The notes below the pieces were generated by a model. That model was not told the origin of the DNA. It worked only from the letters and a program-made list of their open reading frames with translations, and did not search any database. Positions 1-55,340 of a stretch of 55,340 bases of DNA are shown here, piece after piece. The position numbers were made by a program, and so were the translations under genes. The first letter of the stretch is position 1, and the number at the start of each line of letters is the position of its first letter. The stretch is taken from positions 1-55,340 of the forward strand of contig JAFQMP010000026.1 of assembly GCA_017396225.1 (NCBI GenBank), written 5' to 3'. This DNA is from Clostridia bacterium (GTDB taxonomy: Bacteria; Bacillota; Clostridia; Oscillospirales; CAG-272).

Positions 1-295
1 CGCCGTTTTTGAGGCACTGCTCCCGCGCAGCTGCGTAATGGCACTTTGTGTAGAGGGCAAGCAATTATCCTCTGAGGAGCTGGCGACCACCCTCTCCGAT
101 GTCATGCGTGAGCAGGGCGCGCTCTCCCTTATCATCGGCAGCTCCCACGGTCTTGCACCCCGCGTGAAGGCGCGGGCAGACCACAGACTTTCCGTTTCAA
201 AATTAACCTTCCCCCACCAGATGATGCGCGTGCTGCTTTTAGAAACAATCTACCGCAGCCTGTCCATTTTGCACGGTGCGAAATATCACAAGTAA
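1..295 (+). CDS. rlmH: 23S rRNA (pseudouridine1915-N3)-methyltransferase RlmH, 5'-truncated by the window edge
   Basis: SPOUT C-terminus IIGSSHGL...LTFPHQMMRVLLLETIYR...KYHK*; the frame is open back to the window start. Confidence 0.93.
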   Translation, partial: AVFEALLPRSCVMALCVEGKQLSSEELATTLSDVMREQGALSLIIGSSHGLAPRVKARADHRLSVSKLTFPHQMMRVLLLETIYRSLSILHGAKYHK

Positions 296-328
296 AAAAA
301 GAACCGCCCCCGTGGGCGGTTCTTTTTT
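295..328. terminator. Bidirectional intrinsic terminator
   Basis: aaaaaagaaccgccc-ccgt-gggcggttctttttt between convergent genes. Confidence 0.85.
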
Positions 329-369
329 GTCGCGCATGGCACAAGGGTGCGTAGGACAATCCGGCGCGA

Positions 370-1563
370 TTATACGGGGATACTCTCCCCACTCATATCC
401 TTGAAGGCATCGTCTGCGGGTGCTTCCTCTGCCGCAGGCTCCTCAATCACGGATTGTGGCTCAAGCAAATGGGAAAGGTCCATTTTCGGCTTTCTTGACA
501 GCTTGACCTCACTGGTCTCCAGGGTATCAAAAAGCACCTTAATGGGGTGAATTTCAATCTCGCTGCCCGCTGCCTGCATCGCCTCGGCAGCCGCCAGGCG
601 CTGGTCACCCTCCTCACCGCAATCATAGGTGAAGAGGATATCCGCCTCACGGGTGGCAAGCGTGTATCTACCGCCCTCATTGACAATCATCTGCGTGAGA
701 TACAGCATCTCGTTGAAATGATAGCGTTGATAGCCCAGGCTGACGGTAACCGTGTGTCCCGACAAAAGCGGGGGCTTGCGCGTTTTCTTGGGTGCAATGC
801 TTGCAAGATATTTGACAAAGAGCTTGGCATTTTCCGAGCCTGCTTCCATCATATTCGAGGTGTCGGGTGTGGCGGCCTCGGTCTCAACTGCTGCCTCCGC
901 ATTCCCCTTCTTCTTTTTGCCGCCACGGTGGCGCTTTTTCTTGCCCTCACCCTCAGGCTTTTTCCAGGCATAATCGGTCTGGAAGCCCTGCGTGTAGCCA
1001 CCGCAATCGGGGTACATCTCCAAAAGCTCAGTGATATTCTTGCCGTGGTAAGCACAAATCGCCTTGAGAATCAGCATCGTATTGTAGGCGTCCTCGTCAC
1101 TACGGTGCAGATTCTCCGCCTCAATACCGCACCAGGATAACAGACTGTCCTCCAAATTTTTTGCGGTATTATTTTCGGGCTGGCGCGCATAAATCTGCTG
1201 CACGTCATAAAAACGGTAGGTGTAGGGCTCAAGTCCGTAGCGCTTGCAATCGTCCTGCAGGAAATGCACATCATTGGTAACAGCATAGCCAATCACAATC
1301 GTGTCAGGGTCCTCAAACATCTCGCGGAAAAAATCATAAAACTCAGAAAACGGCGGCTTGTCCGCAAAAATTTCACGGGGATATGCCATCATCTTTTTCG
1401 CCACGTACCAGTCAAAACGATCGCGGGGATTGATAAGAACATCTTCCTTCTCGCGGATAATGTTAAATTCCTCGTCGGTCACCACGTAACCAAGACTAAA
1501 AAGCTTGGCGCAGTTATTGTAGCAATTTGCACATTCAATATCAAAAAACAAATACTTCTTCAT
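370..1563 (-). CDS. DEDDh (DnaQ-like) 3'-5' exonuclease with a Lys-rich linker and C-terminal BRCT-like domain
   Basis: FFDIEC (ExoI), NDVHFL (ExoII), HRSDEDA (ExoIII); the C-terminal LSGHTVTVS...EGGRY...ADIL...IEI segment resembles BRCT. Confidence 0.8.
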   Translation of the reverse strand: MKKYLFFDIECANCYNNCAKLFSLGYVVTDEEFNIIREKEDVLINPRDRFDWYVAKKMMAYPREIFADKPPFSEFYDFFREMFEDPDTIVIGYAVTNDVHFLQDDCKRYGLEPYTYRFYDVQQIYARQPENNTAKNLEDSLLSWCGIEAENLHRSDEDAYNTMLILKAICAYHGKNITELLEMYPDCGGYTQGFQTDYAWKKPEGEGKKKRHRGGKKKKGNAEAAVETEAATPDTSNMMEAGSENAKLFVKYLASIAPKKTRKPPLLSGHTVTVSLGYQRYHFNEMLYLTQMIVNEGGRYTLATREADILFTYDCGEEGDQRLAAAEAMQAAGSEIEIHPIKVLFDTLETSEVKLSRKPKMDLSHLLEPQSVIEEPAAEEAPADDAFKDMSGESIPV

Positions 1564-1626
1564 TTAACTTCCAATCATTTTATAAAATCCATAAGAAGGC
1601 GATCTCGCCGCAAAAACTCCACTTTT

Positions 1627-1655
1627 ATTATATAATACCCCCCTCGGTTTGTCAA
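1627..1655 (-). promoter_or_regulatory. Sigma-A promoter for the exonuclease gene
   Basis: Minus strand TTGACA-17 nt-TATAAT. Confidence 0.75.
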
Positions 1656-1697
1656 GGCAAAAGCGCGAATTGTGACGCGGTAAATTTATGAATACAC

Positions 1698-1726
1698 TTG
1701 ATTTTAAGAAGGCGATTTGCTATAAT
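1698..1726 (+). promoter_or_regulatory. Sigma-A promoter with extended -10
   Basis: TTGATT-17 nt-TATAAT with TGn. Confidence 0.65.
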
Positions 1727-1752
1727 AAAAGCGACACCTGATTTACGAGGTA

Positions 1753-2022
1753 ATGCTGATGAAATTTGATGTAAGAGCCGACGCCGCATTTCGTGAAAAA
1801 CGCCGCAAAATGGGCGAAAATCTTCACTGCAATTCAATTGCTTGCGACTACCGCGCCGTAATTGCAGGCGGTCACAGCGACGACCGCGCCATGCAGGGCG
1901 ACCTTGCGGGCAGCTGGGGTTGGATTGCCGACCGCGGCTTTCACCTGATGCAGACCGACTTTGTACTTGAATCCCGCCTGTTCCTCGAAGAAACGGGCAG
2001 AAGAATGAAAAAGCCATGCTGA
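1753..2022 (+). CDS. Small protein resembling the isolated C-terminal part (DUF4996-like) of glycerophosphodiester phosphodiesterases; possibly a remnant
   Basis: NSI..DYRAVIAGGHSDDRA...GSWGWIADRGFHLMQTD matches the GHxDD...WGW...G..IQTD pattern; gagg RBS upstream; overlaps the next start. Confidence 0.55.
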   Translation: MLMKFDVRADAAFREKRRKMGENLHCNSIACDYRAVIAGGHSDDRAMQGDLAGSWGWIADRGFHLMQTDFVLESRLFLEETGRRMKKPC

Positions 2023-2516
2023 AGCGCGTACGAGTTTCGGTAAAAACAAAACAGTGGCAATTGGGCGGCACGATTTTTGATGACGTGACACCGCCGAGCG
2101 CTGCACCTGCACGTGTAGAGCCACAGGAAATTGAAATGACTGCAGAGGGCAGCTACCACGACGACGGGCACCGCGTGACTGTCACCTACCGCGAGGGTGA
2201 GCTTTCTGGCCTTGGAAATGCCAAAACCACCATCTTTTTTCAAAAAAGCGACCCCCACACCGTCACCATGACGAGGGACGGCGCAGTGCGCACCGCATTG
2301 CTTTTTGAAGAAGGCAAACGCCACATCTGCATCTACAAAACGCCGCTGATGCCGTTTGAGGTCGCCGTCAAAACGCGCAGGGTAGAAAACACCCTCTCTG
2401 AAAACGGCAAGCTCCGCCTTGATTATACCGTGGAAATCAAGGGCGCAGACCCCGAGCGCACCGAGCTGACCCTCTCGCTCCTGCCCGATATCAGAAAACC
2501 GCTTTCTTCATCATAA
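2016..2516 (+). CDS. DUF1934 (YwiB-like) beta-barrel protein
   Basis: TAEGSY...TYRE..G...TT...VTMTRDG...LLFEEGKRH...YKTP pattern. Confidence 0.8.
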   Translation: MLKRVRVSVKTKQWQLGGTIFDDVTPPSAAPARVEPQEIEMTAEGSYHDDGHRVTVTYREGELSGLGNAKTTIFFQKSDPHTVTMTRDGAVRTALLFEEGKRHICIYKTPLMPFEVAVKTRRVENTLSENGKLRLDYTVEIKGADPERTELTLSLLPDIRKPLSSS

Positions 2517-2520
2517 ATGC

Positions 2521-2550
2521 AAAAATGCCGAGCAATGCTCGGCATTTTTT
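2521..2550. terminator. Bidirectional intrinsic terminator
   Basis: aaaaatgccgagc-aat-gctcggcattttt. Confidence 0.85.
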
Positions 2551-3211
2551 ATTTCACGATTTTCGCAAAAACCGCGTCGGGCGTGTCAACTACGGTAGTG
2601 GCACCGGCGCCAAGCAGTATCTCCTTGGTGCGAAAGCCCCAGGAAACAAGAATAGCGTCCACGCCTGCGTTACGGGCGGTCTCTACGTCCACCTCAGAGT
2701 CACCGATATACACGGTTTCCGCCGCCGTCACGCCAAGGGCGCGCATCATCAGAAAAACCGCATCAGGTGCAGGCTTTTTGGGTATTCCCTCCGCCTCGCG
2801 CTCCCCCGCCACCATATCAAGCAGTCCTGCAAAGTAATCCCTGCAAAGTGCCTGCGTGGCAAAATCCGCCTTATTGGACAAGACCGCGGTCAGCACGCCT
2901 GCTGCACGCAGATTGGCAAGCAGCTGAGAAATCCCCGCATACGGGGCGGTTTTTTCGGCACAATGCGCCGTATAATAGGTTTTGAAATCGGCAAGCACGG
3001 CATCAACCGTCTGCTCGTCCATGCCCTGCGGCAGCGCGCGTGTAATCAGAAGCCTGATACCGTTGCCGACAAAGCCGCAAACTGCCTCGCGTGTATGCGT
3101 GGGATAGCCGTTTTTTACAAGCACGGCGTTGACCGAATCGGCAAGGTCGTCAAGTGTATCCAAAATCGTCCCGTCCAAATCAAAAATTGCTAATTTATAC
3201 TGTTTTTCCAT
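2549..3211 (-). CDS. HAD family hydrolase, phosphoglycolate phosphatase-like
   Basis: IFDLDGTILDT, LSNK, KKPAPD, YIGDSEVD motifs; start placed at MEKQYK. Confidence 0.88.
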   Translation of the reverse strand: MEKQYKLAIFDLDGTILDTLDDLADSVNAVLVKNGYPTHTREAVCGFVGNGIRLLITRALPQGMDEQTVDAVLADFKTYYTAHCAEKTAPYAGISQLLANLRAAGVLTAVLSNKADFATQALCRDYFAGLLDMVAGEREAEGIPKKPAPDAVFLMMRALGVTAAETVYIGDSEVDVETARNAGVDAILVSWGFRTKEILLGAGATTVVDTPDAVFAKIVK

Positions 3212-3215
3212 ACCA

Positions 3216-4049
3216 TTACGCCTTCTTTTGCAGCGTGCCCGCCTCAATCTTCTCAATCACATCGGCAATCAAGCCGTCATTACAATCACATAGCACACAG
3301 TCTGCCGCCGTCTTGACGTCTTCAATCGCGTTGGCAGGTGCCACAGCAATATCCGCCGCACGCAGCATTTCTATATCGTTTTCAAAGTCGCCACAGGCAA
3401 TCACGGTAAGATTGTCAATCCCCATAGCACCGCGCAGCTTGTCAATCCCCTTCGCCTTGCTGCAGCCCTTGACCTGCATTTCGAGTAAGCGCGGACCCGT
3501 GAGGAAAATATCCAGCCTATCCGAAAAGCGCATCTCTGCCTTGGCTCTCACGCGCGCCAGCACCTCGGGCTCTGCACGGAAAACAATCTTTTGCCAATCA
3601 TCAAGCGCCCATTCCCCGCAGGGCAAAATCCGCACGTTTTTGTCGGTATAAATCTCCATATCGTGCAGCATAAGGCCGTAAGGGGTTGCCGTGCGCAATG
3701 CGGTTTGCAGCGTCGCCACACGGAACGGAATATCCTCACAATCCTCCCTGGCAAAGGCGAGCAGCTCTGCAGCTGTCTCTGCAGGAATACATTCCTCAAA
3801 AAGTGCAGCACCCTTACGGAAATCATAAAGATATGCGCCATTTACCAGAATGGCGGGTGCAGTCAGCAGTACCTCCGGCGTGGGAATTGCATCAAGTATC
3901 ACGTGAGGGCGTCCTGTTGCCACAGTAAAGCTGCCTCCTCCCGCAACAAAGCGGCGGATTGCGTCAAGACTGCGCTCGGGGATACAGCTCTCGCGATTCA
4001 AAAGCGTACCGTCCATATCAGACACGATGAGATAACTCGAAAAGTCCAT
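3216..4049 (-). CDS. Cof-type HAD-IIB hydrolase
   Basis: VSDMDGTLL, ATGR, SKAKG, CGDFENDIEML motifs; TAATG coupling to the upstream gene (alternative start 4058). Confidence 0.88.
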   Translation of the reverse strand: MDFSSYLIVSDMDGTLLNRESCIPERSLDAIRRFVAGGGSFTVATGRPHVILDAIPTPEVLLTAPAILVNGAYLYDFRKGAALFEECIPAETAAELLAFAREDCEDIPFRVATLQTALRTATPYGLMLHDMEIYTDKNVRILPCGEWALDDWQKIVFRAEPEVLARVRAKAEMRFSDRLDIFLTGPRLLEMQVKGCSKAKGIDKLRGAMGIDNLTVIACGDFENDIEMLRAADIAVAPANAIEDVKTAADCVLCDCNDGLIADVIEKIEAGTLQKKA

Positions 4050-4996
4050 TACTGACATTCCTTTTCTAAAATTTCAAGCAGCTTTGCAAATTCGGCAGGC
4101 AGCGGCGCCTTGAAGGTCATACGCTCACCGGTCCGTGGGTGTGTCAGCGAAAGCTCACCTGCAAAAAGCGTTTGACCCGTAATCAGCGCGCGATGTCTTG
4201 CCTCAAATTTCGTACCGTCCCCACCGTAAACAGGGTCGCCGAGCAAGGGGTGGCCGAGGGACGCCATATGCACACGAATCTGGTGCGTGCGCCCTGTTTC
4301 AAGCTCGCAGCGGATATGTGTCATCTGTCCAAAGCGCGCCAGCACCTCATAATGCGTCACAGCCTCTCTGCCCTCACCCTCACGGCGCATAATCGCCATA
4401 CGCTTACGGTCAACAGGGTGACGGCCAATGGGCGCGTTTACCGTGCCCTTATCCTCTCTGAAATTACCAATGGCAATCGCCTGATAGACGCGACTGACGG
4501 CGTGCACCTTCAGCTGCTCGGAGAGCGCACTATGCGCAACGTCATTTTTGGCAACCACCAGAAGCCCTGCGGTATCCTTATCAATGCGGTGGACAATACC
4601 GGGGCGCTCCACACCGCCAATACCCGAAAGAGAGCCCTTGCAGTGATAAAGCAAAGCATTGACGAGCGTACCGCTTTCATTACCCGCGGCGGGGTGTACC
4701 ACCATACCGACAGGCTTATTGATGACGATGATATCCTCGTCCTCATAAATCACATCAAGCGGAATATCCTCGGGCACTGCCTCTGCGGGAGTCGGGTCAG
4801 GCATCGTCAGGGTAATCTCCTCACCGCCCTTCAGGCGGTATTTTTTGTTCGTCTCCCCAAAGGAGAGCGTGACCTGCCCTGAGAGCAGCAGTCTTTCTGC
4901 CTGCGCACGGGAGATATCAAATGCCGCGGCAAGATAGCCGTCCAAACGCTCACCACGGTTAGCAGCGTCCACCACGGTTTTACGCACATCAGCCAC
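4049..4996 (-). CDS. rluD: RluA/RluD family RNA pseudouridine synthase with S4 domain
   Basis: RLDGYLA S4 start, INKPVGMVVHP, catalytic VHRIDKDTAG, LETGRTHQIRVH; GTG start inferred. Confidence 0.9.
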   Translation of the reverse strand: MADVRKTVVDAANRGERLDGYLAAAFDISRAQAERLLLSGQVTLSFGETNKKYRLKGGEEITLTMPDPTPAEAVPEDIPLDVIYEDEDIIVINKPVGMVVHPAAGNESGTLVNALLYHCKGSLSGIGGVERPGIVHRIDKDTAGLLVVAKNDVAHSALSEQLKVHAVSRVYQAIAIGNFREDKGTVNAPIGRHPVDRKRMAIMRREGEGREAVTHYEVLARFGQMTHIRCELETGRTHQIRVHMASLGHPLLGDPVYGGDGTKFEARHRALITGQTLFAGELSLTHPRTGERMTFKAPLPAEFAKLLEILEKECQ

Positions 4997-5504
4997 CTTT
5001 TTCCTCTCCCTCCTCGGTCGCAGGCACCGTCTTACCCTTGTTCTTGTAATCAGCCACAATTTCAAGAATCAAATCAAGGAAGACAAGAGCCGCACCGACA
5101 CAGACAGCTGCATCGGCGATGTTAAAGACCCATACCCAAAAATCAAAGGCGCAGAAATCAATGAAATCCACGACAAAGCCAAGGCGTATGCGGTCTATCA
5201 TATTGCCAATACCGCCACCCACAATCATAGCAAGCGCAACGCGGGACAGCGGACGTTTATTGAATTTGAAAAGATACACAGCAACAAGGCCGATGCCGAT
5301 GACAGACGCCACCAGAAAAATCCAACGGTGGTCGGCAAGCAAGCCAAAGGCCATGCCGCGATTTTCCACATAAGTAAAATGCAGCACGTTCTTGATAATC
5401 GCCACCTCGCCCTCATAAAGATAGGCAAGCACCAACAGCTTGCTCACCTGGTCAAGGACAAGGACACCGACAATAATTGCCACGGCAAGTATGACTCCAG
5501 ACAT
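4989..5504 (-). CDS. lspA: Lipoprotein signal peptidase II
   Basis: DQVSK, NRGMAFG, GGGIGNMIDR, VVDFID, FNIAD motifs; follows ileS. Confidence 0.95.
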   Translation of the reverse strand: MSGVILAVAIIVGVLVLDQVSKLLVLAYLYEGEVAIIKNVLHFTYVENRGMAFGLLADHRWIFLVASVIGIGLVAVYLFKFNKRPLSRVALAMIVGGGIGNMIDRIRLGFVVDFIDFCAFDFWVWVFNIADAAVCVGAALVFLDLILEIVADYKNKGKTVPATEEGEEKGG

Positions 5505-5520
5505 AGTGTTTCCTTTCGTG

Positions 5521-5554
5521 AAAAGTGCCGCAGCCGTCGGACGGTTGCGGCACT
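5521..5554 (-). terminator. Hairpin with short U-tract between ileS and lspA
   Basis: agtgccgcagccgtc-g-gacggttgcggcact followed by TTTT on the minus strand. Confidence 0.55.
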
Positions 5555-5567
5555 CCTTATTTGAAAA

Positions 5568-8354
5568 TTAAAGACCGAGCACAGCGCGGCAGCGGGGGCA
5601 AAGAACACCTTCCTCGCCGTCGTGATAAGCCTTTGTGGTGTAATTCCAGCAACGGTCGCACTTCTCGCCGTCGGCAGCGGCAACCGCAACTGCAATGGGT
5701 GCGCCCTCCTCAAGGAAGACCTCGGCAGGAGCAGCGGCATTCACCAGTTCAACCTGCGATACGATGCAGAAGGTGGCAAGCTCACTTTCAAAGGCCTTGA
5801 GCATCGCAAAGGTATCCGCATCAGGCGCGTAAACGGTAATCTTGGCATCAAGCGACTTGCCGATGCGCTTTTCTGCGCGTGCCAGCTCCAGTGCCTTCAT
5901 CACGTGCTCACGCAGCGCGAAGAACGCAGGGTAGGAAGCAAACTCAGGGAACACAAGGCTCTCGTCGTATGCAGGCATCTCGTTGAGGAATACGCTCTTG
6001 GTGTTATCGGCAGCCGTGTGAGGCATTGCCTGCCAGATTTCCTCTGCGGTGAAGACAAGCAGCGGTGCCATCAGACGGGTCATCGCGCTGACGATATAGT
6101 ACATTGCGGTCTGTGCCGAGCGACGCGCAAAAGAGGTTGCGCCCTCTGCATAGACACGGTCCTTGGTGATGTCAATGTAAAGCTTGGAAAGCTCGGTGGT
6201 GCAGAAGTCGCTGAGGTCGTGATAAATCACATGGAACTCAAAATCATTATATGCCTCACGTGCATTCTTCACAAGCTCGTTCATGGCAGAAACAATCCAC
6301 GCATCAATGCCCGTGAGCTCGTTCAGGGGAACAGCATCGGTTTCGGGGTTGAAATCGTAGAGGTCTGCAAGCAGGAAGCGCGCGGTGTTGCGAATCTTGC
6401 GGTAGGCGTCGGAGAGCTGCTTGAAGATGTTATCGGAGCAGCGCACGTCCACGCGGTAATCGGCAGATGCCACCCACAGACGGACAAGATCTGCACCGTA
6501 CTTCTTAATCATATCGAGGGGGTCAACACCGTTGCCGAGCGACTTGTGCATCGCACGACCCTCACCGTCAACAACCCAACCGTGGGTGAGGACGGTCTTG
6601 AAGGGAGCCTCAGCCTTACCCGTCGAGCCGACAGCCGTCAGCAGCGAGGACTGGAACCAACCGCGGTACTGGTCAGCGCCCTCCAGATACACATCGGCAG
6701 GCCACTCCTCCTCGGCAAGCACACCAAAGTGAGTGGAGCCGGAGTCAAACCAACCGTCAAGGGTATTCTGCTCCTTGACAAAATGCGTCTTGCCGCACTT
6801 GGGACAGACAAAGCCTGCGGGAAGCAGCTGGGCAGCCTCCATATCAAACCAGGCATTGGAGCCCTTTGCTGCAAACACATCGGAAACGCTGTTAATGGTT
6901 GCCTCATTGCAGATAACCTCGCCGCAATCCTCGCAATAGAATACGGGAATGGGCAGACCCCACTTGCGCTGACGGGAAATGCACCAGTCGGCACGCTCGC
7001 GAATCATCTGCACCATGCGCTCGCCGCCCCAAAGAGGCAGCCAACGCACATTTTCACAAGCCTTTACAGCATCGTCCTTAAACGCCTCAACCGAGCAGAA
7101 CCACTGGGGGGTTGCGCGGAAGATAATGGGGGACTTGCAGCGCCAGCAGTGCGGATACTCGTGCTCGATTTCCTCGCTGGCGAAGAGTGCGCCACTTTCC
7201 TTGAGGTCCTCCAGAATCGCCACATTGGATTGGTCATAGCGCATACCTGCAAACTTGCCCGCATCAGCAGTCTGGATACCGCGGTCGTCCACAGGAACAA
7301 TCACGTCAATGTTATAGCGACGGCAGGTTTGGTAGTCGTCAGCACCAAAGCCGGGGGCGGTGTGTACGCAGCCTGTACCGCTATCCATGGTGACGTAATC
7401 GGCGTTCACCAGAACAGACTTGCGATCAAGGAAGGGGTGGTCGGCGGTCATATACTCAAACTCGCTGCCCTTCAGAGTTGCAAGCACCTCGTAATCGGCA
7501 ACACCGCCTGCCTGCATCGTCTTTTCAAGCAGTGCGTTTGCCACGATATAATTTTCGGCACCGGCCTTCACAACCACATAATCCTCATCAGGGTTAAGGG
7601 CAATGGCAAGGTTGCCGGGAAGCGTCCATGTCGTCGTCGTCCAAATGATAACATAGGTATTCGCAAGGTCGCATACGTCCGAAAGCTTACCCTTATCATC
7701 GCTCATACGGAACTTGACATAGATAGAGGTGCAGGGGTCAGTCTTATACTCAATCTCAGCCTCTGCAAGCGCCGTTTCGTCCTTGGGGCACCAATATACA
7801 GGCTTCATTCCCTTGTAGATATAGCCGCGACGGTACATATCGCCAAACACCCTGACCTCACGTGCCTCAAACTCGGGCGACATTGTGGCGTAAGGATTTG
7901 CCCAGTCGCCTGTGATACCCAGGCGCTTGAACTGCTCACGCTGAATATCGATAAAGTTCTGCGCAAAGCCCTCGCAAGCGGAACGGAAGTCGGACACCGA
8001 CATCTTCTTATGGTCGAGCTTATTTTTCTTGATAATTGCGCTTTCAATCGGCATACCGTGGTTGTCCCAGCCGGGGATATAGGGCACGCGGTAGCCCATC
8101 ATCACGTGGGATTTGTTGATGAAATCCTTGAGGATTTTGTTCAGGGCGTGTCCCATATGAATGTTGCCGTTGGAGAAGGGCGGGCCGTCGTGCAGAACGA
8201 AGAGGGGCTTGCCTGCCGCACCCTCAAGCATGCTGCCGTAAAGGTCCATATCCTCCCAATACTTGAGCATCTCAGGCTCACGCTTGGGCAGCTCCGCACG
8301 CATTGCAAATGTCGTCGTGGGAAGGTTCAGAGATTTGCTGTAATCTTTTGCCAT
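5568..8354 (-). CDS. ileS: Isoleucine--tRNA ligase (type 1)
   Basis: HDGPP...HMGH, WTTTTWTLPGN, DWCISRQR, EGADQYRGWF, C-terminal CDRC..CPRC zinc finger. Confidence 0.97.
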   Translation of the reverse strand: MAKDYSKSLNLPTTTFAMRAELPKREPEMLKYWEDMDLYGSMLEGAAGKPLFVLHDGPPFSNGNIHMGHALNKILKDFINKSHVMMGYRVPYIPGWDNHGMPIESAIIKKNKLDHKKMSVSDFRSACEGFAQNFIDIQREQFKRLGITGDWANPYATMSPEFEAREVRVFGDMYRRGYIYKGMKPVYWCPKDETALAEAEIEYKTDPCTSIYVKFRMSDDKGKLSDVCDLANTYVIIWTTTTWTLPGNLAIALNPDEDYVVVKAGAENYIVANALLEKTMQAGGVADYEVLATLKGSEFEYMTADHPFLDRKSVLVNADYVTMDSGTGCVHTAPGFGADDYQTCRRYNIDVIVPVDDRGIQTADAGKFAGMRYDQSNVAILEDLKESGALFASEEIEHEYPHCWRCKSPIIFRATPQWFCSVEAFKDDAVKACENVRWLPLWGGERMVQMIRERADWCISRQRKWGLPIPVFYCEDCGEVICNEATINSVSDVFAAKGSNAWFDMEAAQLLPAGFVCPKCGKTHFVKEQNTLDGWFDSGSTHFGVLAEEEWPADVYLEGADQYRGWFQSSLLTAVGSTGKAEAPFKTVLTHGWVVDGEGRAMHKSLGNGVDPLDMIKKYGADLVRLWVASADYRVDVRCSDNIFKQLSDAYRKIRNTARFLLADLYDFNPETDAVPLNELTGIDAWIVSAMNELVKNAREAYNDFEFHVIYHDLSDFCTTELSKLYIDITKDRVYAEGATSFARRSAQTAMYYIVSAMTRLMAPLLVFTAEEIWQAMPHTAADNTKSVFLNEMPAYDESLVFPEFASYPAFFALREHVMKALELARAEKRIGKSLDAKITVYAPDADTFAMLKAFESELATFCIVSQVELVNAAAPAEVFLEEGAPIAVAVAAADGEKCDRCWNYTTKAYHDGEEGVLCPRCRAVLGL

Positions 8355-8388
8355 GATTTTTAACTCCTATATGTTTATCAAAACTTTT

Positions 8389-9180
8389 TCAAACGTAACG
8401 GTCAGCCACCAGACGGCAGCGTCCCTTTTTGGTACGCTCGGAAACCGAGCGCAGAATAAACTTGCCATAGCCGCGTACGCTCACTGTGGCACCTGCCGCA
8501 AGCTCCCTGTCATAATGGAAAAACGGCTCATAATCAACCTCCACGCGCCCCTCAGCAAACAGCGCCTGCGCGCGCTCACGCGAAAGGCTCAGGAGGGCTG
8601 CCACCACGGCATCTGCACGCGGTGAGGCAACGGTATCGGTCACCTGTGCAAAACGTCTGCCACCGTCGAAATCATCGGGCAGCTCCGTGCGTGTCACACG
8701 CACTGCATCTTGCGCCGCCCGCGTGAGATTTTCCGCCAAAAACGTTGCCATAACCTCATCGGTCAACAGCACTGCACTATGTGCATCAAGCAGCAAAATA
8801 TCACCGATTGCATCGCGGTCAATGCCAAGCGAGAGCACCGCACCGAGATAGTCACGGTGGGTAAGCTCCCTGTATCCGCTGCCCTGTATCCGCAGGGGGA
8901 CAAGCGCAGGAGCAAGCTCCTCGGCAAGCACCGCCTCGCGCGCATCGGGCGCAAGCTCGGCAAGATAATCGGGCAGAAAAGCCATGCGCCGTCGCTCGGC
9001 ATTTGCATAGCCACCGACAAGATGACAGGATTCGCGTGCAAAGCCAAGTTCTCTTGTAAGCAGCAGCTGCTCACGCGGCGTGAGAAAGGCAGTGTAGGTT
9101 ACGCTCCCGCGCGCTGCACGTGTCAGCAGCTCGCGTGCGTGCGCAACAAGGTGCGCGTCCTCTTTTGAGAGCACGCTCAT
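8389..9180 (-). CDS. ylmH: YlmH-like S4-domain RNA-binding protein
   Basis: FLTPRE, GGY..AERR, LTHRDYLGAVLSLGI.R..IGDI, TVASPRADA, SVRGYGKF...TKKGR. Confidence 0.9.
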   Translation of the reverse strand: MSVLSKEDAHLVAHARELLTRAARGSVTYTAFLTPREQLLLTRELGFARESCHLVGGYANAERRRMAFLPDYLAELAPDAREAVLAEELAPALVPLRIQGSGYRELTHRDYLGAVLSLGIDRDAIGDILLLDAHSAVLLTDEVMATFLAENLTRAAQDAVRVTRTELPDDFDGGRRFAQVTDTVASPRADAVVAALLSLSRERAQALFAEGRVEVDYEPFFHYDRELAAGATVSVRGYGKFILRSVSERTKKGRCRLVADRYV

Positions 9181-9452
9181 CACAAAAGCAAAAATGAGCT
9201 GACCAGGCTCACCGTGATAAACCCAAAGAAGAAGGGCATATCCAGGGGCATATTCCGAAACCAACCCAGGCGGTCAAACAGGGCGCGGAAGGGCAGAATA
9301 ATCGGCTCGGTCACCATTGTCACGAGCAGCAGAAAGGGATTATCCTCACGCAGGGGGAACCAGGAAAGTATGGCACGCACCAAAAAACAAAGCTGCACGA
9401 TTGATAAAAGCGCGCGCACCGTACCCACAAGAAGGGTAAGAAACAGGCTCAT
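9180..9452 (-). CDS. yggT: YggT/YlmG family membrane protein
   Basis: RAILSWFP...NP...TEPIILPFR...LD pattern; position in the ylm cluster. Confidence 0.9.
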   Translation of the reverse strand: MSLFLTLLVGTVRALLSIVQLCFLVRAILSWFPLREDNPFLLLVTMVTEPIILPFRALFDRLGWFRNMPLDMPFFFGFITVSLVSSFLLL

Positions 9453-9489
9453 GCCGAACTCCTTTCAAAAATATCGGGAGTGGTGTGAC

Positions 9490-9915
9490 TTAGTATTCCT
9501 CGTCACCGCGCTCCTCACCGGTTACCTCGCCCGCACGGGGAGAAAGCACCAGCGTAGTCTTGGTCAAGCGGCGGAATTCACCGTCAAGCACCTCAAGCGC
9601 ACCGAGCAAAAAGTCAATCAGGCGCATGGCAGCAGGGCGCTCAAGCTCCTCTATGTTCATCACAACGGTGTAGCCGTTCATCAGGTATCCTGCGATTGCG
9701 GGACCGTCATCGTAATTGCGGGGCGTCACCAGCTTGATATGATTACCGGTGGCTGCACTCTGCGAGGAACGCTTGGGTGCAGGGGGTGCAAGAGGCGCAT
9801 CGTCAATATCCTCCACAACGCCCTCAGCCTCTTCCTCATCGCCACGGTAAAAGCCGCTGTCGTAATCCTCGTAGCTTTCGTAATCGCTTCTCTTTCTTGC
9901 AAATGGATTTTTCAT
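9490..9915 (-). CDS. sepF: Cell division protein SepF
   Basis: P.NYDD...IA...VVMN.E......RLIDFL.GA...LDG core. Confidence 0.9.
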   Translation of the reverse strand: MKNPFARKRSDYESYEDYDSGFYRGDEEEAEGVVEDIDDAPLAPPAPKRSSQSAATGNHIKLVTPRNYDDGPAIAGYLMNGYTVVMNIEELERPAAMRLIDFLLGALEVLDGEFRRLTKTTLVLSPRAGEVTGEERGDEEY

Positions 9916-9945
9916 AAGAACCTCCGTCTATGTCTTTGTGTCATA

Positions 9946-10632
9946 TTATTTCAGGAACAAGCGTCTGCCGACACGTACGGCGTGCGCGCCCTCGGCAATT
10001 GCCGCCATAAAGCTTTCCGACATACCCATCGAAAGCTGCGGCTTACCGGAAAGGCCCAACGCTTGCCAGATTTCATCGGCCAATCTGCGTGTTTCAGCAA
10101 AATATTTGTGATAATCATCGGGGTTTTCGCAGTGCGGTGCCATTGTCATAAGACCGACAAGGGAGATACCGGGCAAGTCCACAATCTCGCGGCAAAGTGC
10201 AGCTGCGTCCTCGGGGAGCAGACCGCTTTTTGCCTCTTCCCTGCCGCTGTTCACCTCAACATACACATCAATCGTACGTCCCGCAGCCACTGCACGGCGG
10301 CTGATTTCAGCAGCAAGCGCCGAACTGTCCACCGAATGAATGGCAGCAACCTTATCCACGATATATTTCACCTTGTTACGCTGCAGCGTACCGATGAAAT
10401 GCACCTGCGCACCATGCGCCCTGATAATATCCCAATGTGCCAGCAGCTGCTGCACGCGATTTTCGCCGACCTCGGCAACGCCAAGGGAAAGTAACGCCTC
10501 CAGCTCTTCATCGGTAGCGTACTTGACAGCAGCAATCAATCTTGTCTGTCCCTCTCTGCCTGCGGCAACCTCAGCCTCAGCAAGCTCTGCGCGAACAGCG
10601 GCAAGATTTTTCTCAATATAAGTCATACTCAT
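9946..10632 (-). CDS. yggS: YggS/YlmE PLP-homeostasis protein
   Basis: GENRVQ, HFIGTLQRNKVK, GLMTMAP, LSMGMS, VRVGRRLF. Confidence 0.95.
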   Translation of the reverse strand: MSMTYIEKNLAAVRAELAEAEVAAGREGQTRLIAAVKYATDEELEALLSLGVAEVGENRVQQLLAHWDIIRAHGAQVHFIGTLQRNKVKYIVDKVAAIHSVDSSALAAEISRRAVAAGRTIDVYVEVNSGREEAKSGLLPEDAAALCREIVDLPGISLVGLMTMAPHCENPDDYHKYFAETRRLADEIWQALGLSGKPQLSMGMSESFMAAIAEGAHAVRVGRRLFLK

Positions 10633-11834
10633 AACACCTTGCCCTCATACACACGGCGCTTGGTAACGAGAATACGCTCACCCACCTGCAAGCTGCCCTC
10701 ACCCGCATCAATTGCTGCCAGACAGTAGCCGTTTTCCAGGCAAACAGGCACCACGGTGCGCCAAGCGGCGCGTCCCTCTGCGTACACATAAACACCGTAG
10801 CCGCCGTCCGCTTCAGTCAATGCCGACATCGGCACCCAAAGGCCTGAACGCTCCCCATAAACAAGAGAAACGGGCTGCCGTCTTTCAAAATTCGCAGGCG
10901 GCAGGCCCTCACCCGCCAGAACAAGCAGGCAATTTCCCTCCGCATCGGGCGCGCTGACCCGCACAAGCGTCATCATACGCACGTCACCCACCGCAGTAAA
11001 GGAAATCTCGTAGGTCACACCCACAGTAAAGCACGCCGCCTGAGATGCCGTCACAGGCAGTACCAAGCGCCACGCATGAAAAGAAACTATGCTGCCAATC
11101 AGCGCATCGGTGCTCTGAGGTGAGGCAAGCATTGCCGCAAGGCCCGCCACCGTCAAATCATCAACCGCGGCGACCTTCATATTCTCCTCAAAGCCGTCTG
11201 TTGCTCTGCGGAAGATACCGGGTGCTGCAGCCGTGACGGTATCACTGGCATCGCGGTCATTTTTGATTAACTCCTCAAATTCGGCACGCAACGCAGCAAT
11301 CTCCGCCGCACGTGCCTCCGCGCTCTCGGTCTGCGCAGCAAACAGCGCCAGCGCATCGGAAAGGGCAGCTATCTCATCAGGCGTTCCCTGCGTCCTGCCC
11401 TGAGAAATATTTTGCATCAGCGCGGTATACGCTGCGTGATAATCGGGGGGCGCCGTGGTATTGTCAAGCGCTTGCAGTCGCTCGATTTCCAGGGCAATCT
11501 CCTTCGCGCGCTCCCGCGTGCCTGCGCCCGCGCCGTCCGCATAGACAACAGCCAGCGTTTCACCCTGCGCAACAGACGCACCGTCCGAAACGCGATAATC
11601 AATCGGCCCGCGGTCAATGCTTTCTACGAGATGTGCATCATAGAAAAGATACCCCGCCGCATCGAAAGAAAGCGGCACGGATTTCGGGGAAGCCTCCTCG
11701 TATTGCAGCGCATCAGCAGTACGGGAAAATTCCGCTGCCAGAATACCGACGAGCAACGCCGTCAACAGCAAAACAGCCACAAACTGCAGCGCCAGCTGCC
11801 ATTTGCTCGGCGCGTTTTTTCTTCTGCTTGCCAC
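10629..11834 (-). CDS. Membrane-anchored HlyD/periplasmic-adaptor-like protein
   Basis: N-terminal TM, lipoyl-like VSDGASVAQGETLA, coiled segment, VTAAAPGIF..DGFE, GLWVPMSAL; ATGA overlap with yggS. Confidence 0.7.
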   Translation of the reverse strand: MASRRKNAPSKWQLALQFVAVLLLTALLVGILAAEFSRTADALQYEEASPKSVPLSFDAAGYLFYDAHLVESIDRGPIDYRVSDGASVAQGETLAVVYADGAGAGTRERAKEIALEIERLQALDNTTAPPDYHAAYTALMQNISQGRTQGTPDEIAALSDALALFAAQTESAEARAAEIAALRAEFEELIKNDRDASDTVTAAAPGIFRRATDGFEENMKVAAVDDLTVAGLAAMLASPQSTDALIGSIVSFHAWRLVLPVTASQAACFTVGVTYEISFTAVGDVRMMTLVRVSAPDAEGNCLLVLAGEGLPPANFERRQPVSLVYGERSGLWVPMSALTEADGGYGVYVYAEGRAAWRTVVPVCLENGYCLAAIDAGEGSLQVGERILVTKRRVYEGKVL

Positions 11835-11910
11835 GGCGTCCTCCTTTCACGCACGCTTATCACACGCGCGTAATATATAAAATAAATCCGCGATGATATA
11901 TTATACCATA

Positions 11911-12864
11911 CTATCGCGGATTTGAAATGATTTCAAGTGCATTGTTTACAATTTCTTCAAAATTTCGCAGTTTTCCGTCCCGATCCATCACCAACGGTGT
12001 GACATACGCCTTCGCTGAAAACCAGGTAATCTGCCGCTTGGCATAACGACGTGTTGCCTGTTTCAGGCTCTCGGTCGCCTCGGAAAGTGTGCAATCTCCC
12101 GCCAAATAAGGGAGCAATTCTTTATAACCAATAGCTGCTGCCGCCGTGTGGGAAATCTGAAACACGCCGCGCGCCGCAAGCATCTCGGTTTCCGCAAGCA
12201 GACCCTCGGCAAGCATTGCGTCCACACGCTCCTCAATGCGGCGATAAAGCAGCTCTCTGTCCGTGTAAGTCAGGTAAATCACGGTTGCATCATAACGCAT
12301 TGGCTGCTCGCGAGAGCGCCTGTCCCACTCGGTTTTTGTCACGCCTGTCAGCTCATACATTTCAAGGGCACGTATCACGCGGCGCAGATTGCCCGCAGGT
12401 ATCGCCGCCGCCGCATCGGAGTCCACTGCCGCAAGCCTGTCGTGAAGATGCTGTGCGCCGTAAGCCTCGGCCTCGGCAGCCAACCTTTCACGCAGCGCCG
12501 CGTCCCCACCGGGAGATTCGGGCATGCCGCGCAAGAACGCATCAAGATAAAGGCCTGTTCCGCCACAGAAAATCGGCAAGCGTCCGCGCGCGAGAATCTC
12601 CTGCACGGCAGTCTCTGCAGCCACCTGATAATCCACAGCAGAAAAATCCGCCTCAGGCTCTGCCACATCTAACAGATGATAGGGCACGCGGGCGCGATCA
12701 GCCACAGTCGGCTTCGCGGTGCCGATATCCATGTCACGGTAAATCTGCATGGAATCGCAGGAAACAATCTCGCCGTCAAGGCGCAATGCAAGTGCCTCGG
12801 CAAGTGCCGATTTTCCACTTGCTGTCGGGCCTACAACTGCAATAATTTTTGGCTTTTTTTTCAC
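11911..12864 (-). CDS. miaA: tRNA dimethylallyltransferase
   Basis: GPTASGKS, DSMQIYRDMDIGTAKP, GGTGLY, AIGYKE, TRRYAKRQITW. Confidence 0.97.
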   Translation of the reverse strand: MKKKPKIIAVVGPTASGKSALAEALALRLDGEIVSCDSMQIYRDMDIGTAKPTVADRARVPYHLLDVAEPEADFSAVDYQVAAETAVQEILARGRLPIFCGGTGLYLDAFLRGMPESPGGDAALRERLAAEAEAYGAQHLHDRLAAVDSDAAAAIPAGNLRRVIRALEMYELTGVTKTEWDRRSREQPMRYDATVIYLTYTDRELLYRRIEERVDAMLAEGLLAETEMLAARGVFQISHTAAAAIGYKELLPYLAGDCTLSEATESLKQATRRYAKRQITWFSAKAYVTPLVMDRDGKLRNFEEIVNNALEIISNPR

Positions 12865-12892
12865 CCGTATCCCCTCCTTTTCAAAAATTTAT

Positions 12893-12921
12893 TTTGCCGC
12901 CGCATCTGTTGCGGCGGCAAA
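12893..12921. terminator. GC-rich hairpin after the small membrane ORF
   Basis: tttgccgccgca-tctgt-tgcggcggcaaa; weak U-tract. Confidence 0.45.
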
Positions 12922-12928
12922 CCAATGA

Positions 12929-13147
12929 TTACAGGCTCGCGAAATACGGCAAGCCGATATTGATGTAGTCGTGCAAAATGCTGTGGTCGGAAAAGATGAA
13001 CCAGACAATAAGCACAATCACCACAACGGTAATCAAAAACTTTGCCAGCTTACCAAGCAAGCGCAGGGCAAGATAGCACGCCAGCACCGCAACCAGCACG
13101 GCAAGTGCAGCGGTGGCAATATCGGTAAAAAATTCTACATTCAGCAT
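12929..13147 (-). CDS. Small two-TM membrane protein of unknown function
   Basis: 72 aa, two hydrophobic helices, strong AGGAGG RBS. Confidence 0.75.
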   Translation of the reverse strand: MLNVEFFTDIATAALAVLVAVLACYLALRLLGKLAKFLITVVVIVLIVWFIFSDHSILHDYINIGLPYFASL

Positions 13148-13183
13148 TTTTCCTCCTATCCGTAAAACACCTGCGAAACGCCC

Positions 13184-13282
13184 TTATCCTTCAGCAATCC
13201 GCTTTGCCGCACGTGCCATACGGTCAATGTATTCCTCATATTTTATCTTTTTGTAAACCTCGATATATCCGTCATAGCTTCC
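13184..13282 (-). pseudogene. Probable 3'-terminal remnant of a lost gene (GSYDGYIEVYKKIKYEEYIDRMARAAKRIAEG*)
   Basis: About 32 protein-like codons ending in TAA; the frame opens after an in-frame TAG with no start codon at its 5' end, and it is fused to the truncated hairpin unit. Confidence 0.4.
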
Positions 13283-13306
13283 CTACGTCAAGCCGCTTTC
13301 AAGGAG

Positions 13307-13505
13307 CAACGCAGTATTGCGGAATTTATACAATCAGCATCGCGTCGCCGAAGCTAATGCTATACGCTGATTAGGAGAAATTTCGCAAGACAAGGCGTAA
13401 GGGCGCGAATGAGATGAAGCCGTAGTTGCCTACGGCGATTTGAATGAGTCGCCCGACAACGCAGTATTGCGGAATTTATACAATCAGCATCGCATCGCCA
13501 AAGGA
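13307..13505 (-). repeat. Direct repeat of the queA 3' end plus downstream flank (13457-13505 vs 13307-13355), 150-bp period
   Basis: 37 identical nt (caacgcagtattgcggaatttatacaatcagcatcgc), extended by synonymous variants: TCC TTT GGC GAT vs AGC TTC GGC GAC, both reading SFGDAMLIV*. Confidence 0.92.
13356..13490. mobile_element. Putative non-autonomous palindromic (MITE/REPIN-like or structured RNA) element at the queA stop
   Basis: Nested imperfect inverted repeats gctgatt/aatcagc, aaatttcgcaagac/gtattgcggaattt, gggcg/cgccc and a perfect central gccgtag-ttgc-ctacggc hairpin. Confidence 0.55.
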
Positions 13506-14555
13506 GAAAAACCGATATTTCTGCGCAACAGCAACTTTATACGCATCAAGCACGTGTGCGCGGTCGTAAAATGCGGACACCAGCATCACCAGGGTGCTCT
13601 CGGGCAGGTGGAAGTTCGTAATCAACGCGTCCACTGCCTTGAATTTGTATCCGGGGTAGATAAAAATGCCTGTATCCCCCGACACGGGGTGCACAATCCC
13701 CTGCTCATCAGTGACACTTTCCAGAGTGCGGCAGGAGGTTGTTCCGACGGCAATCACGCGTCCGCCGGCGGCGCGGCGCGCATTGATGAGGTCAGCACTT
13801 TCCTTTGATACCGATATGTATTCGGTGTGCATCACGTGCTCGTCAAGGCGGTCCACCTTCACAGGGCGGAAGGTGCCGAGACCCACGTGCAGCATCACAG
13901 GCGCAATCGCCACACCCTTTTCGCGCACACGGTCAAGCAGCTTCTCGGTAAAATGCAGCCCCGCGGTGGGTGCTGCGGCAGAGCCCTCCTCACGGGCATA
14001 AACAGTCTGATAACGGCTCTGGTCGGCGAGGCGCTCGGTGATATAGGGCGGCAGCGGCATCGTGCCGATGCGGTGCAGAATATCATAGATATTTGCATAC
14101 CGTTCGCGGTCATATTCAAATCGAATGAGGCGGTTGCCCTCGGCAACAATATCAGTCACCGTGCCCTTAAGCTCTCCTTCGCCAAAGACGAGGCGCGCGC
14201 CAAGCCTTGCGCGCTTACCGGGCTTTACCAGCACCTCCCAGGTATCAAGTGCGCGCTGACGGAGCAAAAGCAGCTCAATCGCAGCCTCAGGTCTGCCCTC
14301 AGCATGGCCGTAGATACGTGCGGGAATAACCTTGGAATCGTTAATGACAAGGACATCACCCTCACGAAGGTAATCAATGATATCATAAAAATGCTTGTGT
14401 GTCACCGTGTGTGCCGCGCGGTCAAGCACCATCAGGCGCGAGGCATCGCGTTCTGCCATCGGGTGCTGCGCAATCAGCTCCTCAGGCAAATCATAATAGA
14501 AATCCGCCGTCACAAGCTCGGTTTTCGGTTTTTGGTTTACGATGATTTCGGACAT
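13476..14555 (-). CDS. queA: S-adenosylmethionine:tRNA ribosyltransferase-isomerase
   Basis: YDLPEELIAQ, NDSKVIPAR, PLPPYI, YQTVYA..GSAAAPTAGLHFT, AVGTTS, TNFHLPEST, YRFFSFGDAMLI. Confidence 0.98.
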   Translation of the reverse strand: MSEIIVNQKPKTELVTADFYYDLPEELIAQHPMAERDASRLMVLDRAAHTVTHKHFYDIIDYLREGDVLVINDSKVIPARIYGHAEGRPEAAIELLLLRQRALDTWEVLVKPGKRARLGARLVFGEGELKGTVTDIVAEGNRLIRFEYDRERYANIYDILHRIGTMPLPPYITERLADQSRYQTVYAREEGSAAAPTAGLHFTEKLLDRVREKGVAIAPVMLHVGLGTFRPVKVDRLDEHVMHTEYISVSKESADLINARRAAGGRVIAVGTTSCRTLESVTDEQGIVHPVSGDTGIFIYPGYKFKAVDALITNFHLPESTLVMLVSAFYDRAHVLDAYKVAVAQKYRFFSFGDAMLIV

Positions 14556-14597
14556 AACATTCCTTTCAGAAAAGAAAAGATAATTTTCAAAAAAGCA

Positions 14598-14626
14598 TTG
14601 ACAAGTATCATTTCTTATGCTAATAT
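14598..14626 (+). promoter_or_regulatory. Sigma-A promoter of the dap leader
   Basis: TTGACA-17 nt-TAATAT with TGn. Confidence 0.7.
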
Positions 14627-14663
14627 GTTCCTAAGACCAAACCGGTCGGAAAAACATAATATA

Positions 14664-14828
14664 ATGATAGAGGCGCACATTGTGACCTCGCAAAAGCAAG
14701 GCAACCGCTGCCGTTTGAGCTTTTGTGGGAGCGCAGCGTGCCGAAGTGAGCGCGCGGCGGTCGGGTGCTTGCTGGTCTGCACGGTTCAGAGCTGTGGGAC
14801 TGTCGTCAGTATTGATGGAGAGCTATCT
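14664..14828 (+). ncRNA. Lysine riboswitch (L-box)
   Basis: gatAGAGGcGC start, GCCGAA, CTGTC...GGAG.GCTA end; P1 gatag/ctatc; upstream of dapA. Confidence 0.9.
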
Positions 14829-14873
14829 GTATATGTGCGGTAAGACGCCCTTACCTTATTATAGTACAAATAC

Positions 14874-14897
14874 AGCTGGTTTTCAACCAGTTTTTTT
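14874..14897 (+). terminator. Likely riboswitch-controlled leader terminator
   Basis: agctggtt-ttc-aaccagtt followed by a U-tract. Confidence 0.55.
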
Positions 14898-14950
14898 ATT
14901 TTTCTTGTGTTTTTCCGCGTTGCCGACAGAGTCGGAGAAAGGAACATACT

Positions 14951-15844
14951 ATGAGCAAACTGAAACCGAGCATCTTTGAGGGGGCTGCAACCGCGATTAT
15001 CACGCCCTTCAAAAACGGCGCAATGGATTTTGAGGCGATGGGCCGCCACATCGACCTGCAGATTGCAGGTGGCATTGATGCACTTGTCATCGCGGGCACT
15101 ACGGGTGAGGCATCTACCCTCTCCCACGAGGAGCACTGCGAGCTTTTGTCCTTTGCGGCAGAGCACGTGGCGGGGCGCGTGCCGATTATTGCGGGCACGG
15201 GCAGTAATGATACCGCCTACGGCATTGAGCTTTCGCGCTACGCCTGTGATGTTGGCTACGACGCACTTCTCATCGTCACCCCCTATTACAACAAGGCTAC
15301 CCCCAAGGGTCTTATTCGCAATTTCCTTGCAACCGCAGATGCAACCAATAAGCCGATTATCCTCTACAATGTTCCCTCTCGTACGGGTGTGAATATTCCG
15401 ATTTCGGTTTACCGTGAGCTTGCCAAGCACGAGCGCATTGTCGCCGTCAAGGAGGCATCGGGCAACATCTCCGCCATCGCGCAGCTCTTTGCCGAGTGTG
15501 GCGACGCCTTTGACATTTACTCGGGCAACGACGACCAGATTGTCCCCATTATGTCGATGGGCGGCAAGGGTGTCATTTCGGTCGTTTCCAACATACTGCC
15601 CCAAGAAACGCACGACCTCTGTGCAGCATGCCTTGCGGGCGACTTCAAGAAGGGCACCGAGATGCAGCTCCACTATCTGAAGCTCATCAACGCCCTCTTC
15701 TGCGAGGTCAACCCCGTTCCCGTCAAGACAGCAACTGAGCTTATGGGCATTTCGAATGGCGAGCTCCGCCTGCCCCTTTGCGAAATGGAGCCCGAAAACC
15801 GCGAAAAGCTGGCCCGCATCATGAAGGAATACGGCTTGATTTAA
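14951..15844 (+). CDS. dapA: 4-hydroxy-tetrahydrodipicolinate synthase
   Basis: GTTGE, PYYNK, LYNVPSRTG, VKEASG, YSGNDD, NPVPVK. Confidence 0.96.
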   Translation: MSKLKPSIFEGAATAIITPFKNGAMDFEAMGRHIDLQIAGGIDALVIAGTTGEASTLSHEEHCELLSFAAEHVAGRVPIIAGTGSNDTAYGIELSRYACDVGYDALLIVTPYYNKATPKGLIRNFLATADATNKPIILYNVPSRTGVNIPISVYRELAKHERIVAVKEASGNISAIAQLFAECGDAFDIYSGNDDQIVPIMSMGGKGVISVVSNILPQETHDLCAACLAGDFKKGTEMQLHYLKLINALFCEVNPVPVKTATELMGISNGELRLPLCEMEPENREKLARIMKEYGLI

Positions 15845-15865
15845 CCCCCGAAAGGAAGTTCCAAA

Positions 15866-16621
15866 ATGCTGAATATTATGCTTTGCGGCTGTGGAGGCCG
15901 CATGGGCGCCGCAGTAGCGGCTGCTGCAGCAGCTGCGGGCGACCGCATTGTGGCGGGTGTTGACATCAACCCCGCCGCCTCCAACCCTTATCCTGTTTTT
16001 GCCACCCCCGATGAATTTAATGGCAAAGCAGATGTCATCATCGATTTCTCGCACCATTCTGCGTTGTATGTGCTCCTGTCCTACGCGGAGCGCACTGCCA
16101 CCCCCATTGTTGTCTGCACAACGGGTCACTCTGAGGAGGAGCTGGCCCTGATGAAGGAAACTGCCACCCGTGTGCCTGTTTTTTTCTCCCGCAATATGTC
16201 GCTTGGCATCAATCTCTTAATGGCGCTCTGCCGCCGTGCTGCCGCCACACTGGGTGCCGACTTTGACGTGGAAATTATCGAAAAGCATCACAACAAAAAG
16301 CTTGACGCACCGAGCGGCACCGCCCTGATGCTGGCAGATGCCGTTGCCGAGGTCGACAAGGACGCGCACCCCTACGTATTTGAGCGCGCCAGCGAGCGTC
16401 GCGCACGTGCGCGCGGGGAGATTGGCATTTCTGCCGTACGCGGCGGCACCATTGTTGGCGAGCACGAGGTTTTATTCTGCGGCAAGGACGAGGTCATTAC
16501 CCTGGCGCACAGCGCTACCTCGCGCGAGGTATTTGCCACCGGTGCCATGCGCGCTGCCCACTTTATGGTCGGGCGTGCTGCAGGATTTTACAATATGGAC
16601 GACGTTATCAATTCCCTCTGA
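15866..16621 (+). CDS. dapB: 4-hydroxy-tetrahydrodipicolinate reductase
   Basis: GCGGRMG, IDFS, CTTG, NMSLG, EKHHNKKLDAPSGTA, RGGTIVGEH. Confidence 0.96.
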   Translation: MLNIMLCGCGGRMGAAVAAAAAAAGDRIVAGVDINPAASNPYPVFATPDEFNGKADVIIDFSHHSALYVLLSYAERTATPIVVCTTGHSEEELALMKETATRVPVFFSRNMSLGINLLMALCRRAAATLGADFDVEIIEKHHNKKLDAPSGTALMLADAVAEVDKDAHPYVFERASERRARARGEIGISAVRGGTIVGEHEVLFCGKDEVITLAHSATSREVFATGAMRAAHFMVGRAAGFYNMDDVINSL

Positions 16622-16656
16622 AAACAGGAGCACGCCGCGAGCGTGCTCCTGTTTTC
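16620..16656 (+). terminator. Intrinsic terminator after dapB
   Basis: gaaaacaggagcacgc-cgcga-gcgtgctcctgttttc. Confidence 0.85.
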
Positions 16657-16692
16657 ACATATGTGTTGACTTTCTGAAATTTTTCGCGAATG

Positions 16693-16721
16693 TTGACTAT
16701 TTGCTGCGAATGTATTATAAT
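16693..16721 (+). promoter_or_regulatory. Sigma-A promoter of the ABC exporter operon
   Basis: TTGACT-17 nt-TATAAT. Confidence 0.7.
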
Positions 16722-16752
16722 GTATACATCTATAAAAGAAAGAGGTTTTCCC

Positions 16753-18108
16753 ATGGCTGCAAAAAAACGAAGAAGAAAATCACTCCGTCTGCGCATTATG
16801 CTGATTGTTCTCTCAGTACTGCTGGTTGCATCTCTGGTTACCACCATTATTCTGCTCTCCAAGCGAAAGCCCAAGGGCACGCTTGCCGAGGCCACTGTTG
16901 TACGCGCCTCACTTTCGAGCAGCATTTCCTCTGCAGGAACAATTCAGGAAATGGAATTCAAAACCGATGTGCCGCTTGCCGCACTGACGCTTGAAAACGC
17001 AGAAACGCTTTCCGAAATCCTGGAAAACGACTATACCGTCAACCTGATTACCTTCCTGAGCGAGGGCAGTCAGGGCCCCTTCCTCTACCGTGTAAAATGG
17101 GTGTCCGAGGCCCTGCACGGCAAGATGACCGAAATTTCCACCGATGAGGAAAATCAGGATATCATCAAGCTGGTACCTGTCTATTTTGACTGGGCAGCTG
17201 CCACTGCCGCCTTTAACGAGGCTGTCGCCAACAACTCCACCTCCGCCGAGAATGTCAAGGAATATGTCATTCTTCTTTTGCTGCGCGAAGGCGTTTCCAA
17301 CATTGACCCCGCTGTATTCCCCGACCATTTCTGGATTGAGGAAACGGACACCGCCAAGCACGTCACCGTTGACACAAAGCGCATCGGTGATATGATTCTC
17401 TCAGAGCTTGAGCATCTTGACAGAATTTCCTTTACCCTTTCTAACCTTACCTGGGGCGAGGGTGATATTCTGGTGCTTGACAACAAGCTCTTTACCGTTA
17501 CCTATAGTGAGCTTTTTGCCACCTTTACGATGAGCGAGTATGACGTCCCCGTCATTCACGAGCGCCTGCAAAAGGACGAACGCGTCTATGCTGCAGTCAG
17601 CGTCAACGCCCTTTCGGGTCGTAAGCTGGTAGCAGACATTGTGTCGATTGAGCCCGGCAAAAACTCCTCCGGCATCGCCTATTTCACCCTGTTTGGCAGA
17701 CTGATTTTCCCTGAGATTACAGAGAACGAAGACGGCAAACAAAAGGGCGACTATACCTACTATGATGAATTTCTGAGTGACAGCAACGTCACCTATTTGG
17801 GCGTTGATATCAAGGATAACATTCTTGAGGAGGAAATTCTCTCCGGCTATTCTATCACCGTTTCTGCACAGAAGGCAGTCGTGGAAAACACCCTGATTGT
17901 GCCCACCAAGTGCATTTACTATGATGATGGCAAGCGTCCCTACGTAACCGTTCTTGACAGCGAGGGCAAGGAAAAGCGCGTATATATCAAAATTACGCTT
18001 TCGACCGGCACCGATGCCGCTGTTACCGCTGCTGAGGGCTATACGCTGAATGAAGGTGACATTCTGCGCTATATTGCCGATGCTTCGCTGATTGGCTCGC
18101 TCTTCTGA
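16753..18108 (+). CDS. Divergent MacA/YknX-like membrane fusion (adaptor) protein
   Basis: Basic N-terminus plus TM, VVRASLSSSISSAGTI, SEYDV...V.V.VNAL, C-terminal LIVP..CI...G..YV.V...L.EGD; start at MAAKKRR. Confidence 0.7.
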   Translation: MAAKKRRRKSLRLRIMLIVLSVLLVASLVTTIILLSKRKPKGTLAEATVVRASLSSSISSAGTIQEMEFKTDVPLAALTLENAETLSEILENDYTVNLITFLSEGSQGPFLYRVKWVSEALHGKMTEISTDEENQDIIKLVPVYFDWAAATAAFNEAVANNSTSAENVKEYVILLLLREGVSNIDPAVFPDHFWIEETDTAKHVTVDTKRIGDMILSELEHLDRISFTLSNLTWGEGDILVLDNKLFTVTYSELFATFTMSEYDVPVIHERLQKDERVYAAVSVNALSGRKLVADIVSIEPGKNSSGIAYFTLFGRLIFPEITENEDGKQKGDYTYYDEFLSDSNVTYLGVDIKDNILEEEILSGYSITVSAQKAVVENTLIVPTKCIYYDDGKRPYVTVLDSEGKEKRVYIKITLSTGTDAAVTAAEGYTLNEGDILRYIADASLIGSLF

Positions 18109-18827
18109 TGCAAGCAACACATCTGCTTGATTTACAAAACGTCACCAAAACCTATCACATGGGTGACGTGGAATTCCCCGTGCTGCACGGCATCACCTTT
18201 TCCGTGGACGCGGGAGAATTCGTGTCTGTACTCGGCCCCTCCGGCTCCGGCAAATCAACCCTGATGAACATTATCGGCTGCCTTGATGTGGCGGACGACG
18301 GCACCTATACCATTGGGCGCCGCGCCGTCACGGGCTTATCCGAGCGCGATATGGCAAAGCTCAGAAACCGCGATATCGGCTTCGTCTTCCAAAGCTTTCA
18401 GCTTCTGCCCCGCATCTCGGCGCTTGAAAACGTCATGCTCCCCCTGATTTATGCAAAGGTTCCCCGCAAGCAGCGCATCGCGCGCGCCATGGCGGAGCTT
18501 GCTCGTGTGGGACTCGCTGACAAGGCCGACAATCTCCCCCGCCAATTATCGGGCGGTCAGCAGCAGCGCGTTGCCATTGCGCGCGCACTGGTCACACGCC
18601 CGCGCATTATCCTTGCAGACGAGCCGACGGGTGCACTTGACCGTACCACGGGTGCGCAAATTATGGATATTTTCCGCGCACTCAACGAGGAGGGCATCAC
18701 CATTGTTATGATTACGCATGACCACAAGGTTGCCTCCTATGCCTCCCGTGTCGTACACATTCTCGATGGACGGATTTACAGCGCGGAGGAATACGCCGCG
18801 CTTGAATCTGCGGAAGGAGGCACCTGA
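18108..18827 (+). CDS. MacB/LolD-type ABC transporter ATP-binding protein
   Basis: GPSGSGKST, IGFVFQSF, LSGGQQQRVAIARAL, ILADEPTGALD, ITHD. Confidence 0.95.
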   Translation: MQATHLLDLQNVTKTYHMGDVEFPVLHGITFSVDAGEFVSVLGPSGSGKSTLMNIIGCLDVADDGTYTIGRRAVTGLSERDMAKLRNRDIGFVFQSFQLLPRISALENVMLPLIYAKVPRKQRIARAMAELARVGLADKADNLPRQLSGGQQQRVAIARALVTRPRIILADEPTGALDRTTGAQIMDIFRALNEEGITIVMITHDHKVASYASRVVHILDGRIYSAEEYAALESAEGGT

Positions 18828-20038
18828 TGTTTTTCCTCAGCACCATTCGTATGAGCTTTTCGAATCTGCGCGCCAATGCGATGCGCACCTTTCTTACCAT
18901 GCTCGGCGTTATCATCGGTATCACCTCTATCATCGCACTCCTTGCCATCGGTCAGGGCGTTACCGACTCGGTTATCGACCAGCTTGCGGGCTTGGGCGGC
19001 AACCGCGCCACGGTTTCAATCAGTGATAACACCGTCAAAAAGGGCTTTACCGAGGGTGAGCTTGCGCAGTTTGCCGCGCTGGAAGGCGTGGAGGGCGTTG
19101 CCCCCATTCTGACAAGCAACCGTGTGATTACCCTGCTCCCCGAACAGACCAACAGCAAATTTGACAGTGCACACAGCTCAGGCCGCCGTGTGATGGGTGT
19201 CAATGACTTTTATTTCTCCACCTACACCAAAAACGCAGGTATGCTCTACGGTCGCAGTATCTCGGCAGACGATGTGCATTTCCGCACCAATGTTTGTGTG
19301 CTCGGCTACGAGCTCTGGCAAAAGCTGTATGGCAACTACTCCCCCATCGGAGAAACTATACTGGTACAAAATACACCCTGTACCATCATTGGCGTGATGA
19401 ATCAGCTGGTCGGCATTGACGTTTCCGGCAACAACGCCATCATCGTCCCCTACACCACCGCCTCTCAGGCGCTGGAAATGGGCTTACCCGGCAGCTTTGA
19501 CGTTGTCATCGGTTCCTCCCGTAACAGCGACGAGGTTATTGAAAGCATCAAAAACCTCTGCGCCAAGCTCCTTGGCTCCGGCTCCAACCGTGAAATGTAC
19601 AGCGTAGTTAACCAGGAAGAAATTCTTGACATGGTACTGACTATCACCGACCTTGTCCTCGGTATGCTGGCAGGCATTGCCGTTATTGCCTTGGTTGTCG
19701 GCGGTATCGGCATTATGAATATGATGCTGGTTACGGTATCCGAGCGCACGGCAGAAATCGGTCTGCGCAAGGCACTGGGCGCACGCCCCGGCGTCATTCT
19801 GCTGCAATTCCTGATTGAGGCTATCATCATCAGCCTGTTTGGCGGCATCATTGGTGTTGCCCTCGGCTTTGGTGCCTCCTACGTCGCCTCGATGCTCATC
19901 GGATACACCTTCAAATTTAATCCCCTGATTGCGATGCTGGCGCTGCTCTTCTCCCTTGCCGTTGGTGCAATCTTCGGTCTGCTTCCCGCACGTCGCGCGG
20001 CAAAAATGAACCCCATTGAGGCACTTCGTTCCTCATAA
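18827..20038 (+). CDS. MacB/FtsX-type ABC transporter permease
   Basis: RTFLTMLGVIIGI, VGGIGIMNMMLVTVSERTAEIGLRKALGA, PARRAAKMNPIEALR. Confidence 0.95.
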   Translation: MFFLSTIRMSFSNLRANAMRTFLTMLGVIIGITSIIALLAIGQGVTDSVIDQLAGLGGNRATVSISDNTVKKGFTEGELAQFAALEGVEGVAPILTSNRVITLLPEQTNSKFDSAHSSGRRVMGVNDFYFSTYTKNAGMLYGRSISADDVHFRTNVCVLGYELWQKLYGNYSPIGETILVQNTPCTIIGVMNQLVGIDVSGNNAIIVPYTTASQALEMGLPGSFDVVIGSSRNSDEVIESIKNLCAKLLGSGSNREMYSVVNQEEILDMVLTITDLVLGMLAGIAVIALVVGGIGIMNMMLVTVSERTAEIGLRKALGARPGVILLQFLIEAIIISLFGGIIGVALGFGASYVASMLIGYTFKFNPLIAMLALLFSLAVGAIFGLLPARRAAKMNPIEALRSS

Positions 20039-20057
20039 CAAAAAGTAAACAAAAAAC

Positions 20058-20097
20058 AAGCGCTGCAAGAGCAAATGCTCTTGCAGCGCTTTTCTTT
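20058..20097. terminator. Bidirectional intrinsic terminator
   Basis: aagcgctgcaagagc-aaat-gctcttgcagcgctt between convergent operons. Confidence 0.85.
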
Positions 20098-20098
20098 A

Positions 20099-20920
20099 TC
20101 AGTCGGGAATAAAGCTATCAAAAATCGGATAGTGCCCCTTCTCAAGAAAATAGATATAATCCTCTTTTTTCTGCATTGTGAAGACGAAGGAGGCTGCACC
20201 AAAGAGTTTTAAGCCCACGCGCAGCGCAAGGCGGCGCGGATAATGTCCGTCCCATGCATGGAAGGCAGGGCGGGCAAGGAAGGTTAACAGAAGCGCGGAA
20301 AGTGCAAAATTCAGCAAGCGGGAGCCCGTGTGCTTTTGCTGAATCAAATCCGTGGAAAGCAGCCCACGCAGCACCTGCGGACGATTCTTCTTAAACCAGC
20401 GCAACAGCATCGGATTAAAGCTTTCCACAACATAGGGGCCGCTGTATGTATCCAGCAGCTCCATCAAGGGCGCGCAGAGCGCCGTATTGGTGCTCTCGCC
20501 CTTCAATTCAATCAGCAGAGGCACGCGACCGTCCACAAGAGCAAGCACCTCTGCAAGGGTAGGGATATGCTCCTCACTGCCCTTCAGTCGCTTTGTCGCA
20601 AGCTCGGCGCAGGTTAGCTCGGAAAGCCTGACCTCCTCGCCACACATACGCGTAAGAGTATAGTCGTGAAAAACCATAACAGTGCCGTCCCCCGACAGCT
20701 GCACATCAAGCTCAATGGCATAACCTGCCTCGGCAGCACGCGCAAAGGCTGCAAGCGAATTTTCGGGCACCTCTGCATTCCAAAGGCCGCGGTGCGCATA
20801 CGCACGCAGGAAGGGCCTCATTTCTTTTTTGCGCGCACGAGGAGCAATCAGAAAGAGCCATACCCCCAAAAGTACCACCACGGGTATGAAAATCAACAAT
20901 AAAATCTGCCAGAGGTGCAT
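20099..20920 (-). CDS. Membrane-anchored glycerophosphodiester phosphodiesterase
   Basis: N-terminal TM, YAHRGL, PENSLAAF, IELDVQ, VFHD, LLIELK, ESFNP. Confidence 0.92.
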   Translation of the reverse strand: MHLWQILLLIFIPVVVLLGVWLFLIAPRARKKEMRPFLRAYAHRGLWNAEVPENSLAAFARAAEAGYAIELDVQLSGDGTVMVFHDYTLTRMCGEEVRLSELTCAELATKRLKGSEEHIPTLAEVLALVDGRVPLLIELKGESTNTALCAPLMELLDTYSGPYVVESFNPMLLRWFKKNRPQVLRGLLSTDLIQQKHTGSRLLNFALSALLLTFLARPAFHAWDGHYPRRLALRVGLKLFGAASFVFTMQKKEDYIYFLEKGHYPIFDSFIPD

Positions 20921-20921
20921 A

Positions 20922-22511
20922 TCAGTCACCGCCGCCAAGTCCCTCAAGCACCGTGGCCTTTGCCTCGGGCTTGGAATCGCCGTGACGGACAAAGAACATC
21001 GTCACAAATGCGAGGGCGACAAAGAAGGTCGCGTAGGGGAAGAGCGTGCGCCAGCTGATGTTATCCAGCAGCACGCCGGAGAAAATGGGCGTGACAACCT
21101 GCGCCGCCATGCTGGCCGTGTAGTAAAAGCCGGTGTAACGACCGACATTACTGCCTTGCGCAAGCTCTACCACCATAGGATAGGAGTTGACGTTAATGGT
21201 TGCCCAGCCGATGCCCGCAAGGGCAAAGAGCAGCGGCATCAACAGCTTTTTTACAAGCGGTGCGCTCTCCGCACCCAGGAAAGATGCAAAGAAGAAGGAG
21301 GTGGCCAGAATGACAACACCGCCGAGAATCATCTTCTTTCTGCCAAGCTTAGCCGAAAGCATACCGACCGGCAAATAAGCAACAATCGCCGCCGCCTGCG
21401 CGATGAGCAGTGTCATATTATAGTCCACATCAAGCACGGTGCTCGCATAAACCGAATATTTACTGGTGACGGCATTATAGCCCATAAACCAGAAGACAAC
21501 AGAAGCAAGAATGAGGAAAAGCGAAATGCGCTCGGCACGGGAAAGCTTGCGCTCACCAAGGGTGGTCTCCTCTGCGGGAGCAGCATCAAGACCAAGGCGC
21601 TTGGTTTCCTCCTCCATTTCGGCAGCCCACTTGGGCTCGCGCACCGTGAAAAGGAAGACGGCAAGGCCCACCAGCATAATGCCTGCCACCACGGCGAAAA
21701 ATGCACTGTAGCTCATCATAGCGTTTTTCACAGAGCCCGTGGCAAACACCTTGCCAAGCAGCAAAACGAGAATACCGCCGGCGGTACCCATCAGATTGAT
21801 AACAGCATTCGCCTTGGAGCGCAACGGCTTAATTGTCACATCGGGCATCAACGCGACCGCAGGGGAACGGAAGGTGCCCATCGCAACCAACGTAAAGAAA
21901 AGCAATGCCATAAAGACAATCAGCGGCGTAGCATTTTCCTTGGTTATCTTCGCGGCATAGGCCTGCCTTGCAGGCACAACCTTATTGGTATAATCGGGAT
22001 TGGTTGCGTCCTTGCCGTTTTCATCAACGACAGAAATCGGAATCGAGGTGAATTCTTCTTTTCCAATCAGCTCCTGCAGGGGCTTTTTATCGGCCACCAG
22101 GCTGTCAGAATTGAAATCGCGTACCGTGGGATTCTTTTCCCATATTTCGGTAAGCGCCTCGGTATACGCCTCGCCCTCCACACCGGTAACGCGCTCAATA
22201 CGCGCAAGCTGCGCATTATCGGCGACCGACAGCGAAACAAGCAGTATAGCAGCACAAACGGTACCGACAACAATAAAAGGCGTGCGACGGCCAAAGCGGC
22301 TGTTCACCTTATCAGAAAGCGCACCAAAGAGCGGCAGCAACAGCAACGCAAAGACGTTGTCAAGTGCCATAATGGCACCTGACCAGGTCTGTGCAAGACC
22401 AAATTTGTTTGTCAGAATAATCGGAACAATTGAATCGTACGCCTGCCAGAACGCAGTAATCAGAAAAAAGGCAAATCCTACGAATACTGTACGCTTGTAA
22501 TTAAGCTTCAT
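20922..22511 (-). CDS. MFS transporter (maltose/sucrose SLC45-like) with a large loop insertion
   Basis: Multiple TMs, GALSDK..SRFGRRTPF, FRSPAVALMPD, GWATINVNSYPMV, GRYTGFYY. Confidence 0.9.
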   Translation of the reverse strand: MKLNYKRTVFVGFAFFLITAFWQAYDSIVPIILTNKFGLAQTWSGAIMALDNVFALLLLPLFGALSDKVNSRFGRRTPFIVVGTVCAAILLVSLSVADNAQLARIERVTGVEGEAYTEALTEIWEKNPTVRDFNSDSLVADKKPLQELIGKEEFTSIPISVVDENGKDATNPDYTNKVVPARQAYAAKITKENATPLIVFMALLFFTLVAMGTFRSPAVALMPDVTIKPLRSKANAVINLMGTAGGILVLLLGKVFATGSVKNAMMSYSAFFAVVAGIMLVGLAVFLFTVREPKWAAEMEEETKRLGLDAAPAEETTLGERKLSRAERISLFLILASVVFWFMGYNAVTSKYSVYASTVLDVDYNMTLLIAQAAAIVAYLPVGMLSAKLGRKKMILGGVVILATSFFFASFLGAESAPLVKKLLMPLLFALAGIGWATINVNSYPMVVELAQGSNVGRYTGFYYTASMAAQVVTPIFSGVLLDNISWRTLFPYATFFVALAFVTMFFVRHGDSKPEAKATVLEGLGGGD

Positions 22512-23058
22512 TGTGATATTCTCCTTTCAGCATTGTCCACACACGCAGTGCGGCAACCTGTGTTTTACCGTCCAGAATATTGCCCGCGAGAACCTCGCCC
22601 ACAAGCTCGTCAAGCGGCATACGGAAGACCTCCAAAAATTCGTCCTCGTCGGTTTCCTGCTCTGCAAAGGTTAGATTACGGGCAAGATATAAACGCAAAC
22701 GCTCGTCAAGAATAGCGGGCGAACCGTAGTAATCACCAAGGTAAACGAGTTCCCCGGCGAGAGCACCCGTTTCCTCGCGCAACTCACGGAGCGCCGCCTT
22801 GCGCGGGTCCTCGGTGGGGCTGTCCAGCTTCCCTGCGGGAATCTCCACCAAAACCTCGTGGAAAGGATAGCGGAATTGCTTTTCTAAGATAACATCACCC
22901 TCGTCAGTCAGCGGCAGTACCGCCACCGCACCCACGTGATGTACATATTCGCGTGTTGCATCTACACCATTTGGCAGGGTAACGGTATCCAGCCGCACGT
23001 TTAGCACCTTGCCGTCGAAAATAACCTCCGAGGTTTTCTTTCGTTCTTCTAAATTCAT
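22501..23058 (-). CDS. nudF: NUDIX hydrolase, ADP-ribose pyrophosphatase-like
   Basis: QFRYP..EIPAGKLD....ALRELREETG Nudix box. Confidence 0.88.
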   Translation of the reverse strand: MNLEERKKTSEVIFDGKVLNVRLDTVTLPNGVDATREYVHHVGAVAVLPLTDEGDVILEKQFRYPFHEVLVEIPAGKLDSPTEDPRKAALRELREETGALAGELVYLGDYYGSPAILDERLRLYLARNLTFAEQETDEDEFLEVFRMPLDELVGEVLAGNILDGKTQVAALRVWTMLKGEYHNEA

Positions 23059-23228
23059 AAATAGATTTCCTTTCCTTTTCATCGTTCATGCAGGAAATAA
23101 TATACATAAATATTATACCCTATTATAAGTAATTTGTAAAGAGAAATTGAAAAATCAGAAAATGCGCTGCAAGGAGCGTTTTGCGGACAAGCCGCATAAC
23201 GCAAGCACTCCTTACAGCGCATATCAAA

Positions 23229-23870
23229 TTATGCAAAATTCAATCGGGTCACAGCCGCCTTGATTTCTCCACCCGTGTAGCCATATCGCACAAGTGCTGC
23301 GGCAAAGCGTGCCGCAGATTGCTCGTCCTGCGGCAAGGGCATACGGCGCTTTTCAATCAAACGTATACAACGTGCCACGCTATCGCTTTCCGAAAGCAGT
23401 TCCTGTACACGGGAAAGCGCAGACCTGCTGTATCCTTTTTCGCGCAGCGCTGCCAGGATACGCCGATTGCCCCATAGCTTGGCAAGACATTTTTCTGCTT
23501 CACAAACAGCACTTTTCCCCTCATCGAGTACGCCCTCTGCAATCAATTCTTCCACCACGCGCTGCGCAAGCTTCTGCTCCACGCCAAATGCGCGTAATTT
23601 TCTGACCAATGCAAAAGGAGAGATATTTGATGCGCTAAGATAACGATAAGCTTTTGTCAGCGCATCGGCAAAACGACTTTCCGCAAGGTAGTAGGCAAGC
23701 TCGTCCTCGCGCAAAGCACCAATCTGCGGCAGTGCATCAAGCCTTGCAACCATGGGCGAAAGCAGCATTTTTTCCGTACCCGTATCGGTTTTTATCTCAA
23801 TTTGCAGGGAGAGCCGCGCGCCACCGTCCGTGGCGCGCATGCTGCAAAGTCTGATGACCGGCTCAGTCAT
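23229..23870 (-). CDS. recX: Regulatory protein RecX
   Basis: Immediately after recA; LDE...WGNRRI...LREKG, LVRYGY helical repeats. Confidence 0.85.
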
Positions 23871-24981
23871 CGCCGCCCATCTTCAGCGCCTGAAGGTCAA
23901 AATCCTCCTCGTCCTCATCATCTACATCAAAGGTATCCTCGCCGACCTCCATGGCATCAAAGCGTGCGCGGATTTTCGCATCAATCTCATCAAAAAGAGC
24001 CTGATTGCTTTCCAGAAGCTTGCGGACATTATCCTTGCCCTGACCCAGACGCTCACCATTATAGGAGAACCAGGAGCCGCTTTTCTGAATAACGTCAAGC
24101 GCAAGACCGATATCAACCAGCTCACCCGCGCGGGAAATGCCCTTGCCGTAAAGAATATCAAACTCCGCCACGCGGAAAGGGGGGGCAACCTTATTCTTGA
24201 CAATCTTGCACTTCACATGGTTGCCGTAAATATCGTTGCCGTTTTTCAGCTGCTCGGTCTTACGCACGTCAATACGGACAGAGGCATAGAACTTCAGCGC
24301 ACGACCGCCCGTAGTGGTTTCGGGGTTGCCGTACATCACACCAACCTTTTCGCGCAGCTGGTTGATAAAGATAACCACCGCGTTGCTCTTGGAAATCACC
24401 GCAGAAAGCTTACGCATTGCCTGCGACATCAGACGTGCCTGTACACCAACCTGCGACTGACCCATATCACCCTCAATCTCCTGACGGGGAACCAGCGCCG
24501 CAACCGAGTCAATGACAACCACATCAATGGCACCCGAGCGCACCAGCGCCTCGGTAATATCAAGCGCGTCCTCGCCACAATCGGGCTGAGATACGAGCAA
24601 ATTGTCAATATCCACGCCAAGCGCCTTAGCATATACAGGGTCAAGGGCGTGCTCGGCATCAATAAATGCCGCCTGTCCACCCGTCTTCTGTACCTCCGCC
24701 ACGATATGCAGGGCAACCGTGGTTTTACCCGAGGACTCGGGGCCAAAAATTTCGATAATACGGCCGCGCGGTACGCCGCCGATGCCAAGCGCCATATCAA
24801 GGGAAAGCGAGCCGGTATGTACTGCCTGCACCTCCATATGCGTGTTTTCGCCAAGCTTCATCACCGTGCCGGCACCATAATCGCGCTCGAGCTGCTTGAT
24901 TGCAGTTTCCAGTGCCTTTTTACGTTCAGCAGCGTCAGTACCCATGGGCATCGCGCCCTTTTTCGTTGTAGCCTTCATCAC
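23863..24981 (-). CDS. recA: Recombinase RecA
   Basis: [51 protein letters not shown]. Confidence 0.99.
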
Positions 24982-25028
24982 AATCTCCTGTTCCCGCGAA
25001 AAGCCGCGTTTCTTTCATCGTTGACCTT

Positions 25029-25057
25029 ATTATACACGACCAAAACAGAATTGTCAA
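25029..25057 (-). promoter_or_regulatory. Consensus sigma-A promoter of recA
   Basis: Minus strand TTGACA-17 nt-TATAAT. Confidence 0.8.
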
Positions 25058-25228
25058 TAGTTTTTGCGCATATTTTTTCCAAAAGCGGAAAAATATTTTT
25101 ATTGCATTTCTAACACCGAACAATCCAATAACTTTATTTTTCCGACAGCAGAACGAAAAACGAGCAGAATGGCGCCTCGCACACATTCCGCTCGTTTCAC
25201 GTACACGCGCGCAGCAGCGCGCGTTTAT

Positions 25229-26098
25229 TTAATGAAAGATCAGAGCAATCTCCGCCGCGAAGGCTTCCCCCACGGCAATCTCACGCATATCGCCCTTTTC
25301 CTCCAACGCCGTTACGCCCTCAAGCGAGGCCATGCCATACCAAGGCTCCACGCAAACAAAATCACCGCCGTTTGCCGCCGACCAGATACCCAGATAAGGC
25401 ACCTTGCCATAGGAGAGCGTGACCGCGTGTGCCGATTTGTCAGAACAAAGCGTAACGGTAGGCGCAACATCACAAAGGAAGGTCGCATCGTGCAGGAAAA
25501 ATGCGCGCGACAGCGGAATTTCCTGCACGTTTTGCAATGGGAAGGGTACACGCGTGCCGCTGTCAAGCATATCCGGTGTAAAGACAACCGCGCGCGGCGC
25601 GCAGGGCTCGCCAAACACAAGTTTCCAATCATCATATTCTCCCGCACCGCCCAAAGGCACGGAAAAACCCGGGTGACCGCCAAAAGATGCAAGCATCGGT
25701 TCTGTGCCGAGGTTAGCAACGCAAAGCGTGCAATCCAAACGATTACCCACCAAACGGTATGTAATTTCAAAGCTGAAATCAAAAGGGTAAACCTTTTTTG
25801 TTTCCGCATTGGCAGTGAGTGTAAAGGTTAGTGCATCGTCTGTGGCGGCTGTTACCGCAAAGCCCATATCACGCGCAAAGCCGTGTCTGGGCAGCTCATA
25901 GCGCACACCGCGATAGGTGTAATAAGTATCAGCCAATCTACCGCAAATCGGGAACATCCAAGGCGCGGTTTTACCCCAATAGCGCGTATCCGCCTGCCAC
26001 ATAAATTCAGTGCCGTCCGCCGCCTTTACCGAGCGCACTTCTGCACCCTTTGTGTCAATCTGAACCGTCAGAGCTTCATTTTTTAACGTATAAATCAT
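25229..26098 (-). CDS. Aldose 1-epimerase family protein (LacX-like)
   Basis: GAE..S, WQAD..YW...AP..FP..GRL, HGFARD, YPFDF, GGHPGF, FVCVEPW.G. Confidence 0.9.
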   Translation of the reverse strand: MIYTLKNEALTVQIDTKGAEVRSVKAADGTEFMWQADTRYWGKTAPWMFPICGRLADTYYTYRGVRYELPRHGFARDMGFAVTAATDDALTFTLTANAETKKVYPFDFSFEITYRLVGNRLDCTLCVANLGTEPMLASFGGHPGFSVPLGGAGEYDDWKLVFGEPCAPRAVVFTPDMLDSGTRVPFPLQNVQEIPLSRAFFLHDATFLCDVAPTVTLCSDKSAHAVTLSYGKVPYLGIWSAANGGDFVCVEPWYGMASLEGVTALEEKGDMREIAVGEAFAAEIALIFH

Positions 26099-26119
26099 AT
26101 CGTATCCCTCCCAATATTA

Positions 26120-26923
26120 TCAACGCCTTGTACGCGGCGTATGCCCTGTAAAGCGTTTGAAAAGTCTGCTGAAATAGTTGACGTCCTCCACACCGACCAC
26201 CCTTGCAATCTCCGCTACCGAAAGCATGGTCGTGGAGAGCAGCTCTGCGGCAGCCTCCACCTTGATCCTCAACATATAATGCTTGGGCGACACCCCGGTG
26301 CTCTCCTTAAAGGCGTGCGCAAAGCGTCCCACACTCCGGTGACACATTGCAGCATAAAAGGCGACATCAAGATTCTCAGTATAATGTGTGTGCATATGGC
26401 GCAGCACCGCGTCCATATTCCGCTGCCTTGCAGGGGTGATTGCCTTTTCCAGATAACTTTTTTGCCGTCCTGCGGCCGCAAAGAACTGCAGAAAAAGTGC
26501 TACTGTATTTTCCTTATAAAGCGGCTTTTTCATGTACCACTCCTCAACAGCTGCGCGGAAAAGTCTTGCGGGCTCCGCCGCCTCACCAAGGGAGAGGACA
26601 CGTGCATCAAATCCCGCCGCCGAAAGAATATCCTCTACAGCCGTGCCGCTGAAATGCACAAAGGCAGTTGTGGTGCTGTCGGCAGCAGAAAAACGGTATT
26701 CCTGACGCTCATAGGGTCTGTACAGAATGATATTTCCTGCCTGTACCGCCCTTTCCACACCATTTTCAACAATATAACAAGCACCCTCTATAATATAAAG
26801 AACATAATAATCCGCGCGCCCCTTTTCACGCAACATGTGATAATCACGTCCCGAGAGATACTGAATATTACAGTTGTTTACTTCAAAATATCTGTCAGAA
26901 ACCCGTTCGCTGCTGACTGCCAT
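26120..26923 (-). CDS. AraC family transcriptional regulator
   Basis: Cupin N-terminus plus FK..TG.SP..Y, SVAEIA..VG..D.NYFSR.FK HTH. Confidence 0.92.
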   Translation of the reverse strand: MAVSSERVSDRYFEVNNCNIQYLSGRDYHMLREKGRADYYVLYIIEGACYIVENGVERAVQAGNIILYRPYERQEYRFSAADSTTTAFVHFSGTAVEDILSAAGFDARVLSLGEAAEPARLFRAAVEEWYMKKPLYKENTVALFLQFFAAAGRQKSYLEKAITPARQRNMDAVLRHMHTHYTENLDVAFYAAMCHRSVGRFAHAFKESTGVSPKHYMLRIKVEAAAELLSTTMLSVAEIARVVGVEDVNYFSRLFKRFTGHTPRTRR

Positions 26924-27092
26924 ACCGTTACCTCCCGCTTAATCTATTTCCATTTTAGCAAAAACATTGTTCCCTGTCAATAGCAGAATTGTGCTATTAT
27001 TCGACAGTTTACTGTCTTCCGAAAAACGGCGCGCACTGTTATACTAAGGATACTGCATCAACTGCAAATTTACAGACAAACGAGGTCGGGAT

Positions 27093-28229
27093 ATGTTGAA
27101 ATTCGGTGTCATTGGTTACGGCAACCGCATCGGCGGCATTGTAGACAAGTTAATCAAATCGGGAGAGGCAACGCTTACCGCGGTTATGGACCCCGAGCTT
27201 GAGCGCGTTAAGGCAAAGGCCATGGAAAAGGGCTATGAGGGTATTACCTTTTATACCGATGCCGAGGAAATGCTTGAAAAGGAGCAGCTTGACGGCGTGC
27301 TTATCGGTACGCGCTGCAATCTGCACACGCACTACGCAATGCTCGTAGCAAAGCATAACATTCCCCTCTTTTTGGAAAAGCCCGTCTGCACCACCGAGGA
27401 GGACCTTGCTCGCCTTGAATCCATTGTACCCACGATGAACACCAAAACGGTGGTTTCCTTCCCCCTGCGCACCTCGGCAATTCTCCTGAAGGTCAAGGAG
27501 CTCATTGATTCGGGCAAAATTGGCACGGTAGAGCACGTGCAGGCATATAACAACGTACCTTACGGACGCGGTTACTACCACAAATGGTACCGTCTGGAAA
27601 GTGAAACAGGCGGTCAGTGGCTGCAAAAGGCAACCCACGACCTCGATTACATCAATCTGCTCCTGGGCGGACTGAGGCCAATCCGCCTCTGTGCCGTCAA
27701 ATCGCACCGCGTATTCGGCGGCGAGGAACCTGCGGGCAAGCTTTGTGTCGATTGCGACAAGCAGCGCACCTGTCCCGAATCCCCTTATAACGTGAAGAAA
27801 ATTGGTGACGGCTATGTCATCGGTCCTTACTGCTGCTACGCAAAAGATGTCAGTATTGAGGACAGCGGCAGCTGTATTGTGGAATACGAAAGCGGTATGC
27901 ACGTGGTTTATACCCAGAACTTTGTGGCAAGAAACGGCGCAGGCAAGCGCGGTGCTCGCCTGATTGGCTTCAAGGGCACCCTGGAATTTGACTGGGTCAC
28001 CAGCACAATCCGCGTCTTCCGTCACCAGGAAAACATCACCGAGGAATATACCGTCCACCGCACAGGCACCTCGCACTTTGGCGGCGACCAGAACCTGGTT
28101 GACAATTTCATTGACATAATGAAGGGGGTTGCCTCCTCCGACGCACCGCTCTCAGACGGCATCTTCAGCGCACACCTCTGCCTTTGCGCCAAGAAATCCT
28201 CTCTTGAACATATTTTTGTCGATATTTGA
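27093..28229 (+). CDS. Gfo/Idh/MocA family oxidoreductase
   Basis: GVIGYG, LEKPV, GG.WLQKATHDLD, HFGGD. Confidence 0.9.
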   Translation: MLKFGVIGYGNRIGGIVDKLIKSGEATLTAVMDPELERVKAKAMEKGYEGITFYTDAEEMLEKEQLDGVLIGTRCNLHTHYAMLVAKHNIPLFLEKPVCTTEEDLARLESIVPTMNTKTVVSFPLRTSAILLKVKELIDSGKIGTVEHVQAYNNVPYGRGYYHKWYRLESETGGQWLQKATHDLDYINLLLGGLRPIRLCAVKSHRVFGGEEPAGKLCVDCDKQRTCPESPYNVKKIGDGYVIGPYCCYAKDVSIEDSGSCIVEYESGMHVVYTQNFVARNGAGKRGARLIGFKGTLEFDWVTSTIRVFRHQENITEEYTVHRTGTSHFGGDQNLVDNFIDIMKGVASSDAPLSDGIFSAHLCLCAKKSSLEHIFVDI

Positions 28230-28230
28230 T

Positions 28231-28260
28231 GAAAAAGCCCGCACCGTGTGCGGGCTTTTC
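28231..28260. terminator. Bidirectional intrinsic terminator
   Basis: aaaagcccgcac-cgt-gtgcgggctttt. Confidence 0.85.
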
Positions 28261-28277
28261 TTATGAAACATATTCCG

Positions 28278-29174
28278 TCACATCTGTCGGAGCAGCGCGT
28301 AAATGCCGGTCGCATCTGCCAATCCTTCACCAAAAGCGGTGGCACCGCCTGCGGCAATCCCCATACGGAGCGCATACGGATACCCCTTGGCAACACCGTA
28401 GAGAAAACCTGCCACCATAGAATCTCCCGCACCCACGGTATTCACCGCCTGACCGCGCGCCGCGGGCGCCCGATGCACCTTGCCTGTCTTATCCAGCAGC
28501 AAGGCGCCGTCTGCGCCGAGCGACACCAACACGTTCTCTGCCCCCGCCAGCTGCAGCTCGCGCGCAGCTGCTTCTATCTCGGCATCGGTTGCAAGTACGC
28601 GCCCGACAATTGCCGCAAGCTCCGCTTTGTTGGGCTTTACCAAACAGGGACGGTAGAAAAGAATCGGCAGCAGCAGGTCACGCTCAGCATCTACCACCAG
28701 CCGCACACCCCGCGGCACGGCAATTTCCGCCATTTTTTGATAGACATCACGCGGCAAAGAAGGCGGCACGCTGCCCGCCAGCACCAAGGTATCTCCCTTT
28801 TTCAGCCTTGCCAGCTGAGCAAACAGACATTCCAGCGATTTTTCATCAATATGGGGTCCTGTGGCATTTATTTCACTCTCAGTATCAGCCTTGATTTTTA
28901 CATTAATACGGGTTTCGCCCTGCGGAAGCCTGATAAAATCCTCACCGACCGCGGCCGCTTCCAGCATCTTACAAAGCATCTGACCGGTCGCCCCTGCCAC
29001 AAAGCCAAGTGCAATGGTTGGTTCGCCAAGCGCTGCCAACACGGCAGACACATTGATGCCCTTGCCGCCAAAGGAAAGCACCTCTCGCCCCGTGCGATTA
29101 AGCTCCCCAACGCGAAAATCAGGCAAATAAACAGCATAATCAAGTGCCGGGTTCAGTGTCACGGTATAAATCAT
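28278..29174 (-). CDS. fruK: 1-phosphofructokinase family (PfkB) hexose kinase
   Basis: MIYTVTLNPALDY, GGKGINVS, TRINVK, VKPNK.EL, VSLGADGA, TVGAGDS. Confidence 0.9.
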   Translation of the reverse strand: MIYTVTLNPALDYAVYLPDFRVGELNRTGREVLSFGGKGINVSAVLAALGEPTIALGFVAGATGQMLCKMLEAAAVGEDFIRLPQGETRINVKIKADTESEINATGPHIDEKSLECLFAQLARLKKGDTLVLAGSVPPSLPRDVYQKMAEIAVPRGVRLVVDAERDLLLPILFYRPCLVKPNKAELAAIVGRVLATDAEIEAAARELQLAGAENVLVSLGADGALLLDKTGKVHRAPAARGQAVNTVGAGDSMVAGFLYGVAKGYPYALRMGIAAGGATAFGEGLADATGIYALLRQM

Positions 29175-29205
29175 ATCATTCCCTCACTTTCGCATCTTTA
29201 CTAAT

Positions 29206-29277
29206 ATTATACACCGCAGAAAATCCCTTGTCAAGCAAGCAAAAGCCCTTGACAGAAGAAACCGATTTTGCTACAAT
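29206..29277. promoter_or_regulatory. Back-to-back divergent sigma-A promoters
   Basis: Minus TTGACA-17-TATAAT (29234-29206); plus TTGACA-17-TACAAT with TGn (29249-29277). Confidence 0.75.
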
Positions 29278-29317
29278 AAGAGCAGGCGTATATCGCCGAC
29301 AGACAACAAAATGAAAC

Positions 29318-29460
29318 ACAGTTCGGCACGGAGCTACCTTGTTACCGTGCTGTCGCACATAACCTGTGCGAAGGTGAGGAAAGGCGGTGCAAATCCGCCG
29401 CAACAGCCATTGCCGTGACGAGAGGAAAAGGGACTCTCCCAGTCGGAATGCTCACTGTCC
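29318..29460 (+). ncRNA. Cobalamin riboswitch (compact variant)
   Basis: GAGGAAAGGCGGTGCAAATCCGCC (P4 T-loop), CAGCCATTGCCGTG, AGTCGGA B12-box-like end, gtgag/ctcac closure; upstream of DUF4430 and CbrT-like genes. Confidence 0.7.
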
Positions 29461-29498
29461 CTGTGTACGCAAATCCCTCCCGGGCAAATGGGGAGTGG

Positions 29499-29556
29499 GC
29501 GCTTTTCTCGGGCGTACGCCCTTTTTTGCGCTCTCCTCGGGGGAGCGCTTTTGCTT
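29499..29556 (+). terminator. Leader hairpins (expression platform)
   Basis: gggcgtacgccc followed by a U-tract, then gcgctctcctcgggggagcgc followed by tttt. Confidence 0.5.
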
Positions 29557-29597
29557 TCGTTCTGTTTCTGAAAATCAACAGAAAAGAGGAACAGAGT

Positions 29598-30028
29598 ATG
29601 AAAAAAATTCTCACGTCACTTCTCCTTCTCCTGCTTGCGGCTGTTTTAGTCTGTGGGCTTGTTGCCTGTGCCGACGTTGACAAAACAGGCGACTGGGAAA
29701 CCGCAACCTACGACCGCGACACCAAGCTTGGCAAGGGTGACAAAACCATCACCGTTAAGGTAATCGCCGATGGACAAGCGCTGACCTTCACCGTAAAACC
29801 GACAAGGAAAACTTGGAGGACGCGCTGGTCGAGGTTGAACTGATTGACGGTGACGAGGGCGCGTTTGGTCTTTACATCAAAAAGGTAAACGGCATCGTAG
29901 CAGATTACGACGCCGACAAGACCTATTGGGCCATTACCAAGAGCGGCGAGGAAACCCTCGGCGCCAAGAGCACCATCATTGCAGACGGCGATTGCTACGA
30001 GTTTACCAAAACGGTCAGCGAGTGGTAA
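29598..30028 (+). pseudogene. DUF4430 lipoprotein (corrinoid-binding candidate) split by a 1-nt frameshift at 29795-29798
   Basis: Lipobox LVAC; adding one A to gtAAAAcc restores TFTVKTDKENLEDAL...GLYIKKVNG..AD...YWA...GD.YEF. Confidence 0.75.
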
Positions 30029-30047
30029 ATAACGCATAACAAATAAA

Positions 30048-30584
30048 ATGGAAACACGCAAAAAAAGCGCCCTGACGGTGCGTGAAATGGCCGTTTTTGC
30101 TATGCTTGGCGCATTGATGTATTGCTCCAAGCTTCTGCTTGAATGGGCACCAAATATTCATCTGCTTGCCCTTTTTATCATAGCTTTCACACGCGTATAT
30201 CGCGTAAAGGCACTTGTTCCCATTTACATCTTCGTACTGCTCACGGGCATCTTCAACGGCTTTTCCCCCTGGATAATGCCCTACTTTTACATCTGGGCAA
30301 TTCTATGGGGGGCAGTTATGCTGCTGCCAAAGCGCATGAAAACGGGGCTTGCCATTCCCGTGTATATCGTGCTCGGCACCCTGCACGGTTTGCTGTTCGG
30401 CGTTTTTTGCGCCCCGTCCCAAGCCCTTTTCTTCGGATTGGATTGGAAGGGCACGTTGGCATGGATTGCAGCAGGACTTTACTTTGATATTCTGCAAGCC
30501 ATCGGCAATTTTGCCGCATGTACCCTTTGCGCGCCGCTTATCAGACTGCTCTGTAAATTGGAAAAACGGCCCTTTTTTGCATGA
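30048..30584 (+). CDS. ECF transporter S component, CbrT-like (cobalamin)
   Basis: Highly hydrophobic 178 aa; REMAVFAMLGAL (AxxxA), PNI, GF..W...Y..IW, G..FD...A.GN. Confidence 0.72.
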   Translation: METRKKSALTVREMAVFAMLGALMYCSKLLLEWAPNIHLLALFIIAFTRVYRVKALVPIYIFVLLTGIFNGFSPWIMPYFYIWAILWGAVMLLPKRMKTGLAIPVYIVLGTLHGLLFGVFCAPSQALFFGLDWKGTLAWIAAGLYFDILQAIGNFAACTLCAPLIRLLCKLEKRPFFA

Positions 30585-30589
30585 TCAAT

Positions 30590-30622
30590 AAAAGCAGGCA
30601 AGCCCATGGCTTGCCTGCTTTT
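30590..30622. terminator. Bidirectional intrinsic terminator
   Basis: aaaagcaggcaagcc-cat-ggcttgcctgctttt. Confidence 0.85.
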
Positions 30623-30625
30623 GTT

Positions 30626-31408
30626 TTATTTTGCCGCAAAATAGGTGCCGACGTGCGCGCCGTCAAGCAGCTCGTAGAGAATCAGCGGGTCCTTACCGTT
30701 TACAATGTACATGGGAATACCCATATCGGTCACGATTTTGGCAGCAGTCAGCTTGGTGGCCATACCGCCCGTGCCGCGTGCGGTACCCGCACCGCCCGCC
30801 ATTGCACGAATCTCATCGGTCAGTGCTGCTACCGTATCAATACGCTTGGCATGAGGATTTTTGCGGGGGTCACTGTCGTAAAGGCCGTCCACGTCGGAAA
30901 GGTTGATGAGCAAATCCGCGTGACAGACCAGCGCCACGTAGGCGGAAAGTGTATCGTTACCGCCAAAATTCAGCTCAGTGGTAGAGATACAGTCGTTCTC
31001 GTTGACAATCGGCACGCAGCCCATTTCAAGCAGCGTGGAAAAGGTATCCTCCGCCGCCGCACGGCGCTCGGGATTGTCAATCACGTCCTTGGTAAGAAGC
31101 ATCTGCGCCACGGTGTGACCGTAATCCGAGAAGAAACGGGAGTAAAGCTTCATCAGCTCACTCTGTCCCACAGCCGCCATGGCCTGCTTTTCCTTGGTGC
31201 AGGTCGGGCGATGCGTGCCAAGACGTGCAACGCCTGCGCTGACTGCGCCGGAGGATACCAGAACAATCTCTTTTCCTGCATTTTTGAAATCAGAAAGGGT
31301 TTTGACAAGCGTCTCAATACGACGCAGATTCAGGTGCCCCTCCTCGTGTGTGAGGGTAGATGTGCCGATTTTTACAACAATGCGTCGACAGTTTTTCAGG
31401 GTAGACAT
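30626..31408 (-). CDS. proB: Glutamate 5-kinase (short form, no PUA domain)
   Basis: VVKIGTSTLT, VSSGAV, AAVGQ, PIVNEND, GTGGMATKL. Confidence 0.95.
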   Translation of the reverse strand: MSTLKNCRRIVVKIGTSTLTHEEGHLNLRRIETLVKTLSDFKNAGKEIVLVSSGAVSAGVARLGTHRPTCTKEKQAMAAVGQSELMKLYSRFFSDYGHTVAQMLLTKDVIDNPERRAAAEDTFSTLLEMGCVPIVNENDCISTTELNFGGNDTLSAYVALVCHADLLINLSDVDGLYDSDPRKNPHAKRIDTVAALTDEIRAMAGGAGTARGTGGMATKLTAAKIVTDMGIPMYIVNGKDPLILYELLDGAHVGTYFAAK

Positions 31409-31522
31409 ATTTTTTCGCAATCCTTCTAAAAAGTATTTGAAAATTCACTCGCTTTGTATTATAATAGAATTATACTCTAATTTTTCTCTTTTCGCAAGAG
31501 GTTTTATAAAAAGGAGGTCACT

Positions 31523-32251
31523 ATGCGCCAAAAATTTTCGGTAACCGTTGCCGACGTCCCGATGAACATCGTTTGTGAAGAAACACAAACCACCATAGAC
31601 ACCGCCGTTCGCGAGCTTGATACACAAATCCGCAGCCTGACCGCAGGTGCAGCCTGCACCAAAACCGAGGCGGCGCTCCTCAGCGCCCTTGATTACAGCA
31701 CACGCGCCATGCACCTTGCCGAAAAGGTCGCGGAGCTTGAAGCACGCGTGCAGCAGGCAGACCCTATGGGAGATACATATGCCGCCAATCTGTTGCGTGG
31801 CGAAAACGAAACCCTGCGTGCCACCCTTGCCGTCACACGCGGCGAGTATGAGGCTGTTTTACAGGATAATGCCACCCTGTTCCATTTGAACGCCAAGCTG
31901 GTACGCCAGAACAGCGAGGCAAATGCACGTGCCGACCGTATGCACGACCAGGTGCTGTCTATCCTCACCGAGGTCAGGGAGCTGCGAGAGCGCCTTGCCG
32001 CTATGTGCGTGGAAACCCGTCCGCCCTCCCCTTCCTATGCTCATTACGAGGAGGAGCCTGCGATTGAAATCACCCCACAGGAGCAACAGACCACCAAAAA
32101 GTACGAGCAAATGGACCTTGACGATATTCTGAGTTCCTTGCCGCGCGGCACGCGCACCGCAGGCAGCGGCACCCCTCTCATCGATGCCACCGAGGAGGAG
32201 GAAGCACCGGTTTCCCTCACCGATATGATTGATTTTGACGAAGAAGTCTGA
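31523..32251 (+). CDS. ZapA-domain protein with extended coiled coil and acidic tail
   Basis: N-terminus resembles ZapA (FSVTVAD..MNIV..E...LD.QIR...AALL.AL); AGGAGG RBS. Confidence 0.6.
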   Translation: MRQKFSVTVADVPMNIVCEETQTTIDTAVRELDTQIRSLTAGAACTKTEAALLSALDYSTRAMHLAEKVAELEARVQQADPMGDTYAANLLRGENETLRATLAVTRGEYEAVLQDNATLFHLNAKLVRQNSEANARADRMHDQVLSILTEVRELRERLAAMCVETRPPSPSYAHYEEEPAIEITPQEQQTTKKYEQMDLDDILSSLPRGTRTAGSGTPLIDATEEEEAPVSLTDMIDFDEEV

Positions 32252-32253
32252 CA

Positions 32254-34245
32254 ATGAGCAAGCTACCCGAATTACTTGCCCCTGCGGGCACCCCGCTTGC
32301 GCTGCAAGCCGCTATCGAGGCAGGGGCTGATGCCGTCTATCTCGGCGGCCCCACCTTCAATGCCCGTATGCGTGCCGAAAATTTCACGGCAGAAGCGATG
32401 CGGGAAAGCATCAGCCTTGCCCATGCCTACGGCCTTCGTTCCTATGTCACCTTAAACACACTTGTCACAGACCGCGAGCTGCCCGCCTTTTTGGAGGCCG
32501 CTTATTTTGCAGACCTCGCAGGGGCTGACGCCCTGATTGTCGCCGACCTTGGCGGTGCCGCCGCCATTCACAAGGCGATGCCCCATATTGAGCTGCACGC
32601 CTCCACGCAGGCATCGGGACACAGCGTCGCTGCCGCAAAGGAGCTTGCCGCCCTCGGCTTTTCCCGCATGGTGCTGGCACGCGAAGCGAGCCGCACCGAT
32701 ATGGCTCTCTTTGTCAGGGAATGTGGCATCGAAACCGAAATTTTTGTGCACGGCGCACTCTGCGTATCCCACTCGGGGCAGTGCCTTTTTTCCTCATTGG
32801 TCGGTGGACGCAGCGGCAACCGCGGTGCATGTGCCCAGCCCTGCCGCCTGCCCGATAAAAACGGCAGATACCCCCTGTCCCTCAAGGACCTTTCTCTTGC
32901 GGAGCACCTGCCCGAATTAATTGATATGGGCGTACATTCCCTGAAAATTGAGGGACGCCTGAAATCCCCCGAATATGTCCGTGATACGGTACGCATCTGG
33001 CGCCGTCTGCTTGATGAGCGCCGCGCGGCAACCAAAGAAGAAATGGAAGCGTTTGCCGCCATTTTCTCGCGCGGCGGCTTTACCGATGCTTATTTCAAGG
33101 GTGCCGCCCTGCGCGGTATGCTCGGTGTGCGCTCCGAGGCAGACAAGGACGCCTCACGCGAGATGGCACCCTTCACGGGCATCACACGCCGTGTGCCACT
33201 CTCCCTTGACCTGACGATGAAGCAGAATACCCCCCTGACCCTGACGGCTGCCGCAAACGGCAAAACTGCAACCGTTACAGGAGATATTCCCCTGATTGCG
33301 CAAAACGCCCCGATGAATGAGCAAGCCGTGCGCGAAAAGCTCCTAAAGCTAGGCGGCACGCCCTACGAGGCAACCGCTGTAGCAATCTCGCTCGACGAAG
33401 GGCTTATGGTGCCTGTTTCCCGCTTAAATGCGCTGCGCCGCGAGGCGCTTGCCGCACTTGTACCGCAAAAGCCCGCAAACGGTAGCGAAAAACCGCACTA
33501 TTCCCCCATACGGGCAAAAGGGCTGCGCCCGAAAAAGCCAACTGCACGCTTCACCTCTCCCGCGCAGATTCCCGAAAGCGCTCGCGCTTATTTTGAGCAT
33601 ATTTATCTTCCGCTTAACCGCTACGCTCCCTCCGCTGACGGTGTGGTGCTCCCTGCCGTGATTTTTGACAGCGAGCGTGACAGCATCAGAGCAGAGTTAA
33701 AGAAAGCCGCAGCAGCAGGCGCCACGCACGCCCTTGTCGGCAATGTGGGGCACCTCTCCCTTGCCCTGGAGGCAGGGCTTGTGCCGCACGGCGATTTCCA
33801 CCTAAACGTCACCAACGAAGGCTCTCTGGCGGTACTACTTGAGATGGGCTTTGCCGATGTACTGCTTTCCCCTGAGCTGACCCTGCCGCAAATCCGTGAC
33901 ATAAAAGGTGCCTGCGATGCCATTATCTATGGGCGTATCCCTTTGATGATTCTGGAAAAATGCGTGGGAAAGGAGCTTGGCTCCTGTGAGGATTGCGGAA
34001 AGGACGCACTCACATTAACCGACAGACGGGGCGAAAAATTTCCTGTTTTGCGCGAGATGCCCCACCGCAGCATCATCTTTAACAGCCGCCCCACTGTAAT
34101 GAGCGACAAGCGCGCTGACCTGCTGAAAGCAAGCATTAACGGTGGACACTTCATCTTCACCACCGAAACGGCGTGGGAAGCCGCCGCGATAATGGAAAGC
34201 TATCAAAGAGGCACTGCCCCCACAGGACCCGTGCGCCGCATCTGA
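32254..34245 (+). CDS. Peptidase U32 family protein with DUF3656 (RlhA-like RNA hydroxylase)
   Basis: ELLAPAG, GADAVYLG, HASTQ, EIFVHGALCVSHSGQC, NRGACAQPCR, LKIEGR; K.G.TP...LNALRREA DUF3656-like. Confidence 0.88.
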   Translation: MSKLPELLAPAGTPLALQAAIEAGADAVYLGGPTFNARMRAENFTAEAMRESISLAHAYGLRSYVTLNTLVTDRELPAFLEAAYFADLAGADALIVADLGGAAAIHKAMPHIELHASTQASGHSVAAAKELAALGFSRMVLAREASRTDMALFVRECGIETEIFVHGALCVSHSGQCLFSSLVGGRSGNRGACAQPCRLPDKNGRYPLSLKDLSLAEHLPELIDMGVHSLKIEGRLKSPEYVRDTVRIWRRLLDERRAATKEEMEAFAAIFSRGGFTDAYFKGAALRGMLGVRSEADKDASREMAPFTGITRRVPLSLDLTMKQNTPLTLTAAANGKTATVTGDIPLIAQNAPMNEQAVREKLLKLGGTPYEATAVAISLDEGLMVPVSRLNALRREALAALVPQKPANGSEKPHYSPIRAKGLRPKKPTARFTSPAQIPESARAYFEHIYLPLNRYAPSADGVVLPAVIFDSERDSIRAELKKAAAAGATHALVGNVGHLSLALEAGLVPHGDFHLNVTNEGSLAVLLEMGFADVLLSPELTLPQIRDIKGACDAIIYGRIPLMILEKCVGKELGSCEDCGKDALTLTDRRGEKFPVLREMPHRSIIFNSRPTVMSDKRADLLKASINGGHFIFTTETAWEAAAIMESYQRGTAPTGPVRRI

Positions 34246-34254
34246 CGCCCTATC

Positions 34255-34288
34255 AAGAAAACCCCGCACCGTGGTGCGGGGTTTTCTT
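34255..34288. terminator. Bidirectional intrinsic terminator
   Basis: aagaaaaccccgcacc-gt-ggtgcggggttttctt. Confidence 0.88.
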
Positions 34289-34315
34289 ATTTGCGTCCCA
34301 CAGGGGGAAGTGAAA

Positions 34316-35749
34316 TCAATACTTTGCAAGCTCTGCCTCAAGCAGACGATTAATAATCACGGGATTTCCCTTGCCTGCGGTTTTGCCCATGACAATACCG
34401 ACAATGGACTTCGCAGCGGCAAGCTTACCCTTCTTATAGTCAGCAACCGACTTGGGGCTTGCGGCAACTGCCTCGGCGACCAGCTTGCCAAGCAGCACCT
34501 CATCGTTAATCTGTGCAAGGCCCCTTTCCGCCACAAGTGCCTTGGGAGAGGCATCGGTCTCAAACATATCCTTGATAAGCTTCTTTGCCGTGGAGCTGTT
34601 GATAACGTCATCACCCACCAATGTAGCCAGCTCGCCAAGGTGCGCAGCACTGACAGGGCAAGCAAAGCTCTCACCCTCAATAAGGCGCATAAACTCGGAA
34701 ATGAGCAGGTTAGCAGCCAGCTTGGGGTGTGCGGTGGTGGCAGCGGCAGCCTCAAAGTAATCCGCCATCGCCTTGTCGGAGGTCAACACCTCGCCGTCGT
34801 ATGCGGTCAGACCGTATTTTTCCATATACGCCTTCTTGCGCACGTCGGGCAGCTCGGGAATCTCTGCACCAAGTGCCTTGATTGCAGCGTCCGTCAGCTC
34901 AATGGGGGGCAGGTCGGGGTCGGGGAAATAACGGTAATCGTTTGCATTCTCCTTGGAGCGCATGGTGTAGGTCTTACCCGTGGCGGGGTCGAAGCGGCGT
35001 GTTTCCTGCACAATGGCTTCGCCCGCCTCAATCGCATCAACCTGTCGCTTATACTCATACTCAATCGCCTTAACGATAAACTGGAAGGAGTTGAGGTTCT
35101 TCATCTCGGTACGGATACCGAACTTGGTTTCGCCCGCCTTGCGGACAGAGAGGTTGACGTCACAACGGAGCGAACCCTCCTGCATCTTACAGTCGGAAAC
35201 ACCGGTATAAAGGATAATGGCACGCAGCTTCTGCAAATACGCCTTTGCCTCCTCCGCAGAGCGGATATCGGGCTCGGAAACGATCTCAATCAACGGCACA
35301 CCGCAGCGGTTACAGTCAATCATCGTGCCGTGCTTTTCATCGTGCACCAGCTTGCCTGCGTCCTCCTCAATGTGAATACGCGTGATACCAATGCGCTTGC
35401 TGCCCTCCTCGGTTTCCACATCAAGCCAACCGTGCTCGCAAAGGGGCAGGTCGTACTGAGAAATCCGGTAAGCCTTGGGCAGGTCAGGATAGAAATAATT
35501 TTTTCTGTCCTGCTTGGAATAGTTCGCAATCGTGCAGTTGGTGGCAAGTCCTGCCTTAACAGCATACTCCACCACCCTTTTGTTGAGAACAGGTAGGGTG
35601 CCGGGATAACCCATGCAGACAGGGCAGCACTGGGTGTTGGGCTCTGCACCGAAGGTTGTGGGGCAGGAGCAGAAAATCTTGGTCTTGGTCTTTAATTCTA
35701 CGTGAACCTCAAGACCGATGACCATTTCATAGCCCTTGTAAAGTGTCAT
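34316..35749 (-). CDS. gatB: Asp-tRNA(Asn)/Glu-tRNA(Gln) amidotransferase subunit B
   Basis: IGLEVHVEL, RKNYFYPDLPK, HIEEDAGK, LRCDVN, YRYFPDPDL. Confidence 0.98.
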   Translation of the reverse strand: MTLYKGYEMVIGLEVHVELKTKTKIFCSCPTTFGAEPNTQCCPVCMGYPGTLPVLNKRVVEYAVKAGLATNCTIANYSKQDRKNYFYPDLPKAYRISQYDLPLCEHGWLDVETEEGSKRIGITRIHIEEDAGKLVHDEKHGTMIDCNRCGVPLIEIVSEPDIRSAEEAKAYLQKLRAIILYTGVSDCKMQEGSLRCDVNLSVRKAGETKFGIRTEMKNLNSFQFIVKAIEYEYKRQVDAIEAGEAIVQETRRFDPATGKTYTMRSKENANDYRYFPDPDLPPIELTDAAIKALGAEIPELPDVRKKAYMEKYGLTAYDGEVLTSDKAMADYFEAAAATTAHPKLAANLLISEFMRLIEGESFACPVSAAHLGELATLVGDDVINSSTAKKLIKDMFETDASPKALVAERGLAQINDEVLLGKLVAEAVAASPKSVADYKKGKLAAAKSIVGIVMGKTAGKGNPVIINRLLEAELAKY

Positions 35750-37197
35750 GCCTGTTTACCTCCCATATCATCTTCAAGTGCCGCGCCAACGCGGTAAAGC
35801 AGTGCCTCGGAGAAGGGCTTACCCATCAGCTGCAGGCCAACAGGCATACCGCCCTCGCCCACGCCGCAGGGCAGTGCAAGTGCAGGAATACCCGCAACAT
35901 TTACAGGCACACTATACGCATCACCCATATACATCTCCAAGGGATTCTGGCTCTTTTCGCCCAGCTTGTATGCCACGGTGGGCGCCACGGGCGAGAGAAT
36001 GACATCACACTGCTCAAGCACGCGGTCATAGTCGGCACGCACAAGTGCGCGCACCTGCAATGCTTTTTTATAGTAGGCATCGTAGTAGCCCGAGGAAAGG
36101 GCGAAGGTGCCCAGCATAATGCGGCGCTTCACCTCTGCACCAAAGCCCTCGGAGCGACTCTTCTTATAAAGCTCCGCAATATCGGCAAACTCCTCGGTGC
36201 GGTAGCCGTAACGCACACCGTCAAAGCGTGCAAGGTTCGAGGACGCCTCTGCGCTGGAAATAACATAATAGGCAGCAAGCGCGTGGTCAATGGCAGGCAT
36301 CGAAACCTCCATCAGCGTCGCACCCATTTTCTCATAACGCGCGGCAGCATCGAGCACTGCCTTCTTCACATCGGAAGAAATACCCTCGCCAAAAAACTCC
36401 TTCGGAATACCAATAACAATACCCTTCACGCCCTTGCCGATTTCTGCACCGAAATCGCCGTAAACGCGGTCGATTGAGGTCGCATCGCGCTTGTCGTGAC
36501 CTGCAATGGCATTCAGCACCAGCGCATTATCGCGGACGGTGTGGGTAAGCGGACCAATCTGGTCAAGAGAGGACGCAAATGCCACCAGACCGTAACGGGA
36601 AACAGTGCCGTAGGTGGGCTTCATACCAACCACACCGCAAAAGGCTGCGGGCTGACGGATAGAGCCGCCCGTGTCGGAGCCAAGCGTGTAGGCTGCCTCG
36701 TAGGCTGCAACGGCTGCGGCAGAGCCGCCCGAGCTGCCGCCGGGTACACGTGTGAGGTCAAGGGGGTTTCTCGTCTTCTTCATCGCGGAGTTTTCGGTGG
36801 TGGAGCCCATCGCAAACTCGTCCATATTCAGTTTACCGAGCATCACGAAGCCTGCATCGAAAAGGCGTTCAATCACGTGTGCATCGTAGGGTGGAATATA
36901 GCTCTCCAGCATCTTGGAGGCACAGGTCGTGGCAACGCCCTTGGTGCAGATGTTATCCTTGATGCCTGCAGGAATACCTGCGAGAGGGGAAAGCGTTTCC
37001 CCTGCGGCCAGACGGCGGTCAACGGCAATTGCCATATCCAGTGCGCGGCGCGCGTCGGTGGAGATATATGCACCCACACGGGGCTCGTTTTTCTCAATAG
37101 AGGCGATATACGCCTTGGTCAGCTCTGCAGAGGATACCTTGCGTGCGGCAAGCAATTCAGCAGCCTCGGCAAGACCTAATTTCAACAAATCACTCAT
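35746..37197 (-). CDS. gatA: Asp-tRNA(Asn)/Glu-tRNA(Gln) amidotransferase subunit A
   Basis: IKDNI, GKLNMDEFAMGS, PGGSSGGSAAAV, GSDTGGSIRQPA, EVKRRIMLGT. Confidence 0.98.
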   Translation of the reverse strand: MSDLLKLGLAEAAELLAARKVSSAELTKAYIASIEKNEPRVGAYISTDARRALDMAIAVDRRLAAGETLSPLAGIPAGIKDNICTKGVATTCASKMLESYIPPYDAHVIERLFDAGFVMLGKLNMDEFAMGSTTENSAMKKTRNPLDLTRVPGGSSGGSAAAVAAYEAAYTLGSDTGGSIRQPAAFCGVVGMKPTYGTVSRYGLVAFASSLDQIGPLTHTVRDNALVLNAIAGHDKRDATSIDRVYGDFGAEIGKGVKGIVIGIPKEFFGEGISSDVKKAVLDAAARYEKMGATLMEVSMPAIDHALAAYYVISSAEASSNLARFDGVRYGYRTEEFADIAELYKKSRSEGFGAEVKRRIMLGTFALSSGYYDAYYKKALQVRALVRADYDRVLEQCDVILSPVAPTVAYKLGEKSQNPLEMYMGDAYSVPVNVAGIPALALPCGVGEGGMPVGLQLMGKPFSEALLYRVGAALEDDMGGKQA

Positions 37198-37210
37198 CGG
37201 GACTCCCTCC

Positions 37211-39298
37211 TTATCCTTCTACGACACGGGGCACGGTAACATAGCCCTCTGCCTGCGTGGGGGCGCCCGCAAGCAGCGCCTCACGGGTAAACTCGCTCGT
37301 GGGCTCGTCCTCGCGCAGAACATTTTTCAGGGGAACAACGTAGGTTGCCTCGGCAACGCCTGTCGTATCCACCGCGGAAAGCTGGTCGGCAAAGCCGATA
37401 ATTGCACTCATATCGGTGGCAACGCGTGCCTTCTCCTCACCCGAAAGCGAGAGTCTGGCAAGGTCAGCGATGCGCTCCACGTCAATGGTAGGCGCAGCTT
37501 TTTTGCCACCCGCACTGCCGCCTGTGCCACCCTCAAGCGCCTTGCCAAGCCCCAGCACCTCAAGCTGAGTGGCATCTACAGGCGTAGGCGCATCGGTCAT
37601 CGGACAGGAAGCGTCCTTAATCTTGGGGAATGCGATAACCTCACGAAGGCTGTCTGCGCCAACCATAATCATAACGAAGCGGTCAAGACCGAAGGCAAAG
37701 CCTGCGTGGGGGGGTGTGCCGTAGCGGAAAGCACCGACCATAAAGCCGAAACGCTCCTCAATCTCCTCATTGGAGAAGCCGAGTGCCTCAAACATCACGC
37801 GCTGTACGTCGCGGTTGTGGATACGGACAGAGCCGGAACCAAGCTCGATACCGTTGAGAACAACGTCATAGGCCTGTGCACGCACGCGCGCCTTATCCGT
37901 GAGAAGATACTGCACGTCCTCGGGATAGGGCATCGTGAAGGGGTGGTGGGTCGCAACAAAGCGGTCCTCCTCCTCGGAATACTCAAACTGGGGGAAGTCG
38001 GTGACAAAGAGGAACTTATACTCGTCCTTGTGGCGGAGTCCCAGCATATCGGCAACGGTCAGGCGGAGCGCACCGAGCACCTTACGTACTGTCGCGAGCT
38101 TATCTGCCGAGAACAGAATAAAGTCACCGGGCTTTGCACCAAGACGGTCAAGCAGCGCCTTGAAGCCCTCCTCGGTGAAATATTTGGGCAGAATGGAATT
38201 GACGGTGCCGTCCGCGCGGAGCAGAATCCACGCCATACCCTTGGCACCAAAGGAAATTGCCTTTTCGGTCAGGTTTTCAATATCGGTACGGGCAAACCTC
38301 TCACCTGCGCCGGGCACGCAAATGGCGCGCACCACACCGCCCTGCTTGGTGACAGAGTTGAATACCGAGAAGGTGGAGGCAGCGGCAAGGTCGGTGACCT
38401 CAACGATAGGCAGGTCAAAGCGCAGGTCGGGCTTATCCGAGCCGTACACGTCCATTGCCTCGTGCCAGGTGATGCGTTCAAAGGGCTCCTCAATCTTGAT
38501 ACCCTTTACCTTGTAAAAGAGGTCCTTGAACATACCCTCAAGATGCTCCAGCACGTCCTCCTGCTCGACAAAGGACATCTCCATATCAACCTGAGTAAAC
38601 TCGGGCTGGCGATCAGCGCGCAAATCCTCGTCACGGAAGCAGCGTGCAATCTGGTAGTAGCGGTCAATGCCGCCCACCATCAGGAGCTGCTTGTAAATCT
38701 GGGGGGACTGGGGGAGTGCGTAGAAGCTGCCGGGGTGTACGCGAGAGGGGACAAGGTAATCGCGTGCGCCCTCGGGCGTGGATTTGCAGAGCATAGGGGT
38801 TTCCACGCAAAGGAAGCCCTCTTTAATCAGGTACTCCTCTACGGTGTGCTGAATAAACGCACGGGTTTTCAGATTGTGATACATCGAGGGTCTGCGCAAA
38901 TCAATGTAGCGGTATTTGAGGCGCAAATCCTCACGGGTCTGCTGGCTGTCCTCGGGCGAGAAGGGCAGCTGGTCACACTGGGAGAGAAGCTCCACAGCGA
39001 TGGCCTTCATTTCCACCGTGCCCGTTGCAATACGCGGATTGACGGTAGCCGCATCGCGCAGGCGAATGTCACCTGTGACCGATACAACAGACTGGTTGCG
39101 GAGACTCTCCACAACCGAGAAATCCTCTGCCGTGAGATTGGCGGCATCAAACACCACCTGCACCACGCCCTCGCGGTCGCGCAGGTCGACGAAGATAACG
39201 CCACCCATGTCGCGCTTGTTGAGCACCCAACCGGCAACGCGCTGTACCGTGCCGATGTGCGTCTCGCGCACAAGACCGCAATAAATCGTTCTTTTCAT
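37211..39298 (-). CDS. aspS: Aspartate--tRNA ligase (bacterial type) fused to a C-terminal GatC domain
   Basis: FVDLRDREG, STPEGARDY, ALPQSPQ, CFRDEDLRADRQPEFTQ, PPHAG.AFGLDR; then a Gly linker and IDVERIADLARL...NVLRED...AP...VPRV (GatC). Confidence 0.95.
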   Translation of the reverse strand: MKRTIYCGLVRETHIGTVQRVAGWVLNKRDMGGVIFVDLRDREGVVQVVFDAANLTAEDFSVVESLRNQSVVSVTGDIRLRDAATVNPRIATGTVEMKAIAVELLSQCDQLPFSPEDSQQTREDLRLKYRYIDLRRPSMYHNLKTRAFIQHTVEEYLIKEGFLCVETPMLCKSTPEGARDYLVPSRVHPGSFYALPQSPQIYKQLLMVGGIDRYYQIARCFRDEDLRADRQPEFTQVDMEMSFVEQEDVLEHLEGMFKDLFYKVKGIKIEEPFERITWHEAMDVYGSDKPDLRFDLPIVEVTDLAAASTFSVFNSVTKQGGVVRAICVPGAGERFARTDIENLTEKAISFGAKGMAWILLRADGTVNSILPKYFTEEGFKALLDRLGAKPGDFILFSADKLATVRKVLGALRLTVADMLGLRHKDEYKFLFVTDFPQFEYSEEEDRFVATHHPFTMPYPEDVQYLLTDKARVRAQAYDVVLNGIELGSGSVRIHNRDVQRVMFEALGFSNEEIEERFGFMVGAFRYGTPPHAGFAFGLDRFVMIMVGADSLREVIAFPKIKDASCPMTDAPTPVDATQLEVLGLGKALEGGTGGSAGGKKAAPTIDVERIADLARLSLSGEEKARVATDMSAIIGFADQLSAVDTTGVAEATYVVPLKNVLREDEPTSEFTREALLAGAPTQAEGYVTVPRVVEG

Positions 39299-39336
39299 AA
39301 CTTTACTCCTTTTCTTTTTTGGAGATTGGCAGGGGC

Positions 39337-39610
39337 AAAAAAATAACGCCCCTGAAAGTGTCAAGCCACTTTCGGGACGAAAGAAAATCTTCCGCGGTAC
39401 CACCCGCCTTTGAGCATACGCTCCTCACGGACACTCCTTTGAAGGAATATCCCTCGGCTGTAACGCGCCGCCGCGCCTGCGCCTACTGCCCGCTTCGGGG
39501 GTTCGAACAGGAACTCCGGAATGTTCTTTCATCGCGCACCCATACCGTCATCGCAGCACCGACGGCTCTCTGTGATAGCCCTCGCGATTACTTTTTTCCA
39601 TCATTGCTTT
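39337..39610 (-). ncRNA. T-box riboswitch with Asn (AAC) specifier
   Basis: GA motif, AGTA, AGAGAG..GGTGCTG distal motifs, specifier loop GAAAG-AAC-A (39523-39525), T-box AAGGCGGGTGGTACCGCG, terminator with U-tract. Confidence 0.92.
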
Positions 39611-39630
39611 TGAAAATATTATACACCGAT

Positions 39631-39659
39631 ATTGTAGCACTATTCCTCCGTTCTGTCAA
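39631..39659 (-). promoter_or_regulatory. Sigma-A promoter of the T-box leader
   Basis: TTGACA-17 nt-TACAAT with TGn. Confidence 0.75.
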
Positions 39660-39720
39660 GTGGGTATAAAAAAAATAAATAATAACGCAGAAAATGCCCG
39701 CCCGACGTGGCTTACACCCC

Positions 39721-39749
39721 TTGCAATTTCCCTGTTTTACGTGTATAAT
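39721..39749 (+). promoter_or_regulatory. Sigma-A promoter of the glycosylation operon
   Basis: TTGCAA-17 nt-TATAAT. Confidence 0.65.
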
Positions 39750-39800
39750 GTATTTTGTATAAATATTTTAATTAAACTTTAAGGAAAGCGAGGTGGCAGC

Positions 39801-41096
39801 ATGAAAGCAGTGATTATGGCGGGCGGCAAGGGCACGCGTATGGCGACGCTCGGCTCCGATCTTCCAAAGCCCATGTTGCCCCTTGGCGGCAAACCGATTT
39901 TGGCGCATGAAATTGCGTGCCTTGTGAAAGAGGGCATCACTGACATTGTTTTGGTTGTGGGGCATCTCGGTCACGTCATCAAAAATTACTTTGGCGACGG
40001 CAGGACATTCGGCGCGCGTATCACATATTTTGAGGAAAGCGAGCCGCTTGGCACGGCAGGGGCGCTCTATCACTTAAAGCCCGCCCTTGCAGATGATGAT
40101 TTTCTGTTGCTTGGCGCCGACCTGCTTTTTGAGGTAGACCTTTCCCGTTTTCTTGCCTACCACCGTGAAAGGGGCGGTCTTGCCACCCTGCTCACCCACC
40201 CCTCCACGCACCTTTTTGACAGCGTGGCGGTGTACGCCGATGAGAATGGGCGTGTACGCGCACTCCTGCCCCCTGCCGCCGACCGTGCGATAACGGCAAA
40301 TCGCACAAACGCAGGTCTGCAAATCTGCGCCCCTGCCCTTTTAGACCGCCTGACCGGGGCGGGCAGGCTTGACCTTGACCGCGAGGTGCTTGCTCCCCTT
40401 GCCACCGAGGGCTTGCTTTACGCCTACAACTCCCCCGAATACGTAAAGGACGTAGGCACGCCCGAAAGACTTGCCTCGGGCGAGCACGACCTTGCCGCAG
40501 GCTACCCCCAAAAGGCATATCTCGGCAAAAAGCGCCCTGCCGTATTTCTTGACCGTGACGGCACCATCAACCGCCATATCAGCTTTTTAAGTCGCCCCGA
40601 CCAGATTGAGCTTTTACCCCGCGCTGCAGAGGCAATCAGGCTCTTAAACGAGCGCCATATCCCTGTGATTGTCGCCACCAACCAGCCTGTCATCGCACGC
40701 GGTGACGTAACGCGCGAGGGACTTGCCGCCATTCACGGCCGCCTTGCCTGCTTACTGGCAGAACAGGGCGCTTTCGTCAACGATATTTTCTACTGTCCGC
40801 ACCACCCCGACGGGGGCTTTGCGGGCGAGGTGCCGGCACTCAAAACAGATTGCGCTTGTCGCAAGCCGGAGCCGGGGCTCTTGTTACAGGCCGCCGCACG
40901 ATACAACCTTGACCTTCCCCGCTCGTTGATGATTGGCGACCGCGACACCGACGTAATGGCTGGCAAAAGGGCGGGGTGCCTGACGGCAAAAATCGGCAAT
41001 AGCACCAAGGGCCTTATTCCCGATTGCCACGCCGATATCACGGGGGAAAGCCTTTATGAGTGCATCGTGAAATTTCTGGAAAGCGAGGGGCTTTGA
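39801..41096 (+). CDS. gmhB: Bifunctional sugar-phosphate nucleotidyltransferase (HddC-like) / D-glycero-D-manno-heptose-1,7-bisphosphate phosphatase (GmhB)
   Basis: AVIMAGGKGTR..PKPM, EPLGTAG, KDVGTPER; then FLDRDGTIN, TNQP, CPHHP...C.CRKP, MIGDRDTD. Confidence 0.88.
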   Translation: MKAVIMAGGKGTRMATLGSDLPKPMLPLGGKPILAHEIACLVKEGITDIVLVVGHLGHVIKNYFGDGRTFGARITYFEESEPLGTAGALYHLKPALADDDFLLLGADLLFEVDLSRFLAYHRERGGLATLLTHPSTHLFDSVAVYADENGRVRALLPPAADRAITANRTNAGLQICAPALLDRLTGAGRLDLDREVLAPLATEGLLYAYNSPEYVKDVGTPERLASGEHDLAAGYPQKAYLGKKRPAVFLDRDGTINRHISFLSRPDQIELLPRAAEAIRLLNERHIPVIVATNQPVIARGDVTREGLAAIHGRLACLLAEQGAFVNDIFYCPHHPDGGFAGEVPALKTDCACRKPEPGLLLQAAARYNLDLPRSLMIGDRDTDVMAGKRAGCLTAKIGNSTKGLIPDCHADITGESLYECIVKFLESEGL

Positions 41097-41097
41097 T

Positions 41098-42354
41098 GTG
41101 TCTGATTCTGCGACAAAGCGCCTGATTTTCGTCACCTCGCGCCTGCCCTGGCCGACCAACAGCGGCAGAAAGGTTTCGCTTTATCACTACTGCCGCGGCT
41201 TACACGAGAGGTACGGCTATGAGATTACCCTGTTTGTTTTCCCTGAGCACGACCAACCCCGTAACGAGCAGGACAAGCCCGACTTTATTTCACGCGTGGC
41301 ATTTGCCGCGCCCTTTTCCCGTGCCGAGCAGGCAGGCAATCTGCTCATCAAATCGCTCTTTGGCGGCAGGCCGCTGCAAGCAGCACTCTTTGAAAGCAGA
41401 AAAAGCAAAAGGCTGCTCGACCGTCTGGTTGCGGAAATCAAGCCTGACGTGATGATTTTTGATATGATTCGCTTAGCGCCCTATATGAAGCGCTATCAGG
41501 GGAAAACGCGCCTTGTGCTTGACCTTGATGACCTCTTGTCGGTGCGTTACCGCCGCCAGCTGCAAGCATCTGCTGAGGGCAGCATTGCAGGGCGATACGA
41601 GGGGGCACTGCACCCCCTCACGCGCCGTATGCTCGGCGCAAAGTTTAGCCGTTTTATCCTCAAAACCGAGGCGCGCCGTGTGAAACGCGCCGAAATCAAA
41701 TTCTCTAAAAAAGCCGATGGCGTGATATTGGTGTCGGAAGGCGAGGTCGCGCACCTCAACGCCCTGCTTGGCGAAAGCAAGGCAATTACCGTCCCCACGG
41801 GTGTGGATATTGCCGCCTTTTCCGCTGCACGAGGCATGGCAAAAATCCCCAATACAGTTGGCTTTGTCGGCAATCTCTCCGTCCCTGCCAATGTGGCGTC
41901 GCTCACGCACATTACGGAGCACGTCCTGCCCCTACTTGCAGACGTGTCGCTTGAGGTGGTGGGCCCAACCCCCGAAGAAATCCGCGAAAAATACAAGGGC
42001 AATCCGCAGATTTCCCTGCTTGGCGAGGTTGACAATCTGCCCGAAGCGCTTGGACGCTGGCAGGTGTTTCTTGCTCCAATCACCTTTGGCACAGGACTGA
42101 AAACCAAAATTCTTGAGGCTATGGCTGCGGGCCTGCCGGTCGTCACCAACGCCGTAGGTGCCGAGGGCATCGGCGCGGGGACAGGCAGCGAAATTCTGCT
42201 TGCCGAAAGCGCAGAAGCACAGGCCGCCGCAGTAAAGGAATGCCTCGAAAGCCCCGAAAAAGCAACCGAAATCGGCAACGCAGCTGCCGCATTTGCCGCC
42301 GCACATTTTGCGTGGGAAAAATGCTTTGCGGCGTTTGAGGCTCTTGACCTGTGA
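41098..42354 (+). CDS. Glycosyltransferase family 4
   Basis: P.P..SG, GFVGNL...N, G.GLKTKILEAMAAGLPVV. Confidence 0.88.
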   Translation: MSDSATKRLIFVTSRLPWPTNSGRKVSLYHYCRGLHERYGYEITLFVFPEHDQPRNEQDKPDFISRVAFAAPFSRAEQAGNLLIKSLFGGRPLQAALFESRKSKRLLDRLVAEIKPDVMIFDMIRLAPYMKRYQGKTRLVLDLDDLLSVRYRRQLQASAEGSIAGRYEGALHPLTRRMLGAKFSRFILKTEARRVKRAEIKFSKKADGVILVSEGEVAHLNALLGESKAITVPTGVDIAAFSAARGMAKIPNTVGFVGNLSVPANVASLTHITEHVLPLLADVSLEVVGPTPEEIREKYKGNPQISLLGEVDNLPEALGRWQVFLAPITFGTGLKTKILEAMAAGLPVVTNAVGAEGIGAGTGSEILLAESAEAQAAAVKECLESPEKATEIGNAAAAFAAAHFAWEKCFAAFEALDL

Positions 42355-42362
42355 GGTGTGAG

Positions 42363-43439
42363 ATGAAGATTTTAATTGACAACGGCTTAAATAAAAACGG
42401 CACTGGCATTGCCGCATACAGCGACTATCTGGCAACAGCGCTTGCCAACCTGCCCGATACCGAGGTATCCCTTGAGAATTTCACGCCAAGGGGCGGTAAA
42501 ATCCGCCGCAGGCTTGCCTATCTGCATTACTTAAAAAGCAAGGCCTACCGCAAAAAAGTCGGTGGCTTTGACGTGGTGCACTACACCAACTACGCCATGC
42601 CGAAAAGGCTGCCCGCAGGCGTAGTATCCGCAGTAACGGTGCATGACCTGACTGCGTTTTCCCACCCCGACACCCTCTCCCGAGCCTACGCCGCCTACAA
42701 CCGCAAAATGGTGCGCCGCGCTGTGCGCTCTGCCAATATCATTTTTACGGTATCCGCTGCCATGGCAGAGGAAATTGCCGCCCGTTTTCCTGCGACGAAG
42801 GAAAAGATAATGACCGTTTACCCAGGTCATTACGAAGTGGCTACCCCCAATGTTCTGCCCGAGGTATATGAAAACGAGGCATTACAGGGACTTGAAAAGG
42901 GCAAATTTTTTCTCTTTATCGGCACGCTTGAAGCACGCAAAAACCTGACTGAGCTGGTAAACGCCTACGCCCTTCTCCTTGCGCGCTGTCCTGCCGCGAA
43001 GGCGTATGCCCTGGTGCTGGCCGGCAGACACGGACGCGGTGCCGCCGCCTTGATTGATACAGTGCTTGATGCCCCCGACGAGGCGGATATCCGTCTGCCC
43101 GGTTACGTCTGTGACAGTGACCGCGCAAAGCTGCTTGCAGAGGCGACAGCGCTGGTGTTTCCCAGCGTTTACGAGGGCTTTGGCTCTCCGCAGACCGAGG
43201 CAATGGCGGCAGGTCTTCCCATGATTTTAAGTGATATTCCGACCAATCGCGAGGTATCGGGTGAGCTTGCCCTCTACTATCCCGTGGGCGACCCCGACCT
43301 GCTTGCCAAGGCAATGGAATTAACGCTCCTTGGCATACATAAAGCAGACACGGCGAAATATACCGCGCGCCTTTCGCGCTTTGATTGGCAGCAATCCGCT
43401 GCCGAAATCCGCGCCGCATACGAGGCGCACAAAAAATAA
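42363..43439 (+). CDS. Glycosyltransferase family 4 (mannosyltransferase-like)
   Basis: TGIAAY, TVHDL, FIGTLEARKNL, FPSVYEGFGSPQTEAMAAG.P. Confidence 0.9.
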   Translation: MKILIDNGLNKNGTGIAAYSDYLATALANLPDTEVSLENFTPRGGKIRRRLAYLHYLKSKAYRKKVGGFDVVHYTNYAMPKRLPAGVVSAVTVHDLTAFSHPDTLSRAYAAYNRKMVRRAVRSANIIFTVSAAMAEEIAARFPATKEKIMTVYPGHYEVATPNVLPEVYENEALQGLEKGKFFLFIGTLEARKNLTELVNAYALLLARCPAAKAYALVLAGRHGRGAAALIDTVLDAPDEADIRLPGYVCDSDRAKLLAEATALVFPSVYEGFGSPQTEAMAAGLPMILSDIPTNREVSGELALYYPVGDPDLLAKAMELTLLGIHKADTAKYTARLSRFDWQQSAAEIRAAYEAHKK

Positions 43440-43450
43440 TCTGAAAGGAG

Positions 43451-46081
43451 ATGCCGGAATTGGCGATTGCTCTTACAATAAAAAAAGACACCCCTGGGTG
43501 GCTGACCGCACTGCGCCGCTTCTGGCGCTCCCCCCTCTTTCACGCCCTGCTGCTGACCGTTTCGGCAGCGGCAATGGCTTTATCGCAATACCTTGATTTT
43601 CTGCGCACACCAAGCACCCCTGCCAAAGAGGGACTTGCAGGCACGGTGGTTGTCATCGGTGCAGCAATTCTGCTTGCCCTTCTGCTTGCCATTCTCGTTA
43701 CCGATGACGATATTCTCTCCACCACCACGCCGTTTTTACTCTTAACGGTGCTGGTTTCCTCCTGCTATGACGGCTACGCGCTCTTTGCGCCTTACATTCC
43801 CTTGGCTATTCCTGCCGCCGCAGCACTGATTTTTCACTTTGTCCGCTATCACGGAAGGCTCAGCTGCGGCACCTCTACCGCGCCCCTTTTTGCAGTATCC
43901 GTTGCCGTAACCGTAGGCGGCATTGGCTGTCTCAAGGCGACTGAATATTTTAACCCTGCCACCCTTTACTACATCGCAGGGCTCGGCTTTGGTATGCTGA
44001 TGCTTTATTTGCTGCTGCGCGCTTCGCTCACGCGCCCGCGCGACTACGATATGCGCCTGCTGCTGGTCCGCGCCCTCTACCTTGTCGGCATCTTTGCCGC
44101 CCTTTTTACCTTTACCTTTTACGCGGTACGCATAGAATGGCTCATCAGCGATTTGAAGCGTCTGGGGCACCCCCTGCTTTTCAGCATTGATAACCGCAAC
44201 GTCTACGCAACCTTTCTGCTCTTTGCCCTGCCCATGCCCTTCTACTATGCAGTGAAGAAAAGCGGCTGGCATCTTCTGTCTGCCCTGTTCTTCTACACCG
44301 CGCTCCTCGCAAGCGGCTCGCGCGGTGGTCTTGTCTGTGGCACGGCGCTCCTTGCCCTTTGCTTTATCTACCTGCTGCGCCGCGACGTCGCGCACCGCAG
44401 AAGAAATATTATCATTCTCGCCCTGCTTGCGCTCTGCGCGCTTGCCGCAGGCGGATTGCTGGTAAAATTCTTTACCGAACGCTTTCAGGACGGCTTTATC
44501 GTAAGTGACGAGCCACGCGTGCTCCTCTTAAAGCGCGCCCTCTCCGATTTTCTCTCCCACCCTGTTTTCGGCGTGGGACTTGGCTACACGGGTAACGCCG
44601 ATATTTACAACCCCAAAGCCTTTGCGATGAACTGGTATCACATGATGATACCGCAAATCGCAGCGGGGCTTGGCATCGTAGGCGTGCTTGCCTACACCTT
44701 CCTGTTCTGGCGTCGCGGTAAGTTGATGCTGCGCCGTGGCGATGCCCTTTCCCGTACACTTGCCCTTTCCTACATCGGTCTTTTCCTGATGTCACAGGTC
44801 AACCCGGGGGAATTCTGCCCCATGCCCTATGCGTTTCTCGGTATGCTTATCTTCCTCTTGCTTGAAATTGACGAGGAAAAGGACAGCGCCGCCGCCGCAA
44901 CAAAAGCCGAGAACGCCCTGAAGGCAACCCTGCATACCGCACTTTGGGGCGCGCCCCTGACCTTACCCGAAAACATCGACTATACCGCCCTGCTCGCACT
45001 TGCCGAGGCGCACATGATACACAGCGTGGTGGGCGAGGGACTTGGGGTACTTGCCGAAGATGCCCTGCCCGAAAGCACCCTGCAGGCATTGCAGGATAAA
45101 ACGCTTTTGGTCCTTCGTCACAACGAATTGCTTGCCTCCGCCAGAAATCAATTGCTTGATTTTCTTGCCGCGGAGCATATCCCTGCCGCAATCCTGAAGG
45201 GGGACGGCGTGGCAAGGCTTTATCCCACCCCTGACCTACGCGTATCGGGCGATATTGACCTGCTGCTTGCCGAAGGTGACCTGCCTCGCGCAGAAACACA
45301 CCTGCTCGCCTGCGGCTATCACAAATCGGACATGCCAAACGACCACCACACGGTCCTTAAAAAGGGAAATGTTAAAATTGAGCTGCACCTCACCCCTGCA
45401 GGTATTCCTATGGGTGAAATGGGCGAGAGGGTAACTGCCCTGCTTGCCGACACCCTTGACACGGCACGCCATGTTGCGCTCGGCGGTGCGTGCTTCCCTA
45501 TCCCTGCCCTGCAAAATCAGGCAATTATTCTGCTGTTGCATATGCAGCAGCACCTGCGCGAGGGCGGACTTGGCTTGCGCCAGCTTATGGACTGGACGCT
45601 TTTCCTTGCAAACGACCTTACCGCAGAGGCGCACGTGCCCCTCGCTGAGGCACTTGCAGAAATCGGCCTGCTCCGCTTTGCCGAGGCGGTTACGACAGCC
45701 GCAGTCCGTCACCTGGGGCTTGCCCCTGAAAAATCCCCCTTTGACGCGTGCGACAGTGCCCTTGCCGACGCGCTGTTTGCCGATATCCTTGCCGCAGGCA
45801 ACTTTGGTCGTGCCAATGCGAATTTTGCGGGCAGCGCCATTGTGACGCTTCACGGCAAGCGAGAAAAAAGCAGTCTTGCAACCGCACTTGCAGGTGTGAA
45901 GGAAAAATGTCTTGCCGAATGGCAAATAGCAGAAAAGCACCGCGCGCTGCTGATATTCCTGGTACCGTTCTGGATTGTACGCCGTATGCTGCGCGCGCCT
46001 GTAAAGCCACTCTCGATGCTCCGCTCCGCCTCGGCACGCGCGGCGCTCTACGACAAGCTCTCACTTTTCAAAAAGGATTAA
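43451..46081 (+). CDS. O-antigen ligase/Wzy_C-like multi-TM protein fused to an NTP_transf_5-like nucleotidyltransferase
   Basis: Many TMs with SGSRGG, R..L...A...F..HP.FGVGLG, WYH...QI....G.VG; C-terminal ILKG...A..YP.P..R..GDIDL, IELH, GLRQL.DW, AGNFG. Confidence 0.78.
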   Translation: MPELAIALTIKKDTPGWLTALRRFWRSPLFHALLLTVSAAAMALSQYLDFLRTPSTPAKEGLAGTVVVIGAAILLALLLAILVTDDDILSTTTPFLLLTVLVSSCYDGYALFAPYIPLAIPAAAALIFHFVRYHGRLSCGTSTAPLFAVSVAVTVGGIGCLKATEYFNPATLYYIAGLGFGMLMLYLLLRASLTRPRDYDMRLLLVRALYLVGIFAALFTFTFYAVRIEWLISDLKRLGHPLLFSIDNRNVYATFLLFALPMPFYYAVKKSGWHLLSALFFYTALLASGSRGGLVCGTALLALCFIYLLRRDVAHRRRNIIILALLALCALAAGGLLVKFFTERFQDGFIVSDEPRVLLLKRALSDFLSHPVFGVGLGYTGNADIYNPKAFAMNWYHMMIPQIAAGLGIVGVLAYTFLFWRRGKLMLRRGDALSRTLALSYIGLFLMSQVNPGEFCPMPYAFLGMLIFLLLEIDEEKDSAAAATKAENALKATLHTALWGAPLTLPENIDYTALLALAEAHMIHSVVGEGLGVLAEDALPESTLQALQDKTLLVLRHNELLASARNQLLDFLAAEHIPAAILKGDGVARLYPTPDLRVSGDIDLLLAEGDLPRAETHLLACGYHKSDMPNDHHTVLKKGNVKIELHLTPAGIPMGEMGERVTALLADTLDTARHVALGGACFPIPALQNQAIILLLHMQQHLREGGLGLRQLMDWTLFLANDLTAEAHVPLAEALAEIGLLRFAEAVTTAAVRHLGLAPEKSPFDACDSALADALFADILAAGNFGRANANFAGSAIVTLHGKREKSSLATALAGVKEKCLAEWQIAEKHRALLIFLVPFWIVRRMLRAPVKPLSMLRSASARAALYDKLSLFKKD

Positions 46082-46094
46082 CCCCGAAGAATTT

Positions 46095-46625
46095 ATGAAA
46101 AACAACATCATTTTAATCGGCATGCCTGCCGCAGGCAAAAGCACGGTGGGCGTGCTACTTGCCAAATCCCTTGGCTATCGCTTCCTTGACACCGATATTC
46201 TCATTCAGGAGAAAACCGGCCGTCTGCTCCATGAAATCATCGCCGCAGACGGGCTTGACCGCTTTCTTGAGATTGAAAGCGATGTCCTTTCGGCACTTGA
46301 CACCCAAAAAACCGTGATTGCCACGGGCGGTAGCGCCGTATACGGCAAGGCGGCTATGGCGCACTTAAAGAAACTCGGTCACGTCATTTATCTGAAAATC
46401 AGCTTTGCATCACTCACCGAAAGGCTTGGCGACTACGTCAACCGCGGCGTGGTGCTGCGCCCCGGCATGACCCTGTCGGACCTCTACCTGGAGCGCGAAG
46501 CTCTCTACGAACGCTATGCCGATGCCACGGTAGATGAGGACGCACTTGCCGCAGGCCTTACCGAAACCACCGCAGCGGTCATCGCGCTTACCCACGGGTT
46601 TTTGCAAAACACAACGAAAAAGTAA
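46095..46625 (+). CDS. aroK: Shikimate kinase
   Basis: LIGMPAAGKST, FLDTD, VIATGGS, ER..LY..YAD. Confidence 0.92.
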   Translation: MKNNIILIGMPAAGKSTVGVLLAKSLGYRFLDTDILIQEKTGRLLHEIIAADGLDRFLEIESDVLSALDTQKTVIATGGSAVYGKAAMAHLKKLGHVIYLKISFASLTERLGDYVNRGVVLRPGMTLSDLYLEREALYERYADATVDEDALAAGLTETTAAVIALTHGFLQNTTKK

Positions 46626-46705
46626 AAGAGTAGCAAAATTTTTGCTACTCTTTTACAATGTCATAAAAACCCATGTGAAAGACGCCCATTGAGAGCGTCC
46701 TTTTT
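46622..46705. terminator. Two hairpins between convergent genes
   Basis: gtaaaagagtagcaaaa/ttttgctactcttttac (46622-46656) and gacgc..gcgtcctttt (46681-46705). Confidence 0.7.
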
Positions 46706-46706
46706 C

Positions 46707-48047
46707 TTATTCTTTTAACACGCGCACGCGCGTGACACCGTATTTTTGGAAAAGTGCCTGGGCGGCAGCATCAATCACCTCGCCACTCATGAGAATCGGC
46801 ACAGCAGGGGGACAGGCTACCGTAGGAGCTGCCAGCACACGCCCAAGGGCAAGCGCCACATCAATTTCCTCGGCAGGCGCCAACAGCGCCTCGCGCGGCG
46901 TGCAAGCAAGAGCAGGGCGCGACAGGGGCGGTGCCTCCTTCACACGCGGCGCTTGCGGCACAACCGATAGCAGTGCCCTCTCCAACAAATCAAGCTCACC
47001 CTCGGTATTGGCGGGCGAAATCATCAGCACCAGGAAATCCTTATCGGCAAATTCCGGCTCAATGCCCTTCTCACGCAAGGTATCGGCAAGCGCCTCGCCC
47101 GTATAGCCGCAGGCGGCGGCATCAAGGGTCAGCTTCAGGGGCTCATCACCATAAAGGGCAAGTCCGTTTTCTGCAAGCCTTTTGCGCGTTTTTTCAATAC
47201 GTAAAACAGTTTTGGCAAGTGCCTCGCCGTACCCTGTCGCCAAGGTGCGGTTGCAAAGGTCAAGCGAGCCAAGCACCAGGTAAGAGGGACTGGTGGAAGC
47301 AAAGAGCGAGAGTGCGGCAGGCGCACCCGCAACGTATTTTAAGGGCGCGTCCTTTGCAATATGCAGATACGCTGCACCTGTAAGCGCCGAGAGGGTTTTG
47401 TGCGCAGAATCAGCGCACATCGTTGCGCCCAAATCCATCGGGTGACGAGAGGGCGAGAGAAAACGCAAATACGCGCCGTGTGCGTTGTCGACCAACAACG
47501 GCACGCCATACCGCTTACAAACAGCGGCTATCCCCGCCACGTCTGCCACATTGCCGAGATAATCGGGTGATGTCAGATATACCGCCTGCGGCAGCATCTG
47601 CTCTGCGGCAAGTGCTTTTTCCACCTCGCGGACGGTCAGGGGGCAGGCGCATAGGTGCGCAGTCCCACGGGGCATCAACCACGTAATATCCATATCAAGG
47701 AGCGCCGCGCCATACAAAAACGCCTTATGCGCATTGCGCGCAGCCAACACGCGCGGGCGCGCGCCCTTCGGTACATCGGCGGCAACCAAAGCCAGCATTG
47801 CCTTAATGGCAAGGGTGGAGCCCTCGGTAGAATAGAGCGTAGCCGCCGTGCCGAAAAGCGCGGTAGCGTTTGCCATACTATCGGCAATCACGCCGTCGGC
47901 GTGATAAAGCACGTCGGCACCCTGTACCTCGGTGATATCAAAGCGCGCGGCGTCAAGCGCGCCGCGCCCCTTGTGACCGGGCATATGAAAGCGTGCGATA
48001 TCGCGCGCTGCGTAGCCCTTCAAAAAATCAACAATCGGTGTTTTCAT
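46707..48047 (-). CDS. Orn/Lys/Arg decarboxylase family PLP enzyme (YaaO-like)
   Basis: FHMPGHKG, DITE, ARNAHK, TSPDY.G, VDNAHGA, DSAHKTL, STSPSY, PPAVPI...GEVI. Confidence 0.88.
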   Translation of the reverse strand: MKTPIVDFLKGYAARDIARFHMPGHKGRGALDAARFDITEVQGADVLYHADGVIADSMANATALFGTAATLYSTEGSTLAIKAMLALVAADVPKGARPRVLAARNAHKAFLYGAALLDMDITWLMPRGTAHLCACPLTVREVEKALAAEQMLPQAVYLTSPDYLGNVADVAGIAAVCKRYGVPLLVDNAHGAYLRFLSPSRHPMDLGATMCADSAHKTLSALTGAAYLHIAKDAPLKYVAGAPAALSLFASTSPSYLVLGSLDLCNRTLATGYGEALAKTVLRIEKTRKRLAENGLALYGDEPLKLTLDAAACGYTGEALADTLREKGIEPEFADKDFLVLMISPANTEGELDLLERALLSVVPQAPRVKEAPPLSRPALACTPREALLAPAEEIDVALALGRVLAAPTVACPPAVPILMSGEVIDAAAQALFQKYGVTRVRVLKE

Positions 48048-49423
48048 TTTTTATCCATTGCACGCGCAACCTGCATCATCACGGCACACTCCATACGCTT
48101 CTTGAAAAGCTTGCAGCCGTATTCGTAAATGCCACCGATGCTCCCCGTTGCGTGATAGGAGTTCGCCGCACAACCGCCCGAGCAATACATTCTTGCCCAG
48201 CAATCACGGCAGCCCTCGCGGGCATAAGCGTTGCAGGAGCGGAACTCGTCCTGCACGGCGGTGTTGGTGACACCATTCCAGACGTCGCCCAGGCGGTATT
48301 TTTCATCACCGACAAACTGGTGGCAGGGATAAAGCTCGCCCGCAGGTGTCACAGCCATATATTCCGTGCCGGAGCCGCAGCCCGTAATGCGCTTGTAAAT
48401 GCAGGGGCCGTGCTTGAGGTCAAGCATATAGTGGTAGAAGGTAATGGGGCGGCCCTCGCGCTCGCGCTTGAGCATCTCGGTGGCAAGCAGCTCGTACTGC
48501 TCAAAGAGCACAGGCAAATCCTCCTCCGTGAGCGCATAGGGGTCATCGGGAGGACAGACAACAGGCTCCATGCTAAGCTCGGTAAAGCCGAGGTCTGCCA
48601 TATGAAAGAGGTCATTTGTAAAATCGGTATTGTTGTGGGTAAAGGTGCCACGCACGTAGTATCCCTTGCCGCCGCGCGAGGCAACCAGCTGCTGGAACTT
48701 GGGTACAATCACCTCGTAGCTGCCCTTACCTGCCGCATTCTTGCGGAAATGGTCATTCACCTCAGGACGGCCGTCAAGCGACAACACCACGTTGCTCATC
48801 TCGCGGTTGAGGAATGCCATCGTCTCCTCATCAAGCGCCACACCGTTGGTGGTAAAGGTAAAGCGGAAATTCTTGCCCGCAGCCTTCTCCACCTCACGTG
48901 CATAAGCAACAAGCTTTTTCACCACATCGAGGTTCAGGGTGGGCTCACCGCCGAAAAAGTCAACCTCCAGGTTGCGGCGCGTACCCGAATTGGCAATCAG
49001 GAAATCAAACGCCTGCTTGCCGACCTCAAAGCTCATCAACGCGTCCTTGCCCTGATATTTGCCCTGCCCTGCAAAGCAATATTCACAGCAAAGGTTACAG
49101 GCGTGCGCCACGTGCAGGCAGAGCGCCTTCACGACCTTGCTGTTGTTTTTATAATCGCGCGCAAGTCCCTCGTAGGGGTCTGCGGAAAAGAGCTTGCCCA
49201 GGCGCTTCAGCTCGGCAACGTCTGCAAGGCAAAGCTCCAGCTCCTCGCGCGTCACGTCAGGACGGTCGGCGTATTTTTCAAGCATTGCGGCAATGATTTC
49301 CTCAGTGCTATACGCCTCATACATCGCAATGACGTCATACGCCACCTCGTCCACGGCGTGTACCGAGCCGCTGGCGGTATCAAGGACGATGTTATATCCG
49401 TTTAATTTGTATTGATGTACCAT
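48044..49423 (-). CDS. scfB: SCIFF ranthipeptide radical SAM/SPASM maturase
   Basis: MVHQYKLNGYNIVLD..SG..H N-terminus, CNLCCEYC, DFFGGEP, GCGSG.EY..V...G.LYPCHQF, C..CWA..YCSGGC.AN. Confidence 0.95.
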   Translation of the reverse strand: MVHQYKLNGYNIVLDTASGSVHAVDEVAYDVIAMYEAYSTEEIIAAMLEKYADRPDVTREELELCLADVAELKRLGKLFSADPYEGLARDYKNNSKVVKALCLHVAHACNLCCEYCFAGQGKYQGKDALMSFEVGKQAFDFLIANSGTRRNLEVDFFGGEPTLNLDVVKKLVAYAREVEKAAGKNFRFTFTTNGVALDEETMAFLNREMSNVVLSLDGRPEVNDHFRKNAAGKGSYEVIVPKFQQLVASRGGKGYYVRGTFTHNNTDFTNDLFHMADLGFTELSMEPVVCPPDDPYALTEEDLPVLFEQYELLATEMLKREREGRPITFYHYMLDLKHGPCIYKRITGCGSGTEYMAVTPAGELYPCHQFVGDEKYRLGDVWNGVTNTAVQDEFRSCNAYAREGCRDCWARMYCSGGCAANSYHATGSIGGIYEYGCKLFKKRMECAVMMQVARAMDKK

Positions 49424-49445
49424 ATCAAAAGCCTTTCTGAAAGAC

Positions 49446-49473
49446 AAAACGCTGCCCCGAAAGACAGCGTTTT
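49446..49473 (-). terminator. Hairpin between scfA and scfB (attenuator or stabiliser)
   Basis: aaaacgctg-ccccgaaaga-cagcgtttt. Confidence 0.55.
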
Positions 49474-49487
49474 ATGTCGGGGTGAGA

Positions 49488-49628
49488 TTACTTGCTCTCG
49501 CACTGCTGATTTGCAACACCGCAGGAGGTCTTGCAAGCGGACTGGCAGGAGGTCTGGCACTCACCGCAGCCACCGGTCGTTACGGTAGCGGCAATGTCTT
49601 TGGTTTCAATAGTGGTAATTCTTTTCAT
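49488..49628 (-). CDS. scfA: Six-cysteine ranthipeptide precursor SCIFF
   Basis: 46 aa MKRI...GGCGECQTSCQSACKTSCGVANQQCE; AAGGAG RBS. Confidence 0.96.
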   Translation of the reverse strand: MKRITTIETKDIAATVTTGGCGECQTSCQSACKTSCGVANQQCESK

Positions 49629-49750
49629 GAGAATACACTCCTTTAATGATTTACAGATAAATTTTAGCACAAAAGCCCTGCCTTGTCAATATAATTTTTG
49701 CTTTTCTCCATACAAAACAGAAGCAGACGTTCACGGCACCGTCATAGCAG

Positions 49751-50062
49751 CTATTTTTTTACCAATCCTTTCACCAAAACCTGTATACTATCAAGCTGAT
49801 TTTCATCAAGACGCTTCAAATCACTCAAAAGCGCGGAAAGCTTTTCAGGTGTCGCAGAGTCGATATCAAAAAATTCCGCAGGTGTAATGCCGAGGTAATC
49901 ACAAATAAAGAAAAACGCCTGCATGGACGGTAACGCTTTCCCGCTTTCAATGTTATTGATGTAGCCGGGATTTTGTCCAATCGACAAGCTCATATCTCTG
50001 GCAGAAACGCCTTTTTTATTACGCAAGCGCGCCAAACGAACCGAAAACTCCTCCGCATACAT
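49751..50062 (-). CDS. XRE-family HTH transcriptional regulator
   Basis: RLARLR..KGVSARDMSLSIGQNPGYINNIESGK..PS. Confidence 0.9.
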   Translation of the reverse strand: MYAEEFSVRLARLRNKKGVSARDMSLSIGQNPGYINNIESGKALPSMQAFFFICDYLGITPAEFFDIDSATPEKLSALLSDLKRLDENQLDSIQVLVKGLVKK

Positions 50063-50140
50063 ATCTCGTCACCGCCTTCCTCTATATATTATTGTATCCT
50101 ACACATAACATTTTTCCAAGGATTATTTCCGTGAAAACAC

Positions 50141-50169
50141 TTGACATATCGCTTTATAAATGATATAAT
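50141..50169 (+). promoter_or_regulatory. Consensus sigma-A promoter
   Basis: TTGACA-17 nt-TATAAT with TGn. Confidence 0.8.
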
Positions 50170-50270
50170 GGTGCAAAACAGCAGAATAAATCTGATAATT
50201 CACCTTTTTGAGTGCCATACTAAATACAATGGCAATTTCTACCGCAATATTCTTTGAAAGGACGACACTT

Positions 50271-51044
50271 ATGAAAGCCAAATCTCTCATTCCCCCGATT
50301 GTTTCAAACATTGTCAACTTTGTCACACAGCTGCTCCTAATCATTTTCTGCTGTGTACAAGACGCCGTAATCGTAACCTACCATTATTCCTCTTATTATT
50401 CCGGGAGTTCCTCTCATAGCTATCTATATAATTTCTTTGAATCGATGATTGAGACCGATTTCGGCATTTTACTCCTGATCTTTTTGGCTCAGGTGATGTT
50501 CTTCTTGCTGCTCTGGTCCTTCCTTTGTCTGGTGCGTGCAGTGCGCGTTCCCTGCCACAAGCTCTTCATCACCCTCTACTCTCTGCAGTGTGCCTTCATT
50601 TTCCTGGCACTGATTACCGCGGCAGTAGATGGCCAACTCATTGAGGGACTTTTCTACTGGATTGTCTTCTTTGCACACCTGCAGTTGGCATACGCCATTG
50701 TCAACCGTGCCACCACCAAAAAAACTGATGCTGCACCCGAAACAAGACACCAACAGCCCGCATATCAGCAGCCTGCATATCAGCAGCCTGCATATCAACC
50801 TCCTGTGACACCTATCGCAACCTGCCGACAGTGCGGCAGCGCCACCAATGGTGCAAAATTCTGCCCCAATTGCGGCAGCACACAAGCAGCACCCACCCCA
50901 CAGGCTACAACATCAATTCCCGCCTTTTGCCCACAGTGCGGTGCAAAAACACCCGGCACCAACTTCTGCAGCATTTGCGGCACAAGGCTGACCGCCACTG
51001 CATCAACACCCGCAAATGAAACGCCCAAAAACGTTTTCGATTAA
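50271..51044 (+). CDS. Four-TM membrane protein with Q/P-rich linker and double zinc-ribbon C-terminus
   Basis: Hydrophobic N-half; CRQCG...FCPNCG and FCPQCG...FCSICG; AAAGGA RBS before MKAKS. Confidence 0.78.
   Translation: MKAKSLIPPIVSNIVNFVTQLLLIIFCCVQDAVIVTYHYSSYYSGSSSHSYLYNFFESMIETDFGILLLIFLAQVMFFLLLWSFLCLVRAVRVPCHKLFITLYSLQCAFIFLALITAAVDGQLIEGLFYWIVFFAHLQLAYAIVNRATTKKTDAAPETRHQQPAYQQPAYQQPAYQPPVTPIATCRQCGSATNGAKFCPNCGSTQAAPTPQATTSIPAFCPQCGAKTPGTNFCSICGTRLTATASTPANETPKNVFD
50751..50795 (+). repeat. Intragenic 15-bp tandem repeat x3 (QQPAY)
   Basis: caacagcccgcatat cagcagcctgcatat cagcagcctgcatat. Confidence 0.9.
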
Positions 51045-51052
51045 ACCAACGC

Positions 51053-51087
51053 AAAAAAGAACAGGTCACACGACCTGTTCTTTTTTT
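51053..51087. terminator. Bidirectional intrinsic terminator
   Basis: aaaaaagaacaggtc-acac-gacctgttctttttt. Confidence 0.88.
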
Positions 51088-51090
51088 ATC

Positions 51091-51408
51091 TCAAAGCACC
51101 ACCGCAGGCTCACCCGCGGCAATCTCCTCCTCCATGGGGGCCTCTGCCGCAGTGGCAAGCGCCTCCTCATAGGCGGTAATTACAGCATCTTCGAGCATCG
51201 CGCGGAACTGTGCGTTAATGGGGTGCACAATATCGCGATAGGTCTCATCAGGATTTTTACGGCTGGGCATCACGATAAAGTGACGGTCTCTTGCGTGAAT
51301 CACCTTGATGTCGTGCACGGCAAGCTGGCTGTCAAAGGTAACGGACACAACTGCCTTCATTGGTCCCTCATCAAACAATTTACGGATTTTAATATCGGTA
51401 ATCTGCAT
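51091..51408 (-). CDS. spoVG: Septation regulator SpoVG
   Basis: MQITDIKIRK...MKAVVSVTFD..AVHDIKVI...MPSRK...YRDIVHPIN. Confidence 0.95.
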   Translation of the reverse strand: MQITDIKIRKLFDEGPMKAVVSVTFDSQLAVHDIKVIHARDRHFIVMPSRKNPDETYRDIVHPINAQFRAMLEDAVITAYEEALATAAEAPMEEEIAAGEPAVVL

Positions 51409-51569
51409 TTTTGCCTCCTTGAAGTTTGCTCCGAAATTGGTATTTCTTACATGGGTTTAGTATACATTGAATTTGTGGAGATTATTCAAGCAAACTGTGT
51501 GGATTTTGTGAAAAAGTTTGACGAAAAAACGGCTTATCTGAAATTTCCCGACAGGAAAGGTGGTTTTTT

Positions 51570-52973
51570 GTGATGTCCTTAGAAAACACAACACACACGC
51601 CGCGTGAGGCTGCCGCCCTGCTGCAAGGTGTCAGCGCACTCTGGTTTATCGGCATCGGCGGCGTACACATGTCGGCGCTTGCCCTGCTCGCGCGTGCACG
51701 CGGCTTCCGCGTCGCGGGCTCCGACCGCGCGGAAAACGAGCATACCGCAAGGCTGCGGCAATCGGGCGTGACAGTCTATATCGGTCATAACGCTGCCCAT
51801 ATGATAGGCGCGGAGGCTGTCGTCTATACCCTTGCCATCGCAGAGGATAACCCTGAATATCAGGCAGCCGTCAATCTCTCTCTGCCGCTTTTTTCCCGCG
51901 CCGATTTTTTGGGCTATCTTGCCGCCTCTCATCGGGCACGCATCGGTATCGCAGGCACACACGGCAAAAGCACGGTCACTGCTATGCTGGGGGAATCGCT
52001 CTGGCGCATGGGACGGCTGCCAAACATACTCTGCGGTGCCACCATGCGCGCCTTTGACGCGCCGTTTTTTGTGGGCGGCGGGGAGGAATTTTTGTTTGAG
52101 GCCTGTGAGTATAAAGACTCCTTTCTCTGCCTTTCCCCCACCCTCGCCGTCATTTTGAATGCCGAGCTTGACCACGTGGATTTTTTTGAAAATGAGCACG
52201 CCGTAAGAAACGCCTTTGCCAATTTCGCCAAGGGTGCAGAAGATGTACTGCTGCCCGCAGAGGACACCGCGCTCTGCGCTCTGGTGAGGGACAAGGGGAA
52301 AAAGCCACTCACCTTCGGGCTTGCCACAGGTGATTATCACGCAGCAAATCTCACTGAGGGCAGGGCGGGCTATTCCTTTGATGTGATCGCGCCACAGGGC
52401 GCACTCGGGCGCATCACGCTTTCCGTTCCGGGACTGCACAACGTCAAAAACGCACTGGCGGCCGCTGCTGCCGCATTACTTTGCGGCGTGTCCCCTGCTG
52501 ACCTGCTCCCCGCGCTTGCCGCCTTCCAAGGTATAAAAAGACGCATGGAATACAAAGGAATTTTTTGCGGTGCCACCGTATTTGATGATTACGCCCACCA
52601 CCCCACCGAAATAGAGGTCTCCTTAAAAGCAGCACGCACACTACTGGGAAAAGGACGACTTTTTGTCCTGTTTCAATCGCACACCTACTCTCGCACGCGC
52701 GCGTTCTTTACGGAAATTGCAGGTGCACTGCGTGACGCCGACCGCGTCATTATCGCCGATATTTACCCCGCACGTGAGCGCGCCCACCTCGGTATGACCG
52801 CCACAGGGCTTGCAAGAGCAATCGGCGCGCACGCAAGCTACGAGGGGGGCTTTGCCGACATGACCGCCACGCTGGCACGTGAGCTTGCCCCGGGCGATCT
52901 GCTGCTTGTCATGGGCGCGGGCGATATTGACCGCATTTTCGGATTATTTTGGGCAAAGGGCTTTACATTATAA
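51570..52973 (+). CDS. murC: UDP-N-acetylmuramate--L-alanine ligase
   Basis: FIGIGG..MS.LA, AGTHGKST, EACEY, N.ELDH, DDYAHHPTEI, FQSHTYSRT, MGAGDI. Confidence 0.95.
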   Translation: MMSLENTTHTPREAAALLQGVSALWFIGIGGVHMSALALLARARGFRVAGSDRAENEHTARLRQSGVTVYIGHNAAHMIGAEAVVYTLAIAEDNPEYQAAVNLSLPLFSRADFLGYLAASHRARIGIAGTHGKSTVTAMLGESLWRMGRLPNILCGATMRAFDAPFFVGGGEEFLFEACEYKDSFLCLSPTLAVILNAELDHVDFFENEHAVRNAFANFAKGAEDVLLPAEDTALCALVRDKGKKPLTFGLATGDYHAANLTEGRAGYSFDVIAPQGALGRITLSVPGLHNVKNALAAAAAALLCGVSPADLLPALAAFQGIKRRMEYKGIFCGATVFDDYAHHPTEIEVSLKAARTLLGKGRLFVLFQSHTYSRTRAFFTEIAGALRDADRVIIADIYPARERAHLGMTATGLARAIGAHASYEGGFADMTATLARELAPGDLLLVMGAGDIDRIFGLFWAKGFTL

Positions 52974-53019
52974 CAAAAATCGGCTAAAATAAAGGACAGT
53001 ATAAAAAGGAGGCTTTGCG

Positions 53020-53769
53020 ATGAAATCCTACGAGGCGCTTTCTGCCGTATATGATGCACTCGGCACAGATATTGATTACAAGGGCTTTGCCGATTTTTAT
53101 GAGGCCTCCTTCAGGCGAGCAGGGCTTACCCCCTCGCTTGTCCTTGACCTTGGCTGCGGCACAGGGAACATGACGGTAGAGCTCGCCAAGCGCGGCTACG
53201 ATATGATTGGTGTTGACGGCAGCGCAGAGATGCTCTCCCACGCCATGACCCGCAAATATGAGGAAGAACTCCCTTCTATTTTACTTTTACAACAGGATAT
53301 GTGCGGCTTTGAGCTGTACGGTACCGTTGGTGCCGTAGTCAGCAGTCTGGATTGCGTGAATTACCTCACAGAAGAAGGCGACCTTGACCGCTGCTTCTCG
53401 CTTGTGCACAACTATCTTGACCCGGGCGGCATTTTCCTTTTTGACGTCAATACCCCCTATAAGTTCAAACACGTGTTCGGCAATAACGCCTATATTCTGG
53501 AAAACGAGAATTGCTACTGCGGTTGGCAAAATGAATACGATGAGGAAAGCGGGCTCTGTCGTTTCTACCTCTCTATTTTTGAGGAAACCGAGGGCGGCTG
53601 GCAGCGTAGCGACGAGGAGCAAGCTGAGCGCTGCTACGACAGGAGCACCCTCACCGCAGCACTCACGCGCGCGGGCTTTACCGACATTGAATTTTTTGGT
53701 GACACCGCGCACGGCGCCCCCACAGAGAAAACCGAGCGCTGGTTTATCTCGGCAATTTGCAAAAAATAA
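53020..53769 (+). CDS. Class I SAM-dependent methyltransferase
   Basis: VLDLGCGTG, GVDGSAEML, QDM, LD.VNY, L.PGG.F.FD. Confidence 0.9.
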   Translation: MKSYEALSAVYDALGTDIDYKGFADFYEASFRRAGLTPSLVLDLGCGTGNMTVELAKRGYDMIGVDGSAEMLSHAMTRKYEEELPSILLLQQDMCGFELYGTVGAVVSSLDCVNYLTEEGDLDRCFSLVHNYLDPGGIFLFDVNTPYKFKHVFGNNAYILENENCYCGWQNEYDEESGLCRFYLSIFEETEGGWQRSDEEQAERCYDRSTLTAALTRAGFTDIEFFGDTAHGAPTEKTERWFISAICKK

Positions 53770-53778
53770 GGAGCAACT

Positions 53779-54675
53779 ATGGAACAGGCAAAAATTCTGC
53801 GCGGTATGACGCGTGACGGCAGCGCACGCGTGCTGGTCATCGACTCACGCGCCATTGTCAATGAAATGATTCGTATCCACCATACAGCCCCCACCGCCAC
53901 CGCAGCACTGGGCAGACTTTTAACAGGTGCCTCGCTCATGGGCTCACTGCTGGGTGAAAAGCAGGACGTCCTTTCCCTCACCATATCAGGCGACGGCCCT
54001 CTCGGCAAGATGATTGCCACCACCGACTATATGGGCAACGTACGCGGCTATGTACAGAATCCGACGGTTGACCTGCCCTTAAAGAAGAACGGCAAGCTTG
54101 ATGTAGGCGGTGCTGTCGGTCGCGGCACGCTGACCGTTATCAAGGATATTGGCGGCAAGGAGCCCTACCACGGTATGATTCCGCTGGTCAGCGGTGAGAT
54201 TGCCGAGGATATTACCTCTTACTACGCGGAAAGCGAACAGGTGCCCACCCTGCTTGCCCTCGGTGTGCTGGTGGATACCGATTGCACCTGCCTCACCGCA
54301 GGCGGCGTTATGGTGCAGCTTTTGCCCTTTGCAGATGAGGCAGTGATTTCGCAGATTGAGAAAAATGCATCTTCTCTTGGCAATATTTCGGGGCTGCTGC
54401 GAAACGGCAAGAGCCTCAAGGACATTGCCGACATTGCGCTTGACGGCATTGAATACGATGTGTTTGATGAGCTTGATGTTTCCTACCGCTGCACCTGCTC
54501 GCGTGAGCGTATTGCAGGCGCACTCCACAGCATCGGAAAGCAGGAGCTTGACGACATGCTTGCCCTGCAGGAGGCTGAGGGAAAGCCGCGCGAGCTCCTG
54601 GTGCTTTGCCAATTCTGCGACAACCGCTACACCTTTACCGAAAATGAGATTGAGGGATTTTTCAAAAAAAGTTGA
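53779..54675 (+). CDS. hslO: Redox-regulated chaperone Hsp33
   Basis: [24 protein letters not shown]...SEQVP, CTCSRE, CQFC. Confidence 0.95.
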
Positions 54676-54693
54676 AAAAACTTAAAAAAGGTG

Positions 54694-54722
54694 TTGACAA
54701 GTAGAAATCACTGTGTTATAAT
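54694..54722 (+). promoter_or_regulatory. Consensus sigma-A promoter of the tRNA operon with A-rich UP element
   Basis: TTGACA-17 nt-TATAAT with TGn, preceded by A-tracts. Confidence 0.85.
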
Positions 54723-54765
54723 ATCAAAGTCGCTGGTTCGGGTTTCCGAGCTTGCGTGCTTACCT

Positions 54766-54842
54766 GGCCCGGTAGTTCAGTCGGTTAGAACGCTAGCCTG
54801 TCACGCTAGAGGTCGTGGGTTCGAGTCCCATCCGGGTCGCCA
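54766..54842 (+). tRNA. tRNA-Asp(GTC)
   Basis: Cloverleaf, ctagc-ct-GTC-ac-gctag, GGTTCGA, encoded CCA. Confidence 0.97.
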
Positions 54843-54847
54843 GGTAT

Positions 54848-54923
<76 letters not shown>

Positions 54924-54925
54924 TT

Positions 54926-55001
54926 GCGGATTTAGCTCATTTGGTAGAGCGCGACCTTGCCAAGGTCGAGGTGGCGGGTTCGAGCCCCGTAATCCGCTCC
55001 A
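54926..55001 (+). tRNA. tRNA-Gly(GCC)
   Basis: cgacc-tt-GCC-aa-ggtcg, GGTTCGA, CCA. Confidence 0.97.
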
Positions 55002-55108
55002 TAGGTTTGGAGCGAGAGACGTTTTGCTCTGGAAACCTTTTATATACGCCGGTAAAAAGCAGATGGAGGCAATAGTCTTTATCAAGCTTTTTACATAGTG
55101 CGAGTCCC

Positions 55109-55184
55109 GGGGGGTTAGCTCAGCTGGGAGAGCATCTGCCTTACAAGCAGAGGGTCACAGGTTCGAGCCCTGTACCCCCCACCA
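55109..55184 (+). tRNA. tRNA-Val(TAC)
   Basis: tctgc-ct-TAC-aa-gcaga, GGTTCGA, CCA. Confidence 0.97.
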
Positions 55185-55215
55185 TTTTTTATATTGAATA
55201 AAAGTTCAACCATTT

Positions 55216-55292
55216 GGCTCGGTAGTTCAGTTGGTTAGAACGCCAGCCTGTCACGCTGGAGGTCGTGGGTTCGAGCCCCATCCGAGTCGCCA
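55216..55292 (+). tRNA. tRNA-Asp(GTC), second isodecoder
   Basis: ccagc-ct-GTC-ac-gctgg, GGTTCGA, CCA. Confidence 0.97.
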
Positions 55293-55340
55293 AAAACAAT
55301 TCCGCAGCAATGCGGTTTTGTGCGTTATAGGGCTTTTTTA

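Follow-up and report, generated by a model that had tools for sequence, protein, structure and literature searches.

A repeated queA gene end in a Clostridia genome as the probable pair of junctions of a small cassette moved in trans

The last ten codons of queA together with the following 19 nt (13505-13457, minus strand) recur 150 nt downstream, at 13355-13307, in the 55,340-nt stretch of Clostridia DNA that we analysed (hereafter the window). We consider it probable that these two queA ends are the attL- and attR-like junctions of a non-autonomous, SCC-like cassette of ~150 bp, which would have been inserted site-specifically and moved in trans. The evidence comes from the anatomy of the locus, its recurrence in related genomes, the polarity of the two ends, a conserved boundary, gene-bearing cassettes and a prophage at the same crossover region, and copies found away from queA. 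On the minus strand copy 1 reads TCC TTT GGC GAT GCG ATG CTG ATT GTA TAA and continues with ATTCCGCAATACTGCGTTG; copy 2 reads AGC TTC GGC GAC GCG ATG CTG ATT GTA TAA and continues with the same ATTCCGCAATACTGCGTTG. The repeat search gave a start-to-start spacing of 150, with 37 nt exact and 49 nt if four differences are included, and the exact 37-mer is present twice in the window and not once in any of 100 dinucleotide-preserving shuffles. The four differences (TCC/AGC, TTT/TTC, GAT/GAC) all lie within the first four codons and are synonymous as read, both copies giving SFGDAMLIV*. An earlier note on this DNA had described the repeated end, the 19 shared nt and the synonymous differences in the same way, and this description is confirmed. 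The locus consists of the following parts.

13476-14555, minus strand: queA (S-adenosylmethionine:tRNA ribosyltransferase-isomerase), 359 aa, Pfam PF02547 Queuosine_synth, E 2.5e-140; C-terminus ...FSFGDAMLIV*
13457-13505, minus strand: copy 1, proximal in-frame gene end, attL-like (repeat search and shuffle test); native left side TTCTCCTTTG, centre GC-GA-TG (GA at 13496-13495), right side CGATGCTGATTGTATAA plus the first 19 nt of the hairpin
13366-13475, minus strand: unit E1, a long imperfect hairpin with body subtype GTTGTCGGGCGAC...GCGCCCTTACGCC (nhmmer match C5:13483-13356, E 2e-4; alignment A1 and consensus fold); the 3' tail of the unit, CGAAATTTCTCCTAATCAGC, forms base pairs with GCTGATTGTATAAATTCCG of the queA end
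13347-13365, minus strand: left half-site belonging to the distal site, with the sequence GTAT + AGCATTAGCTTCGGC; it is shortened relative to the conserved boundary TCTTATAT + N15, which marks the right end of cassettes
13307-13346, minus strand: copy 2, distal and putatively displaced gene end, attR-like right side, GAC GCG ATG CTG ATT GTA TAA + ATTCCGCAATACTGCGTTG; not translated as part of queA
13273-13325, minus strand: unit E2, only the 5' half of the canonical family hairpin (ATTCCGCAATACTGCGTTGCTCCTTGAAAGCGGCTTGACGTAGG...) (nhmmer match C5:13333-13273, model positions 8-67 only, E 3.4e-13)
12929-13147, minus strand: conserved ORF of a 72-aa small membrane-protein-like product, no family match
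11911-12864, minus strand: miaA (tRNA isopentenyltransferase), Pfam IPPT, E 1.5e-84, the downstream anchor of the locus

Both the 3' half of the hairpin and a further gene-end copy are missing from unit E2, and its segment matches many other loci in congeners. The 72-aa ORF is the usual downstream neighbor of queA in the genus, with orthologous ORFs at most genus loci. Upstream of queA, a 447-aa ORF (14786-16129) has no Pfam or NCBIfam family and is therefore not a recognisable recombinase; it may be spurious, as relatives carry a divergent lysine-riboswitch gene at the same place.

The window genome (G000) is a metagenome-assembled draft of 1.54 Mb in 73 contigs, and repeats of the hairpin family often lie at contig ends, which would favor reading the repeated gene end as an assembly chimera of two strains. 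Logan contigs of run X1 bridge the junctions without differences at 13314-13395, 13377-13486 and 13464-13602, with depths of 10.2-10.8, and contigs of X3 (13314-13486) and X4 (13324-13490), from the same study as X1, likewise bridge the junctions without differences. A single contig of run X5, which belongs to another study, covers 13266-13493 with five differences; this stretch includes copy 2 and the unit, and copy 1 for the most part. Since independent contigs from four runs and two studies bridge every junction, and do so at even depth, and since the genomes G004 and G049 show the same layout as the window, we regard a chimera, the outcome that would have overturned the earlier note, as extremely improbable; as far as contigs can show, the repeat of the queA end is real. 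Among the joints listed from the contigs of the four runs none skips the 150 nt (an absence that contigs cannot show), and neither an excision junction nor a circle was seen in these Logan contigs, which are contigs and not reads. Run X1 may be the source sample.

The ~100-110 nt between the queA stop codon and the distal site form a long imperfect hairpin with an MFE of -29 kcal/mol and a z of only -1.76. At its base the gene end ATGCTGATT pairs with the 3' tail AATCAGC..GCAT. A profile of the hairpin family, built from the copies of relatives, yielded 11 matches with E<0.01 in the 1.54-Mb draft, several of them at contig ends. The consensus hairpin from 29 aligned copies comprises 23 pairs, 18 of which show compensatory changes. 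The family is found genus-wide. Its copies usually coincide with the end of the gene upstream, lying at its stop codon or overlapping it, and the outer stem differs from locus to locus. A comparison with Rfam 15 left the hairpins unmatched, both in the window (12500-14000) and in nine hairpin-bearing loci. Elsewhere Rfam gave only weak sub-threshold matches, plus lysine riboswitches in relatives. The gene-end repeat is not a general footprint of the hairpin family, since 37 of the 49 family matches examined have no flanking direct repeat of at least 14 nt and since a 211-nt stretch of the window has no second copy in G000. The proposal of the earlier note that the unit acts as a general gene-end element does not hold for the window genome on these grounds. 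Within the window, neighboring units have unrelated hairpin bodies despite their 37 identical nt.

We searched all 40 genomes of the genus in the collection for the gene-end pattern and found two to three copies of the queA end, spaced 144-164 nt apart, in seven of them (G000, G004, G020, G024, G041, G046, G049). Inspection of the locus revealed four further cases: G006, where the insert is of another kind and the second end has diverged further, G014 with a partial repeat at the queA end, G043 with a free-standing unit 191 nt past its own queA stop, and G051 with a 1-kb cassette at the queA end. The succession of gene end, unit and gene end is thus found at queA in about 11 of the 40 genus genomes, with one to three units, two to three of them in tandem in G024, G041 and G049. 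In other species (e.g. G016, G023, G007, G022, G019, G052, G011) queA is followed by a single hairpin or by none. Empty, single and multi-unit alleles all exist in the genus. This presence/absence variation among congeners, with alleles of one, two and three units, supports the earlier note, which had suggested an alignment across strains to look for such alleles. Copies of the queA end that lie a kilobase apart were found in the genus only in G051 (1,062 nt), and in an order-wide sample of 401 genomes in G174, G244 and G040.

Regarding the polarity of the two ends, the arrays with unlike end types are informative. In G046 the queA-LIV* end is followed by the unit, by GGCGATGCCATGTTCATCCAATAA and by a canonical hairpin. 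The distal 21-mer GGCGATGCCATGTTCATCCAATAA is identical to the native FIQ* queA end of G008, and the hairpin behind it is identical to that of G008 at 110 of 119 positions, compared to only 339 of 450 for the queA bodies. The order in G041 is LIV* plus unit twice, then a LIQ*(TGA) end, and then the sequence that follows queA in G043. Since the distal ends match those of sister species (G046/G008, G041/G043), the insert brought the proximal, in-frame end with it wherever the end types differ, and the older end is the distal copy, which was displaced. The earlier note had taken the second end as the foreign one; this polarity has to be reversed, while one part of the claim is retained, as the real in-frame queA end of G053, AGC TTC GGT GAC GCG ATG CTG ATT GTA TAA, agrees with copy 2 of the window at 29 of 30 positions. 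The AGC-type copy of the window is common to G004, G049 and G043. As G000 and G004 share it, the window insertion may be old and now immobile.

One and the same unit is found before different resident ends: between G020 and G046 the unit is identical at 130 of 134 positions and the queA body at 353 of 450, the tract of high identity beginning within the last ~30 nt of queA. Some units are far closer between species than queA is (97.0 vs 78.4%, 96.7 vs 78.4% and 91.3 vs 76.2%), others show no such contrast (85.1 vs 83.3% for G000/G004, 74.5 vs 79.1% for G049/G053), and where units are highly identical, selection on the hairpin may be the cause.

Two genomes, G051 and G040 (the latter from a different family within the order), have gene cassettes of ~1 kb and TCTTATAT plus 15 nt ahead of the second queA end. 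We scanned one genome each for 185,579 species (GTDB species collection) with the pattern TCTTATAT-N(10-25)-GAYGCNATGCTSATH and obtained 53 loci in total, nearly all of them, judging by record titles, in Clostridia, Eubacteriales or Oscillospiraceae metagenome bins; about 8 of the 53 look like chance matches in other phyla. Because TCTTATAT and part of the gene end were preset in the search pattern, the conservation of both in this set is by construction; the N15 was left free. N measures exactly 15 at 44 sites, and 32 loci have queA upstream and on the same strand. In half of these 32 loci 88 to 320 nt separate the queA stop from the distal copy, in the remaining 16 the interval is 837 to 1763 nt. 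Only 3 of the 32 have the same 21-mer at the proximal and the distal end, and 27 differ in the last 12 nt, which argues for two gene-end alleles and not for a target duplication. Nearly all distal copies (30/32) still read as a queA-like C-terminus with a stop codon.

The N15 is inverted-complementary to the queA end. Over 43 unique distal sites the best register reaches 62% over 10 positions and has 10-nt arms around a 6-nt centre, the middle of which is the GA of the Asp codon. This inverted symmetry is strong, at 7-10 of 10, only in the N15 subtype AGCATCAGC(A/T)TCG; in the CCCGTA/CGCATA subtypes it is weak, at 2-5 of 10, and the mean arm complementarity amounts to 6.1 at distal sites vs 4.7 at native proximal ends. 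Copy 2 of the window (GTAT AGCATTAGCTTCG GC-GA-CG CGATGCTGAT) belongs to the strong subtype. Its arms are complementary at 8 of 10 positions, compared to 5 of 10 in copy 1, and it shows the layout of serine-recombinase att sites, namely degenerate inverted half-sites and a central dinucleotide. The AGC-TTC-G of copy 2 is part of the conserved boundary motif (N15 = AGCATYAGCTTCGGC), of which G004 retains more (TCTTGTAT AGCATCAGCTTTGGC). Since AGC-TTC-G falls within this boundary, the apparently synonymous Ser codon of copy 2 is at least partly a property of the site; this corrects the earlier note, which had read the synonymous divergence as a sign of foreign origin.

The inserts of 837-1763 nt at 16 of the 32 boundary loci contain genes according to Pfam. 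Their cargo includes pairs of DUF4160 and DUF2442/HTH_59, RelB with YafQ, ParE-like toxins with XRE partners, Gp49 (HigB-like) with XRE, a Peptidase_M78 protein, and an AAA plus dCMP-deaminase protein. By eye, most of the long inserts have TTACCRATYGGTAA-type palindromes at both ends. Two units stand in tandem in the loci L068 and L105, and these two loci as well as G439 are mixed arrays. In G174, which belongs to a further family, a 27-nt perfect repeat of the queA end surrounds an unannotated insert of two ORFs. The second of these ORFs resembles an XRE/HTH antitoxin by eye. A recombinase was found in none of the 16 cassette-bearing inserts and in none of the small units, in line with the earlier note, and since no unit encodes one, any enzyme must act in trans.

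A recombinase is found at the junction in G439. Here the queA end is TTTGGCGACGCGATG|TTTATAGGATAA (...TTT GGC GAC GCG ATG | TTT ATA GGA TAA), and queA is followed by the gene for a 585-aa protein (Resolvase + Recombinase + Zn_ribbon_recom) and then by phage-like genes, which are named from sequence only. About 87 kb further on we found TTTGGCGACGCGATG|CTGATAGAATAA (...TTT GGC GAC GCG ATG | CTG ATA GAA TAA), so that the two junctions share 15 identical nt. Between this distal end and miaA there are three inserts, each followed by a queA-like end: a palindromic unit of 130 nt, a DUF4160/DUF2442 cassette, and the unit a second time. The left arm of the prophage is without the TCTTATAT motif. The ~87-kb prophage with its large serine recombinase is an autonomous user of the same crossover region. 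Its use of this region makes site-specific integration more likely than integration driven by homology alone; the earlier note had proposed integration through the homology of the gene ends.

Viral contigs contain nine loci with relatives of the G439 recombinase, at 45-100% identity. The two identical ones include the queA junction. In a contig with a 56%-identical recombinase, ATCGGTGATGCCATGTTCATACTATAA and the recombinase gene are 249 nt apart and queA is absent upstream, which is what an attP would show; the remaining six loci have too little flank or no match. A search of the viral contigs with GAYGCNATGCTGATHGTATRA had given no matches, and the phage mimic found later has a different ending. 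Among the other queA-region loci fetched, tblastn with the G439 recombinase revealed no relative. The window genome has one large serine recombinase, truncated, on a 3-kb contig and 27.6% identical to the queA-site enzyme of G439. No recombinase lies in or near the unit of the window, and none can be tied to it. Large serine recombinases are present in 26 of the 40 genomes of the genus, with no relation to the occurrence of arrays (G041 combines an array with the absence of such an enzyme); the earlier note had suggested looking for a co-distributed recombinase, and for this class no such pattern emerged.

Units also occur away from queA. In G244 the ~100 nt from the queA-end mimic onward are identical at 96 of 100 positions between queA and the stop of a DNA polymerase III alpha gene, and in G439 unit and mimic are found again after an HMA-domain gene (136/151 identical). 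Since the off-site copies in both genomes include it, the units carry the gene-end mimic with them. The gene-end-targeting element of the earlier note is supported by mimic-bearing units at non-queA sites in other genera, and not as a general feature of the window genome.

From these observations we propose the following mechanism. The cassette would comprise three parts: a gene-end mimic (CG ATG CTG ATT GTA TAA), then the long hairpin, and finally a left half-site (..GTAT AGCATTAGCTTCG). On circularisation, the ends of the cassette would come together as an attP-like site with partial palindromic symmetry around the GA of the Asp codon, and the circle junction would read ...GTATAGCATTAGCTTCGGCGA|YGCGATGCTGATTGTATAAATTCCGC. 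Recombination of this attP-like site with a native queA end would give rise to attL, consisting of the native left side, the mimic and the unit, and to attR, consisting of the left half-site and the displaced end. The cassette's own end would thereby go in frame, and the previous end would be pushed downstream and no longer be translated. In the window, E1 with its half-site would represent the newest unit, and copy 2 with the older half hairpin E2 the previous end. Stacking would result from repeated insertion together with local unequal crossing-over; the identical tandem units of G049 and G041 can come from unequal crossing-over alone. In other gut Clostridia the same docking site takes recombinase-less cassettes of 1-1.7 kb and whole prophages. 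The enzyme would be supplied in trans, most likely in the form of a large serine recombinase, which is the best candidate because one sits at the same junction and because half-sites surround a GA as in SCC att sites.

The repeat could also have arisen locally, by slippage or unequal crossing-over at a fragile palindrome followed by divergence and gene conversion, without any mobile unit or enzyme. Long palindromes are recombination hot spots, and identical tandem units do occur within one genome (units 1 and 2 of G041, units 1 and 3 of G049), as they do in a second array of the window genome (C40 start / C9 end), in which identical units are repeated along with GCGCGTAATTCGGCTGG. Such an origin is nevertheless unlikely, given that the adjacent units of the window have unrelated hairpin bodies despite 37 shared nt, that distal ends are of another allele type and match sister species, that one unit stands in front of different resident ends, that gene cassettes and a prophage share the junction, and that off-site copies bear the queA-end mimic. 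A further explanation would be uptake of related-species DNA and RecA-type recombination, with crossovers at short conserved islands that leave mosaics and Campbell-type duplications. The units are indeed mosaics that switch at conserved segments (CAATACTGCGTT, GCCTTGTCTTG), unit 2 of G049 equals the G018 unit at 88 of 91 positions and then has a different tail, and the switch from element type to resident type always lies in the only shared stretch, GG(C)GAYGCNATG. We hold this explanation to be improbable, as the shared stretch of only about 9-15 nt is short for RecA-dependent exchange, for which the minimal processing segment is about 25 nt or more. Moreover, the left boundary motif is conserved across the families of the order and not homologous to the left flank of the target, and the serine recombinase prophage uses the same point.

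Site-specific recombination might in turn be the work of a tyrosine recombinase, either an integrase or an Xer-like enzyme, with accretion as in CIMEs and ICEs or as in dif modules. An identity of 21-49 nt between junctions, as observed here, is typical of tyrosine integrase sites in gene 3' ends, and a tyrosine core site would match the arrangement of 10-nt inverted arms about a 6-nt centre. We nonetheless think it quite unlikely: the sole recombinase found adjoining a junction, with searches aimed at large serine recombinases, is of the large serine type, relatives of this enzyme in viral contigs lie near a queA-end mimic, and no dif-like sequence was seen by eye. Several other candidates were discarded. 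The differences between the copies (T/A, C/G, T/C, T/C) are not confined to adenines, as the VR/TR pair of a diversity-generating retroelement would demand. Two ideas, a spacer made of decayed queA codons and an extension of the palindrome by template switching, as the origin of the tail complementary to the gene end, were dropped once the boundary, the cargo cassettes and the prophage had been found, and both may still contribute.

Among known systems the closest analogue is found in staphylococci, where composite islands of SCC (staphylococcal cassette chromosome) and pseudo-SCC elements occupy the 3' end of rlmH. SCC, SCCmec and ccr-less pseudo-SCC elements insert in the last codons of rlmH by large serine recombinases (PMC13739063; bioRxiv 10.1101/336396), each att site is built from two degenerate half-sites in inverted orientation with a GA at the centre (PMC13739063), and composite islands are tandem with internal att sites, some elements being without recombinase and the gene-distal one being taken as the oldest (PMC13739063; bioRxiv 10.1101/336396). 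The queA locus shares docking at a gene end, half-sites around GA, the most distal position of the oldest element, and recombinase-less members. Here too a conserved gene receives the insertion at its 3' end and stays in frame through sequence that the element supplies, and the arrays described above are tandem elements with internal att-like sites, the oldest most distal. A ccr-type recombinase in at least one element of the island was not found in the 16 cassette inserts, all of which are without recombinase. Unlike SCC, the target is queA and not rlmH, the hosts are gut Clostridia, units go down to ~150 bp without genes, the cargo is ~1 kb of toxin-antitoxin or deaminase genes, and the only recombinase at the queA site is phage-borne, in the ~87-kb prophage. 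The queA system is furthermore known from sequence alone.

We found no description of queA as such a docking site in the literature searched, with subscription journals and supplementary files outside the search. New here are the queA target, the hosts, the very small cargo-free units and the mini-cassettes with toxin-antitoxin and deaminase genes. If the proposed reading is true, gut Clostridia would possess a chromosomal hot spot akin to the staphylococcal rlmH/SCC site, at which tiny non-autonomous cassettes with toxin-antitoxin and putative anti-phage genes would be collected and swapped, and a minimal mobile unit would need little beyond an attachment site and a hairpin. The comparison also shows that mobile DNA repeatedly rewrites the C-terminal residues of QueA (LIV*, LIE*, FIQ*, FIG* and others). 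The motif TCTTATAT-N15-queA end would serve as a simple signature to find cassettes in metagenomes, and a compact attP/attB pair together with candidate serine recombinases would be available for bacteria that are hard to engineer.

The locus also resembles phages and ICEs that insert in gene 3' ends and bring a replacement end in attP: the G439 prophage swaps the last four codons of queA (LIE* to FIG*), and a viral contig bears a queA-end mimic beside its recombinase gene. In contrast to these, the unit of the window contains no gene and thus no integrase of its own. The CIMEs (cis-mobilisable elements) found in Streptococcus thermophilus at the fda 3' end are att-flanked and lack recombination genes; an autonomous relative presumably mobilises them, and they can accrete in tandem. 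In common with them and with ICE accretion, the queA units are att-flanked, tandem and without recombination genes; CIMEs differ in being dependent on a tyrosine integrase and kilobases long.

Integron attC cassettes are likewise stacked proximal to the promoter, recombinase-less, often of the toxin-antitoxin kind, and end in a structured imperfect palindrome, and the newest cassette adjoins the docking site as would be the case at queA. Unlike in integrons, docking takes place at the coding end of a housekeeping gene and the cassettes bear a gene-end mimic. By eye, no RYYYAAC/GTTRRRY boxes were seen in alignment A1, nor was an intI or an attI. We put forward only tentatively, at somewhat less than even confidence, that the last codons of queA form an integron- or SCC-like platform, where recombinase-less cassettes would be stacked newest-first, exchanged between species and moved by serine recombinases borrowed from phages. 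The cassettes in such a platform would range from cargo-free hairpins of ~150 bp to toxin-antitoxin or anti-phage modules of 1-1.7 kb.

As a dispersed palindromic family of ~110-130 nt at or over stop codons, the hairpins finally resemble MITEs and REP-like repeats (ERIC, Correia, REPIN). A DDE-transposase-dependent MITE with many near-identical copies was rejected as an explanation, the 211-nt stretch being single in the window genome and the wider family giving the 11 matches at E<0.01 mentioned above; the lack of a repeat of at least 14 nt at 37 of 49 family matches likewise speaks against a MITE. A simple or MITE-type target-site duplication was rejected too, as the flanks are 21-49 nt long and of different alleles (27/32 differ in the last 12 nt). 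Unlike MITEs and REPs, the hairpins lack a short target duplication of fixed length, their outer arms vary with the locus and form pairs with the last codons of the upstream gene, and the repeats that flank the insert at queA are two different gene-end alleles.

Outside the window, the same genome (G000) contains at least four identical hairpin units in tandem, at positions 1-250 of its contig C40 and 22980-23208 of its contig C9. They follow a gene with the end ...CTCGGCGCGTAA; GCGCGTAATTCGGCTGG is present in each unit, and the same 15 nt are found again 3' of the last, partial unit. This array is a second locus at which gene end and unit are stacked, and it interrupts the assembly.

Over 35 loci of the genus, the QueA C-termini show an invariant FSFGD(A/C)M, while the last three residues vary (LIV, LIQ, LIE, FIE, FIQ, FLQ, MIE, LIR, FIY and LLV). 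In these loci the 3' tail of the hairpin and the type of gene end correspond, hairpin by hairpin: LIV* is paired with the tail CGAAATTTCTCCTAATCAGC and xIQ* with CTTGCTTCTTGAATGA. A second, REP-like family of repeats, distinct from the queA hairpins, starts with GTAG and has the pattern GTAGGGGCGACC..GGTCGCC..CCCCTAC; up to four copies of it lie in tandem 3' of the queA hairpin. It was found downstream of queA in locus L052 (genome G042) and also in L011, L027, L047, L072, L082, L103 and L105; in genome G006 such a repeat takes the place of the hairpin within a unit.

Among the recombinase-less cassettes at the queA end in other Clostridia, one cassette-borne protein combines an N-terminal P-loop domain (AAA_18/AAA_17) with a C-terminal dCMP/cytidine deaminase domain, an architecture resembling that of deaminase-type anti-phage proteins. 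Its genes are located as follows:

L101, 2145-3305
G051, contig C31 (L050, about 788-1309, reverse strand)

Cassettes with unrelated cargo are bounded at both ends by paired 14-bp palindromes of the type TTACCRATYGGTAA (L076, L083, L088-L090, L097, L104, L110, L114, G051 and G040). These palindromes, absent from the unit of the window, are putative protein-binding sites of the system.

Immediately 5' of the ORF for the small membrane protein downstream of queA, many congeners share the conserved motif AACTCACCCCGTTTTGGGGGATACT (L014, L015, L016, L020, L023, L024 and L057), which may be a promoter or operator; positions 13148-13306 of the window lack it and hold other sequence. A 447-aa ORF on the queA strand (window 14786-16129) had no family match and may be spurious. 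Upstream of queA, three congeners carry lysine riboswitches in divergent orientation (gathering score 30):

L011, 2851-3024, lysine riboswitch, 66.6 bits
L012, 367-541, lysine riboswitch, 65.7 bits
L019, 364-539, lysine riboswitch, 62.7 bits

Follow-up and report, generated by a model that had tools for sequence, protein, structure and literature searches.

A natural AspRS-GatC fusion behind an asparagine T-box in a gut Clostridia bacterium: a putative tethered Asn-transamidosome

An aspS-gatC fusion ahead of gatA and gatB

What is termed here the window is the whole stretch of DNA that was analysed, that is, positions 1 to 55,340 of contig JAFQMP010000026.1 from the assembly (GCA_017396225.1) of a gut Clostridia bacterium. 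Read along its minus strand, the locus consists of a promoter-like site, a T-box leader, a gene in which aspS and gatC are fused, and then gatA and gatB (Table 1). The fused frame runs from an ATG at 39298 to a TAA at 37211, with no internal stops.

Table 1. Features of the fusion locus, in window coordinates
Feature	Position	Strand	Evidence
Sigma-70-type promoter-like site, TTGACA-17-TACAAT	39631..39659	-	11/12 consensus matches, aligned in relatives; consensus match only
T-box riboswitch leader	39370..39613	-	Full-model match to Rfam RF00230 (104.4 bits; gathering 93)
T-box specifier codon AAC (Asn)	39523..39525	-	Alignment to Rfam specifier position
Terminator hairpin of the T-box with its U tract (predicted)	39337..39378	-	Folding of 39420-39325 as RNA, z = -3.5
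aspS-gatC fusion gene, 695 aa (P0001)	37211..39298	-	Frame, domain calls, fused orthologues
Bacterial-type AspRS part (OB, catalytic, GAD), residues 1-584	37547..39298	-	Pfam and NCBIfam
In-frame linker (approximately residues 585-604), predicted to be disordered	37487..37546	-	pLDDT under 50 for 557-603
GatC domain, residues 605-695	37214..37486	-	TIGR00135 over cut-off
gatA, 483 aa, Lys80/Ser155/Ser179 motifs intact	35746..37197	-	TIGR00132 617 bits
gatB, 477 aa, start overlaps gatA stop	34316..35749	-	TIGR00133 562 bits; GatB_N and GatB_Yqey

A first-pass annotation had proposed that a complete AspRS and a full GatC share this one frame, and translation, Pfam, and NCBIfam bear that out, with its coordinates and its linker sequence proving correct as well. 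The AspRS part is of the bacterial type (aspS_bact, TIGR00459, at 728 bits versus a cut-off of 374), with OB, class II core, and GAD all present (Pfam OB at residues 20-84, tRNA-synt_2 at 123-560, GAD at 313-408), and its catalytic motif residues are invariant in all 26 of the fused proteins that were aligned. GatC is found both by Pfam (PF02686, residues 618-689, 65.9 bits versus a cut-off of 23) and by TIGR00135, where residues 605-694 align with positions 4-93 of a 93-position model (84.7 bits versus 47.1). A GatC profile built with the fused domain included matches GatC chains in the PDB, and helices are predicted in this part, at modest confidence, for residues 607-613, 620-642, and 672-676. 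An identical 695-aa protein is present in NCBI, ENA, and nr.

The linker as first delimited consists of residues 582-603, i.e., 37555-37490, a segment containing neither a stop codon nor an ATG. As the AspRS models end at residues 582-584, the linker proper is taken here to be about residues 585-604, or roughly 20 aa, and it includes an A6 run at 37504-37499. The AlphaFold monomer (pLDDT 72.8, pTM 0.60) displays an AspRS fold, a low-confidence segment over residues 557-603, and GatC-like helices, and the model leaves the position of GatC relative to AspRS unfixed. The initial description of this linker as Gly-rich is applicable in and near this genus but does not extend across the clade, where length alone is kept. 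A check of the junction, as the first-pass annotation had advised, made use of four public runs, via assembled contigs rather than raw reads. Contigs from three of these runs span the A6 run gap-free, namely X1, which is possibly the source run of this genome, X2, which is another sample (5 substitutions), and X4, which is from another study (11 substitutions), and in these there is no indel in the linker; contigs from X6 leave the linker uncovered.

The gatA start is found 13 bases past the stop codon of the fusion, and the parts of a GatCAB are complete at the locus, i.e., GatA with its triad motifs (Lys80/Ser155/Ser179, which we take to be the amidase triad), GatB with its catalytic and YqeY domains, and the GatC domain. 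That gatA and then gatB follow with no separate gatC had been claimed from the start, and indeed no GatC match other than the fused domain was found in this genome. Given this, together with what is known of the family, the fused GatC domain likely binds GatA and GatB.

The T-box is a form of regulation that the first-pass annotation left unmentioned. In addition to scoring above gathering, the leader possesses an AAC specifier, a UGGN bulge, and a predicted terminator, the stem of whose hairpin spans 39378-39348; a simple terminator scan did not pick up this hairpin. The AAC specifier overlaps a GAA (Glu) triplet at 39526-39524. Among the 20 scanned loci of the M type, which is the fusion group, described below, to which this protein belongs, a T-box above the Rfam gathering threshold is present at 15, and all 15 have an AAC specifier, with 14 of these leaders reading GAAC there, that is, as overlapping Glu and Asn codons. 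For two of the five loci falling below gathering, alignment reveals the core motif of a T-box, and another runs off the edge of its contig. Three genomes have an extra ORF between the T-box and aspS.

tRNA charging in this genome and its genus

The genome (1.54 Mb in 73 contigs) is 88.8% complete, such that 'no AsnRS' and 'no free gatC' here mean not found. It carries one gatC, which is the fused one, along with one gatA and one gatB. A second, stand-alone AspRS is present, 48.6% identical to the fused AspRS, and a GlnRS gene (glnS) is located directly downstream of gltX; the genome also has a 311-aa GluRS-like protein, a LysRS, and an AsnB-family gene. No AsnRS match over the cut-off, no AsnA, and no free gatC were found in the genome at that completeness, and AsnRS likewise was not found in nine of the ten other genomes of the genus that carry the fusion. 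The search for asnS, glnS, a second aspS, and a free gatC that the first-pass annotation had called for was thus negative for the first and last of these and positive for the other two. Given that neither AsnRS nor another gatC was found, whereas GlnRS and a second AspRS are both encoded, Asn-tRNA is the most likely product of the operon.

U1-A72 is a GatCAB determinant and G1-C72 an antideterminant (PMC9976931). In this genome tRNA-Asn has U1-A72, tRNA-Asp has G1-C72, and both tRNA-Gln genes have U1-A72.

Two anticodon-domain positions, presumably those tied to discrimination between tRNA-Asn and tRNA-Asp in the AspRSs of P. aeruginosa and E. coli, are occupied in the fused AspRS by Met31 and Ala84. 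The P. aeruginosa ND-AspRS (4WJ3) instead has His/Gly there and the E. coli AspRS has Leu/Lys. The fused AspRS, that is, does not have the His/Gly pair and fits neither known pattern, with Met31 being nearly invariant across the M-type clade. Lacking that pair, the case for tRNA-Asn charging rests on context, and it is from context, i.e., the Asn T-box, the gat operon, and no AsnRS found, that the fused AspRS is probably non-discriminating.

Across 37 genomes of the genus, this one included, 21 have gatC only, 8 have asnS only, 3 have both, and 5 have neither, so that gatC and asnS are largely mutually exclusive, as counted over related and partly incomplete genomes. Looking instead to the 21 genomes carrying M-type fusions, every one of them keeps a second AspRS, and AsnRS is seen in nine (one of them partial), meaning that some of these genomes have a way to Asn-tRNA besides the operon. 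GlnRS is found in 16 of the 21, in one case as a contig-end fragment, and three of the remaining five have a second, free gatCAB. The other two are G051 and G065, each with no GlnRS match and one gatB. G051, at 93% complete, has its gltX mid-contig and without an adjacent glnS, and its GluRS is of the same type as that of the genome studied here. The suggestion, made at first pass, that the fusion biases GatAB toward Asn over Gln formation therefore fits 19 of the 21 genomes, i.e., those with GlnRS or a second free gatCAB, but does not fit these two, and on their account obligate Asn-only use of a tethered GatAB is not borne out. The operon, then, looks to be a route to Asn-tRNA that in most cases stands alongside a separate one to Gln-tRNA, and the making of Gln-tRNA does not seem to be barred by the tether.

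Distribution and origins of the fusion

A GatC match is found in 24 of the 37 genus genomes, 11 of these being fused frames (695-699 aa from the start codon) and 13 being free gatC. Employing the C-terminal 111 aa as a query recovered 26 proteins among 1432 candidates, all of which combine GatC with tRNA-synt_2. Searching longer proteins with a GatC profile gave rise to 239 matches among 7996 candidates, with tRNA-synt_2 present in 118 of the 120 matches listed. The fusion is found as well in at least 10 of 250 genomes of the class, each of these at least 92% complete, and with a curated NCBIfam family also in existence, the rarity that the first-pass annotation had implied does not hold. Among the matches listed, the 17 source names given for full-length fusions are without exception plain AspRS names, such that in annotation gatC looks to be missing.

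The curated family is NF009460/PRK12820 (bifunctional AspRS/GatC), which presumably is from Desulfovibrio. It displays the same order and size, with its 723-position model covering residues 5-665 of the protein studied here. This fusion scores 612 bits, however, versus a cut-off of 1379, and membership is rejected on that score. The AspRS part by itself scores 607, the genome's own stand-alone AspRS 610, and unfused Bacillota AspRSs 665 and 667, with five unfused AspRSs together spanning 580-667. As the AspRS part thus does no better on this model than do unfused AspRSs, it would represent a different lineage. These HMM scores alone suggest that the PRK12820 family is a third origin of the fusion, additional to the two that are considered next.

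Those two are clostridial fusion groups. The Met (M) type, to which this protein belongs, has members also in Oscillospiraceae, in Ca. Limiplasma, and in a cultured bacterium of the Tissierellaceae, HCP3S3_D8. The His (H) type (P0027, P0114) is about 42% identical to M, about 690 aa in length, and labelled as Lachnospiraceae or Oscillospiraceae. The architecture of the two is the same and the tether span similar, but they differ in that the H type has His in the anticodon-domain motif and a partner GatA that is short and without triad motifs.

In a tree of AspRS parts, the M type is a clade of 100 support among Bacillota AspRSs, and the H type is sister to unfused aspS-gatC-gatA-gatB operons that are present in this same genus. 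Both the AspRS and the GatB tree were built quickly under LG+G4 and are unrooted. For AspRS, 30 rows were hand-picked from a 122-row set plus four further H-type proteins; in that set, redundancy filtering had left 1 of 78 H-type proteins and 13 of 71 M-type proteins. A single origin of the M and H fusions is rejected by AU tests both for AspRS (30 rows, p=2.7e-44) and for GatB (25 rows, p=1.4e-7), and the fusion thus evolved repeatedly. Even with unrooted trees, one ancient fusion would demand the loss of GatC from all intervening housekeeping AspRSs. The architecture is one already catalogued in NCBIfam, and this M-type version of it, on the evidence of these trees, arose separately from the H type. 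The distance from the C-terminal AFP of AspRS to the RxD of GatC is 103-111 residues in 66 M-type proteins and 108-113 in 78 H-type proteins, counts that include near-identical cluster members, and these independent fusions share, in other words, a similar tether span.

Selection on the fused gene was considered over ten genomes of the genus, where dN/dS is 0.10 for OB, 0.06 for the catalytic and GAD parts, 0.19 for the linker, and 0.11 for GatC, with this last value indicating purifying selection on the GatC domain. The spacing from Q578 to L613 is 34-39 aa in all 17 fused genes considered, while the sequence of the linker varies freely.

Proposed tethered amidation and its alternatives

The reading that we favour, and consider reasonably probable, is that AspRS and GatC as one chain would bind GatA and GatB, thereby tethering the amidotransferase to the synthetase, and that the resulting complex would make Asn-tRNA(Asn). 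Uncharged tRNA-Asn would antiterminate the T-box, turning the operon on. The fused AspRS would be a non-discriminating paralogue forming Asp-tRNA(Asn), with the stand-alone AspRS serving as the housekeeping enzyme. GatC would wrap GatA and GatB as usual, and the complex would be pre-assembled prior to tRNA binding. AspRS is dimeric (PMC9976931), and given the wrapping of GatA and GatB by GatC, such a dimer would carry two GatAB, i.e., (AspRS-GatC)2(GatA)2(GatB)2. A flexible tether of ~20 aa would then hold GatB near the synthetase, allowing the mischarged tRNA to be amidated, with ammonia supplied by GatA, before its release. As GlnRS makes Gln-tRNA here, this machine is probably Asn-only in this genome, though without the tether itself forcing that outcome. 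Nor is a tether required, as 13 of the 24 gatC-bearing genomes of the genus make do with free gatC, in closely related unfused operons.

The Asn-transamidosomes of P. aeruginosa (PDB 4WJ3) and H. pylori likewise involve a GAD-bearing bacterial AspRS, GatCAB, and tRNA-Asn, but with AspRS and GatC as separate chains, whereas here they are encoded as a single chain; P. aeruginosa differs also in its anticodon-domain His/Gly versus Met/Ala. The unfused H. pylori complex is dynamic, and in it Asp-tRNA(Asn) is let go only slowly, which bridges the time to the arrival of GatCAB (PMC3367201). A tether would remove this kind of wait, securing the slow-product-release step. In chain C of the T. maritima Gln-transamidosome (PDB 3AL0), a synthetase is covalently joined to GatC, as GatC-linker-GluRS2, with the entry naming a linker, but GatC comes first, the synthetase is a class I GluRS, and the pathway is that of Gln. 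We take that fusion to be an artificial, engineered one. A chain of synthetase and GatC is compatible with a solved transamidosome, albeit one of the opposite order.

A T-box-controlled transamidation operon in C. acetobutylicum reportedly was the subject of Saad et al. in 2012 and 2013. Its aspS, we presume, is archaeal-type and its gatC a separate gene. In that bacterium the tRNA-dependent amidation operon is led by a T-box and there are extra AspRS genes (PMC4052509, PMC4206432), with the T-box described as having a two-codon Asn/Glu specifier of overlapping codons (PMC4052509). The GAAC read in the leaders here is a similar overlap of codons, through which tRNA-Glu may perhaps also bind.

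The best-surviving alternative, though we think it unlikely, is that fusion is an operon-level convenience, that is, a stop-loss joining of adjacent genes, with GatC tolerating a passenger at its N-terminus, whose only gain is 1:1 expression or GatC stability, and with hand-over proceeding as it does unfused. Such fusion would be easy, since the same genus has unfused aspS-gatC-gatA-gatB in which the gap measures no more than a few bases to a few tens of them, and in one genome (G042) GatC is fused also to GatA. The linker, furthermore, is of low confidence and variable sequence, and its fixed length may partly mirror an original intergenic spacing. Running counter to this, no unfused member of the M-type clade was found among the matches listed, with 29 of 30 rows fused and the thirtieth, L066, cut by a contig end, and linker length is kept across orders, at a linker dN/dS of 0.19. 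What these rows and the length and dN/dS of the linker show, however, is retention rather than channelling.

We regard as improbable that the tethered GatAB is instead a general Asn/Gln amidotransferase, one also amidating Glu-tRNA(Gln) as delivered by GluRS. The U1-A72 of both tRNA-Gln genes would permit this, and G051 and G065, with one gatB each and no GlnRS match, are consistent with it. So too is the GAA/AAC overlap in 14 of 15 leaders, recalling as it does the C. acetobutylicum T-box, but T-boxes often have a G just ahead of the specifier, and GAAC by itself therefore is a weak sign of Glu reading. This genome, moreover, has its own GlnRS directly downstream of gltX, and most fused genomes have GlnRS (16 of 21) or, for three of the other five, a second free gatCAB.

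Still less credible, to the point of being very improbable, is that the fused gene yields separate products, with GatC cut from the linker or started internally. A Lys-rich linker that is predicted to be disordered might be cut, and in the relatives G035, L069, and L070 an in-frame GTG is preceded by a word resembling AGGA/GGAGG. Within the junction segments of 17 fused genes, however, no conserved internal gatC start with a ribosome-binding word was found, four of the 17 have no ATG, GTG, or TTG in that segment whatsoever, and in this genome the linker contains no ATG and a search upstream of the junction's in-frame GTGs turned up no ribosome-binding word. That the fused frame is the product of an assembly or sequencing error, through a lost stop or a frameshift, as a draft of 73 contigs with an A6 run in its linker might lead one to suspect, can be dismissed given that the gene is fused in 11 genomes of the genus as well as in other families, that linkers vary in length in frame, and that the linker is spanned without gaps by contigs of three runs.

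Returning to the tethered complex, two explanations are given for how mischarged Asp-tRNA(Asn) is kept from the ribosome, which, depending on the bacterium, are stable channelling and slow release. A broader claim, which we put forward tentatively and with some doubt, is that the Asn-transamidosome has been hard-wired at least three times independently, i.e., in two clostridial lineages and in PRK12820, with a tether of the same reach, giving a tRNA-independent, pre-assembled (AspRS-GatC)2(GatAB)2, and with Met in the anticodon domain as a new solution that may be specialised for tRNA-Asn. If true, this would supply a natural, crystallisable test of channelling versus kinetics as the protector of the code. 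A natural covalent link that has evolved more than once, and that a single genus displays alongside unfused counterparts, allows direct comparison of fused with split and may yield a stable complex for structural work. No study of a natural AspRS-GatC fusion was found in the open-access full-text literature, subscription papers being outside of that scope. What is new here is that the fusion originated repeatedly with a tether of similar span, that its anticodon domain carries a non-canonical residue, that Asn-only use has exceptions, and that in the H type the partner GatA is triad-less.

GatA subunits without the amidase motifs

Open frames of about 300–440 aa encode a short GatA in H-type aspS-gatC-gatA-gatB operons, i.e., those of the second clostridial AspRS-GatC type, both at unfused loci (L059, L060, L061, L062, L065, L170, L173) and at fused ones (L183, L185–L188). 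These GatA lack the first approximately 78 residues as well as the Lys/Ser/Ser triad motifs. Judged from sequence, they are likely glutaminase-dead, and the amidotransferases of these operons thus may perhaps use free ammonia.

In Tissierellaceae bacterium HCP3S3_D8 (L068, L169) it is the GatA adjoining the M-type fusion, that is, the type of the studied genome, which is without the Lys and GGSSGGS motifs. A second gatCAB, unfused and intact, is present there, and neither GlnRS nor AsnRS was found in this bacterium. A division of labour between its two amidotransferases is possible.

Synthetase genes elsewhere

A class IIb synthetase-like gene of 450–470 aa, which reaches roughly 205 bits with the AsnRS model and so misses its cut-off, is carried by genomes of one family (G159:C46, G132:C42, G286:C42, G101:C5, G067:C4), and possibly is an archaeal-type AspRS. 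In the studied genome glnS adjoins gltX, with a gap of 4 bases, the gltX product being a long form of 552 aa. Among the genes neighbouring a gltX of the same type in genome G051, glnS is absent. The approximately 35 N-terminal residues of protein P0007, which differ from those of all other clade members, resemble an unrelated AspRS; this sequence is possibly a chimeric assembly.

Inserted and joined frames, and other RNA elements

An ORF of about 120 aa, which presumably resembles DUF559-type endonuclease-like proteins, separates the T-box from aspS-gatC in three genomes; G018 appears to be similarly arranged, but there the contig end is reached. A single 635-aa open frame in G042, holding both GatC and GatA matches, possibly represents a natural GatC-GatA fusion.

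Coordinates of the features discussed and of further RNA elements
Feature	Location	Strand
Region with inserted ORF, G008	L052:319-1000	
Region with inserted ORF, G029	L165:3615-4501	
Region with inserted ORF, G020	L167:1-1049	
GatC-GatA frame, G042	L057:2590-4497	
GatA beside M-type fusion and second gatCAB, HCP3S3_D8	L068:7090-8424; L169	
gltX-glnS, studied genome	G000:C8:19411-22729	
Lysine riboswitch	window 14660-14833	+
Five-tRNA cluster (Asp, Phe, Gly, Val, Asp)	window 54766-55292	+
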